Of a stretch of DNA of 64,000 nt, positions 1 through 64,000 are shown piece by piece (position 1 is the stretch's first letter; the number at the start of each line of letters is the position of its first letter). The notes below the pieces were generated by a model. It did no database searches. It had not been told where the DNA came from and saw only the letters and a list, made by a program, of their open reading frames with translations. Both the position numbers and the translations under genes were made by a program. Source of the stretch: Fistulifera solaris (Eukaryota); contig AP026134.1 of assembly GCA_030295235.1 (NCBI GenBank), forward strand, positions 620,001 through 684,000, in the 5' to 3' direction.

Positions 1-757
1 CATAAGCAGTTTCAAGCCATTTCCATGGCGTATCAAATTTTGAAAGATAAGGACATGAGAGATGCGTACGATGAATCGGGAGAAATTCCGGATACACCCG
101 ACGACGATGATGACATGGGAACATCCCATAAACGCAATCCGTGGAAAGAATACTTCGATCGCATCTTTGGTAAGGTGACTACGTCCGATATTGACGCCTT
201 TTCGGCTAAATACAAATGTAGTGATGAAGAGAAAAAGGATGTCTTGCAGCAATTCGTACAGCGAAAAGGAGATTTGATGCAAATGCTCGAATTTGTCATG
301 TTGAGTACCGAAAAGGATGCCGTGCGGTGGGTGGAAGATTATCTCCGACCGGCCCTGGAAGCTAACGAAATTCCGAACGAATATCAGTCGACTATGAACA
401 AGACACTGGAAAAAATCCAAAAGAAACTCAGTAAGCAGAAGGATTTCGAGGAACAAGCCGAAGAAGACAACGACAACGACGACGACGACGACGACGCCAC
501 CGAGTCGGAAGAGGATTTGCCTCCCGTCCTGCGCAAACCCAAACGCACCGTCAAAAGGGGAAACCAACGCAAGCGAAAAGAAAAAGAACGACGATATGAC
601 CGATTTGATTGCACAAATTCAAAACAAGCGGGGTGGTGCGAATAGCCTCCTCCAAAGTATAGCGTCACGCTACGGTGTCGACAATCACGATCCGCTGAAC
701 GACGACGAATTTTCCAAACTTCAGGCTCGTGTCGAGTCGAAGCGAAAAAAGAAGTAA
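1..757 (+). CDS. DnaJ/Hsp40 protein, DNAJC9-like (5'-truncated by window edge)
   Basis: End of a J-domain (KQFQAISMAYQILKDKDMRDAYDESG), then W..YF..IF..VT..DI..F...YK.S.EEK.D typical of DNAJC9. A frameshift in the A-rich tract at ~560-590 gives the C-terminus DDMTDLIAQIQNKR...SKRKKK* (TAA 755-757). Confidence 0.8.
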
Positions 758-852
758 TTATCGGAACTGCAGCATAGCAATCGTATGAAGAATGCATTTA
801 CTACAATTTAGAAAAGAATTTTTAGTAATTCATTGTTGAATAGCTTCAATCA

Positions 853-2281
853 CTAGACTCCCAGAACACGTGGGAAATACGAATGCAGTACGGCGGTTAT
901 GGCTCCCAGGATCGAGCACGCAAAGCCGAATCCAACAAGGAACTTGCAAAAGTAGCGTTCCAATTTATCCTTCGTCTTTCTTGTCACATCCTTGGATGTA
1001 TGCTTCAAATAAAGCAAGGCCGGATACGTGTAAATAATGGCCGTCCCCGTCAAAGCCCCATTGAAACTAATGACAAATCCCGCATCTTTGACAAACAGCG
1101 CCATGCCCGTCAATATGGATAACAAAAGTGCCGTCACTTTCTTCGTTTCCCCTTCCCGACCCTTGCCCCACAATTGCAGAGCGGCGGAACGACACGCATC
1201 AAAGACAAAGGGAAAACCACCCACAACGGAAGTGACAATGAGTGACTTGGAGACTTTGGCGCCCCAGTCATGGGCGGGATAATTGTTCAGAATAATCCCT
1301 TGTGCATTCGCACCAAACGTCAAGAATCCAAACGCCATGGCCGCCATGCTGATGAGTGTGACCACAGTATACGAGAATCCCGTCATGAGATGGAACTGGT
1401 TCAAGACTGACTCGTCCTTGATCGCGGCTTGGTTACTTTTGCGTCCCGTCAAGGCATGATAGAATTCCGGTGCCGAGAAATGTGCCATGAGAGCGACACA
1501 ACTCATGGCAATCAAGAGAAGCGGTGCCGGTGAAGCCACTCGGTTGTAGGTATGAAACGAACCGGCGGTCGCATACGGACTGGTGGGTTGGAAAACGGGA
1601 CACCGCCAGGCCAAAAAGGCGGTCGTAAAGGCCGTTCCGGTGACTCCGACGAACGACAAGGGCGCCAAGGAAGCGAGCGATTGTAAATTACAAAGTGGCC
1701 AAAGAATACCTCCAGCCACGGCCAAAATGGAGGCCGAACGATTGGACCACCTCGTCCCGATCAAACTGGTAACAGAATCTCCAATGACCAAGATATACGC
1801 CAAGGCACAACCAAAGCAATAAATAAAGTTGGAAAACGGAATTAGAGTCGACTTTTTGTCCGCATAGACTGCTTGCCACAAATCCCCCCAAATTGTGGGC
1901 TTTCGGAAAATAAGCATGCGTCAATCGTCCGTACAACGCAAACGTGTAGGCCGAGAGAGCGGCAATGAGCGAAAAGAAGGTACATCCAGCCCACAAACTG
2001 CTGGGATCATTCGAAATGGCCGCCAAGCCGGACGGCAAGGACAACAATCCTGTTCCCAACATGGCTTTCATGACACTAAAACTCGTCGAATAGAGCCTAT
2101 TGTTGTTCGTGGATGAGATAGCCGCATCTTGTAATTCATTTGGTACATTTTCGTCAGAGGACAACGACGGTGTAGTGGTGAGGGCCAACGGAACCGAAAG
2201 AGAGCGATGCAATTGAAGTTGTTGCGGCAGCACAAAAGCTTCGGCTACCCAAAGTAAGCACAATATTCGAATAACACGCAT
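853..2281 (-). CDS. Amino acid transporter (AAAP/Aa_trans family) with bipartite plastid-type presequence
   Basis: ORFs 1688-2281 and 853-1917 join by a frameshift near 1905-1915. Motif MKAMLGTGLLSLPSG, many TM helices, N-terminus MRVIRILCLLWVAEA-FVLP. Confidence 0.8.
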
Positions 2282-2398
2282 GCTTGGATTGCTGTAGTGG
2301 TAATAAGGTATGAATGCAATAAAAGACTACTCTCGATGGTTGATGCAGTTTTGAGAGAGTGCTGGCGGGTGTTATATTGCGATCCATACTTTCATGTC

Positions 2399-2860
2399 AC
2401 ACGTCCCCAGAAAATGTGGGCGTGTGTTATTTGCACGTACCAAGAAAATGTGGACATGTGTTGTTTGCACGTACCCAGAAAATGTGGGAGTGTGTTATTT
2501 GCACGTACCCAGAAAATGTGGGAGTGTGTTGTTTGCACTTGCCCAGAAAATGTGGACATGTGCGTTTTTCACGTGCCCAGAAAATGTGGGAGTATGTGAA
2601 AACAGGTGTGACTACGACGTATGATGAAACGATTAACGATTAATTTTACTTGAAGACTGGGTACCGATGCGCATGAGGGAGAAACAAGCTAGGATGGTCA
2701 TGAGTCACGAGGAGGAGTTGTCAATTATTGATAAAATCCCGTGTAGGATTTCCATGTTGTTGTGGCATCGCGCCCAGAAAATGTGGGCGTGTGCGTTTTC
2801 ACGTGCACAGAAAACATGGGGATGTGGTGTTTTTTCAGGTGCCAAGAAAATTTTGGGGTG
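2399..2860 (+). repeat. 34-bp minisatellite (6 copies, 2399-2600) plus 3 degenerate copies (2765-2860)
   Basis: AGAAAATGTGG recurs at 2409, 2443, 2477, 2511, 2545 and 2579 (period 34), with diverged copies near 2776, 2809 and 2845. Consensus GCACGTACCCAGAAAATGTGGGAGTGTGTTATTT. Confidence 0.95.
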
Positions 2861-2985
2861 TGGCTCTTTGCAAGATGCCGACAAATAAAATTTGTAGCCG
2901 ACAATTAAAACAGTAGCAGATAACCAGTTATTGAGAAAACAGGACGTTCATAATGGGACGAATGAGAAGGAAAGCACGTTCTAAC

Positions 2986-4988
2986 ATGACGTCTTCGCAG
3001 TGGACGGCCAACGACCGTTCCGATTTGGTGGCCTTTTTAGTCGCTTACCGAGAAGCGGCCGTCGGTCGTTATCAGTTAACCAAGCCGGAGCAGTTTGTGA
3101 TAGGAGGAATCAATTTTCCCATTTTGTCGCATCGATCGATACGGCAACGTTTCTTGGCAATGCCGATCCAATTGACGGCGAAGCAACGAAAAGTCGTGCA
3201 CGAATGTTGTGTGGAAAGTAAGTCGTTTCGTTCTTTTGTAGGAAAGCACCATGACTCACCATACTTACAAATAAATGATCAGCCTTTTTGTTTCACGGAA
3301 CCATCGATCGAGAAGACGGACAGCGACAAGTATTGATTTCGATTTACGCCGATGGCTTACCGAAGACCGAGGGTCGACGACCCGGTGCTCTCTATATGTA
3401 TCGTCCCTGGTTCTGTCGCGAACGAGAAAGTACAGAAGCCCAAGAAACAGCCATCGAAACCATACACTCTTTAATCGATCAACCGTCGCGTTGTATTCGA
3501 GATACGGATAGTCTCGATCTCGAACAACTCCAAACGATGGTCGTTCCGGGGCCACTGCACGACAATCTACTTCTCGTCAACTCACTGGCGAGTATTCGAC
3601 AAATGCAACGCGAATGGAAGGAACATCCTCCAACCATCATTGCTTTTGACTTGGAAGCGTACAACGAATCCAAATATTGTCAGTTGACCTGTTTGTTACA
3701 ACTTGCGGTACCTTCTCATCCACATCAACGACATTACATCCTTGATCCACTCGTGTCCGATGTATGGGATGAAATAGGCCCTACCTTGGCGCCGTACTTT
3801 GCCGATCCGTCCATTGTCAAAATTGGACACGCCATTGGCGGTCTCGATGTTCCCTGCTTGTATCGCGACTTTGGGATTGTCGTCGTCAATGCGTTTGATA
3901 CGTACGAAGCCGCGACACAATTGAAATTGCCTCTCAAAGGACTGGCGGCGGTGTGTGATCATTATCAGCTACTCCAAAATGGAGACTATTATACAAGCCT
4001 CAAAGAGCAGTATCAATCTTGCGACTGGAGAGTGCGCCCTTTGACGGAACCGATGCTCCAGTACGGTCGATTTGATATTCATTATTTGATGCCGTTACGA
4101 GAACTCATGATCCGTGACCTTACCCGAGATGCTTGGGCGTCCGGTCGTCAGCAATCGCAATTGGTAGCAGAAGCGCTGCAAGAAACATTGCAACAGTTTG
4201 CAAGAGAAGAAGACGAGGGTGATTTTCTGACGTCGGCCCGAACCAGTCTGTCGAGTTATGCGACTGGACGAAATAATGACGGTGAAGACACCGTCGGATA
4301 TCAGAGTGCGCTTTCGCGGCAGTCTTCGTTAAGTGAGTATGATACTCCGGCCGAGGAGGGTAGTATATTGAGTAATTATACAAGGAAAAGTGAGTGCGTA
4401 GCGAATGTGGTATCCCGCGAGCATTTGAATGCCTCTGAATTACGGATGCAGATTGATTTGGGAAGGACCTTGGCCATGAGCCAAGAGCATTGTCGGAAAC
4501 TGTGGAAAGGACGCAGCGAACCGCGTATGGGAGTCTTGGATTTGTTGGTTCAGCGTCTGCGTCGCCATCAAATTCCGTGGACATCATCGCAAAGCGAACT
4601 TTACATCCACCTAGCGGATTGGCGAGATGCGATAGCAGCTGCTCTAGAAACATTGCCGCAATTCATCGCACCACTGGAATTTTTGGCCGCTGTCGCTTAT
4701 CAGCGTCCTTGTACTGAAGTTGGTCTGCGGAGAATATCAACTAGCTTGCCACACGCAATTGAAGAAAATAGCGAAATACGAGAACAATTACTTGATATTG
4801 TTCGCGAATCAGCTTGCACAAAGGAGAGCACAGAGAGTTTTCGCAAAGAGTATTATTTTTATAAAGTGAATAGATTTCGCCGTTTGATGGATGATGGCAT
4901 AATCATGCAATGGAAGTGGTCTATTGCAGTGGCGGTAGTCCTTGCAGGAGCAGCGTTGGTCGTGTCAGGACGCAAGCGCTCGAGATGA
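2986..4988 (+). CDS. RRP6-like DEDDy 3'-5' exonuclease with HRDC domain, N-terminal R3H-like segment and C-terminal hydrophobic helix
   Basis: ExoI IAFDLEAYN, ExoII KIGHAIGGLDV, ExoIII DWRVRPLTEPMLQYGRFDIHYL, HRDC-like LADWRDAIAAALE. ORF 2953-3336 joins 3288-4988 by an inferred frameshift in the T-run at ~3285. Confidence 0.8.
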
Positions 4989-5074
4989 ATAGCAGTTGTC
5001 AAGTGCACTAATGTATAACGTCTAAAAAGCTAATGTCAGTAATGTACTAAATATTGTTCGATTTTCGTAGTCGC

Positions 5075-7014
5075 TTACAAAGTCGGGGACATGCTGCTCA
5101 GATTGTGGAACGCCCCAGACACGTGGGCGGAAGAAGGCACAGAGTCCCGCTTTTGCTGCAAATACTGGTGGCACGCATCCGCAACACCTCGGCCCTCATT
5201 AATGGCCCACACAACAAGGGATTGCCCGCGCCGGCAATCACCTCCAGCAAAAACACCTTCGACGTTGGTACGATAATCCCCATAAACTGCATGAATGTTC
5301 TTGCGTTGATCAGTATCTAACCCAAGCTCCTCAACAATATATTGCTCCGGCGCAACAAAGCCCATACTCAAAACAACAAGATCTGCCGGCCATTCTCGTT
5401 CCGAACCCTCAATCGCTTTGGGTCCCTCTTTGCTAATTTCAACGTCTTGGGTAACTAATGCTTTCACGTGACCATTTTCGTCTCCAATAAATTCCTTCGT
5501 CATGACTGAGTACACACGTGGATCCTTGCCGAATACAGCTTTGGCCTCTGCGTGACCGTAATCAACACCAAACACTCGTGGCCACTGGGGCCATGGGTTA
5601 TCGGGAGCACGCGACATGGGAGGTTGTGGCATCAATTCAAAGTTAGTAACTGACTTGCAACGATGGCGCATGCTAGTACCGATACAATCGGTTCCCGTGT
5701 CACCACCACCGATGACGATGACATCTTTGCCGGCAGCTGTGATCCAGTTTTCTTTTTCCCACTGAGATTCTAATGTTCCCTCCTTTGTCATTAGTAGCTT
5801 CTTTTGGTTGGCGGTCAAGAATTCCTAAAAATACGAGGAGAAACGAAGAAAAGTCAGAAAATACTCTCACTGACCAACACCGTGCCCAATTCATGCTTAC
5901 CATTGCAAAATGAATTCCTTTCAATTCACGTCCAGGGACGGGCAAGTCACGAGGCTTCGTTGAGCCGACACAAAGGATCAAAGCATCCACGTTGGCGCGC
6001 AATTCATTAATGTCAACATTATGCCCAATGTTTGCGTTTGTCACAAACTCGATACCCTCTTCTCTCAACAAGTTCACTCTTCGATCGACAGTATCCTTTT
6101 CCAATTTCATGTTGGGAATGCCGTACATCAAAAGCCCTCCGATTCGGTCAGCACGTTCATAAACCGTTACTTTGTGTCCCATCTGATTCAACTGATCCGC
6201 CGCAGCCAGTCCCGACGGACCTGATCCTACAACTGCCACCGTCATTCCAGTCCGATTTTCTGGAATCCGCGGTGTGATGAGGCCCTCCTTCCAAGCACGG
6301 TCCACGATACTGTACTCAATGTTCTTGATGGTCACCGGTGCATCGACCAATCCAGCCACACACGATCCTTCACAAGGCGCCGGACACACTCTTCCCGTAA
6401 ATTCCGGAAAGTTGTTGGTTTTGTGCAGCCGATCGATGGCATCTTCCCACTGTCCGTTGTAGACTAAATTGTTCCATTCCGGAATCAGATTGTTCACCGG
6501 ACAGCCCGCATGCGTCTGACAGAACGGAGTGCCACAATCCATGCATCGTGCCGCCTGTACTTTGCGTTCCACGCTGGTGTGATACTCGCTATCTTCCTCG
6601 GTGGGGTTCAATTCACCCCAATCGCGGACACGTTCGGTGGGCTTGCGATAGGGTTCCGGATTGCGTTGGTAGTTCAAGAAGCCTCGCAACTTTTCAATGG
6701 AAGCGTACGATCCGTCGCGGCGTTTGACACTGTTATAGAATGAAGGAGAATGAGTCAGAAAATGGATTTGAAAAATCATCGACAGGCATTATCTTTCCGA
6801 TCGCGACGTCGCATCACTCGCTAGACGGAATTCTCGTACACTTTGTACGGATCTCTACGTACCGAGGTTCATTGTCATGATCGCTCGATTGGCCCTCTCT
6901 CCAAATCTCGTGGCGACCATCGGCACCCAAAGGACCGGCTTTTTCAATTTGAGTCGATAACTTTCTCAATGTTCGGCTCGAAGCCACAAGTCGCTGCGTG
7001 CGTGCTGCCAACAT
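5075..7014 (-). CDS. gltD: Glutamate synthase [NAD(P)H] small (beta) subunit, 3 exons, mitochondrial-type presequence
   Basis: [80 protein letters not shown] introns 6862-6730 and 5900-5825 preserve the frame. Confidence 0.92.
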
Positions 7015-8207
7015 TGTTTCAAACAAACTCTATGTTGATGCGAGCGAGAAAGAGAAAAAAAGCGAAGAAGCCGCCAGCCTTTGACCACAAAAAAAAGAAT
7101 GGGTGCAAAATATTTCACACGAAGATTGGCCAGGTCAATCTTCCGCCCCAAAATTCCGAGATGAGTGGTACTCGGACAATCCGGAAAAGGTGAGGTATAT
7201 AGTACCAAGTACATCCGTGTACCAGATACGTCACAGCGTCCGACTTGCGGACAGGGAAAAGCGAACGAGCCTCCCATCCGAAGCAGATGTCACATTCGTG
7301 AACCATTCTTCGCTTTGTTCCTCCATGCAAATACAACTTACAAAAATGAGTCTTGTACAAGTATCTGCATCTGCACGTCGGTCGTCTGCTCCTTCTTCAA
7401 CGTAACGAGTGACGTGTGTGGAAAAATAATAAAGCACAACAAGTTAAATGCATGTTTCGTTTTTTCCAACGAATTGAGATTTTTCAACGATGTCAATTGT
7501 TGCTCTATATCTGTTAGGGGAAATGGTAACACGACATTGATGGCCAAGAGACCTATAACAATGCTGTTGTTGAAATAGTGTAATATCCGGGTACACCGTC
7601 TGTCGACACAGTTCCTTACGAGGACTACGTGAAACAGACGTAGACTTTCGAAGCATTGCTCATTGTTATAGATTAGAATGTTTTTATTGTTTGTCACGCT
7701 TGGCTTGAAGGCTGATTTACTTCATGTTGGATTCCGAAATTAAGGCGCTCTCATTAAGGTTACTGGGTACCAGCGTGGGTTCTGTTTTTGTCTGTCTGTC
7801 TGTCGTCTGCTCATTCTTTCGTCTTCGTCCCATGAACCCATGAATGACGTTTGTGATCTGTCGCAAATTTCTGACAGCCTCCACCTTGATGATGAATGAT
7901 GATGTGTTTCGTTTTTATCCTCCCTCCGATCGAAATCGTAGAGACGGATACCAGGTAGCAATCGTGTGATTGTTGCTGTTGGAAAATAGGATTACTTTTC
8001 TTTATTCAAATTTATTCAAAGGACCGATTGGGCTTGCCGTCGGATTTATCGCTGTTCCGTTTCGAACGCTCCTTCCTTTGTTTTCAGGAAAGACGCACCT
8101 CCTTTCTTGTTTCTTGCGATCCGTCGGGCTTCTCTGTTTGCTGCAAAATCCCGTCTGTCCTCCATTCCTTGAGAATTCGGCTGAAATCTTTTCTTTCTTT
8201 CTTGTAG

Positions 8208-10058
<1,851 letters not shown>

Positions 10059-10328
10059 AGGAATAAGTTAGGGTACACCTTGTGCCTCGTCGATGGTAGA
10101 GCCTGTAGGTGCACATTATAGCAATAAACTAATTCATACTAATCACTCTGAATACGAAACGAAACTGTTTTCTGGCTAGTGAGTTGAATTGATTTCTTCT
10201 CGACGTTCCCAGAAGGTGATGCTGAAGCAACTACATCTTAAGCTTCTAGTCACTGGTAAATATTATGAGATGGGTCAATGATTTTAGCTAGTTTCGGCTT
10301 GTTACAATTTTTTTATTTCACATAGCGC

Positions 10329-11021
10329 TCATGCCGCTGGAGCTGTTGGTGCTGACTTGAAGAACAATAATAGCACGTTTCCAATGAATCCGTCTAGGTT
10401 ACCAATGGAATCGTGTTCTTCGTATGCATTGAAGGACATAATAGTTGATAGCAGTTGCTCAAAGCAACATCGAGATTTGTCTTCGTTTCCAAGAGACAAG
10501 TGAATCTGTCCCAAGTTGTTGGAAATGGCCATGGACTGTAAGGGCGAGATTACAAGTTCCTCGTTGATTTGAATTGAACAAACGAGCTCATAGAGAGATT
10601 TAGCCTTGAGAAGCTTTCCTGTACAATTAACATCTTGAATAGCAATAAGGTGATGCGCAAGAGCAATGTTGTAAAGTATTACAAAGGAGAGCTTGACGTT
10701 ATCTCGGAAAGATTGCATTTCTTGCTGATGGGCTGGAATGTACATCGGTGAAGTGAAAGTATACCCTTCTACGCCCAAGCTTGATAGTAAAGTGTATCCG
10801 AGCTCCGGTGGGTATTGGAGGAACACTCCAAGAGGAGACTCGTTATCGTCGTCCTCGATAGTATCCTTGCTGCTTTCCTCTTGCTGTATCATTTCTTGCT
10901 TAACGAGACTCAATGCTTTTGATAGAACTCTGAGGGCATGGCCGTACCTTCCCTTTAAGATCATGTGTATTCCAGCATTGTTCAAAAGAACAGGGTCGTT
11001 GCTTTCATCGACCAAACTCAT
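10329..11021 (-). CDS. Hypothetical TPR-like helical protein (230 aa)
   Basis: Intact ORF with LNNAG.., ILYNIALAHH, NNLGQIH..LG patterns and C-terminal TAPAA, resembling a diatom-expanded family. Confidence 0.65.
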   Translation of the reverse strand: MSLVDESNDPVLLNNAGIHMILKGRYGHALRVLSKALSLVKQEMIQQEESSKDTIEDDDNESPLGVFLQYPPELGYTLLSSLGVEGYTFTSPMYIPAHQQEMQSFRDNVKLSFVILYNIALAHHLIAIQDVNCTGKLLKAKSLYELVCSIQINEELVISPLQSMAISNNLGQIHLSLGNEDKSRCCFEQLLSTIMSFNAYEEHDSIGNLDGFIGNVLLLFFKSAPTAPAA

Positions 11022-12359
11022 GGTGTATAGCTCGATGTCGTCGATCGATTATGGGCAACAAGTGGTATGCTTTATTTGGGTTGTGGCGTTCAGCTTTTGC
11101 TGGTTTATTTTTGTTGACCACAAAACGAAATGCTAAATCTTGAATTCGGTTCTGGGTTCTCGCATTCACTTCTCAGTTCTCGGGGTTCTTCGAAGCAGAA
11201 AAAGGCATAAAACCCTAGAACAAATAAAGAACACTAATAGTGTACTTTACCGAGTACCGGTATCGGAACCTCATTCCTAAAGCCTTGTTCAATGGCGAAC
11301 ACAAGCATGGAACCCGAAGGACTAAACAGGGCTATGTTATTATTGGATGTATAGATGTATGGATGTATGGGTTTTCTTTTATTTTTGAATCAAGAAAATA
11401 AATGTACTATGTTTTCAACTGTTCTTTGACTACAAGATATATGTCTGTCCTCTGTCCACGATTGCTTCCCGATTTGCCCCGAAATGACACGCGACATAAA
11501 TTTGAACTTGAAGAAAAATTATACGGAGTATTGCCTATTTTATAATAAAAGAATGTAGGGGACTATCCTCATTACACAACCAGTCAACCAAACATCTTCA
11601 TGACCAAATGCGAATATGACCTCTTCAGTGAGTATTTCTAGTGTTCTCGGATTCTACGCCTTCTCGAGCCGTTCGCCACTCCTTACCTGCCTTAAACCCT
11701 CCAAATTCAATGTTCTTTGTTCGTCCATTTCAATCCTCTATCAAATGTTTCGGTGACGTTTGTGGAAACACGTCCCAATCGCCCAATCAGATCATAGACC
11801 AGCAAGCGATTCATTAGGAGTCAGTTGAGGACGATGACATGCGCATCTGACATCCAAATAGCCCTCGGTATCATAGATTCAAGACCGAAACGCAGTCTGG
11901 GATCATTACTTCTACGGAGGACGGAGTAAAATTGTGAGAAAGTAGGAGGATAACGCTTGCTTGCTGAAGACTGAATAAGGATTAGGCTCCTTGTTATTAG
12001 AGACGGAAAAGTTAAGATCTGCAAGATATTAAAGGTTCCGGAACTTGGCAGCTGGTCGAGACACGACAACACACTCATCGAAAAGAGATTACTTTTCGAT
12101 CAATGAATGCGATAGTGTCTGCACGGATCGAACTACAAGTAAATGTTTGGTGTTTTCGAAGACTGCACTGAACTTAGAGTGCACGCAAAGGATTTTCTTA
12201 AATTAAAATCACGTCTATTATTGAGAGTAGTTTTTCTGTTTAACTGGATCACGCGACGCATAGAGCCAACAAGTGGGACAACAATTCTAAAATAAGTTGC
12301 CTTTGCGGCGACCATAACGTGCAGTTGTGCATTATAAGTAGCACAAAAAATCAGTAACG

Positions 12360-12709
12360 TCAATCGAAATAGGCATCCTCGTCAACCTCGCCATCCCATT
12401 CAAATTTCTCTGGCTTGTTGTCTAGTTGCTCCTTTGAGTCGGATTTCTCATGTTTCGGTATTAGCCATGCGGTATCCTGGTCGCTGCTGTCAAGAAACGA
12501 CGGGTCACCACCCATTGCTTCAATCTCTTCTTCTTCGCTGGCAAAAAGTCGCTACCCTCCACAAAAGTGAACGATCCCTTGAAATTGTCTTTATCACAGG
12601 CAGAGTACAATTCCGTGGCGACTAGAAATGAGGGCCGTTGAGATATTGGAACGAATGCCTCGAGATCAGAGAACAAAACAAAAAAGCAAAGCAAGTTGAT
12701 CGTAATCAT
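12360..12709 (-). CDS. Small plastid-targeted acidic hypothetical protein (~116 aa; frameshift at ~12545)
   Basis: Signal MITINLLCFFVLFSDLEA-FVP. Adding one T to the T5 run gives ASEEEEIEAMGGDPSFLDS...KFEWDGEVDEDAYFD* (TGA 12362-12360). Confidence 0.65.
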
Positions 12710-13168
12710 TCGATTTACTTTTGTTAACAGAGTTTCCGCAAGATAACAACGGACCTGACGTGAAGCTATGTCACTTCGAATTATTCTTGTCTTTTCTGGC
12801 GACTGGTGGGTGGCAGAGTTGCACCACGGTGATGTGTGTTGTTGATGAGCAGTTGCGATGATGCGTTGTTGGTTGTTGGTTGTTGGTACAGACAGGCGGT
12901 ACGGTACCTGGTACGTACAGTGCGTAGGCGAGGCGTAGCGTACTTTTGTACCTGGTACTAGTACTGGTACTGTACCTGGTAGGGGGGCTGCGAAAGCGAA
13001 TAAAGTAAAGAAATAGAGGCGCGGAGAAATCTCGTGAAACTCAAATAATGAACCGGACCATTGGTATTTGTTTTTGTGACAAATTATCTCCACTGATCAA
13101 CGCGAACCTCTTGCCGTTGCCAGTCCTCGTTGTCATCAGCGACTTCAATTTGAAAAAAGAAAAAAATC

Positions 13169-13520
13169 ATGGAGACGGAGCAAGACGGAAATGCTGCCCG
13201 AAACAATGAAAATCGGATGGTTTACTCGGTGATTTGGATCGTTTTACTCTTCCTCGTGGTTTGGCCTCTGGGATGGTTCCTTTCGCCAATCTGGATTGTC
13301 TTATTGGCCGGGGAGGCCTTCCTTCCTCCAGGTAAGCGAAAACAAAGCTCTGATTTTGAGAATGAAGTTTCTGTCATTATTGAATGCATCTAAATTGTGT
13401 GGCATTCTTAACGCAGTTCGTGAGCTGAACAGGTTCATAGAAAAGCTCTTGACATGGCCTCGAACAATGGGATACGCTATTCAAGAAGGAAGAAGTGAGT
13501 TCCCGACACCTCTGGACTAA
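13169..13520 (+). CDS. Small membrane protein (~88 aa), 2 exons
   Basis: Intron 13332-13416 (GTAAGC...ACGCAG) joins the hydrophobic exon 1 in frame to VRELNRFIEKLLTWPR...PTPLD*. Confidence 0.75.
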
Positions 13521-13879
13521 ACAACTGTGAAAGCAACGATTCATCGAATGAATGAAAGATTGCATGATCCCCATTCGATTGTTAGTCGAACACAGTTATG
13601 TTCCCGTTCATGACCTTTGATCTTCAGTTACATAATCTCGTTGTTACTAAATCTCTACACCGTACACCATAGAGATCTTTCTCTTTTGTCTGCATATGCC
13701 AGCTAGCTTTCGTTCGGTCTCAGACATTGTACGCGATAATTTTCCTTATACCTCTGCGCCTGTTCTCTAACAACAATCGTCGATGCAAATAACAAATAAC
13801 CAGAAAATAAGTACGATGAGATGAATGCTTGATATTTTCTTTATATGGAATATAAGTTATACTGGTTAAAATGTTGCTG

Positions 13880-14340
13880 ATTGGATGTTGCTTTGGGTAT
13901 GCATTAAATTGTTCGACGACGAAAGAGACGTTGCATGACATAGACTATGACAACCCGTATTATGCGAATGAGCTTCATGGTAGGAAGAGTCCACAGTAAC
14001 TCGGTGAGCTCACATTGCAGGTTGGAAATGCCGAAAAATACTTCGGGATAGGTGTTAAACTTTACTATAATACCAAAGTGTAGGTCGATTTTCCCCACGA
14101 CTGGATTATCAGTCATGAGTCTCGTTGCTTTTTCGCAATGAATCATCATCGATAATGGCTGTTCTTTCTCACAGTTTTGCGCACGGTGTTAACAGAATGA
14201 AGTTGCCATCGACTGCTAGATACCTTTCCATTGGACAACCCTCTAACGAAGTCGAAATGCCTCCGCGATGGCGTCCTCTAGACGATTGTACTCCTAATAT
14301 TTTGTTGGTCGATATTCGGTACGACTGGATTTCAGTCATG
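13880..14340 (-). repeat. Dispersed ~220-bp tandem-unit element, locus 1 (minus strand)
   Basis: Heads GACTGAAATCCAGTCGT (14337 leftward) and GACTGATAATCCAGTCGTGGGGAAAATCGACCTACACTTTGGTATTATAGTAA (14114 leftward), 223 bp apart. Confidence 0.75.
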
Positions 14341-14413
14341 AGGCGTTCGTTGGAAACGATGATAAATTATTTTTTATTCGATTGTGAACAATGCAGAGAA
14401 AGCAATAACAACT

Positions 14414-15430
14414 ATGAAACAAATCCAGCAGAAGTTATTCACCAGAGAAGATTCGTTTCATGTTCACAAGACGCTTGGAATGGCTGCGCTCTGTTCCTAC
14501 CTCTATCGCATTTCACGCTTTGGAGAAAGGGATATGGGCTTTTCGCATACAAGCGAAAGTAGTGATTACCACGTGATCACGATACTTACTCTTTTGTACA
14601 CGTTTGCTTGAACATTAGTAGTTTTGAATTCCACATACCCGCCAAACGGATTCAAAGTGATGGTGGCCGTATTTGGCCGCAATACCGATTTCATTCTCTG
14701 GTCTTCACTTGCCGAGGGTTACTCTGCATCGCGCTCAATGTTTTTTACTACAATCAATCCAAGTTTTCGCAATCATCGCATGGGTCGACTTTTTCTTCTT
14801 CCTCATGGAAACTACTTTGTCGTGATCGGAACGATGCTCGTAGGCGATATTGCCTCCAACTATTGGGTCCAGTATCCCTCCAACTCGATTCGCGATTTAA
14901 AAACTTCCCCCATGATCAAGTATTATTTCTCGGTCATGCAATTTCTGGCGACGGGTGTCTCTCTGGTAGGAATTCGCCGGTGTTCTTTGCACTACTACAT
15001 GGTCATGGTCGTCCAGGTTACAGCCTTTCTCATGACATTGCGGAGAAAGAACTTAGTGTCTCATGAAAAGAATGTCATTCTATATGCTCTGTTACTGGCG
15101 GGGGGATTCGCGGTGGGAATTCATGAAACGCATGTTTGGGATCCTGCACAAGAGCTGTTATGGACCTCCGCTTTTCTAGGAATGACTGCTTCCGTACTAC
15201 GAATTCTTTGTGGACTGAACAAGTACGTGATATGGACTATACTGCATATCGTGAATTGCTATTGCTTTATTCCGAGTATTCATAGGCAGGAAGAGAATTT
15301 ACATTCCATCTTCTTGCTGAGTCCGCTTCAGATCCGATGGCTCGGCGTCGGTGCATCAATGATCATGGTATTAGGTGGATTGTGGAAAAGTTATTCTTCT
15401 CCTTCACAGGTTAAGGACAGCACTGACTAG
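14414..15430 (+). CDS. Hypothetical polytopic membrane protein (two frameshifts)
   Basis: Three overlapping ORFs read as one protein: KLFTREDSFHVHKTLG..., SSFEFHIPAKRI..GGRIWPQYRFHSLVF, KYYFSVMQF...VQVTAFLMTLRRKNL. Confidence 0.7.
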
Positions 15431-15514
15431 CTGAAAGTTTATCATTTTCTAAACTTCTTCTCGCTTGATTTCATAGCGCTTCAATGTTAAGCGTATTTAG
15501 TGAGAATAAGCTTG

Positions 15515-15785
15515 TGTCTGAAATGCAGCCATGGTAAAAAGTCGCGTACACATTGGGCTTATAGTAAATACGAAAGACAACAATACCCAAGGCTTTTCGA
15601 CGTAAAAAATTGATACGCACATAGCAAATGCTGCAAATTGGAATCAAAACAGATATAGCTTAGCAAGTTTGCAGAACAAACGAGGTTTAGGCGGCAGTCA
15701 TCGGGCTAGGGAGAATTAGGATTTATGACTGAAATGCAGTCGTGGTTAAAAGTCGCCAACACAATGGGCTATAGTAATACTTTGC
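15515..15785 (+). repeat. Dispersed ~220-bp tandem-unit element, locus 2
   Basis: CTGAAATGCAGCCATGGTAAAAAGTCGCGTACACATTGGGCTTATAGTAAATAC (15518) and CTGAAATGCAGTCGTGGTTAAAAGTCGCCAACACAATGGGCTATAGTAATAC (15729), period 211. Confidence 0.85.
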
Positions 15786-16099
15786 AGCTAGAGTACGGGA
15801 GACACCGATTCCTAAGATGAAGGTTAAGGTTACCCATGTATCTGCCGCAAAACCACGCACCGATTACACGCGACTCGCAACACTGCCAAAACGATAAGAG
15901 AAACTTTTTGGCGGACAATACCAGTAACAATGGCCAAGTCAATCACGAAAAAGACTTTTCCCCCTTGCTGTACAAAGTTTACTTGATCGCCTTTGCTTTC
16001 TCTCGTCAAGAGTATTGGGGACGATTCATGCAGGACGTGGCCTTCTTTCAATTAGCCCCGCGTTTTCTTGTTCATGCATTTATGAGAAGCCGTCGTGAC

Positions 16100-17162
16100 A
16101 TGTCTATGCCTTTGGTAAAAGCCCACGAAAGATTCTTGCAGCTCTTGACAATTCTGTTACTACTACTGCACTGCGATCGATATGCACGGGCCTGGCAACC
16201 AGAATCGATCCCGTCTCGTCATCACCACAGTGTACTGCTGTCGCTCATTCAATCCGTCGGTTGGGAGCCTCAAAGGGTGGAAGTACGACACCTTGACCAA
16301 GAAAAATCAGCATTCTGTAACACTGTTTATCGTTTGACAACTTCCTGCTACAACAATGAGACGACTATCACCATTGCAAAATATTCTCGCCATTGGCCCT
16401 CGAGCGAATGACACATTCCGTCGGAGCCATGGATTCATTTGTGGCAGCAAAAGGACTCGCTCCTCGTATTTTGGCCACTTGCAAGGACGGTATACTCATG
16501 GAATTCTGTAAAAGTCACCATTGTGCATCACACAATAACTCGCAGAATGTGGACGAGCAGAACGACACTCTCTGTGCGATGGCCTTGGCGAAATTGCATT
16601 CGTTGCCTCCACTTGTACCATCGTCGTCACAGATGGAGGAGAACATGCTTTGGAGATCCTGCTCGATACTAATGATGCATGTCAACGAAAATTGGCGATG
16701 TCGTACCAGTGCTCGAGGTGATAGTTGGACCAAAGAGATGCTTGCTACGGAAATCAGACACGAACAATTCCGACTTTCTCGAAAGGCCTTAGTGGAAGTG
16801 CCTATAGCACACGGTGATTGCAAACCATCCAATTTGATTTGTCAACAAGAACGAGCCTTTTTCATTGATCTCGAATTGTGTGGACGCAACTACCGATCGT
16901 ATGATCTTGCGAAACTGCTACGGAATGATGGAGATCCCACCTTGATGAATAGTTCGTCCCGCCGGACACGCTTTCTCTCTGTCTATGCAGAGCGAGTAGA
17001 TGCCAATATCGATCAGCTTCAGTTCGAGCTGAATGAAATTATGCCTCTAACATGGTTAGAAGCGGCCATCTTTTTGCTGCCATGGAAGCCGTTGATCCAC
17101 AGAATAGAGACAAATGGAACTCTCTGGCAGCATCACGATTGCGAAGCTATGAAACGTGTTGA
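16100..17162 (+). CDS. Choline/ethanolamine kinase-like (APH fold) protein with N-terminal hydrophobic signal
   Basis: AFCNTVYRL, GLAPRIL...DGILMEF, Brenner-type HGDCKPSNL, FFIDLELCGRNYRSYDLA. Frameshifts at ~16380 (A-run) and ~17072 (T-run). Confidence 0.75.
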
Positions 17163-17334
17163 CACTCAATACGGTAACAGATGCTATGAGAATTCTAACA
17201 AAACAAACGTTACGCCCCGCGATAGCTATGGTATATTCCACTTGTTTCAAAAAAAGTTAACTACTTGCACATTTGATCATCAATAAATTTGACTCAGTCC
17301 CTATTGACCGCTTCAAATCAAATGATTATAATTA

Positions 17335-17999
17335 TCATACACAACAACATGAATGCTCCTCGTTAATCGGGTAATTCTCTGGAGTCATAATTCCGTGTTG
17401 AACTTCTATCACGAAAAAGTAGTGGGGGTAAGCGAAAAACGCAGAATATACCAAACCAGCAATGTTAAGAGTCAAAATCGCAAATAAACTTTCCACAACG
17501 TAAACCGCGAAGCAGGCCCCGACCATGAATATCTAGGAACGGAGTGAAATAGAAGTTAACATTTGAGAACAAGGGGTTGGGGAAAGACAGACTCCAAACT
17601 TTTAAGCAAACTTACGTCGAATCTAAAAGCTCCATACATTCCAATAAAACTGAATAAAATTTTCGCTGCAGTCACTGCTAGAACAACAATGATACCGGCG
17701 TCGTCGAAGCCAACGATTGCTTCTTCTAAATCATCGTCGGTCGCCCCTAGTGAACTCGCTCCAGCAATCGTAAGGATCGACAGAAATCCAAGGGCAAGCA
17801 AAGAGGCGTTGACAATATTGACAATTATCACAGCTCGTCGCATATCGCAACAGCCACCGCAGAACTTGTGACCCTGCTTCATACCGATGCGGTGTGGATA
17901 AACACGCATTCCTTCGTCATATTGATATTCTTCTTTCGCTGTGGACGCCAGCGAAAAATCCGTATCTGCGGCAGCTAATTGATCCTGGTCATAAGCCAT
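17335..17999 (-). CDS. Four-TM hypothetical protein with Cys-rich ends, 2 exons
   Basis: KQGHKFCGGCCDMRRAVIIVN...; phase-0 intron 17615-17533; C-terminus GIMTPENYPINEEHSCCCV*. Confidence 0.75.
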
Positions 18000-19163
18000 T
18001 CTATTATGATAATCGATTGTGTGTATGATTGTATTCAGCTTTAGAAAGAAAGATCTCAAGTTCATCAAGGGGAATTTTTTTGTTTTGCTATTTTTTCGGC
18101 GTTTAATTAGCGACCCGTGCAGTATCCTCTATAAAGTGAGAAGTAGAGAGCGAGTCGAGATGACGTTCAACCCATCGGAAAACGATATCAGTGCGACTTG
18201 TTGGCGATGCGCACTTCGCACTTATCTCGTCGTCCCTCGTGACTGACTAACCCGTGAAATTACCAGCAAGTAGCATTGCGCGCAGCGCGCGAACTGCGAA
18301 CTATTTGCAGCTATTCTGACAATCAATATAAGCGAAGTGCCAGATTGGAGTATATGTGACAAAATGAAACGAAAAATGGAAAATTCAGTCGAATGTCAAA
18401 ATTACATTCTGACTTTAGGAAATTAGGAATAAATATTTTAGTGTTTTTGTGTGATTGAAAAAATAACATTCCTACTATTTACTTTTTTTCACCACTGTTG
18501 TTGCTACACAAATGAACGATTGACCCACAAATAAGATTCGGACGACTTGTTTCTGGGTGAGACACCGAACAACGATTGATGAATCACTATCCCGCATTTC
18601 GCATTTACTCCGTACTAGATTTGGGTTTCTAGTTTCTACTTTGCGTCACTGTTGGTCTTACTTTTTGGTATCGAATTAAAATGTTTGATGAAATAATTGT
18701 TCTTTATTATCTGGACATGGGATATAAGAATTCTGAGAATTCTTGTTGGAAGTTGGAAGGTTGGAATGACGAATTTTAGTTGGCAAAAGACAAGAGTACA
18801 TAGTACAGTACTTTGTTCAAAGAATTACTAATTACTGTGGTTCGATTTTCGATTATCAGAAATCAGAACTAAGAACAATAACTTGCATTGCACTCTATTG
18901 AAAAAGTAGACTGGCTATTTATCTTTTTACTTTAAAATCTATATTAAAGACCACAGAATACTGCAGAACGCAGAGAACAAGATCAGAGGCTATTGAAAAG
19001 GTCATTGGCAGTCATAGTCATTGACAACATTTCAAAACGTATCTTTCGATCCTTTCTCTTTCCCGCAATGTAATCAAGCGACAACTTCCAAGCCTCAACG
19101 ATTGCTCTTTGCTCATAAACTCAAATCGAGGGCAAAGGATCAAAGCAACAAGAAATCAACACC

Positions 19164-19757
19164 ATGGGCATCAACAAGAACACTCTCTTTGTCTGGGATG
19201 GAATTCTTGAAGTCCATGATGCGTCTCAGAGGGGCGTGTACGACGTGGTTTGGCACGGAACCTTGGTGGCGAACGAATTCTCTCCCGATGCTACGAGAGT
19301 GGAAGCGCCGAAGCGCAACGCATTCAAAGAGTTCTGCGATTCAGATCTTCTCTTTCGAGTAACTGGTCAGGCGAGACCTGTTGATCTCGTGATGAATGAA
19401 GACAAGTTCAAGCCTTACCGCATTCGACTCACTGACGGACCCGGTTGGGACCTTGACGGTCAGAAGCACCACGACATTGACCACGAGGTCATCAGCAGCT
19501 TGCAATGGCAAGGTAGCTCCGATCCTCGTAGGAGCCTTGTCTTTGCGACCGGTGGTGACTCTTACGGGAAGTTCATCTCCGTGGGATGGATGAGACCTGG
19601 CAATCGCATCACCTTGGCCCGCCGTTATGTCAGCGACAATCGCGCCGATTGGTCCGCGGAAACCTTGCGCAAGGAAACGCTGAAGCTTATCTATGACGAT
19701 GAGGAAGAGGAATGCGTCATGCCTCCTTGGCAGTGCAGTGTCTTCAGTGCTCATTAA
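19164..19757 (+). CDS. Hypothetical protein (197 aa)
   Basis: Intact ATG-TAA ORF with coding-like composition; no recognised family. Confidence 0.65.
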   Translation: MGINKNTLFVWDGILEVHDASQRGVYDVVWHGTLVANEFSPDATRVEAPKRNAFKEFCDSDLLFRVTGQARPVDLVMNEDKFKPYRIRLTDGPGWDLDGQKHHDIDHEVISSLQWQGSSDPRRSLVFATGGDSYGKFISVGWMRPGNRITLARRYVSDNRADWSAETLRKETLKLIYDDEEEECVMPPWQCSVFSAH

Positions 19758-20116
19758 GCATCGCTGTTAGGCCTCAATCCTTCGCAAGTCGACAATAGTT
19801 TGTAATTGAAATAGAAATTATTTTTCAGAAAAATCAAGTCTGAGATATCGATTCATGACCACATTAGAGGAGTCGTTAGGGTTCCGTGGAGCAAGATAAG
19901 ATACGGAGTAAGTTATGAGCTTCCGACGGTCTTCGTTTGCCTTAGTTCGACCTACGTTAAAACTTCTACGAAAGCGCCTGGCTTTTTGTACGTGGATGCT
20001 TCCTCCGAAACCCGAAAGAAGAAAAAAAAGAAAGCAATACAAACTCGTTTTCAAACCCATGATGACTTCGCAATGCGCACTGTCAAACACCAAGTTCACC
20101 AGATCGAACACTACAA

Positions 20117-23100
20117 ATGCGAAATAATGTATCAAACTGGCTGCTGCGCAAGATTCCCTTCAGCCGGTTTCTTGGTGCGACGAACACGAACTGCGTTGCA
20201 TTTTGCTACTTCGTCGTCTCCCGAAACGTTCGTTCGAATTGGAAATGTCAAAATCAAGCGCGGACCGAATTCGTCGCATGTCAATTATCTCAAAAATGTA
20301 CAAAAATTCCCTTCGTCTCTGTCTCATTTTTCGGTGGATGCTGCAAAAGGATCTCTTGCAGCAAGATTTTTGTCTCGTCGGCGCGGATGCGTGGTGGCGT
20401 CGTCAACTCGTCATGGCGTACGCTGAATTGATACAACGACCCATACAAGTGATTTCCATTACAGCTGACTTGACGGAATCAGATTTAAAGCAACGACGCG
20501 AGCTTTCGAAAGCACCGAATGGTCGTGTGGAATTGACTTTTAGGAATGCGCCTCCCGTTCAGGCCGCGATAGAAGGGCATCTTCTTTTGTTGGATGGCTT
20601 AGAACGAGCTTCTCGGAATGTTTTGCCGACTCTGAACAATTTACTGGAACACCGGAGTATGAATCTGGAAGACGGGCGATTGTTAGTGTCGCCTGACCGA
20701 TACAAGGAGCTATCACATGCCAATGATATGCTCATTCCAGTGCATCCCGAGTTTCGCGTGATAGCGACCACCGAAGTAGCTTCTTCCGCGTCATTAGACC
20801 CTCCTCTTCGCTCTAGATTTCAAATGAGACGTGTGGATACCACCACGGACGATATTCTGGCAAATTATGGTGACAGCGAGTGGCTCTCTACCCTGGTGTT
20901 AGCATTGCAAGGGTCCTCGCCCTTTCCGCTGATTCAGTTCCCAGTGACCCAATCTTTACTGCACGACTATCCATCCGAAGATCCGTATTCCGTTTTTGTT
21001 CGCTCGTATCCCATCGTAAAGAAGCTTGATCATAAAAAAACAGCTGCTTTTGAAATTGCATGGCAACAAGTCTCTGGAACACCTATGACGGATCAGTTGT
21101 CGTCGTATTTGGTCACCGCTGTCCAACGGACAAGTGACAAAATGGCATCTGTGATATTCGCAGACGACAATTCTTCGGTTCATATTGAAAGAGCGGTGCC
21201 TTGTGGTCCAAAAAGAGCTTCAAAAGATATCGACTTCATCATTCTACCAGACAGCAGGCTTACGGTCACTTTTTGCGAAAATGGTACAATCGCATGGAAG
21301 AGGCTGTGATTTACTCTTGGTCAGTCCCCCAGGAGAGGGGAAAACAGCTCTTGCGCTCTTCTTTAGTCAAAAGCTTGGTTACGATATGTACTGGATGCAT
21401 TTACATGCGGAGCAAACCGATTTGTTTCTTCGTCGTGCAACTGTGCGAGGCGAGACTACATGGGAATCGACACCGTTGTTGCAGGCTATTGAGGCGGGTG
21501 GATTAGTTCTCCTAGATGGATTGGAAAAATTGCGACCAGATGTACAGGCTTCGTTACAGAGCTTGTGTACAGAGAGAGACTTTTTTTTGGCCGATGGAAG
21601 GCGGATCTTACCGAGTGAGAAAGATCCAGGTGGTAGAGAGGATACACGGATCATACACGTTCACCCCAGCTTTAGGATTATTGCACTAGCGACGCACAAG
21701 GATAATAACTCATTTACATGGCTTTCGGGGAACCTGGCGAGCATGTTTCACACCTTTTTCTGCCAATTCCTACGGATGACTGTCTTCGAGCAATTTTAAA
21801 CTCGGCTGTTCCTCGACGATCCTCAGAATTACTGGATTATTTAATTAAACTTCGAACTATTGTATCTGCATCAGTTGCTCGAGAATGCGGTGTCGAACCG
21901 CTCTCGGTGCGGAAACTGATCCAAATACTTCGCCGCGCAAAGGACCCTTCAGACCTGTTGCGCGTTGTGAACCAAGTCCTCGTTGCTGATTTATTGCCAC
22001 AAACACAGCGCGGCACACTGGATACAGTTTTGCGTCATCGGGTAAAACTGCCGACTACCGGAGGAAAGATGTCATCACGGAGTGAGCAAATCATTGCGAG
22101 GACAGACAGTGTTTCTATTGGGACATTCACCATGAAACGAAATTGCGCGGTTTCGCAGCCAGAATTGGTGCCACGACCGCGTTTCTTTGACATCCCGAGC
22201 CACATTTCAACGATCAAGGATCTTCTCCTTGATTGGTCCGAAGGAGAAAGAGCGTTTTTGCTTCTTGGGTCGCAAGGGGTAGGGAAGAACATGCTTGTGG
22301 ACCGACTTTGTGAAATCGCAAACTGGGAGCGCGAATACATCCAGCTGCATAGAGATAGCACTATTGGTCAGATTACGTTACAGCCGTCAGTGGAGTCGGG
22401 ACAAATTGTTTGGCATGATTCGCCACTGGTCAGGGCAGTCATTCACGGGCGGTCACTCGTTGTTGACGAGGCTGACAAAGCACCAATCGAGGTTCTTGCG
22501 GTTTTGAAGAGCCTTGTCGAGGATGGAGAATTGTTGCTTGGTGATGGACGGCGAATAAGCCGGTCTATTGAGGCCGGCGATTCTGACACCATACCTATCC
22601 ATCCCAGCTTCACTGTGTGGGTGCTGGCAAATCGACCGGGCTTTCCCTTTATGGGCAACGCCTTTTTCGGACTTATTGGGGATTGCTTTTCGACGCGAGT
22701 TGTCGCGAACCCTGATTTGAAATCAGAAGTTAAGCTTCTTGAGTATTACGGCCCACGAGTGAGCCGAGAAGTGATCAAGTCTCTCTCTTCTTGCTTTGCT
22801 GAATTGCGCTCGATGTCAGATCAGCAAATCCTTTCGTACCCTTACTCGGCTCGCGAAGCTGTTGCAATTGTTAAGCATCTTAATCAGTTCCCGGAAGATA
22901 ATGTATCAACAGCCGTGCACAATGTTCTTGATTTCGATTCGTTTGATGATGCCACTTATAAAACTTTGATCGGTGTTTTCGCGCAACATGGCATCACATT
23001 AGACAATTATGGCGGTACATGGAAAGAGAAGTCGTCGGGCTACAAAGACCTAGCGATTGAATTTACGAATCATGACAAGGAGGGTATCAGCTCTCAGCCT

Positions 23101-24175
23101 CCTGAACTAAAATCACCCAAAGTCGGCAAATGGGATGACGATAACGAGGCTCACGTAGGGGGGAAATCAATGGGCAGGGGGAACTGGGGGTAGTGATACA
23201 GCTGGTTTGGGCGGCAGAGGCGGTCCGTATAGATTGGATCGAGGGCACAAGGTTCACCAAGTCAGTGAGGAGGCAAAAGCGCAGGTGGGCAAAGACGCTG
23301 CTAAAACGGCCCGGTTGATGGCTCAGCGAGAGTTGGAACAAAAATTACGAGAGATCAACATGAATGATAATGAGTGGGATATGTACCAGCAGTTTGTGAA
23401 TCCCATCAAAAGCGATATAGTAAATTTGAGAGCTATTTTGAACAAGGCAGAATTGACACAACCCGAGAAAGGTTGGATACGGAAACAGAGTCATGGTGAA
23501 ATTGACGAGATGCGGCTGGTGGATGGTGTGACTGGAGACAAGTACATTTACAAGAGGCGTGGTTACCTAGAAGAATCTGGTCCGACTCCTAAGCCAAAAC
23601 GTTTGCGGTTTGTTGTTGATGTTTCAGGTTCCATGTATCGTTTCAATGGGTACGATTCTCGTTTAGTGCGATGCCTTGAGGCAACAAATCTGATCATGGA
23701 AGCTTTTAATGGGATGGAATCTCGATTCGATTACAGTATCGTCGGTCATTCCGGTGACTCTGCATGCATTCATTTGGTAAATAGCGGCGATCCTCCATCA
23801 AACGAGAAACAACGAATGAGAATTCTTCAAACGATGATTGCACATTCACAGTACTGCCAATCCGGAGACAACACGTTACAAGCAATGGAGCAGGCCATAG
23901 CATTTGTTTCTTCTCAAAATAGCGATGACGATTCAGAGTCACTGGTGATCGGCATTTCAGATGCCAACTTAGAGCGTTATGATATTCATCCACGTCAACT
24001 CGGAAAGGTCATGGAGACTAACGACAAAACGCGAGCGCATTGCGTATTCATTGCCAGTTTTGGAAGAGAGGCGGAAGACATAAAGAATGAACTTCCAATC
24101 GGCCGAGGACATGTGTGCATGCAAACGAGCGATCTTCCACGCATAGTAAAGCGTGTCATGTTGGATGAACTATGA
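20117..24175 (+). CDS. VWA8: VWA8-like AAA+ (MoxR/dynein-related) ATPase with C-terminal VWA domain; multiple frameshifts
   Basis: RWMLQKDLLQQDFCLVG, TESDLKQRRE, RNVLPTLNNLLE, Walker A PPGEGKT and GSQGVGKN, YIQLHRDST, GGRGGPYRLD, VVDVSGSMYRFNG, SDANLERY. Start codon uncertain. Confidence 0.88.
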
Positions 24176-24241
24176 ATTGTTTATAATTTATTTGAATGTA
24201 AAAAGACTAGGTGATTTGATTAGTGGTAATCATCATAAAAT

Positions 24242-26846
24242 TTAGTGTTTTCCCGTGCAGAGCTTGTAGACACCTTCGACGAGGTCGCTGCCGCGCTTGA
24301 CGACGGCTTTTTCCATGCTACTTGCGTAAGGAACTGGCGCATCGTCCATGCACAGTCGAAGAACAGGGGCATCGAGCAAGTCAAAGAGCTCTTCCGAAAT
24401 GCGGGCCGAAATAGTGGCACCAACTCCTCCACTCTTGGTGGATTCATCCAAAATGGCTAGTTTGTTCGTGCGCTTTAGTGAGGAAGCAATGGTCTCCATA
24501 TCTAAAGGCTTGAGCGATCGGAGTTCAATTAGGTCAATGTCAAAGCCTTCTGCTTTGATCTCGTCGATGACTAATTGGCATTCCTTAACACCGTGCAAAT
24601 AGGTCAAAACAGTGACTGCTTTCTTGCTCTTCACACTGGCTTCGGAAGCACTGTGAAGAACAGCAGCCTTGTTAAGGGGCATGCACTTATCAAGATCAAC
24701 AGTTCCCTTGACTTCCTTCATCATCTTGACAGGGGCGAACAAGAAGCACGGACCATTGTCGCGAATCATGGATTTGGTGATGCCGTAGGCCGCTTCCGGA
24801 CTGGCCGCAGTTCCGATCTTCAATCCAGGAATACCCATTACGTAAGCATGGAAGGGCTGACTGTGTTCGGCACCCAAGGCTTGGTTCGGGGCGGTACCTC
24901 CAGCACCGATGATGGTCATGGGCATGTCGAACTGTCCTCCCGTTGTGGCGTAAGTGTTACCAGCCGAAGAAATCTCCGCCATACCGTAGATACCAAAGTT
25001 TGTGTTCATCAACTCCACAATGGGGCGGTATCCGTTAAGAGCTTCACCGAGGGCCTTTCCAATAAAGTGTCCTTCATCAATAATTTCGTCGGCCGCGCGG
25101 ATTTGTCCGTACGTTTGCTGGGTCAATTTGGGAATATCATACGACGATCCGGCTTGAAGATCCTCGGCATGAATGGTGCAGGTAGGATCACGCAACATTT
25201 CTTCGTGAATGGCCAAGTTGATGGCATCACCAATACTGATTTCACCAGCACGGGCCTTCGTGCGGAGGTTCTCCACGTGCGCCGTGATGGTGTCCATTTG
25301 CTCTTTCGAAATAGTTCGGGCATTGACTTCATCGGCCCAGGCCGGTGCAGCTCGAGTGTTGTAATCAAACTCGGGAGCATCCGGGTATTCCAGTTCCTTC
25401 GCAAGCTCAACGGGAGGCATTGGAGAGTTATCGGCAAATTCCACGGCTTTTCTTGACGTCCGCCAATACTTGCTTCTTGGCTTCTTTCAACTCTTCTTCG
25501 GTAAATACGGATCCCGTGTAAGTATCTTCAAAGATCTTGATCGGATCCTGCTCCAGTCGGGCCCAGGCCTTTTTCTTCTTTACGACCACGCTCGTGCTCC
25601 GGGTCCGCCGGCGAGTGTCCATTGAAGCGGTAGGTGTGTACTTGAAGAATGGCGGGTCCTTTGCCCGCACGAATGTGATCAATGACGGCTTTGCCACTCT
25701 TGGCGACATCCACAGCGTTGCGACCATCCACGAGCAATCCGGGGACGCCGTAGTGTTTTCCCTGCTTGTAGACATCCGAGTTCATGGCGACATCAGGAGT
25801 GAATGTATTAATGGCACGACCATTGTCAATGACAATAATCAGCAGAGGCAAATTGTCCTTGGCCGCGGCGTTGAGGATTTCGGCCATGCGTCCATTTTGC
25901 GATCCACCTTCACCAATAAAGACCACGGCAATGCGGTCATCATCGGCCGGAGGAGGCACATTTTGCTTGCGGATAATGACTTCGGGATCGTCACTCAATC
26001 CCATGGCCCGATCGAGCAAGATGGCTTTGGCGGCACCGGCCGCGTAGGGCAATTGCTCCGACACCAAGGCCCAACCTCCTTGCATGTAGAACTCTTTATC
26101 AAAGATGTGCATGGATCCACCCGCACCACGGCACGAACCCGTGTCTTTCATCATGAGTTCGGCCATGACTTTTCCGGGATCGCAACCACTGGCGAGCGCG
26201 TGGGTATGCTCACGGTAGTAACTGAACTTGCGATCCTCTTTCTTGATGGCGAAATCAACCAATCCCGGAATAGATTCTTGACCATTGTCCAAATGCATGA
26301 AGCCACGAATCTTTCCTTGCATGTACTGTTGATTGCAGGCATTTTCAAAGCCACGAGCCAACATCATGGCCTTGTAGAGCTGGAGTAGTGACGCCTTGTC
26401 CATGCTGTTTTCGTACGCGGCGACTTGTTCGGCCGAATAACCGAACGCATCTTGTAATTGCGCCGCAATATCGGTCCACGGCATATCAATGGGAGGACGC
26501 ATGACGGAAGTGGATTCAGTCGAAGCTCCGTTCTAAAGAGAGTGTGAGAAAATATCTTGTCAGACCCGAACGAAAACGAGAATTGACTCACCGCGACGAC
26601 ATTCTCGACCGTTGTTGACATGGAGAGAGACGCGACCGGTGATCGGTAGCTCACATGCTTGTTTCCAATGCTGGGTCTGTGAAAGAAGAAGAGGATTGTT
26701 TGAGAACAGGAGAAGAAAAACGATCCTTGTACGCTCTCGTGCGTCGTTGTTCATTCCTTCATTTGTTCGTTCTATGAAACTTACGTGAAAGCATGAGAAA
26801 CGGAAGCTAGGCACAAAGCCCCAATTGCGGCACAAGAGAATTTCAT
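24242..26846 (-). CDS. pdhA-pdhB: Plastid pyruvate dehydrogenase E1, fused alpha+beta subunits, 3 exons, two frameshifts
   Basis: Signal MKFSCAAIGALCLASVSHA-FT; introns 26784-26677 and 26591-26533. Alpha motifs GKIRGFMHL, GAGGSMH, GEGGSQNG, TYRFNGHSPAD. Beta motifs ALGAEHSQ, IELRSLKPLD. Frameshifts in A-runs at ~25572 and ~25450. Confidence 0.92.
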
Positions 26847-27594
26847 TGTTGCAAATTGTTAAAAAGAATGAAAACTAGAGATCTGCAAACACCTGGAGAA
26901 GAAATTAAATAATGTCTCTAAGAGAGCGACGACGTCGAGTTGGTTGTGATGGACGTCGAGAAAAAGCAAAGCGCGAGGATGATTTCGACAAAAGAACTAC
27001 GCCACCCCAAAACCTGGCCCGACTACTTTTCAAGTAATAGTCGAACCTTCTCTATGAAGCAAACAGTAGTTTTGCGAAGTGAAAATATACCGGTACGACT
27101 ACATGGCCTCATACTACAAGAGACCGTTGCTGCGCATACGTCGACAAAATCTCCTCCCGTTCGAGGTGCGTACGACGCAATCAATGACGTTGTCACGACA
27201 GAACCCAATTGGCAATTGGTGACGCAGTGGGACTGGACTAACGTGCGAAGTACAGCACGATCGTTGGAAGTACGAATAGAGTGATCAAAGCAGAAAAAAA
27301 AAATAGTAATGGTTTGAAATGACAAAAAAGTACAGATTAGGAGATTCCTATAGAATAAAGTCGTGCAGATCTTATAAGGTGCCGTCCAGTTGCTTTGAGC
27401 CTTTTTTTTACGTAATTGCAAAGATAGCCACGGATAGGAACGTAACCTTGACAGTGTCACTGAGACCTTGATGATTCTTCAATTTAGCGCCGCGCTTACA
27501 GCTGGTAAAGATATCAGTGTCAGCTGCTCGCCTTCAGCATAATCCAGCGAACAAGAGGCTCACATTCAATTGTAAACATAGCAACATCCCAATT

Positions 27595-28248
27595 CTAAGC
27601 GTCATCCTTGACCGATTTCTTTTGTCGTTTGGAGGAGGGAGGACCGAGGTCCAAATCTTCGACGGCTTGTTCGTTTTCTTGTTCTTCGCATTCGTTGCAC
27701 ATGGCATCTTCCAACAGTCGTAGTCGAGCACGATGTCCCAACTTGTTGTTTGCGGGCCAAAATGGCAAAGCGAGTAATACTTCAAACACATCCAAAGCGG
27801 AATCCGCCAATGGCAATATAGCTCTCCGTATTCCTTCCGCGACATCATCCTTGCAATCGACACGTTCCTCCAGATGATCCTCGGAATGCAAAATGTTGGC
27901 TTCCAACAAGACTGCCTTGCTTGACAACATCTTGGAAATATAGTCATCTTTTAAAAATCGGTCTTTTACTTTGGATTCTTTGGATATCTGCGCTGAAGCA
28001 TGGCAAATCCATTCCAACGTTGTTTCATCCCACTCACAGCGACTTTCGATTTGGATTGTCACAGAATTGCGGGTCACCGAAAGGCATCCGGAGCGAGTGG
28101 ACAGCGATGATTCCGCTGGTTCCCAGTGAAGTGACCATTCGTTCAATTGTTGTTCCATCGAACGACCAGGTTTGCCTTCCTCGATATAACGACGCAACGC
28201 CGTTTCAAACGCGGCGGTTTCGGCTGAATGACTAGTTGAATCCGCCAT
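27595..28248 (-). CDS. Hypothetical protein (217 aa) with C-terminal basic, NLS-like patch
   Basis: Intact ORF; LGHRARLRLLEDAMCNECE; PSSKRQKK. Confidence 0.65.
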   Translation of the reverse strand: MADSTSHSAETAAFETALRRYIEEGKPGRSMEQQLNEWSLHWEPAESSLSTRSGCLSVTRNSVTIQIESRCEWDETTLEWICHASAQISKESKVKDRFLKDDYISKMLSSKAVLLEANILHSEDHLEERVDCKDDVAEGIRRAILPLADSALDVFEVLLALPFWPANNKLGHRARLRLLEDAMCNECEEQENEQAVEDLDLGPPSSKRQKKSVKDDA

Positions 28249-28334
28249 TTATTGTGGAGAAGTCGAATTGCTGATGAAAAATAGAAGGAGTGATTGAAGC
28301 TTGTGCGACGAGACTAGCTGGGGTATTTTGTTTT

Positions 28335-28850
28335 TCTTTCAAGCAAAAGTGAACCACACAATCACAAAAATCCAAATCACGTTCGTGACCAAGTCAGTCG
28401 GGGTAACACTCGGGTCCGTAGTCCGTAATAGGCTGAAAAGTCCAAAGACCCGGCTCATCATTCTTCGATGCGTATTGCTTACCAAAACGTGTAGTACATT
28501 GCCAAGCTAATCAACTTAATAGACTTATTAAAAGAAAGCGCAAGTGGTCGATGTTGCGAGTATAACGGAAAGCAAAAGTGAAAGACCTTACAACGCAATC
28601 CCAATTCGAGACTGAAAGTCAGTCGGGGTAAAAATTCGCCTACACTTAAAGCCCATAGTCAGATTGAAGTCAAACGACCTGGATAAATATTCGATGAGAC
28701 TTGCTTATCAAAACGAGAAGCCCATTGCCATAGATGATCAACATTGATAGGTTCGGTTAAAAATTCAATGTTAGCAATCGATGTTGCGAGTACAACGAAG
28801 AGCAGAAGTGAAAGCCCCAAAATGCAATCGCAGGAAGGCAAAACTGAACG
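28335..28850 (+). repeat. Dispersed ~220-bp tandem-unit element, locus 3 (~2.3 units)
   Basis: AAGTCAGTCGGGGTAA at 28391 and 28616. TCGATGTTGCGAGTA-AACG-A-AGCA-AAGTGAAAG at 28548 and 28778 (230 apart). Head GACTGAAAGTCAGTCGGGGTAAAAATTCGCCTACAC at 28610. Confidence 0.85.
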
Positions 28851-28929
28851 GTACAAGCCACTATCGTGCCCCATGTCCATTTCAGACGACTGACGTTGCA
28901 TCAACAACTCTTAGCTAGCTATTACACCG

Positions 28930-29562
28930 TTATTCGCTTGAGAAGGACCATGCTTTCGATATTGATATCTTCCTCGCATAATTGTCCGGTTTCCCCACTT
29001 CATGAAAACCCCCACCCGGAACAAATGATCTAGCGTTTACGTTTAGTTTACCACTCGCATCGGCTCTATTCACCTCATAGCACTGAGTTGGGGTACCAGA
29101 TGATGCCGACGGGACGAACATCGGCGCCGAAGGATTAGGAGCAAACGCGACCGGAGGCGCCGGCTTCCAAGAGGACACTGATGGCGCGACATAGTAATCT
29201 TGCTCTACTACATGTTGATCCTGTGGGTGCTTGAAAAGACATCCTTTTGTTTTGCACTCTGACCCAAAACGACACGGAATTCTCTGGTAGTGAGAAATGA
29301 GATCATCACATTCGGTTTGCGATCGCGGGTGACGCTTGCGACAAGTAGCTGCTTCGAAGGAGCAAATGCCTGCTAGATACGCCATGCATGGTTCCGTGCT
29401 TTTAGGTTGCTGTGATGCTTTGTCAGATTTGTCATGCTGATAAATACAATCAGGCCGCGTACAGCCGGCTCCGTAAAAACATTTCTCCGATACTTTGACT
29501 CCCTTCTTCGCTTGTAAAAACACGCCGCGATTGTTGTTTACGTAATTCTTCCCACGTGGCAT
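28930..29562 (-). CDS. Tandem CCCH zinc-finger protein with PAM2-like motifs
   Basis: CFYGAGCTRPDCIYQH, CMAYLAGICSFEAATCRKRH, CRFGSECKTKGCLFKHP; FAPNPSAPMFVP and KLNVNARSFVPG. Confidence 0.75.
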   Translation of the reverse strand: MPRGKNYVNNNRGVFLQAKKGVKVSEKCFYGAGCTRPDCIYQHDKSDKASQQPKSTEPCMAYLAGICSFEAATCRKRHPRSQTECDDLISHYQRIPCRFGSECKTKGCLFKHPQDQHVVEQDYYVAPSVSSWKPAPPVAFAPNPSAPMFVPSASSGTPTQCYEVNRADASGKLNVNARSFVPGGGFHEVGKPDNYARKISISKAWSFSSE

Positions 29563-30241
29563 TCGTTAAATTTTTCAAGCTCCCAATTGATATGGGTAAT
29601 ATGCAATTGTCTTTATTTTCAACAACTTTTTCTTTTTTCGCCGTCCCATCCATAGTAGCTACTGCCACCTATACCCTTGTCGAGTTCCAAAAGCCGGACG
29701 GCGGAAGCAATAGGTCATAGAAAAAAGAAACAGAAACGAGAGCACATTCACCTGTACATTACATAGCCCAGTCCAAAACGTTTTCAAACACTAGACAGGC
29801 AGTAACAGTTCACTGTAAACCGGATGCTTTCTTCAATACAAAAGAGTACTGTAAAGACAAAAGCAAGCAAAAAGCATTGCAAGGTGGACGAGAGGAAAAC
29901 GAAAGCAACACGAGCACATAAAAACGCAGTCCCCTATTTAGTTGCCCAAGAGAAGGCAGAGTCCGCCAGACCTATTCACAATAGAATTACAAACGAGCGA
30001 GCGAGCGATCGACCACACCTTCTCTCATTCAGCTTTAGAAAGCCACAGCACAAAGTCGAGCAATTGCGATGGGCCGACCATCTCTTACCGAAACGAGCGC
30101 AAGACGCCCAACGACTCGTAGTGAAAACGAGGAGGAGGAGACATTCCGCGTCGATTCCCTCGAACAGGGAACCTTTTTCAAGTCAAGTCTTTGCCTGCCA
30201 TCAATCCGTCTTACCGTTCTGAGAGGGAAATACCTCTTTTG

Positions 30242-33200
30242 ATGTCTTCGGGTGTCCCATACTGTACGATGGACGAACAATCCTCCGGTAAGTTTGAACG
30301 CTATCAATTGTCGAAATGTCACGCAGATGTCGCGAAATGCTTGATGAGACCCACGTTCTCCGTCATGATTTCGTTTAGATCTTTCCTTGTGTGCTCTGTT
30401 AGACCAGACTTGACGAATTCTGGCATGTTGCGGATGCTTTCTTCGATCGAAGGGCTCATCGTTGACCGCTTTGTTTTGTGGCGTCCTTCGTGAAAAAATG
30501 TCCTTCCCGGCCGTTAAATCAGCTCTGGCCTCACCTTGTGCCCCCACAACATGAATATCATCGACTGACGTTGTTTCGTCTACTTTCTCTTCGTAAGGGT
30601 GCTCAGGAGAACAGAAGACCACGGATCGGACACTTGGTTCACCATGGTCGTCGTCTTTTTCATCATGCGGCCCATCAGAATTGAATGTCGCAGATTCCAA
30701 ATTCCCTGGACTGGCTTTTCCATTCACGTTTGCAGAGAGCGAAATTTCGGATAGAGTGACAGACGTTGACGCAGCTACAACGACTCCTGCCACGACCATA
30801 GTAACTCGTCGCGAATCATCAAAGAAAAGTACGTCGGATGAGATTGATTTATCTTTTGATTCGTGGGTCAAAGCAATCTGCAAGTGGCAAGGTGAACAGC
30901 AAATATCCATTAACCAATCGCAACCGCGACGCAAAGCTCATGCCACGAAGAAGCGCGCGCGGCCAGACGATGACGAACTCCCTCTCCCCAAGCGTGCTGC
31001 CATTTTGGACAACAATGATGGAAAGTCTTGGCAACTCGTTTGGTCGCAGTTTGTCGCACTTAGTGGGGGTCGAATGTGCTTTGCTCGACGACACAAAGCG
31101 AAGCCGCGTTCTTGGAAAGACTTATTGGAGCCTGTTGCAATTCTGGGCGATCTTCGTTCGGAATCTACACCACCGCATCTACATCATCTAAAAGTGCACA
31201 TCGATAATGCGGAGGATGTTTGGCAAGCTATTTTGGCATTGTGTGAAGTGCTAGTAACGCAATTGAAACAGCCGTCGGAACAGAGGCCAATTTATTTGTC
31301 ACAGGTCATGCGTCTGTTGGATTATTGCAATCAATTACCTGATCCAGAGGATGTATTTGTTGCCCAACCCCATGATACGACCATTAAAGATATTTATGAA
31401 ATTCTTGATTTGCTGCTTGCGCATGTCGAAACTGCCCGCTCGCATCAAGCTCGTCTACTTGATTTGTGGTATCAAAAGGGAGCGGACGTCGACGAACTTC
31501 GTAAACGCCTTGACATATTGATGAAGGAAAGCCCTCTTCAATTGGATGAAGTCCACGAACTGAAATCCCAGACAGATGCCGTGATGAAATGGCAGGTGCG
31601 ATTAGAAAACGGTTTTGAAAGTACAGAAGACGCCGAAGCACTTGTTCGGGAAGGTGAGACTTTAGGCTTTGAATCAAGGGGATTATTACAGCTTAGATCG
31701 AGAATAAGTAAAGTTTATGAAATCAGAGAGAGTGTCAGAGAGTGGCGGCTCTCTGGTAGAAAGGAATCCACAAAGTTCTTGGCTAACTTGGTCCGAGAAA
31801 TCCAGCGCGTTCGATGCCCTTTTGAAGAAGCACAGGAGGTATTATCTTTACAACAGGAGTCGGAATCGTGGATTGACCGAGCCAGTATTGCTATTCGAAC
31901 AAAATTAAGCCTGCAAGAGATGGATGATCTTGTGAAACGTGGAGAAGCACTGCCGTTGGATTTGTCTGAGTTTATTGACAAATTATCGACACGTATTTCT
32001 TTAGGAAAAAGTTGGCTCGAGCGCTTCATGGACGCAGTGCAGCAACCTGAAAGTGATCCATCCCAGTCCCCATCTTTACATATGTATAAATGGATGCAAA
32101 ATATACGGCTTGCGTTGAATCCTTCAGCTGAGGATGGTGATACTGTCGTTCCCACCTTGCACGAACTGGCGTCAGAGGGTGGACGGCTCCCCGTTCAAGT
32201 CGATTGCGTACAGCTTCTCCAAATTGAGATCGAAGCAAAAAGCTGGTCGGCCCGAGCGAGGAAGTGGGATTCAAAGCGCCCTAAGCTTGACGAGCTGCAG
32301 GAACACGTATCTAAAGCTACAAATCTGCGAGAGCGTTTAACCATACTCAACAGCAACGAACGAGATTCCTGGCAATTAGAAGGAGAGGTAGAAGTTCGCA
32401 AGCTGGTAGCCGAAGTCGAGACATGGCTTGAAAGATATGATTCTCTTTCGGAGAAATCCTGGTCACTTGAAGACCTTCGAGTTTTAGCGAGGGATGCAGA
32501 GACGATTCCAGCAAACCTGGGGACAGCTTCATCGCAACTGAACAAAGTTTTGAATCAAGCTGAAGATTGGTACAAGCAAAACGAGCCATTGATTCGCTGC
32601 TGTCAAAACGGAGATATTGTCGATGTAATCGAGTTACGAGCTGCAGTTGAGTCCGCTAATGGCGACCTAATGGTTGAGCTCGACGAAGTATTGCATCTTC
32701 AACGCGTACTGGACCAGGTGTCGGATTGGATGAACAAAGCATCGATAGTATCTGGCGGAAAGCGAAAGGGAAAGAAGTTTTCTATTAGTATTGATGAGTT
32801 GGAAGAGCTGATAAAACAGGCTGATCTCTTACCTGTTAATACTTCTGACGAAGTCGATATGTTATTGAAGGAGATCGACATTTCAAGAAAATGGCAGACG
32901 GTCGCTTCGGAATCATTAATGACCATTGCTCGACGGTTTGACGAATTTCGCCTGGACTTGTTGCAAAGATACGGAAGTCCGGAACTGTACGACAGGAAAA
33001 AGATTGCTGATGTCAACGGCACTATGAAAGGACATGACTCTGCTGCTTTTAGGGACCCGGTCGACCTTCAACTTCTGGTCGAGGAGTTTCACAAGGATGC
33101 TGTGAATATGGTTGTAGCTACCCCAGAGTCTACACTGGCGCCCACCTTGGAAGCCATTGGTCGATGGTGCATTCGTTCACAAAAGTACTTGGAGAGCCAG

Positions 33201-35933
33201 CGCGATGTCTTCGACAAGCGCTTCTTCGGCGCTTTTGATCGTTTCATAACGGAAGGCAAAAGTTTCTGTGATTGCAGTACTGAACACAATCCATCAAGTG
33301 TCGCTACCGATGCTATTGGGATTGTTAAATCCGCTTTTTCTTCGGTTGTTCGTGATCAGCTTGAACGCTTGTCTTTCCTATCTAAAGACCGGGAAGATTT
33401 CATCAGGTGGTCGAAAACTGCCGAAGCTGCCATTTCCTCAGGCGAAAAGAAGACCGCCCTAGAGAAATTGAAGGATATTTCTTTGATGGGTGCAGTATTT
33501 CCTTCTGAGTGCGAGCTCGTTGAAAGATTACAAACTATTGTCGACGAGGCCATGGAATGGACATCCAATATCTCGGAATTATTGTCATCGGGAGAAAAGA
33601 TAAGCATGGCAGAAGCTAGATCGCTTTGCGATGAAGCGGAAAAGATTGGTTTTGTGTCTTCTGAGGTTAAAACGCTTCAGAATGAAATAAAAGCCGCCCG
33701 AGCATGGTCTAACCAAGTAAAACGAAGTAATATCGAGCAGGGCTCTGTTCAAGCAAGAAATGTGCAGTCTTTGATCGAAGAGCACGAGTCGCTTCTTATA
33801 CACATGCCAGAAGAGTTGACGAAACTAAAGCATGCCGTCAAAAACTATTGCATCTGCCGAAGGCCCTATGAAGGCTTTATGATCGGTTGTGATGATTGTG
33901 GTGAATGGTTCCACGTTGGCTGCGTCGGCGTGACAGAAACTAAAGCAAATAAAGTTGACAAATACACGTGTGTTCGTTGCTCTGCGCTACAATCATACAA
34001 AGCGTGTGCAGCATCTGTGGCTTCTACAATTAAGAAATGGACAAGCGTTCAAGAACTGAAAAGGGCTCGCCAAGTTCTAGCTCAAAAACATCAACGCAGG
34101 GTCAGGAAGGAGACGAAGCAGATTGAGACTTTGGCACTTGAGAAAAAGGAACTCCTTGGAAAGCTCAGAAATTTTGCATCTGAAATATCTGTATTGAACG
34201 AAACCACAGAGGATATTGTAACAAATGAATCACCGTTGGAAGCATCCACACGTCAGGACCCTACGTTGTCAACGTCAAAGGAACAAGTCGGAACGAAAAC
34301 TTTCAATGAAGACGGTGCTCCTCCTAAACCTGATGCAGTGGCAAATAATATTTTGGAATTAGGAAAGGAGCAGATAGCAAGCAGGTTACAAATTATTGAC
34401 GAAAACTTGGAGTTGTGCAAATCCCGCCTTGTCAAATTAGAAGAGGACTTGAACGTCGAGAAAGAGAAATATCGTGAAGAAGATCAATCTGCTCAACTTC
34501 TGAAGAAATGGAGTATTCGTGTGCGGTCAATCTATTTAGCGCCTACGACGGAAGAGAGAGCTCTGGCAAGTCGCCCAGCTCTAAACAGCGAGTTGCTCTC
34601 TGACTTAACCGAAGTTTGTACTGAAGCAAGTGATCTCGGACTAACTCGCTTTGATGAAGTCGTCTCAACTCATGATGCACTGGCTCGTCTGGCTTGGACT
34701 TTTCGGGTACTGATCATCCTGGCAAGAAGACCGTCCACAGAAGAAATGGCCGCGCTAGTGAAAACTGGAAAGAGCTTGAAAGGTCTGGATGACAAGGCTC
34801 TCCGAGTAATGCGCTTGCTGAAAAAAACCCATGAAAAAGCCGAAATGTGGCAAACAAAGGTAGCTAAAGCCTTGGCACCGATACCTGGCGAGAGTCGTAA
34901 TTTTGATATGAATAATCTTCGCGAACTTCTTCGAGCTGCTGACGATATACCTTTGAATCTTCCATTTGAATCACGGCTTGCGACGGTTATCGAAGACAAA
35001 GGGGTTCGTCACTGTGTTTGCGGAGGGCCTAGCGACGGCCGGTTCATGCTTTGTTGCGACCGATGTTCCAAATGGTACCATGGTCAGTGCTTAAACATTT
35101 CGAAGGATAGTGTTGATGAAGATGCTGAATGGAAGTGTCCAGAGTGTTTGGGAGCAAAGATTGACATATCTATGCTGGATCTCGCCCGTTTCCACGAAAC
35201 ATTTGAAATCGATACCGAAATGGAGGATACCACGGAGGATCAAGATGATGTTTCGTCCAAAGCTCCTGATCTCGATACTTTGTGGCCCCCACTTGGTCTT
35301 CTTGGTTCTGAAAAGGCAAAGGAGGCCCTCGGCGAAGCATGCTGCTCCATCCCGGACAATGTGGGTTTCACTAAAGAGACACCACTTTCCATGACAAGTC
35401 AGTCGACCGGCGACAATGCGCAGTTGACTCTTAGCAGGGAAGATACTGTTACCGTGATGGATACGACCGTTTCGCATGCAGCGCCCATCATGCCTGCAAC
35501 AATGCATAACTCTACCACCAGTTCGTCAACTCCAACGGATGAAAATTGGCTTCAAAGAGTGCTCAGCGTCCACAATTCATTGCCACTTGCTTCTGCCACC
35601 ATGACGCCTACCTCGTTCGGAAACGTAGAGGAAATTGCCGTAGCGCTTCGTCTGCAGCAAGCCGTACCAACATTATATTCGAGTTTTCCTGGTGGAGTAA
35701 GTAATCACGGAATGACCATGCCTTCGCATCTACATGCATCTCATGGTGGCCACCTTACGAATAACATGATGGTACATCAGCCGGTCGTCTCTGCAACTCC
35801 TTCTGCGGAGAGTGTCATTTCTCTGGAACAAAGACTGGCTTTACTAGCAGGTAGAGACCCTATCGACAGTGAGGTGGCACGCCAACATGAAATTCTGGTG
35901 AATGCTTTGTCGGATGCACGAAGAGATCCCTAA
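30242..35933 (+). CDS. Large PLU-1-repeat and double PHD-finger chromatin protein (~1790 aa)
   Basis: 1750-aa ORF with helical W..RA...L...L..L...G..LP repeats and two PHDs (YCICRRPYEGFMIGCDDCGEWFHVGC; HCVCGGPSDGRFMLCCDRCSKWYHGQC). A predicted phase-1 intron 30288-30597 supplies the ATG exon. Confidence 0.8.
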
Positions 35934-36333
35934 AGCCGCACCTTCTTCTTCCTAGTCAAATCAGACGTGCTATGCTTCCGTAAATGCTTCGGTTAGGTGA
36001 ATTCGTCTGTACATTATAGATTATAGTCAATGGTATCTTGAATCTTGAATGCTATGTGACTTTCAACTTCCGAGTTGATTCCGGCATAGCCAACAACTTT
36101 GAAATGGACACTCATGGTGCAACGGAAATTTAAGTCTCGCAGTCTCGAACCAAACTGTAGACAGAATCTTGCGTTGCAGGTGGCAGACGATCATCTCTCT
36201 TGTGCCAATTTCACACGGCTCGTTTCGGCACATTTTCGCGAAAAAGACATCTTGGAGTCATCGCATAACATTGTCGTTCTTTCACTTTTATCTTTCGATT
36301 AGGTACCAGGTAACAACAACAAATTTTGCAAAC

Positions 36334-37609
36334 ATGGCAGATACAGTGACGGAAGTGACTACGCAAAGCTACGGCTCGCGCGTGAAAAACTCGTGTTCAG
36401 GATTGTGTTGGGGACCGGTGATGATTCTGGCGGGCATCATTTTGTTAATCTGGAACGAAGCCAACGCCGTAGCACACCATCGATCTCTCGATCAAGGAGA
36501 ATCGAATACTATTTCTGTGCCCAGCATTGCGTCAATTGATACGGTCAACGAAGGAAAGCTCATTCATGTGACGGGTGCGGCGACGACGAGTGCCAGCATT
36601 CAAGACGATGTGTTTGGCGTGGCCGCCCCAAATGGTGAATTCTACATCAAGTTGCAGCGATCTTCCATGATGTATCAGTGGACCGAGTCATCGCAGTCTC
36701 AGACGGAAACAAATTTGGGAGGCTCGACTACCACCACCACGACGTACACGTATCAAAAGGAATGGATGCCAACCTTGGTGTCGAGCAGTTCGTTCAACAA
36801 ACCACAAGGCCATGAGAATCCAACGGTCTTTCCTTATCCTGCCGACACATTTACCGCGAGTCCTATTAATTTCGGTGCATATGTCTTGCCCGAGGCGATT
36901 GTGGATCGCATGTCGTGGCTTTCCAATTACGACGGCCCGTTGAATGTGAGCCAGATCCCTGATGCGAAATTAAGGAATCAAACCACCGTCATCACGGGCC
37001 CTGCTTTCTATGTGGGAAACAACTCCGCCAATCCGCAGGTCGGAGACACTCAGGTGTCGTTTACTGTCTTGAAAGCTCCCCAGACCATGTCGATTGTTGC
37101 CGTGCAGATTGGAAATACCTTTGCGCCTTACACGGCAAAAGCCGGACGTGAAATTCTACTCGTTCAACCCGGAGTCAAAACGCAAGCTCAAATGTACGAA
37201 GAAGCTCACGACAATGTTACGACAGTGGCGTGGGTGCTCCGTTTTGTGGGATTCTTGGTGATTTGGTTTGGTCTCATCCAGATCATGGAACCCCCTGACG
37301 ACCATGGCCGATGTCGTACCGTTTTGTGGTAACCTGTTGGAGACAATCACGTGTTGGGTCTTGTTGCCAGTTGCGCTCTTTATTTCGCTCTTTTTCATTT
37401 CATTGGCATGGTTGGCGGTACGACCGTTGCTGTTGCTTCCGATCTTGGCGGTGGTGGGCGGAGCTGGTTATTTGCTTCACCGACACAACAAGCAAAAGGG
37501 AGCGGATAAGAATACCAGAGAACTTCCGGAGGAGGAACATATCGAGAAGCCTAGTAAGAAGGAGGAAGAGCCGGAAGTGCAAGTTGTGGAGGGCGACGAA
37601 AAGGTTTAA
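36334..37609 (+). CDS. TMEM43: TMEM43/LUMA family membrane protein (frameshift at ~37293)
   Basis: LLIWNEANAV, NEGKLIHVTG, MYQWTE, YTYQKEW, GHENP, NPQVGDTQVSF, WVLRFVG, LAWLAVRPL. Confidence 0.85.
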
Positions 37610-38363
37610 ATATTTGTGCAGCTTGGTGTCATGGTACCCCACGTGTTGCGTCGGGTAGAACGTTAAGAGTGTTAATGCGGAATGGAGTCTTAGCTCCGAA
37701 ATCCTTTTGGTAAAGATTGTAAATGTTTACAAAAAGAAAATGTTTTCTAGCCAGTGAAGGTTTAGGTCAATTCGAAACTACCAAGCATATCTTTGAAAAA
37801 CATTTCTACTTTGATGAGTTGGAGATTAGGTTGAGGATGTGAATAAAGGGTGCCGCAATGACCGGTGGACCAACTTCAGAACCCCAAAGGAATCAATACG
37901 GCTTAAAGAAAGAAGCGTGTGTGGTCTTTCCCGTCAAGAAAGTTGATGATATGACCGACATTGACGCATAACTAAGAAATAGTCTCGTATTGTGAAAAGA
38001 CACTCCCATTACCACCGGAAGTTGCTCAGCTGTCGCCTACGTCCGTCTTCAGAAAGATAGGATGTAAAAGTAATCTCACAGGTAATACGATATAGTTTAT
38101 AGTTATACTCCATAGAGGATGATGTGGCTTTACTTCCAAGACTGATAACCGATTGAGTCGGAAATTATCATGTCTACACTTGACGACCGAGTAAATTTTC
38201 GTCTTGCCGCTGACAGTCTAAGATCTGACCGCCACCAAAATAATGGAAGCAATAAATAATACCGTAGTAATGAATTTTCAGAAGACAATCATTCATGGGG
38301 AATATACAAGTATCAATGAAGTAACCATTGGTGACAACATATTTGTAACATAATCGTCGAGTA

Positions 38364-41300
38364 ATGTCTCTCTCTACTTTACAAGCCCAGTTGGCAGCTT
38401 TGTCGGGTCGGAGCAAGAATCCTGGTTCCGTGTACGCCAGTAGCAAAAAGCACGATCAAGCCGTCGGTCGAGGCTTACACTTCTCGACGCAACATGGGCA
38501 CAGTATCCAGACGAAATTCGCTCAGCCTTCATTGTTAGCAGCAACAGCGAAAGAGGCTGCAGATACTCCATTGCAGGCTTTGACTGAAAATTGTCGAATC
38601 GCTTTAACGGAACTGAGCTCGACGAATCAACAGGAAGCTCAGTTTTGGCTCAATGCGTCGCGTATCTGCAACAAAGACAACGTTCAGTACAAAGTTGTTC
38701 AAGAGGTTCTGGTGCACTTGTCGGCAAGTCTTTGTAAAATGTCCTCCGTAAACGCATCTTGGCATGTGCTGGAGTATCTGCTGCGTCGCTACGAACTTCA
38801 CGTGAGTCACTTTGAGGATCTTCTTTGGACGCTATGGCCCAGTGCAGATCAGTACCCCGCCATATTCTTGCGAGCACTCAAGTGTATCGATTTGGGTGAG
38901 CACCCATCCTACATGTGGCTACGTGCCTATACGACGTCGGAAACCATCCCACCCAGGCAACAGCTGTCGCAACATGTCATGAAGCACAAAGACCTGCTTA
39001 AGAAAGTTTGTACATGGAGCAATCTTGTGGCTGATTTGAGTGGCGCAGCGTCCGTTCTCAGTTTTACCGCTGCCATTCTTGTAGAGGGTTTGGCTTGGAC
39101 GCGAAAACAAGCACAGGAAGATTTGGAAGGAATTTCGAAGATCATTTTCCCGACCGTTTTGAGCGCTTGCGTGGGAGCGTCTCAAGAATGGAAAGGATGG
39201 GGTTGGGTTGTTTCATCGGTTCTCGTTGAAACAATGCCCCTTTCGTCGAAATACTTAGAAATTTTGATGGGGAAAATCTTGGAAGACTCTTCGAGTTCGG
39301 CAGTAATGGTCGTGATTAGTTTATTGTCACAGAATACAACAGAGCTTTCTTTGGACAAGCGCTCTCATTATCTTCCTTTGGGAAACGGATCTCACCTAGG
39401 TTGCGCGGTGCTACCGAAGGACACCAGGGAAAAACTAGTTCAGATTCCTGGACTACCGTCAATGCTGGGAGAGCTTCAGCAAGAAATTGTTATTGCGCCA
39501 TTTGTGGCTTCCCTTCTTGTTGGCTGTTTAGCACACGGTAATAGCGGCATTGTAATTGAAATGATTCGTGAAAAATCATTGGAACTGTTTTGGGAAGGAG
39601 ATTCCGAAATTGACATGGTGGCTTCCCTATCTAGTTTCATCGTCCATCAAGTTCTCACTCAGAATAAAAGTTCTGTTGATTCTTGCAAGGTGGTCCTTGA
39701 TGAATTGCATAGATTCGACCCAATGGCCTGCGAACGCGGGATTGGAAGAGGTATACAGTGGGGGAATCGGGATCAGGAAGGATCGACTGACGTCAGCAGG
39801 AAGAGGCTACTATCATTGCTAGATGGGGTCATCGAATTGACCCCAACGACGGAGAGACCCCTCGGAGAGGATCAGTCTAGACATGTTACCCGCCCGTGTT
39901 GGTATCGAGCACGCTGATTCAGCAGTGAGACTTCAGGCAATAGCTCGACTTGTCCGCGACGATGTCCAAGGTGACTTATTGGCGACATTTCTTCGGCGAT
40001 GGGCCAGCGAGGACGAAAATCAGTCAGTGGCGCTCGCTGCCTGCAATGCTACGATAGACTGCTTACAAAAAGATATCAATATATATTCGATTGAGAAAGA
40101 ACAAGCATTGCAGTGGACTTTTGAAGCTTGTTGCTTTTGGGCTAAGGAGTTTTCTGCACAGCCAAGTGCTTCTGGTGTCAAGGAAATCTTGTGCAAGAGT
40201 GTGTTTGCGGCAGGACTGCTTTGTGGAAAGCTCATCGCTGTTCAACACTACCACCAGTGGAAAAGTATTGTTCAAATAATTGTTGCTCACGTTCGATGCA
40301 AAGAAAATGACGTTTCTATTTTGTCCCAGAAATTGTTTGTTACGGCATGTGGCAGAAACGTCGGTTTAAGTGTTGATCTGCCCCGTGATACTTTCAATCG
40401 TGCTCTTGTCGAAGACGTGGGTAAATGGATGTCCACCATTCCTCCTCATGGTATAGAAAAAACGGAGCGAACTATGGAATTGATGTTTCGTCACACATCA
40501 ATCACTCTCCTGATTGAAACGATCACCAACTCCAGTGATGAAGGAAAGGAGAGCGGAGACATGGTTTTCCGTTTTTGTGTGGAGCTCTTGAAGGCTCCCC
40601 AACCTTACCATGAAGTTATTTTGAAAGGCTTGAAATGGTGCATTGAAAAGCAAGAATACTCAAACTCAGAAATTGTTAAGAACTTAACGACGCTATGTTC
40701 TGCCGGATCCGAAGAGGCTTTTGAAGAAGCTGTGGTGCCGTCGATTGAAAAGCTTTTATCAAGTGTCTCTGATGATTCCAATCAGTCTGTTTCGCCTTTA
40801 ACGGTGGCGCTGGAAGTGGCGACACGGAGTTCGGTTTCTCCGAAGGCGTCAGTGAGACTTTTGAGACTAGCAAAGCGTATGGTTGAAGCCCAAGTGGAAG
40901 GTCCCTGGCTGTGTCTCGTTCCTGCCCTTTCCTTGATAGAACAATCGGATCAAAGGATTCGAGAAGCATCAAAAGAGCTACTTTTAGTAGTGGCAGAAAG
41001 AATGGAATCTGACTGTAGCGAATGGAAATCGATTTCTTTGCTGTGCAGGAGCGTCTTAAGCTCGGTCACTTGGACTGGTGAATCCATCGTATCTAGAGGA
41101 TTATCCGCTTGCTCAGGCGGTGAGCACTTCGACGAAACAAGAAGAAAACTGTTAACACTTTCGTATTATACTGCGATAGGGATCGGGAATGCACGTTGCA
41201 CCACATCCTCCAATAATATTCCCAGGTCAAGGTGGCTTCCCTGTGGAGCTGCCACTGGGGGTGAAACCTCTGCATCAAATCTTTTCAAAGCGCTTGAGAC

Positions 41301-44300
41301 TACCAGTGAAGAGGTCCTACCTTTGCTCCTTCAATGGGATTTATTCGGACGTCCGATGGTTGATCTATGGCTCAGCGCTGATTATCGAATCGGGAAATCA
41401 TGTCTTGTCCATGTTATTGTCCGACTCCTCTTAGAGGCGCATCGTTCAAGCTCGTCACTCATGATAATGTCAGGCCCTGGTCAATCTGGACGACGAACTA
41501 GATCCTATTCCTTTGGTAAAGGAGATGAATCGCCATATCCCCGAGACATGTTGAAGTCGATAATAGCGCTTCTTGCCATCGATGACGCCAGCGAGTCTGT
41601 TCGGTCCCTTGCTATTGCTGTAGTTACAGGAGTTGTTGCTCAATCTTCATGGCAAGAACACGTTTACAAAAGATTGCCCCGTGATGATAGAAATGAGCTT
41701 TCCTCGTCAATTCTAAAATGCGTTGGCAATAGTGCCTTCATGGTGCCAGATGAGTTCTTCACGAATTTTCCGTTTGACTGCACTGACGTTCTGCATCTAG
41801 TAAACGTATTTAAGGCAAGTATGACTTCTCTCATATTGCTTGCCGACTTCATTCGGGTTAATGCAACCGATCTCTTTGCCGGAACCAATGCCAACGAGCT
41901 TTGCAAGTCGTTTATAATGGTTCTTTCTGATCTTAACAAAGAGGACGTTTCAAATGGCAAAGAAGAGCTCGACAGGATGGATTACGCGTTGAATTCAGTG
42001 CTTCGTGCAATCAATGAAGCTTTAACTTCATCCAAATGCTCATTACGTTTCGATAAAAAGGATTTGCAGACTCTCGCCAAGTGTATCTCGACAGTACTTT
42101 GCACTAATGAAGCTATTGATAGCCCTTCTTCCAGGACAAGATTGGCAGCTCAGGAACTTCTAACGTCCATGTGCGGATTATATCCTGTAGAGAGTCTTCC
42201 TCTACTCATTTCTGTCATTCTCTCTGCTTTCGAGTCGTGCGAGCCAGCCAACAAGGCCAGGCAAAGGCAGAGCCTGTTATCTAGGTTGGTGCCAGTGTAC
42301 ATGCAGTGTGCAAGATCAGCTAAAATGACTATGCATCAGTTGCTGGGCAAAGTAGTTCTCGTCGTTAGGACGTTGAAAGAAAATGATCAGAAGCGCGTCT
42401 TCTATGAGTTATCGGATGCAATTGCGACGCACTGTCTACACACGTCTGATAAACAATTTGTGGATACGAATGCCACAATTGGGACATTGGTGACGGAGTT
42501 CATTACATACTTTGTACTTTTCAAGAATGATAGTGACGAACTACTTGATACAGATGTCGTCGAATCATGTTTAGGTATGATTTCAAGGGTACCCGTGATT
42601 GCACAAGCCAGTTCACTTCTCTTGTTGCTTCATTACGTCGAAGCACTTACTGCTGCCCTCCAGGGAGAGTCCATTGAATCGGACTTGATCCCAAGCGACG
42701 ATACAATTCTGCCCTCGGTGCTAGATATCTGCTCAGTTCCTCTTGGTCAAGAACACGATGAAAGACTTACATTTTTGAAAGTGGCTGTTGGCATTATGAG
42801 GACTGTAAATGAAGCTTTGAATTTTCAATCCATTCGGAAGCTGCTTCGAAGAAATAACACGGATTCCTCCTATTTGTCTCTGCAACTGTGGCAGAACGTA
42901 CTTTCCTTGGAAGCGAGATTACATGGCTTAGGATACAGAACAGGTTCTGATGGACTGCACAGCTTACTATCGACAATAGTTGATGATTGTCGTGATTTGA
43001 TGCAGGACATACTCCCAATTCCTCTTTTCCTTGCTTCAACAATGTCGGTAATAAGAGAGGCTACTTCAGACCAGCTCCGTGTTAATGCTTTGCGCTTAAT
43101 AGCTGAACGGTCATTGAATTTGGATCCATCTTCAGCTGAATTCTCTTTGTTTCTGGACATTATCCCCGAGGTTTCTTCTCTCATCAGTGTTGATAACGCA
43201 TCATCGTCTCCAACTCGAACAAGGGGCCTTTATTCTTGTGGAACACCTTGCACGTGCTCTTCCGGCGAACTATTTTGGTGACAAAGAGAAAGCATCGTGT
43301 CAAAAGCAATTTCTCGAGCTCATGGCTCGATCGGTTCAAGCGGTCCAGGAGCAATTGGGGATGATCACGAAGAATCAACAAGAGTTTTCTACAATAGATG
43401 CATGTTGTTATTCGGCACTTTGCGGAGCTTCCCTAGTTCGAATACTGGGCCCCAAATGTTTACCTCTGCTTCCAAAGTTTGTCAAAGCCTTGAACAGTAT
43501 CCTCGTGATATCAAATTCATTGTGCAACGAGCTCAAATCTAACATTGTCACAGAAATACGTTTATGTCAGTTGGCAACAATGCGGTCAATTTTGTGTATA
43601 GTTGACTCCGTTCCTCAATTTCTTTCGTCTTACCTCGGGTCACTGCTGAAACCAGATAGCTTACTGGCACCCTGCCTCTACAATATCATGTCTGACGATG
43701 CGGACTGTAAAACAGTGATATCAATTAGGGATCGTTTGGGAACAGCTTTATCCACAAGAGTCACTCCACGATCCTTTGTGCCAGCGGCTTCAAAAGCCAT
43801 GGAGGGGTGTTCTTTACGAGCGAAAGTCGCGCTTTTATCCATGTTGAAACAATCGGTTGAAGCTATGCTTCCTGCAGAGTGCAGTAGTCAGATTAAGCAT
43901 ATTTTTTCTGCCATCATGAACGCATTTGAGTCAAGTTTCTCCTGTGATGATCGGCTAGAGCTGATGCAGCCCGGATGTGACCTTTTCCTTGCAGTGATAA
44001 TGAAGATTTCTGAAGTACAGCTTCGTAAGCTATTCGTTTTGTTTAAAGAGTGGCGCGGAGACTTTAAAACGGAGGAGCCAGAGGCTGGAGCCGAGAAACG
44101 TCATGCTTACTGGTTTGTTTGCAGTCATTTGAGCAAGGCGCTTAGAGGCATTTTCTTACCCTGTTTGACCATCACTTTCAATGACGCTGTATTGGAGCTC
44201 CAAGTCGCTACCAAAATTATGTGCAAGGCAACGGACACCGAGAAGCGCGGAAGCAAACGAAGACGCGTTGAAGATCAAGGTGATTTGAAGTACGGAATTG

Positions 44301-44842
44301 AGTCATTTCGGTCTTTGCAGCCGCTTTGTCTCTGCCTCGAGTACGCTCTTACAGCAGATGCTCACCAGGGCGGAAACTGGATTCGAGGTGATGACAATCA
44401 AAAATACGAAGCGTTGCTTGCTCCACTAGGAAAACTTTTACAAGCTCGCTTTCCGATGGACTTTCCTTCTAAAGTTCCGGACGTCAGCGGATTCCAAGCC
44501 CTCGTCCTTGGTCCTGCACTTCAATCAGGATCTGTTATTGGTTGCTTGAAAGCTCTCGCATGTGCAGGAGGTAACGAGCAACTTTGGAAGCCTTTGAACC
44601 ATGCCGTTTTGGAAGCATGTGGAAACGAAACAAGAAATGAAGTTAAGAGGGCAGGTCTTACTTGCCTTTTGTCTCTCATTGAGTCTTTGGGAGACGAATA
44701 TCTGGTGTTGATACCAGAGTGTTTACCCGTTCTGTCAGAGCTGCTTGAAGATTCCGACGAAGATGTGGCTGCTCTTGCGAAGGACATCGTTACTCTTGCG
44801 GAAGAGATGCTCGGAGAAAGCTTAGAAAGTAGCCTACGATAA
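38364..44842 (+). CDS. UTP10: U3 snoRNP-associated protein 10 / HEATR1 (two frameshifts, ~39860 and ~43200)
   Basis: N-terminal MSLSTLQAQLAAL, VLEYLLRRYELH; C-terminal KISEVQLRKLF, WKPLNHAVL, LGDEYLVLIPECLPVLSELLEDSDEDV...LGESL. Confidence 0.9.
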
Positions 44843-45092
44843 TTTGCGGAAAGAACCAAGACATTTCGATATCAAGTTAATGCTCACTAGTAGGTCATAG
44901 TCTCATGCCTATCTGCACATACAAAGTACAACCTCGTCTGTGTCGATTAGACTAGCGAGCAATATCAAAGACAAAAAATGTTTAAGTAAAGCAGAAAAAG
45001 TCATCTACAACCATCCGAATAATTCCTCGCAAATAACTGGCAACGCTCAAGAAGTCTGTGACAAGAAAAAATTCATAGATCCATCTATCGCT

Positions 45093-46162
45093 TCACGGAG
45101 AGGTTAACTTCCAATGCAACATTTCAAATCGAAGCATACTCGATCCCTTACAGCGAGTTGTGTCATGAAGAGCTTTCGTCTCGTCGAATTTCCAATAAAA
45201 AAACTTCCTTCTTTTCTTCGTCGCCATCCACTTTAACATACTTCCAAGATAGGCAATCCAATGCCCATCCCCGACAACGGACAGCACTTAAAATACCATC
45301 CACCGTTGTAAAAGAGCGCTTTCCTTGCGTACATCTCTACGTTGGAAGCTCATGAGAAATGTTGCGTTCGGAGAAAAATGAAACAAGCTCGCCACGGTAT
45401 CCAAGAGCGCATCCAACATTGAAACGAGCCATACACAATCACTGGCGACGATCAGATCTAAATTGTGTCGTTGTATTTCGGATAGTTGTTCTTGTACGGG
45501 TTTTGTCCAATCCAAGGCTGTTGATCCGAGCCAGCCGCTCCCAATCGGCACTGTAGACGACGCAGCCAACCATTCTGGGCAAGGCGATGATGGAGCATTG
45601 TTTTTGTTGCGCTGTTGATTGGGATATATTGCATTCTCCACCAAGGTTGGTAGATCTGTCGCTAGAACTTCTCCACCCTGTGCAGCGAAAGACGCACCCA
45701 GCAGACCCACACCCGATCCCAGCTCTATGATTCGACACGGTGCAGTCTCTTGGAGACGTCGTTGCCAATGAACGAGACGAGGAGGATCCTGATCCAGAGG
45801 CCAAATGAGGCTTTCCAATACAAGTCGCGCTCCCGCCCATATTTGAAATCCCGTTCGCCCCGCCAACGTATATCCTTTATCAAAGAAAAAGGGTCGACCG
45901 CCGCGGTGGCTTCTTCTAGCTCTTCGTTGCTGACAACCGGCTCTTGATCGTTCAGGACTCCTACCGAACGTCCTCGACAGCTGAACTCGAGTCGATGATT
46001 CGGTGTGGTAGAGAAGAAGACAACCGAACCAACTTCACCAGCTTCTTCCAAAATTTCTCCACATTGAAACGCTTGCGGCGACGGACGATATTTTGTGTCA
46101 TCGAGGAGAAACGAATTCTTCGGCTCGGATGGTGACTCTAAGTTTCTCGAGGCATTCTCCAT
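45093..46162 (-). CDS. METTL21-like (Methyltransf_16) protein lysine methyltransferase, frameshifted
   Basis: TGFQIWAGA, IIELGSGVGLLG, VLATDLP, ALDW, LIVASDCVW. Confidence 0.8.
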
Positions 46163-46297
46163 TATGAAAAGGTTCAAACTACAACAGAGCAACAAAAACA
46201 AAGACTCTCAAAGCATCACAACGCCCGATACGACAATAAGCGTTCGTTACCATTATCTGATTTTTGCCGTTTTTTCGCATCGCTGTTGTGGTGCGGC

Positions 46298-46750
46298 ACC
46301 CGGATATTGAGCCATTACGTCTTTTTCCATTTGCTATTTGTGCATCTGTTTGCCACAAATGTCGATATCAACTCCCCCAAAATAGATAATTGGTAATAAA
46401 ACAACGATTAGAAACATTCATTCGAGCTTGAAACATAGAAAAGAAGATAGATGCAATGTTGGGAAGGTCTACGTGTATTTCATGTACAGTAGTGAAATTT
46501 TTCTCATCGACAGAGGCGAACCCGGATATTGTGCATTACGACCAACATCCATTTTTCGGGTCAGCCTTACCAGGCATGTTTGACTGAAATGTCATAACAC
46601 CTTACACCAGCATCAATACTTCGCACTCATAAACGATGTTTGCAATCTTTTGAAATCAAAACGTAGAAAAGAGAGAAGATACAACGTTTGGGTTGTCTAC
46701 GTGAAATTCACGTATAGCCCCTCTTGGGAATTTATCCGTGTGCATTAGGT
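46298..46750 (+). repeat. ~225-bp tandem duplication, diverged member of the dispersed element (locus 4)
   Basis: CCCGGATATTG-GC-ATTACG at 46299 and 46521. AAAC-TAGAAAAGA...GTCTACGTG-A-TTCA-GTA-AG at 46431 and 46659. TGACTGAAATG at 46581. Confidence 0.8.
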
Positions 46751-47154
46751 AGCTTAAGGTCGGGTTCAATAGCGACAAATTTCATCGTAACATTCCTAAA
46801 CATACCTTCCTAGAGACAATGAGCAATAATCGGCATTAATAGGAATCAAACATGAAAAGGACAACAGATAACAAATGCAATGTTTCGACAAATCTCTTAG
46901 AGGCACGTTTCATGTCGGTCCTGGGTACCCGGATATTTTTTGGTGCCTTTGAACCAATCCCGTTAACAAGTCAGTCACGAGGCCTCCACATCAGAATGCA
47001 AAAAAAAAAACGCCGACGACCGAAAATGAGTCACCATTTTGTTCTCTCACAAAACCAGCACCAGGAAGTAGACTACAAAGGAAGGTTGCTACCAGGTACT
47101 GCTACCAATTCAATCAGTCTAAAACACATACTTTCAGAAGCGACAACACGAACA

Positions 47155-47778
47155 ATGAGAATTCAGGCTCTTGTTTTATCGGGAGCATTGGCTCTTTCGT
47201 CTGTTTCGGCTTTCGTCCCGAGCCCATCCGCCCGAAAGCTTTTGCCATATCTTCCGGCCACCTCGAGCAACGACGTGATTAGCCCCAATGCCGCCATCAA
47301 GGTGGCAGCACAAGGAATGACTCTTCTGAAACCAATCTTCCAACTAGAAGCCGAACTCCAAGCTGCCGCTCTCGGTGCTTTGGCCAAGGTCGACAAGGAC
47401 GAAGTGGCCAAGGAAGTGGCAGATATTGTTAAAGCGAACAAGATTGTCATCTACACCTATGCGCTGAGTCCCTTTAGTACCGAGGCACTCTCTATTTTAG
47501 ATTCGACCGGCTACGACTACAAGAACATTGAACTAGGACTCGAATGGTTTACTTTGGGAGGGAAAGGGTCCGAAACCAGAGTCGCTTTATCGAAACAAGT
47601 CAACAATGGAGCCACCAGTCTGCCCAAAATATTCAGAGGAGGAAAATGCATTGGTGGATACGCCGAATTAGCAGCACTCGTCGAGAGTGGTGACTTAGAG
47701 GCTGTGCTAAAGAAAGCTGGAGCGAAAAAGAAGGACGAGAAGGCTGGAGTCTTTGCCGGATTGCCTTTTATGAAGTAA
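47155..47778 (+). CDS. Plastid-targeted glutaredoxin-like protein lacking active-site cysteines
   Basis: Signal MRIQALVLSGALALSSVSA-FVP; Grx features IVIYTYALSPFS, TSLPKIF.GGKCIGGY. Confidence 0.8.
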   Translation: MRIQALVLSGALALSSVSAFVPSPSARKLLPYLPATSSNDVISPNAAIKVAAQGMTLLKPIFQLEAELQAAALGALAKVDKDEVAKEVADIVKANKIVIYTYALSPFSTEALSILDSTGYDYKNIELGLEWFTLGGKGSETRVALSKQVNNGATSLPKIFRGGKCIGGYAELAALVESGDLEAVLKKAGAKKKDEKAGVFAGLPFMK

Positions 47779-47871
47779 AAGATCATGACTACTTTCAGGT
47801 CGGAGCGACCGCTTAAGTCCTAGTTACGACAATCTCTTGTGCAAAGCTGATTAATCAACTTCATTAACCCA

Positions 47872-49683
47872 TCAAGTAACACTTTTGCCGTCCAATGATT
47901 GAACGACACCATAAACTTCTACAAGTCCTACCTGAAACACGCTTTCGGTCTCGCCATGCAAAGGTTCGTTCCCGAATCCTTCTGCTGTACTGGATTCCGC
48001 TACAGTAAAGTCCTCGTTGAATCGCAATCCAGCTGATCCGTCCGTATTGCCTCCCATGCTGATGTAAGATTGTGTACTGACCATAAATTGTTCCAATAGA
48101 GCAGTAGCGTTATTGCGACTGTAGTCTGTGTCGTCCGAATGATCCAAATCAAGCAGTTTGGATGCATCCATGTCAGAAGAAACTCGAGGACTCCACTTCC
48201 AACACCGCGGATCGGGCTGTACTCGAAACAAAAAGCAACTTCCATCGCCGTATACTTTCGGACTCGGTCGCCATGGCTGGGATGCGTAAAAGCCAACTAT
48301 CGTAAGTTCTGACTTGGTCGAAGATAACACTTCGCACAACAGAATTGTGTGTTTCGCTCGCTGTACTCGATTGTAAAACATCCCCAGTGATCGCCCGTGG
48401 CAATTCGTAGAAAACAATAAGTTCAAATTTACCATGCGTAATGTCAATGGCATCCATGCCGCTAAATTGTGTCTCACGGCTCGCGGCACCGCCAGAACAG
48501 GCTCAGGAACAGCTTCGTCAGGATCTAGCAAGAGAGGCGGTATTTGCAAACCCAAAGGCTCTGAAGGACTGTCAAACAAAGATGCAGCCACTTCGCTCAC
48601 ATCCTCCTCTTCTCCCATAAAAGTTGATTGCAGCGCGCGTTCTTCTTCCATTCGAATAATGCGGCGCAAGATATGCCGTCGTGGGAATCGCATGGGTCGT
48701 CGCAACCCTGAGCGTCCATGAATCCCGTACGCTTTTCGAACTATCATGTCAAAGTTGAACCTTGGACTTTGTGCCCATTGACGCATAAATCGCCACCATT
48801 CCTCCGCATTACTGATTGTCATTAGCTGCTCCGCGGCATCTATCTTGAACAGAACCAACAAGGCCACCCCGAAGCGAAATAATACTTTCGATCCTTCGAG
48901 TGTGTAAACATCCATGATCCGACAACAAAACTGTAGCGGCAAAATCGTTGTGAAGAAGTGTCGAAAAATGGGACTCAAATCATCAAAGACGCCTCGATCG
49001 TCCAAGTACTCGGCTGTTTGCGGATGCAACTTTTCCATGACGTCGGCAAAAGCATTGCCCCAGGCAATTTCTTCTATTTTCGACACGGGAAAATACGCGT
49101 TGGGAGCGTGTGCCATTTCGCGAAGGGTGCAGAATGCATACGATTCGGATTGAGCAGTCAACAAAACAATCACCAAAGACGGTACAGAAGGCGCCAGATC
49201 TATCAGACCTAACAATCGCTGCAGTGACATACAAACGCGTTTGTGTGCTAATTTTCCAGAAATTGTTGTACCCTCTGGAAAAGTCATCGTTTTTAGGGGT
49301 TGAAAAGAGATTTCCTGCCACAGCCGTTGTATTCTTTCCTCCCTTTCTCTCCTCGTTTCATCTTTAATCGTTTCTACAAAAGAATTTGATCCAGAATTCG
49401 GTCATACGCTTGTCCCAATGCTTCCGCCTTTTGTAAGGTTCGGTATTCGTGCCAATAATCCTCAGTCTCGCGAGGATGAACCGCTTGAAATACATTCGAC
49501 AGCCAGACCGCACATCGTAAGGCCGGAGGGATGCCTTGCCGGATCACCTAATCGCACAGAGCCAAAATAAGCATCCTCTCCGTAAGAATGAAACAGCAAA
49601 TCAAGAGGACTTACCCCTTTCAAAGAAGCGTCGTCTCGGGCGTACCCCGAGGTCCTCGTAACAGAGGAGGACGATCGTTCCAT
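47872..49683 (-). CDS. Rab-GAP TBC + TLDc domain protein (TBC1D24-like architecture)
   Basis: Intron 49614-49548 gives LKG|VIRQGIPPALRCAVWL. TBC motif RIMDVYTLEGSKVLFRFG; TLDc motifs LLFSTNCHGRSL, YGDGSCFLF, ISMGG, FGNEPL. Frameshift at ~49378; the start may lie upstream (49781). Confidence 0.85.
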
Positions 49684-49924
49684 GTCGGAGGAATTCGTGT
49701 CGGTAGTTCTTTCTCGGTTAACGTGTCGACACTGCCGATCACCAGATTGCGGAGACTGGGAGCATTGTCATCAAAATCCATAATTGTCGTAGAGACTTTT
49801 ATGCGGAGATCGAAGTTTTAAATAGAGTAAATGTTGTTATCATAGACTTCGCATCGTATATCTTTAATCATCGAAAAATCGCGTATCGCATTGTCGCATA
49901 TTGGAAAAGAGTATAGTCCCTATT

Positions 49925-50405
49925 CAGGACTGAAATGCGGTCGTGGTTAAGTTGATACTACAGTTGGACTGTATAGTGACTAGGATAAGCAACGAATAGC
50001 AAATACTTTTCGAAGTCAAACGAGACGTGTATCGCAAATGCTGCCGATGGTAATTAATTCTTAAAAACAACAGAGGATGGTCGTTCAGTAAGAAGAACTA
50101 ATGGAGGTTACATAACAGGCTGACTCCAAAAATTTCCTACTCGTGACTGAAATGGAATCGTGGCGAAAAACGGAAAAACACTTGGGCTCTTGTAAATATA
50201 ATAAACACTCTAGTAGCGATCTACAAGCAAGAAAAATTTAGTTCATCATTGCATACCTGATGCCTATTGATAAAAGAGACCGCCCGATCTCATCGTTAAA
50301 AATGGGGCGCCAAATCACGATGTCGGTGTATCTTCTTCGCAAAGAGACGGCCCGTTTATAATTTTAAGTGAGCATCTGCGATTACTGAAATTCTGATCGT
50401 CAACG
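49925..50405 (+). repeat. Dispersed ~220-bp tandem-unit element, locus 5
   Basis: CTGAAATGCGGTCGTGGTTAA (49930), CTGAAATGGAATCGTGG...ACACTTGGGCT (50147), CTGAAATT (50385). Internal CTTTTCGA...GCAAATGCTGC is shared with locus 2. Confidence 0.8.
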
Positions 50406-50660
50406 ACATCAATTAATAGTCTAGACTAAGTTGATAAAAAATTATATAATCTTTACTTGTAGAACTAATTCATGTATTAACAATAGCTGCATCAACGATA
50501 GGTGTCAATGTAACGTTTTCTGAACCGATAGCAACACAGTGGGAGGAGAATCAGTTACTATCGCCTTCAATAGTTCCGCGTTGGCTGCTGTTGCGAGTGT
50601 GCAAGCAATGTGGATCAATAATTATAAATCGCTTATCCAATGAAGCATCATACACAAGTT

Positions 50661-51326
50661 CTAACCAATTCGCAAAATAATATGAAATCCACTGTTGGTT
50701 TCAACAATGTTACTCATCTCCCCAATTTGCAGAGCAAAGCTCGCCTTTTCAAATTCCGGCGTCATTTTCTTCGGCCCGAAAAATCCCAAATCCCCTCCAC
50801 GTTTCGCGGAGCTGCAGTCACTCTCGGTCTTGGCAATCTCTTCGAACGTTGCTCTCAATTCGTCGGCGTCCGAGGCAGTCTCCAGCAAAATTTCCTGAAA
50901 TCCCTTTATCTCTTCCAGCGCCTCTTCCTTGGTGATTGTAATGGTTGGCATCCTCCAAGAGCTCGGCCGACGACTGTCTTTGTGTTTACGAAGAATATGC
51001 AGTGTACGCACTTTTTGGGGCAGTTTCGTCTTCTTGGACGAGGGTACCTCGGGGGCAGCGTCTTCGCTCGCGGCTCGTTTTCGCGGCTGTTCCTCCGGTG
51101 TCGGCAGCGCGGTTGTGGTGGCGGTTTGCGGCGCTTGCCATGTTGATTCCCCAGTTTCTTGATGATAATAATAATAGCAGTCCGGTTGTGACCTAGATTC
51201 TTTCAAAACCCATCCGGCGGGGAGCGGACGAGGTATGGGAGGAATAGCCCCCGGCGCGGTGATCTGAAGTGCAGCGTTTGCAACCGCTTCGACGGAGTGA
51301 TCTGGAACAGTAGGGGCTTCTACCAT
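50661..51326 (-). CDS. PIN1: Pin1/Ess1 parvulin peptidyl-prolyl isomerase (WW + PPIase)
   Basis: WW domain LPAGWVLKESRS...YYYHQETGESTWQAP; HILRKHKDSRRPSSWR; SDCSSAKRGGDLGFFG; SGFHIILR. Confidence 0.95.
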   Translation of the reverse strand: MVEAPTVPDHSVEAVANAALQITAPGAIPPIPRPLPAGWVLKESRSQPDCYYYYHQETGESTWQAPQTATTTALPTPEEQPRKRAASEDAAPEVPSSKKTKLPQKVRTLHILRKHKDSRRPSSWRMPTITITKEEALEEIKGFQEILLETASDADELRATFEEIAKTESDCSSAKRGGDLGFFGPKKMTPEFEKASFALQIGEMSNIVETNSGFHIILRIG

Positions 51327-51617
51327 TGGATGTGTTGTGTGATTGTATCGAAAAGATCACTGGGGAGAGACTGTTCGAATGGGTAAATTGACAGAATAAT
51401 AGATCACAAGCAACGCTCGTTGTTGGTGTGATCGCCTTTCGAGTGTTCATTGTTCATTAATCATCATCCTTGTTCCTAGAAGGTTTGACGGAACACGTAC
51501 GGACGCCGTTCGATAAATACTAGGGAGTACTACGTAGTAGTTAATTAAGGTTGTAAGGTTTGTACCCAGTACGGTACCGGTACCTACTGTCCCTATGATT
51601 TCTGAAACGTACAAGTA

Positions 51618-51860
51618 CACAGCATATCTGTATGATGAAACGCACCGTTTAAAGAACTTCTGGAACTTGAACAGAAACACTGTCCCCAGAATTTATGGAA
51701 CGTACACAGATTTTCGGTATTATCAAAAACACCATACCCAGCATTTCTGTTTAGCCCACAGAATTTCTGCATGATGAAATACGCCGTTATCAGCATTTCT
51801 GTAAGTTACACAGAATTATTGTTTGATGAATAAACCGTCTCCAGAAGTTCTCAATCACCG
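51618..51860 (+). repeat. Degenerate 52-bp minisatellite (~4.5 units)
   Basis: CACAG-headed units at 51618, 51705, 51757 and 51809 (52-bp steps for the last three). Consensus ~CACAGAATTTCTGTATGATGAAAAACACCGT--CCAGCATTTCTG. Confidence 0.75.
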
Positions 51861-52230
51861 AATACACCATGTCCCCCGAATACGGGAATGTACTTGTACC
51901 TGGAAGCGAGGCTCGGACTCCGACAGTTAACGCTACTCCGTATTAAACAACCTTTACGATGATCAAGCGGAAACAAGAGACAACTAATCTCAAAGGTTCG
52001 ATAAATTTGACTTCAAACCATCAACTAAAGCTATTGAGAGATATCATTCAGCGGGCAAGGCTTCTAGATTCTATAGGCCTTTAACCTAATTGCATCTAAT
52101 CAATATATTTAACAGAGCGATCGTTCATTTGCTACAGATAATCAGGAAAATATAAATTGTCAAGCATCCTGCGACATGAAACTGAAACAGGGATCACTAA
52201 ACAGTACGCAGCAAACACTTATGTTCATTA

Positions 52231-53060
52231 TTACGACCCCGACAAAAGCCGATCCGCTGCTCGTTCGATGCTATTATTGGACACTTGCAATGCTTGAATT
52301 ACTTGCGCACGAGGAAAGCCCATTCCCACAAGCTGTTCGACCGCAGCTTCTGGAGGTTCCGGCGGTGGCCGTTGCGGAACCATTTGTGGCCGTGGTCCTC
52401 CAGTTCTCAGCGCTGCCATTCCAACCATGGGGACGACGGGAGGTGGAGCCTCTAGGAAGCGAGAACTGTAAGGAGAAACAAAGGTCGCCACGGCATCTGG
52501 GAAATCGATTCTGTTCTCAAGAAAATGACGGTATATCATCCAAGCGAACATTCCCAAAACGGCTGCGACTATGCTATTTCTACCTTCGCTACCGGCAATC
52601 CATGCAAACCAAAGATATCCAATCGCCTTTTCAGAGAAAGTAAATCCCAAAATTTGTACAAAGCGAGGGTGAATGCGGGGTAAATACATATGAAACCAGA
52701 CAAAGTACGCCCCAAGAAGAGGGTACGGTCCCATGTAGGGATATTTCCCCATTGCCAAAATCTGCATAAAATGCTCCATTGTTATCACCAAAAGCTGTAC
52801 AGACAAAAGAACGGTTACGAACTTGCGCGAACCAGTCTGTCGTTCTAAACCTCTCGACCAATACAGAAATAACGCAGTGCCTAAAAACGATTCGCCCGAC
52901 CCGGGACGGAAAATCCATTTATTGGTATACAGAGTCAAGGGTCGTTGAGCAGATGTTTGTCGATACATAATGAGAGCAGCCACGGAGCTTATAGCCATAA
53001 GTTTCGACGCGGGTGCCCTTCAAACCACCCCGGCGATGACGGCGTGGCAGCTCGTTGCAT
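52231..53060 (-). CDS. Rhomboid-like + UBA domain protein (UBAC2/Dsc2-like)
   Basis: RGLERQTGSRKF, GPYPLLGA, ILGFTFSEKA; C-terminal UBA EAAVEQLVGMGFPRAQVIQALQVSNNSIERAADRLL. Frameshift at ~53017. Confidence 0.8.
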
Positions 53061-53494
53061 GGTCGATGTCTTTGTTGACAAAATCGTTCGGGAAGGCGCG
53101 GTGATTACAGAACTGTTTCCAGCAAGCTCGAAGTAAGAAGTGTCTGATGATTCTATGAAAGGTAAAATCACAAAGATTATAGGATGCTGTAAAGACTCTT
53201 GCATCAAAATGAAAGTGAAATGGTGACGCTTCATCATTGTATGATTGGCTCAAATACGGTTGAGGTTCGCTGGTCACAGAGTGTGTGAAAGTGATGATGT
53301 CGCTACGACGTCATGAATGTTATGTATAAAAAATCCTCTCAGCATCGTCAAAACATCCCGCCGTTTTCGCGTCGCCCCGCAAGGTTTGTCGAGACAATAA
53401 TGAATGCACCGTTATTGTGACTATTGCTTGTTGATTGACGAACTACGCACCATATCACCTTGTAAGAGAAAAGAACCATTTCTTTATTCTTTTC

Positions 53495-53832
53495 ATGTCT
53501 GCCATTTTCAATTTCAGCAGTCTCTTGACTGTTCTTTTGTTGCTCATCTGCACGTGTGCTTATCTGCGCGAGCTTCGGCCGGGAATTTTTGACCCTCCTC
53601 GAAAGGAAGGGGAGGTAAGTTGACAAGACTCATGCTAATATGATATGATGAAAACGTAATTTCATGCCACCGAGACTCTAACGATATCTCTGACGAACGG
53701 CCGTAGACCAAGTTAAAAAGGGAAGGCCTAACAGGGTTCCTGTGGAAAATGAGTCGCATCGGAGAGCGTCTCAGCCCGTACATCGGCGTGGGGTGTTTCA
53801 TAATGGCAATCCATGTTTTATTCATTCAATGA
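53495..53832 (+). CDS. TMEM167: Protein kish (TMEM167), 2 exons
   Basis: [25 protein letters not shown]; intron 53615-53706; [17 protein letters not shown]. Confidence 0.93.
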
Positions 53833-54589
53833 GTGCATATGCGCTACGTGATTACAAGGGGACTGACTCAGATCTCTCCAAATGTACTGTTTTCGCCGCC
53901 TCTTGTCTCGGAAATATCGACAGCATGCCGTCACATTGAGCCAACAAGACCGAAGATTACGATCAATTCATGACCTTGGAAATGTTTGATCACAACAAGA
54001 ATAAATTACTAATTGTTGCTGTTTACAAACTCTTGTGTCGAGCGCTCACCATCTAAGCAACAATGTCTCGCTTATTTACTAGAGAAACGAAAGTCATTGT
54101 GCTATTGACAAACGTCACGATGAACTCCAAAGCACCGCACCAATACCGCAAAAGAATAAAAAATTTAGTTTCTAATTAAAGAATTGCATCCTTAGCTCAT
54201 CGATCATCGGAACAACACTCGATTTTACTATCAACACAACCCTGTCGTTACTCGCGGCACCTAAGGATTTGCTGTACGAGAAAAAAAGGAAAAGCTGTAA
54301 GTTGTTGAAATGAAGCAAGGCAGCATGAAAACAAACTTATGTTTCTCAGATATGGGTTGGTGATAAAGTCGCGGCAAGCGACAGAGATGGTCCTCAACGC
54401 TTTTTAGTTGGAACGTTTTCGCACGTTGTCATGACACCTTTCGGGGCCTACACAAACTATTCGGACGAAGCTCTATCTTCATTGAAATCGATGCGAAGGA
54501 GAAGTGCAACAGTCTTGGCTTACCTGTATGGTAAATCTTCACACTCTTGCCAAAATTTTTGACGACAAGCCCCGCAATTAATGCTGGAT

Positions 54590-54953
54590 TTATTCTTGCA
54601 TAGAGTCTTCCTTCTTATCGTCATCAACCGGTGCTGCCACGACATAGAGAACATTGTTGCATCGGATCAGCACCTCACCAAGAAAACCGGCGAATTGCCC
54701 GTCAAGAAATTCTTCAGCTTCTGTCAATTGCAAATTCATGTAAGCATCCGATGACTGCAATTTCCCTTGGTATTCCATGCCCCACTTTAACTTGACTTTG
54801 ACGAGTCTCCCAGTCAAGTCTTGCAAGAATGGCTTGGGATTTACAATGAATTGAGTTGCTCCGGACTGTTGTAAAGGGAGAGATGGCTTGAAGTGAGTTG
54901 ACGCGATTACGACAATGGTCAGATCCAAATTGGATATAATACCGACGTACCAT
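54590..54953 (-). CDS. SNRPF: snRNP core protein SmF; first coding exon is ATG only
   Basis: [35 protein letters not shown]...[15 protein letters not shown] at 54953-54951 is followed by intron 54950-54866. Confidence 0.93.
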
Positions 54954-55720
54954 TATATTTTAGAGCCTGTGATCTCTTTGCACTCGTTATCGGCGCTCTT
55001 GCAACGTGTTAAAATCAAACTACGCGTAAATAAATGTGATAAACTTTATGTTCGTTGAGAACGTTACCAGGTATGATCGTCAATCATCGATTATATCATG
55101 GCTCGACGATTGTGAGGGGTTCGATCAAAGAAGGTGCGGCGGCGCTTTTTGCGATGGTTTCGAGAGTGTCGCGGTACGGTACCAGGTAGTAGGTGGTAGC
55201 ACAGACGTCGTGACGTTCATCGTTCATAACCGGAGTCCCGTGTTTTCGATCCCGGGTCGGATATTATAATTATAACAGATGCTTTTCTTTATTTAAGTAC
55301 TTTCTGACTTTTCATGACCGTTGTTTGTATCGCGTTTCGCAATTTACGTTGTAAAGAAGCCACTCTTGAGTCTTGAGACTCTAGCAGGTACTCCGTGCTA
55401 TTTATTTGCTTTCTGATGAAGCGGTAAATGAGAAGTGGGAAAATACGGGTACCATGGTACCGGTACTTGGTACTTGTGATATACGGAGTATTGTGCAAAG
55501 GAGCTAATAAAGCGAAAGCGCAAGCCAAAAGCCAAAAACTCGCCGTTCTTGCTTGGCTTTTCCATCTGAGCATTATTTCCTCTATTGTTGGTTCCCTTGA
55601 GAGTGATTGAGGGAGCATCATACCGTCAAGCAAGTGGGGACTTGCGTCTACCGTCAACAAAGACTCCGGCGTACGAAAAATACAGCAATTAGTCAGTTGG
55701 TTAAAAGATTGATTTAAAAG

Positions 55721-58700
55721 ATGTTTGACATTGACAAAAAGGCTGTTGTGAGAAAGCGACAAGCAAAATCGCAGTTGACTGCGGAGGAACAACAATTGCA
55801 GCCTCCTCCCTCCAAAAGTGGGAATGGAATGGTCACTAATTTTCCTGAAGAGTTAAACGGTTCAGCCACTATCTGTGGATTATCTAAGTCAGCGCCTACG
55901 GTACACGATTCTTGTTCACCTACTGAGTCTTCCTCTATCGAAGTGTCAAGTGCTACATCTCATGGCGGGCCTTTTGAAGCTTCGGAAAAGGTTTCTGCTT
56001 TTGATGAATTGTCAAGTAACTCAATAGAAGAGTCGTCCTCTTTTACACGTGGCCGAATAAGCACACAGCCGCATACTGACAGCTCGGCTCTTGCTTGCGA
56101 TCGAGAGGGTGCATTACGAGGTGATGAACACGTCTCCGGCGACGCCTCAAACGTTAGCAGCCACAAAAAAGTGCCCAGTGCCAGATCAACAATTGATGTT
56201 GGCGCTACAGATGCGGAAGACATCTCGCAAATAAATAGGCGACAAGGAACCACGAATGTTATTGGATCGCCCGTGAACAGCCCCACTCCTCAGTCACCCC
56301 AATATGCACCTCGAATATACCACAGGGATCTTGGATCTCCGGGTCTAGTTGACGAACAACGATGGGATAGCTCCGGACGGCTGAACTCTTCTGTTACATC
56401 GCAGAGTCAAATGCCGGAATATCATATCGTCGCCGATCATGAAAACGCTTCTCTACTTAGTGGCTTGGACTATTCAATTGTCAGCGGAAGAAAAATTCAA
56501 TTTGGAAGTATCGCAGAACAACCGAAAGCGCAGCCATCAAGCATGCCTACACTCGCCGACAGCTTCAGTGACACGTCTTCAAAATCAGAAGATGCACTCG
56601 TTTCTTTAGCTAGGGCGATGCGAGAGCAAGCCGCTGTTATTCAAGCTATGGCTGGGCAAAGTGATGAAGACGAACTTTCAAGACTCGCCATGGAAAAAAG
56701 AGATCTTGCACAACAAGTACTCAGGTTACAACAGGAAATTGAGAAAATGGAAGGAAGTCGACAAAATTCCATGACTTCTGTATCGTCTCGTGGGTCAGGT
56801 CGGTATAGCGCGAGAAGTGTCCGAAGTCAACGTAGTTACAAATTTGCTCAACTAGGCCACATACCAGAAGTTGTTACGGCTGACGAAATGACAACATTTT
56901 CTTCGATACGAGGGCCGAGCGTTCCTGGTAATATGCCGATACCTAGACACTCTCACCGACTTGGATCAGTAACCACTGATGAATTGACAGATGGCGACTT
57001 AAGCACGATCCCCAGTTTCGAAAACGTCAGTATGTTTGACAGCGCCAGTGTTCGTAGCGGTGGATCAAGAAGGAGTAAAGATAGTCGAGTCTCCAACAGC
57101 AGTCGACCTAGCCGGGCTTCACGAAACAGTTTAGTAAGAAGAAGTCGAATGTCAAAAGAAGGTTTCGAACCAGATCTCCCTGACTATTTACGCCCCGAGT
57201 CGCCACCAGGATCACAGTTTTGGCGGTCACTAGCGTTCTTGGTCACATTTTTTATTCCAGACGTATGCATCCCTGTTGCCGGAGCTGGTGCAAAGCAAGC
57301 TTGGCGGTACGTCTCTTATCAACCCCCAGCAATGGCACCCCGTTCTAATGATTTTTGTCCACCTAACCTGTTGAAATTACAGTGAGAAGGTTTTGCTCTG
57401 TATGCTCATGTTTCTGTCATCCGCAATGGTAGTGGGTGGTATTGGTTTCTTGCCTATCTATTTCTGCCGAAACAATGGAGTGTACTCAAAGGAAGATATC
57501 TGGCAACAGCAAGGTGAAGCATGGATCACCATATTTGGCATGGTATACGATATGGACACTTTCATTGATTCACACGTAGGAGGTCGCGACGGTATATTGC
57601 AGTTTCTCGGAGGCGACGCTTCGAAACTATTTCCGAGACTACCCGCTGCTCGACTTCCGTCTTTTTGCTTGAACTTTGACAAGGGGGAATATTTCACACA
57701 GCACTCCAGTCCGAATTGCACGGAACTTACAGACCTGGATATTGTTACAGACGTACCATGTCACGATAGTTTGGTTGGAGTAAGAGACGTTCGAAATAGG
57801 ATGCAAGATTACAAAATAGGCAACCTGGTAATCCCAGGCTGGCGATTGGGAGATGATGGAATGCAGTGGATTCGAATTGGTAGCAGCATTTATAATGTCA
57901 CGCAGTACGTGAACGGTCTGATGTAAGTACAAGCTCGCTTTGGAATGCCTTGCACGGACTTTAGTCTCACAGGTCCCGCAGAAACAACAAGACACAGGAA
58001 TTTGACTTCGACGAGCAAAATCCGAATGCATTTCTTTCGTCTCCATTACATCGGCTTGTCACCATCAGATTAAACAGTGATGTCACCTCCATTTACAATC
58101 AGCTGTTTAGCACAGAAGATTTCAAATTGTAAGAATCAGACAAGTAAACCACTTTTAAAATGTTCAGATGACTCTCACAACATCGTGCTACTCTAGGTGC
58201 CTTGATGAATTGTTTTACGAGGCTGACTACGACGAACGATATTATCCAGCTTGCGAGAAAATTGGAATAATGATGTACACGTTTTTATTTGTCGTTGCGA
58301 TTGTTCTCGGGGTTCAAGTTTTCTGTTCACTAGTTTTCCTTTTTCGCAAGCCACGCACGTTTACGGCGAAAGATATGGAAGCAGGTGTAGTCGTCATGAT
58401 GCCTTGCTACAATGAGGGGCCACACGAGCTTCAAAAAACCATTGACTCTGTTGTAATGACAAAGGTGAGACATAGTAGAAAAGGGTATCCATCGAGTGTC
58501 CCTTTCTTCTTCCTCGCATTGATACTCAATTGCGTTCCTTTCGCAGTACCCCGAAGAGAATCGAGTGATGGTTATTGTCGCGGATGGATGGGTCACTGGC
58601 GCTGACAACCGATTAAGTACTCCTGAAATTCTTTCCAATTTGCTCGGTTTTGAAATGGACCCCGAAGAGGATACATTATTTCATTACAGAAGTCTCGGCA

Positions 58701-60241
58701 AAGTGAGGAATAACTTTGCAAACGTGTACGCCGGCGTCTATGAAAAGGAGTTGGAGAAGAAACGAAATCGCTAAAATATTTAGTAGTTGTTAAAAGAGGT
58801 GGCCCCGAAGAGGCGGGATCCAATCGAGCTGGAAACAGAGGAAAGCGCGACTCGCAACTTATTCTTCTCGGTATGTACAATAGGATTCATCACAATCGGA
58901 AGCCGAGTGAACTTGATATGGCTATCGTCAAAGGACTCTTCAGCCTTGGGCTACCGGCCAAGGATGTTGAATATCTTATGGTGATCGACGCGGACACACG
59001 AGTTGATGCAACGTCCATTCCACATATGATCTATTCCATGGAGCACGACAAGAAGATACTTGCTTGTTGCGGGGAAACTCAAGTCGACAACAAAGCACAA
59101 TCTTGGGTGACGATGATTCAAGTGTACGAATATTTTTCTAGCCACCATCTGAAAAAGGCATTCGAAAGCGTGTTCGGATGCGTTACCTGTTTACCTGGTT
59201 GCTTCACGATGTAAGTTTTGAAAATGCGCACGAAGGAATCATTTGAGCTATTTCTAATTGATCTGTTGCCTTTCTTTTAGGTACCGAATCCTGACGACAG
59301 ATATGCGACAGCTGATTGGGCACGATGACGTCTACCGGGACTACGCACGCAACGATATCCCCTCTCTCCATGAAAAGAACTTGTATGAATTGGGTGAAGA
59401 CAGAATGCTTACAACTCTACTTCTCCGGCATTTTCCGGCAATGAGGCTATCATTCGTACCGGAAGCTCTTTGTTGGACGATCGTTCCCCACAACTTGACT
59501 ATTCTTTTGAGTCAACGCCGTCGATGGATCAACTCGACCTTTCACAATATGTACGAGCTTCTCAAAATCCAAAGCATGTGCGGGGTCTTTCTCTGCTCAA
59601 TGAAGCTCATTGTGTTTATGGATTTGTTGATCACTATGATTCTACCTGCCAGCCTTGTCTATATCAGCTATTTGACATATCTCTTTATTACCGAGCCTCA
59701 GACGGTGGATCGCTTTGTCCTCATATTCTATGCAGTTACATTCAGTCTTCAAATGGTATCATTCCTGAGCCGCTCCCGATGGGATTACATGCTGTGGTTC
59801 CTATGCTTTTGTATCTTGGGAATCCCCGTCTTCTACTTCCTCTTGCCAATCTACGCATTTCTGCATATGGACGATTTCAGTTGGGGGAAGACAAGGGCGG
59901 TCGGTGCTGAGGAGAAAGCAGCACTGAGCGCCACCACCGTAGATGGCGAGAACTTCGCTAATTCGGACAAGGGAGATGAGGACGAGGACGAATCCGAAGG
60001 ATTGTCCACTTTTATTTCGAGTCTTAATACCCCTTCCACTGCAATGATTTCGAATGTGCACCGAGGTGGTAGCGTATCAGGAATGGAAAGGGATAATTCG
60101 TTCAGTGCATCATCCGATCGAAGTGTAAAAACGTGGAGTCCAGGGGATAGTGTCGGTAAGGGCCCAAAAGCCGTTCGACCAAAACGGCTAGCGACAACTC
60201 GAACCTGTCACCTTCATCAGCTTCTGGAATCTCGAAACTAA
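55721..60241 (+). CDS. CHS: Chitin synthase (GT2; division-2-like, with cytochrome b5-like domain), 6 exons
   Basis: QAWREKV; b5-like WITIFGMVYDM...HVGG; PCYNEG, GNRGKRDSQ, IDADT, CVTCLPGCF, LGEDRMLT, SQRRRWINST, MDDFSWGKTR. Introns 57307-57382, 57923-57972, 58129-58196, 58465-58546, 59211-59280. Start and extreme C-terminus uncertain. Confidence 0.93.
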
Positions 60242-60864
60242 CAATGCCGTCGGCAATCGATCCGAAAAAAGATTTTGATACATTTCGTTTTTTAATCTAG
60301 AAATGCTCCTTCACGGATAAGCTTACACTTTTCAAAAACACTTCTTTCCGATTAAAGCGAAACATGATAGAGCTTTGCTCAAGTTTAAGACTTGACACTA
60401 GAGCCAAGAGCCATTGTCTCTTGCTAAAACACCGTCACGTGAAGATCTGGCAAACATTTATACTTGGTATTGGTTCATGACTCACGACAAAATTCAGGTA
60501 AGGAAAAAGATTTCTAGTCTGAGCCTGAACCCGTAGTTCAATTACCGCTACGACACACTAAGTGTTAACTCTAAGTCGACTCAACAGCAAGTGCGATAAT
60601 GAAAGTTGCTCGTACTCCACTACTTAGATTATACTTAGCAGTGACACTGTGATGATTACAGTTTCCTCCTCTTTACGCCACCCAAAAATTGCCTTGACAT
60701 CGTCAGCAAAAAGCAAAAACGTATCCTGCTCGTTGTTGGCGTGGTGTCGTGTTGGTGTCGGTGGCGGATGATTCATTCAGGTGAAAACAGTCAGCAGATG
60801 GCAAGCCTTCTCTTGACAGTTTACAGTGTGTCATAATCCACCCGACAAATAAGATCTTGAAACT

Positions 60865-61470
60865 ATGCGAAGAGCAGTCTTAACTTTAGCGACGTGCTTC
60901 ACCGCGGTCTCGGCATGGACGATGCCTCAGAACTCCGTGGTGACACGGCAGGCGTTTTGGCAGAGTGCCGCGGCCGGAGCAGTCGCCGTGGTCGCTGCGA
61001 GCTCTCCTGTGCAAGCGGAAACTCTTCCGAATGGTGTTACTTATGAAGTGAAAAGAAGGGAGACGGTCCGCAACCCGAAATTGGCGAACTGGCGGCGATT
61101 CGTTTTGCGGCCTACAATGGCGCCAACAAAATTGATGACATCTTTGATACACCCGAACCATACTACACACGCATCGGCAGTGGAGGATTGTTGAAGGGTG
61201 TCGAGGAAACTCTGCCGTTGATGAGACTCGGGGATCGTTGGGAGTTGACTATTCCGGTAAGTGGATGCCCTTTCTATTTGTCTCGTTGTGCCTCTACACT
61301 CCTATATCTCACCGTGTTTTCTGTAGAGCGAATTGGCTTTTGGAAAGAAAGGACGTCCCGCTTCTGCTGGAAAGCCTCGTATTGCCGGAGATGCCGTAAT
61401 TACTTTTGATGTCGAAATGGTAGGCCTCCCAGGACGTGAAATCGAACTCATTGAACTGATTGGTGACTAG
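60865..61470 (+). CDS. FKBP-type PPIase, plastid/thylakoid-lumen targeted (FKBP16-3-like), 2 exons
   Basis: Signal ...TAVSA-WT and lumen-type AAAGAVAVVAASSPVQA. After a frameshift at ~61053: GDGPQP..., IGSGGLLKGVEE, WELTIP|SELAFG..GRPASAGKPRI...FDVE. Intron 61257-61326. Confidence 0.85.
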
Positions 61471-61767
61471 ACAATCTACGTCGATATCAAACTAGCAAGC
61501 GCAGACCGATAAGTGTCACTACAGGATACATTATAAATCATAATCATTAATGACGTTTGTTTCTGTATGAATAAGACTAACAGGAATTGGTTAGTTTCAA
61601 ACGGGAAAAGACAAGGCGCGAACACGATGTGTTCTTTCGACTCAGACACAGCCAAGGTGATTATCTACACGTTATTATTCGGAAACTCTAGTCCGATATC
61701 TTATGAATCTTCACCGTCGATGAACAAGACACGCAACGTAGAAGGATAAACAACGAACTCACCTCGA

Positions 61768-64000
61768 CTACTTCGTGACGCTGTTCTGCAATGCTGCACT
61801 GTTTGTCGACAAAAACTTTCCAAATCGCTGGGTTTGTAATGGCTCAGCAAGTAGCCTCTTTAGAAGCGCTTTTGCTTGTTTACCTTCGCGCAGACGGCTG
61901 AGGTCTCGTTGATCACTTATTTCTTCGATGACTTCGTCCTCATCCAAATCAATCCCTGCTTCGTCTGCCTTCTCACGGAACCAAGCATTTCGTCGCTGAG
62001 TCTTTGATTGCATGTCTTCGGCAACAACAATTTTAGATGCTAGGTTTACCCGTTCTTGAGCTCTGCTTAGGAGTCTACCATCCATATGCACAGGTTCGAA
62101 TCGCGTCGACAGGTCCTTCATTATCTTTGCATACATTTTGTCCTCGTCCGACGCAATTAATGATACACTGCATCCCACGGCATCTTGACCAACACCGCGC
62201 TGCACGATAAAAAACAAAAAGCACGAGTTAGAGACGCAAAAGTAGTACCTTCACTAAAGGCCAAACTTCGTAGCTCAGACAGCCAAGGGAACAATGTTTT
62301 GTCTCTACATAAAGTTTTCAGAGACTCTAGTCCATACACACACTGTGTTCATCAACGCCAAACCCTGCAAAGCTTGACGAACAAGAAGATACTTACCGCC
62401 GTACGCCCTGACCGATGAACAAAGGTATCAACCTTTCGCGCAGCATCGTAATGGACGACAGTTGAAACCGAGGGGATATCCAAACCGCGCGCTGCCACAT
62501 CCGTTGCAACAACGACAACATTCCCTGTAGCGTTACGAAACGACTCTAATACTTTGATACGTGCTCGCTGTAATTATGATAAAACAGAAACGCATCAGTT
62601 AAATTTCAGGGCGAACAATTGAACAATTGAGGCAGCAAGATATCGCGTCAAGGGCTCAGAGATTGTTCACATGACCCTCATGGGAGCGACATAAACAAGT
62701 CGTTTTGACGAGCCATATGTCTCAGGAAACAGTTATTTTCCTCACAGCCACATGACAAAGGAGACTAACATCCCAACCAACGTACCTGTTGCATGTTTGC
62801 ATGTAGCATTTTGGTTTGTATACCCAACGTTTGCAATGTTGTACCAACACGCTTCACAGCGGCAATCGAATTACAAAATACTAAGCAGGGCCCAGATCTG
62901 CCTTCTTTCGTTGTCATTAAATAAGCGTACAAATGGGAATCCTTGTGCAACTGTGTGCACTTTATTTGCTGCAGACGAAGACCCGGTGGCAGGCGAAATC
63001 TGTCATTGGGATCTTTCTTTTGCTTCTTCTTTTCATTGCTTACGGTAGCTTTAGTAGTTGGTTTTTCACTGTGGGAGAGATCAACAATTTTTGCTTTTCC
63101 TCCTGCGTGAGCGATTTCGACAAGTTGAGCGATTGCCCCGTCTAAAACGGATGTATCAGTCCTCTTTCGCTTCTTGGATTTTTCCGAACCAGGTAAAGTC
63201 AGCGTGGCGGAAAAGATGAAGGTTTGGCGATGCACAGGTGGGGATGAAGGCAAACTAATCGCATCCTCATCAGACTCGGATTCATACTCATGCTTTGACT
63301 CCTCTTCGTATTCGTCATCTTTGGGTTTGTTCGCCTCTGCTGGTTCTTGGCGCTGTTTCGCCAGCTCATTCAAGATATTATCACTTAGCATCGTCACTTT
63401 GGCTTCGCCTCGAATTCCTGGCAAACCCAACATGCGATCGCAGTCTTCTTCGTCGACGTCATCCATGTCCTCATCGTCGGATTCGGTCATAGGGTTGGCC
63501 CGATGTACCGCATCCAATATGCGTCTCAATTGTTCGAATGACCCTTGTTGATTCATGCGATCAGCTTCATCCAAGACCAAGAAGCGCAATTGAGACAAAT
63601 CATTTAAATGAGGGTGCTCACGACTCGACATCTGTTAAAAGGCATTCAATGGTGAGATAAGCGAAGGGATACGAGCAATTAATAAGAGTTTGATAGTCTC
63701 CGACAATAATCGGCTCGACATTGTTGGAACTCCGACGGATGTCTAGATTGCGATGTAATTTCTTCTTCGACATAAAAAACCACTCTTTTCATACATTGCA
63801 GACTTACCAACTCCCACAGTCGTCCGACTGTTCCCACCAGAATAGTTGGCCTATCTACATCTAGTACACGAGCCTGTTTGGCTTGAGCTAGCCCTCCTAC
63901 TATACATCCAATCGATGCAAACGCCTTCCCAACCTTTTCAACTTGCAGCGCCAGTTCTCTCGTAGGGGTCAAAATCAGAGCTTGAAGCGGGGAATGTCGA
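61768..64000 (-). CDS. DDX24: DEAD-box RNA helicase DDX24/MAK5-like (5' end outside window)
   Basis: [67 protein letters not shown]. Introns 63807-63632, 62785-62568, 62396-62200. Confidence 0.9.
62271..62360 (-). ncRNA. Intronic box C/D snoRNA, double guide (U53-like + U52/snR78-like)
   Basis: Box C TTGATGA (62355-62349), D' CTGA (62321-62318), box D CTGA (62278-62275), terminal stem TGGC/GCTA. Guides are complementary to the conserved LSU rRNA sequences ACAGCCAAGGGAAC (14 nt) and GACTCTAGT. Confidence 0.85.
62652..62750 (-). ncRNA. Intronic box C/D snoRNA targeting the LSU A-loop U (snR52-type target)
   Basis: Box C-like GTGAGGA (62745-62739), D' CTGA (62725-62722), box D CTGA (62659-62656), stem GGC/GCC. 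Guide GTGAACAATC is complementary to LSU GATTGTTCAC. Confidence 0.7.

Follow-up and report, generated by a model that had tools for sequence, protein, structure and literature searches.

The stretch of DNA analysed here, referred to as the window, covers 64 kb of the diatom Fistulifera solaris (positions 620001-684000 of contig C14, in a genome of 51.7 Mb and 62 contigs). On its minus strand it contains the 3′ part of DDX24/MAK5 (61768..64000), a DEAD-box helicase gene with Pfam DEAD and Helicase_C domains that extends past the window. The coding exons within the window lie at 63631-62786, 62567-62397 and 62199-61768, with the stop codon at 61770-61768, and a second copy of the region is present on contig C13 with 92% identity. 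Homologues of the host gene carry the source label DDX24/MAK5, the best named ones coming from raphid pennate diatoms (56-57% identity). Because a PDB search with the long helicase exon gave 0 matches, the name of the gene rests on these labels. A convergent plus-strand gene, FKBP-like by eye and with a 70-nt intron at 61256-61326, ends near 61470, and the DDX24 3′ UTR runs in its direction. Since spliced contigs reach 61377, the 3′ ends of the two genes may overlap.

Splicing of the helicase transcript was analysed by comparing 61200-64000 with the contigs of four runs (X1-X4) that belong to one study and whose RNA status was guessed. The X1 contigs covered all 30 bins and displayed no joint, as expected of DNA. 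The X2-X4 contigs leave the snoRNA bins uncovered, which has no bearing on expression. A 197-nt GT..AG intron located right after helicase motif VI (62396-62200, minus strand) is removed at a CT..AC joint connecting 62199 with 62397 on the plus strand in two of the four runs (X2 and X4). Together with the Pfam domains and the homologue labels, this joint agrees with a preliminary description, made from the letters of the window, that had placed a snoRNA in a 197-nt intron of DDX24/MAK5. The same description had called this intron the last one of the gene. It is indeed the last coding intron, but a spliced 186-nt intron (61762-61577, minus strand) starts 5 nt past the stop codon and is the last intron seen, with a CT..AC joint from 61576 to 61763 in X2, X3 and X4. 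On C13 (locus L009), the 3′ splice site that this 3′-UTR intron uses on C14 has been lost and splicing takes place about 12 nt further on. Two other minus-strand introns, of 218 nt (62785-62568; joint in X2 and X4) and 176 nt (63807-63632; joint in X2 and X3), complete the set of four introns with a snoRNA or a snoRNA candidate, all of which are spliced out according to contig joints from these runs of guessed RNA status. Beyond the RNA of the preliminary description, the gene contains three more candidates: a paralogue with a target shifted by 2 nt, a guide for the A-loop and a possible guide for 5.8S rRNA.

A double-guide snoRNA in the last coding intron

The RNA in the 197-nt intron (62271..62360, minus strand; C-type hereafter) has the organisation of a box C/D snoRNA of the snoR37/Z157 type, with predicted methylation of LSU at Um2326 and Cm2270. 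Terminal boxes with a short stem, antisense elements and location in a spliced intron were all found. The terminal stem pairs TGGC (62360-62357) with GCTA (62274-62271) through 4 bp, one of them G-U, and is followed by box C, TTGATGA (62355-62349), which begins with T rather than a purine. The D′ guide (62334-62322) precedes box D′, CTGA (62321-62318), and the D guide (62294-62279) precedes box D, CTGA (62278-62275), which ends 75 nt ahead of the 3′ splice site. Between them, a C′-like box, ATGTAGA (62310-62304), aligns at the C′ position of homologues; it is degenerate, and the spacing between D′ and C′ is only 8 nt. Every box, guide and stem was found where the preliminary description had placed it on the minus strand.

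Pairing was evaluated against the LSU rRNA of the same genome, which also provides the numbering (L004 1501-4747). The D′ guide forms 12 bp (11 Watson-Crick and one G-U) and the D+5 rule points to U2326, whereas the D guide forms 16 bp (14 Watson-Crick and two G-U) and points to C2270. The earlier proposal that both guides match LSU, that they address the uridine of U52/snR78 and the cytidine of U53, and that these sites are 56 nt apart is reproduced in this genome. The rRNA sequence on which that proposal was built differs from that of this genome at a single base, which lies outside the duplex. The target stretch is identical in all three LSU copies compared. Units of rDNA are present on at least four contigs (C15, C16, C45 and C46) in both orientations, and 12 SSU matches were scored.

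Relationship with the snoR37 family

Comparison with Rfam identified RF00333 (snoZ157/R69/R10, clan CL00063) as the best family for the C-type RNA, with 35.2 bits, an E value of 4.6e-5 and a match spanning positions 1-100 of the 100 in the model. The consensus of RF00333 contains both guides in the order found in the diatom RNA. The score is below the gathering cut-off of 55 bits, and the RNA is therefore best regarded as the diatom counterpart by targets and layout rather than as a formal Rfam member. Rfam at gathering cut-offs gave 0 matches in the whole window, which is why annotation misses these RNAs, and no snoRNA family was detected in the 4 kb upstream from the intron with the 5.8S complement. 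RF00333 corresponds to AtsnoR37 and shares its clan, CL00063, with U52, U53 and snR78 (PMC3511168). In Arabidopsis, SNOR37 has been assigned to U2411 and C2355 (PMC6461891), and RiboMethSeq mapped Cm2366 and Um2422, both assigned to AtsnoR37-1, with Cm3869/Um3925 as human equivalents, Um2421 as the yeast one and a spacing of 56 nt between the two sites in plant and human (PMC8583080). The site assignment of AtsnoR37-1 in PMC8053127 agrees with this.

The diatom RNA resembles Arabidopsis snoR37/RF00333 in having two guides, in their order, in the two LSU sites 56 nt apart and in matching the model over its full length. It differs in lacking the long internal hairpin that the plant consensus has between D′ and C′ and in being present as one copy per intron of a DDX24 gene, with an A-type sister (described below) that is not listed for snoR37 in the available text of these sources. 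Human SNORD52 (U52) and yeast snR78 direct their D′ guide to the same uridine (Um3925 and Um2421, respectively), but each is listed with this one site, whereas in the diatom a single RNA has the guide for the other site too. Tetrahymena TtnuCD15 (RF02291) also has both guides in its consensus, although its model is shorter (65 positions) and the diatom C-type RNA scores 31.8 against a cut-off of 75. With RF00333 as best family and both sites attributed to AtsnoR37-1 in the sources cited above, the evidence sides with the earlier suggestion that one RNA covers the sites of two vertebrate snoRNAs as plant snoR37 does, and the Rfam comparison proposed at that time found the family below its cut-off. 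The RNA is thus considered, with a probability of roughly 0.9, a diatom member of the snoR37/Z157 family of double-guide box C/D snoRNAs.

A paralogue in the 3′-UTR intron

The intron that follows the stop codon contains a paralogous snoRNA with a 5-bp stem (61637..61720, minus strand; A-type hereafter) that matches RF00333 with 33 bits. Its box C is GTGAAGA (61714-61708), its D′ guide (61696-61683) is followed by CCGA and has LSU U2326 as predicted target, and its D guide (61657-61646) is followed by CTGA (61645-61642), 65 nt ahead of the 3′ splice site. The D guide is 2 nt longer than that of the C-type RNA, and its 11 Watson-Crick pairs place D+5 at A2268, the A that precedes the SNORD53 cytidine by two positions, as in a guide of the SNORD92 type. 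The lengthening by 2 nt (GT) still allows 11 bp because the target reads CACAGCC. On C13 the A-type RNA is preserved at 78 of 83 bases compared with 83 of 103 elsewhere in the intron (p 0.009), with CAGA as box D.

A similar arrangement has been described in human, where SNORD53 and SNORD92 overlap on LSU at C3848 and A3846 (bioRxiv 10.1101/2021.07.15.452550) and share one host gene (PMC8178906). Both systems consist of related snoRNAs in introns of one gene whose D guides address a C and the A two positions before it; since the D+5 of the A-type has moved to A2268, the two diatom copies would share out the C and A sites as SNORD53 and SNORD92 do. The diatom host is DDX24/MAK5, whereas that of the human pair is presumably WDR43, and both diatom copies also bear the U52 guide. 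The Arabidopsis methylation tabulated as the equivalent of human Am3867 is Am2362, which lies 4 nt before the corresponding C and is attributed to another guide (PMC8583080, PMC8053127).

Neighbouring candidates in the same gene

The 218-nt intron contains a single-guide box C/D snoRNA (62653..62749, minus strand) with box C GTGAGGA (62745-62739), D guide GTGAACAATCT and CTGA (62659-62656), the latter 88 nt ahead of the 3′ splice site. The D+5 rule predicts U2828 of LSU as its target, which is the uridine of the A-loop and corresponds to Um2921 in yeast. Taken alone, its score is reached by 61 of 3000 shuffles. Guide and box are retained in four of four orthologous introns and in L010, loci that had not been selected for this RNA; in L010 (3700-4080) the A-loop guide adjoins a double guide in an intron-like stretch with no DDX24 exon near. 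A second guide conserved among orthologues or scoring against rRNA was not found, and no snR52 match was listed by Rfam for this RNA. The A-loop uridine (Um2921/Um3254) is guided by snR52 in yeast and probably by CD25 in Dictyostelium (PMC8817022), and no guide for it was found in Arabidopsis according to the available text of PMC8583080 and PMC8053127. The diatom RNA shares its target with snR52 and CD25 (PMC8817022), and differs in having neither an Rfam snR52 match nor a conserved second guide.

The 176-nt intron contains a possible non-canonical C/D RNA (63696..63771, minus strand) with a C-like AAGAAGA and a 15-nt complement to 5.8S rRNA (63749-63735) followed by a CGGA box; its predicted target is an A of 5.8S rRNA at L004 position 980. 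Five of 3000 shuffles reach its score, and the complement is kept on C13. Because the four orthologous introns examined hold a guide for LSU A812 in place of the 5.8S complement, this candidate is weaker and lineage-specific. It has CGGA instead of CUGA boxes and looks like a replaced snoRNA.

Distribution in metagenomes and other diatoms

A pattern built from the two guide cores, which demanded both guides but not the box after the D guide, matched at least 125 stretches of a metagenome collection. The matches listed correspond to 82 distinct RNAs, of which 75 are C-type with one base and CYGA after the D guide and one more is C-type with CAGA. A-type RNAs are rarer among these 82, with four that have three bases and CYGA and one with CAGA. 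The remaining RNA has no box. When 20 of the listed loci were compared with Rfam, RF00333 was found in all 20 and exceeded its cut-off in four; five of five further loci matched it with 31.7-49 bits and none passed. Because both guides are in the RF00333 consensus and the matches are spread over eukaryote metagenome contigs, the double guide is no diatom peculiarity but a form common among eukaryotes. Vertebrates and yeast, in which it is split into single guides, more likely represent the derived condition.

Exons of DDX24 were recognised on six of the at least 125 loci listed. The closest proteins are from raphid pennate diatoms for L042 and L067 and from Thalassiosirales for L034, L051, L075 and L090. 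The comparison of orthologous diatom introns that the preliminary description had proposed gave a consistent result: a double guide occupies the intron after motif VI in all six loci, C-type in five and A-type in L034, in a sample found through the snoRNA pattern where DDX24 orthologues without the snoRNA could not appear for that reason. As the same intron of L034 holds an A-type RNA, position alone does not determine which site is addressed. L051, whose contig includes only the 3′ part of the post-motif-VI intron, has two double-guide copies there. A terminal intron with an A-type copy was present in two of the five loci that cover the stop codon, just inside the coding end in L042 and 26 nt past the stop codon in L067, and absent from L034, L051 and L075. 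The C-type copy of L067, with CTAA and CAGA boxes, was the only one found outside the pattern. L117 was dropped as an orthologue, its helicase match being weak (53-60 aa).

The orthologous intron of L090 (1-668, minus strand) contains three consecutive snoRNAs. The first is a C-type RNA, the second a U14-like RNA directed to SSU C398 that matches SNORD14 with 38.8 bits, and the third another copy in which the U2326 guide is present but the D guide has diverged and has no good target in the rRNA of the present genome. Other hosts exist too, as a related copy lies in an intron of RanBP1 (L052). A GTAGTAG loop between D′ and C′ is present in 16 of the 82 distinct homologues listed, and absent from the copies in the window; its carriers include L010, L012, L034, L036, L051, L052, L075 and L090. 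The loop may be an accessory pairing element. Pairing with an exact CTACTA in rRNA was ruled out, the word being absent from the LSU and SSU of this genome.

Alternative explanations

The likeness of the intron to rRNA could in principle be fortuitous. Single box-anchored matches are indeed not rare in the window, where 16 were listed, four of them from the snoRNAs described here and 12 at other places, unsupported and with scores of 10.5-13.5. Two of the single LSU complements, at 20632 and 59776 on the plus strand (scores 12.5 and 13.5), have no partner guide, apparently lie in or against coding sequence and are probably due to chance. In the C-type RNA, however, two guides come together, and dinucleotide shuffling of the intron (n = 3000) produced two box-anchored guides scoring at least 11 in 0 cases and one such guide in 16. 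The pair is the sole one on both strands of the 64-kb window, both guides are equal to the RF00333 consensus and orthologues occupy the same intron, so that chance likeness can already be considered refuted. It is slightly less improbable, yet still very unlikely, that the C-type copy is a decaying relic from which no stable RNA is made. The sub-threshold Rfam score would fit decay, and so would the folding analysis, which detected no extra stability over shuffles for the C-type RNA, the A-type RNA or the 5.8S candidate (z values of 0.06, -0.25 and 0.28, respectively); the value of the A-loop guide (z -2.0) was given no weight as evidence. Box C/D RNAs devoid of their proteins, however, are not expected to fold stably. 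Against decay, 89 of the 90 snoRNA bases are kept in the C13 copy compared with 97 of 107 in the remainder of the intron (Fisher p 0.013), and canonical CTGA is present at both D and D′. In addition, this is the only C-type copy matched per haplotype, the whole genome giving four pattern matches, to which C13 and C14 each contribute a C-type and an A-type copy, and the control 0.

A more serious objection, although an improbable one, is that only one of the guides directs methylation and the other holds or folds LSU through accessory or chaperone pairing. Accessory and non-modifying antisense elements have been described, including those of SNORD53 and SNORD92, and A3846/C3848 are hypomethylated in vertebrates (bioRxiv 10.1101/2021.07.15.452550). 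The short distance between D′ and the degenerate C′ box, and the fact that the Um site is also served by the guide of the paralogue, point in the same direction. These considerations are outweighed by the 75 of 82 distinct listed homologues that are C-type with an intact CYGA, in a search whose pattern demanded both guides, and by the methylation of both sites in Arabidopsis (PMC8583080). A snoRNA with two working guides is consequently the preferred reading.

A possible pathway from intron to ribosome

For this double-guide snoRNA, a pathway can be proposed that begins with the removal of the 197-nt intron from the DDX24/MAK5 pre-mRNA, which the contig joints document. The debranched intron would then be trimmed up to the box C/D kink-turn, where Snu13/15.5K, Nop56, Nop58 and fibrillarin would stop the nucleases and leave an RNA of about 85-90 nt. 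Trimming, assembly and D+5 methylation of box C/D RNAs are summarised in PMC7671301. On the basis of the pairing found in silico, the D′ guide would direct 2′-O-methylation of U2326 and the D guide that of C2270, as expected from the D+5 rule and from the sites mapped in Arabidopsis, human and yeast. The paralogue in the 3′-UTR intron would keep the U2326 guide and, with its lengthened D guide, act on A2268. Finally, placing the guides, including that for the A-loop, in a helicase gene may couple their supply to ribosome biogenesis. Such hosting is not unusual, since genes for ribosome biogenesis represent 33% of the snoRNA hosts in Ostreococcus (PMC7671301).

Origin of the 2-nt target shift

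A-type RNAs are not restricted to DDX24. One occurs in L041, from a GC-rich organism, and another in L124, by an exon for dynein heavy chain. The L041 copy is part of a polycistronic-looking cluster (3700-4400) of guides for LSU C1373, A752 and A743, the A-type double guide and a guide for SSU A1731. Outside the guides, the A-type RNA of L034 is nearest to the C-type RNA of L090 (0.58 compared with 0.40 for the next; 96/95 support), a grouping that, as far as the sequences go, favours a repeated origin of the A-type. On the best tree of 34 hand-picked rows out of 86 distinct ones (102 columns, no vertebrate sequence, bootstrap unsettled), the seven A-type rows need five changes, and a single clade of all seven was not rejected on these 34 rows (p-AU 0.53), the comparison of one origin with several giving p-AU values of 0.53 and 0.45. 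As to a possible common descent with vertebrate SNORD92, the best Rfam match of the A-type RNA is RF00333. A literature search on repeated shifts of snoRNA targets found nothing. Taken together, it can be suggested, tentatively and at somewhat less than even odds, that the double guide is old and eukaryote-wide and that specificity for the A site was gained several times through the same 2-nt GT lengthening. The same tentative reading would cover the raphid pennates, with their paralogue in a terminal DDX24 intron, and separately L034 (a centric-like diatom), L041 (a GC-rich alga), L124 (dynein-heavy-chain intron) and the vertebrates (site of human Am3867/SNORD92), the lengthening being painless because of the CACA repeat in the target.

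Implications

The snoRNA described here is a member of a known plant-type family that is in most respects ordinary, and it reveals no new mechanism. Neither a snoRNA catalogue nor a methylation map for diatoms (nor, in the first case, for stramenopiles) was found in the literature searched, which covered few subscription papers; in the accessible part of PMC4247016, SnoR85 is the sole one mentioned and serves as control for qPCR. In line with the earlier remark that diatom snoRNAs are poorly catalogued, within that literature they seem uncatalogued. Against this background, the locus provides four predictions for diatom rRNA methylation (U2326, C2270, A2268 and U2828) and an instance of animal-like intronic hosting within a gene for ribosome assembly. 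The pair formed by the C-type and A-type RNAs offers clean material for studying how a guide changes its target. If the A site was gained repeatedly, diatom DDX24 would offer a compact and natural case in which to study how snoRNAs switch targets. The same gene would, in addition, provide a guide for the uridine of the A-loop, a universally methylated position with no known guide in plants.
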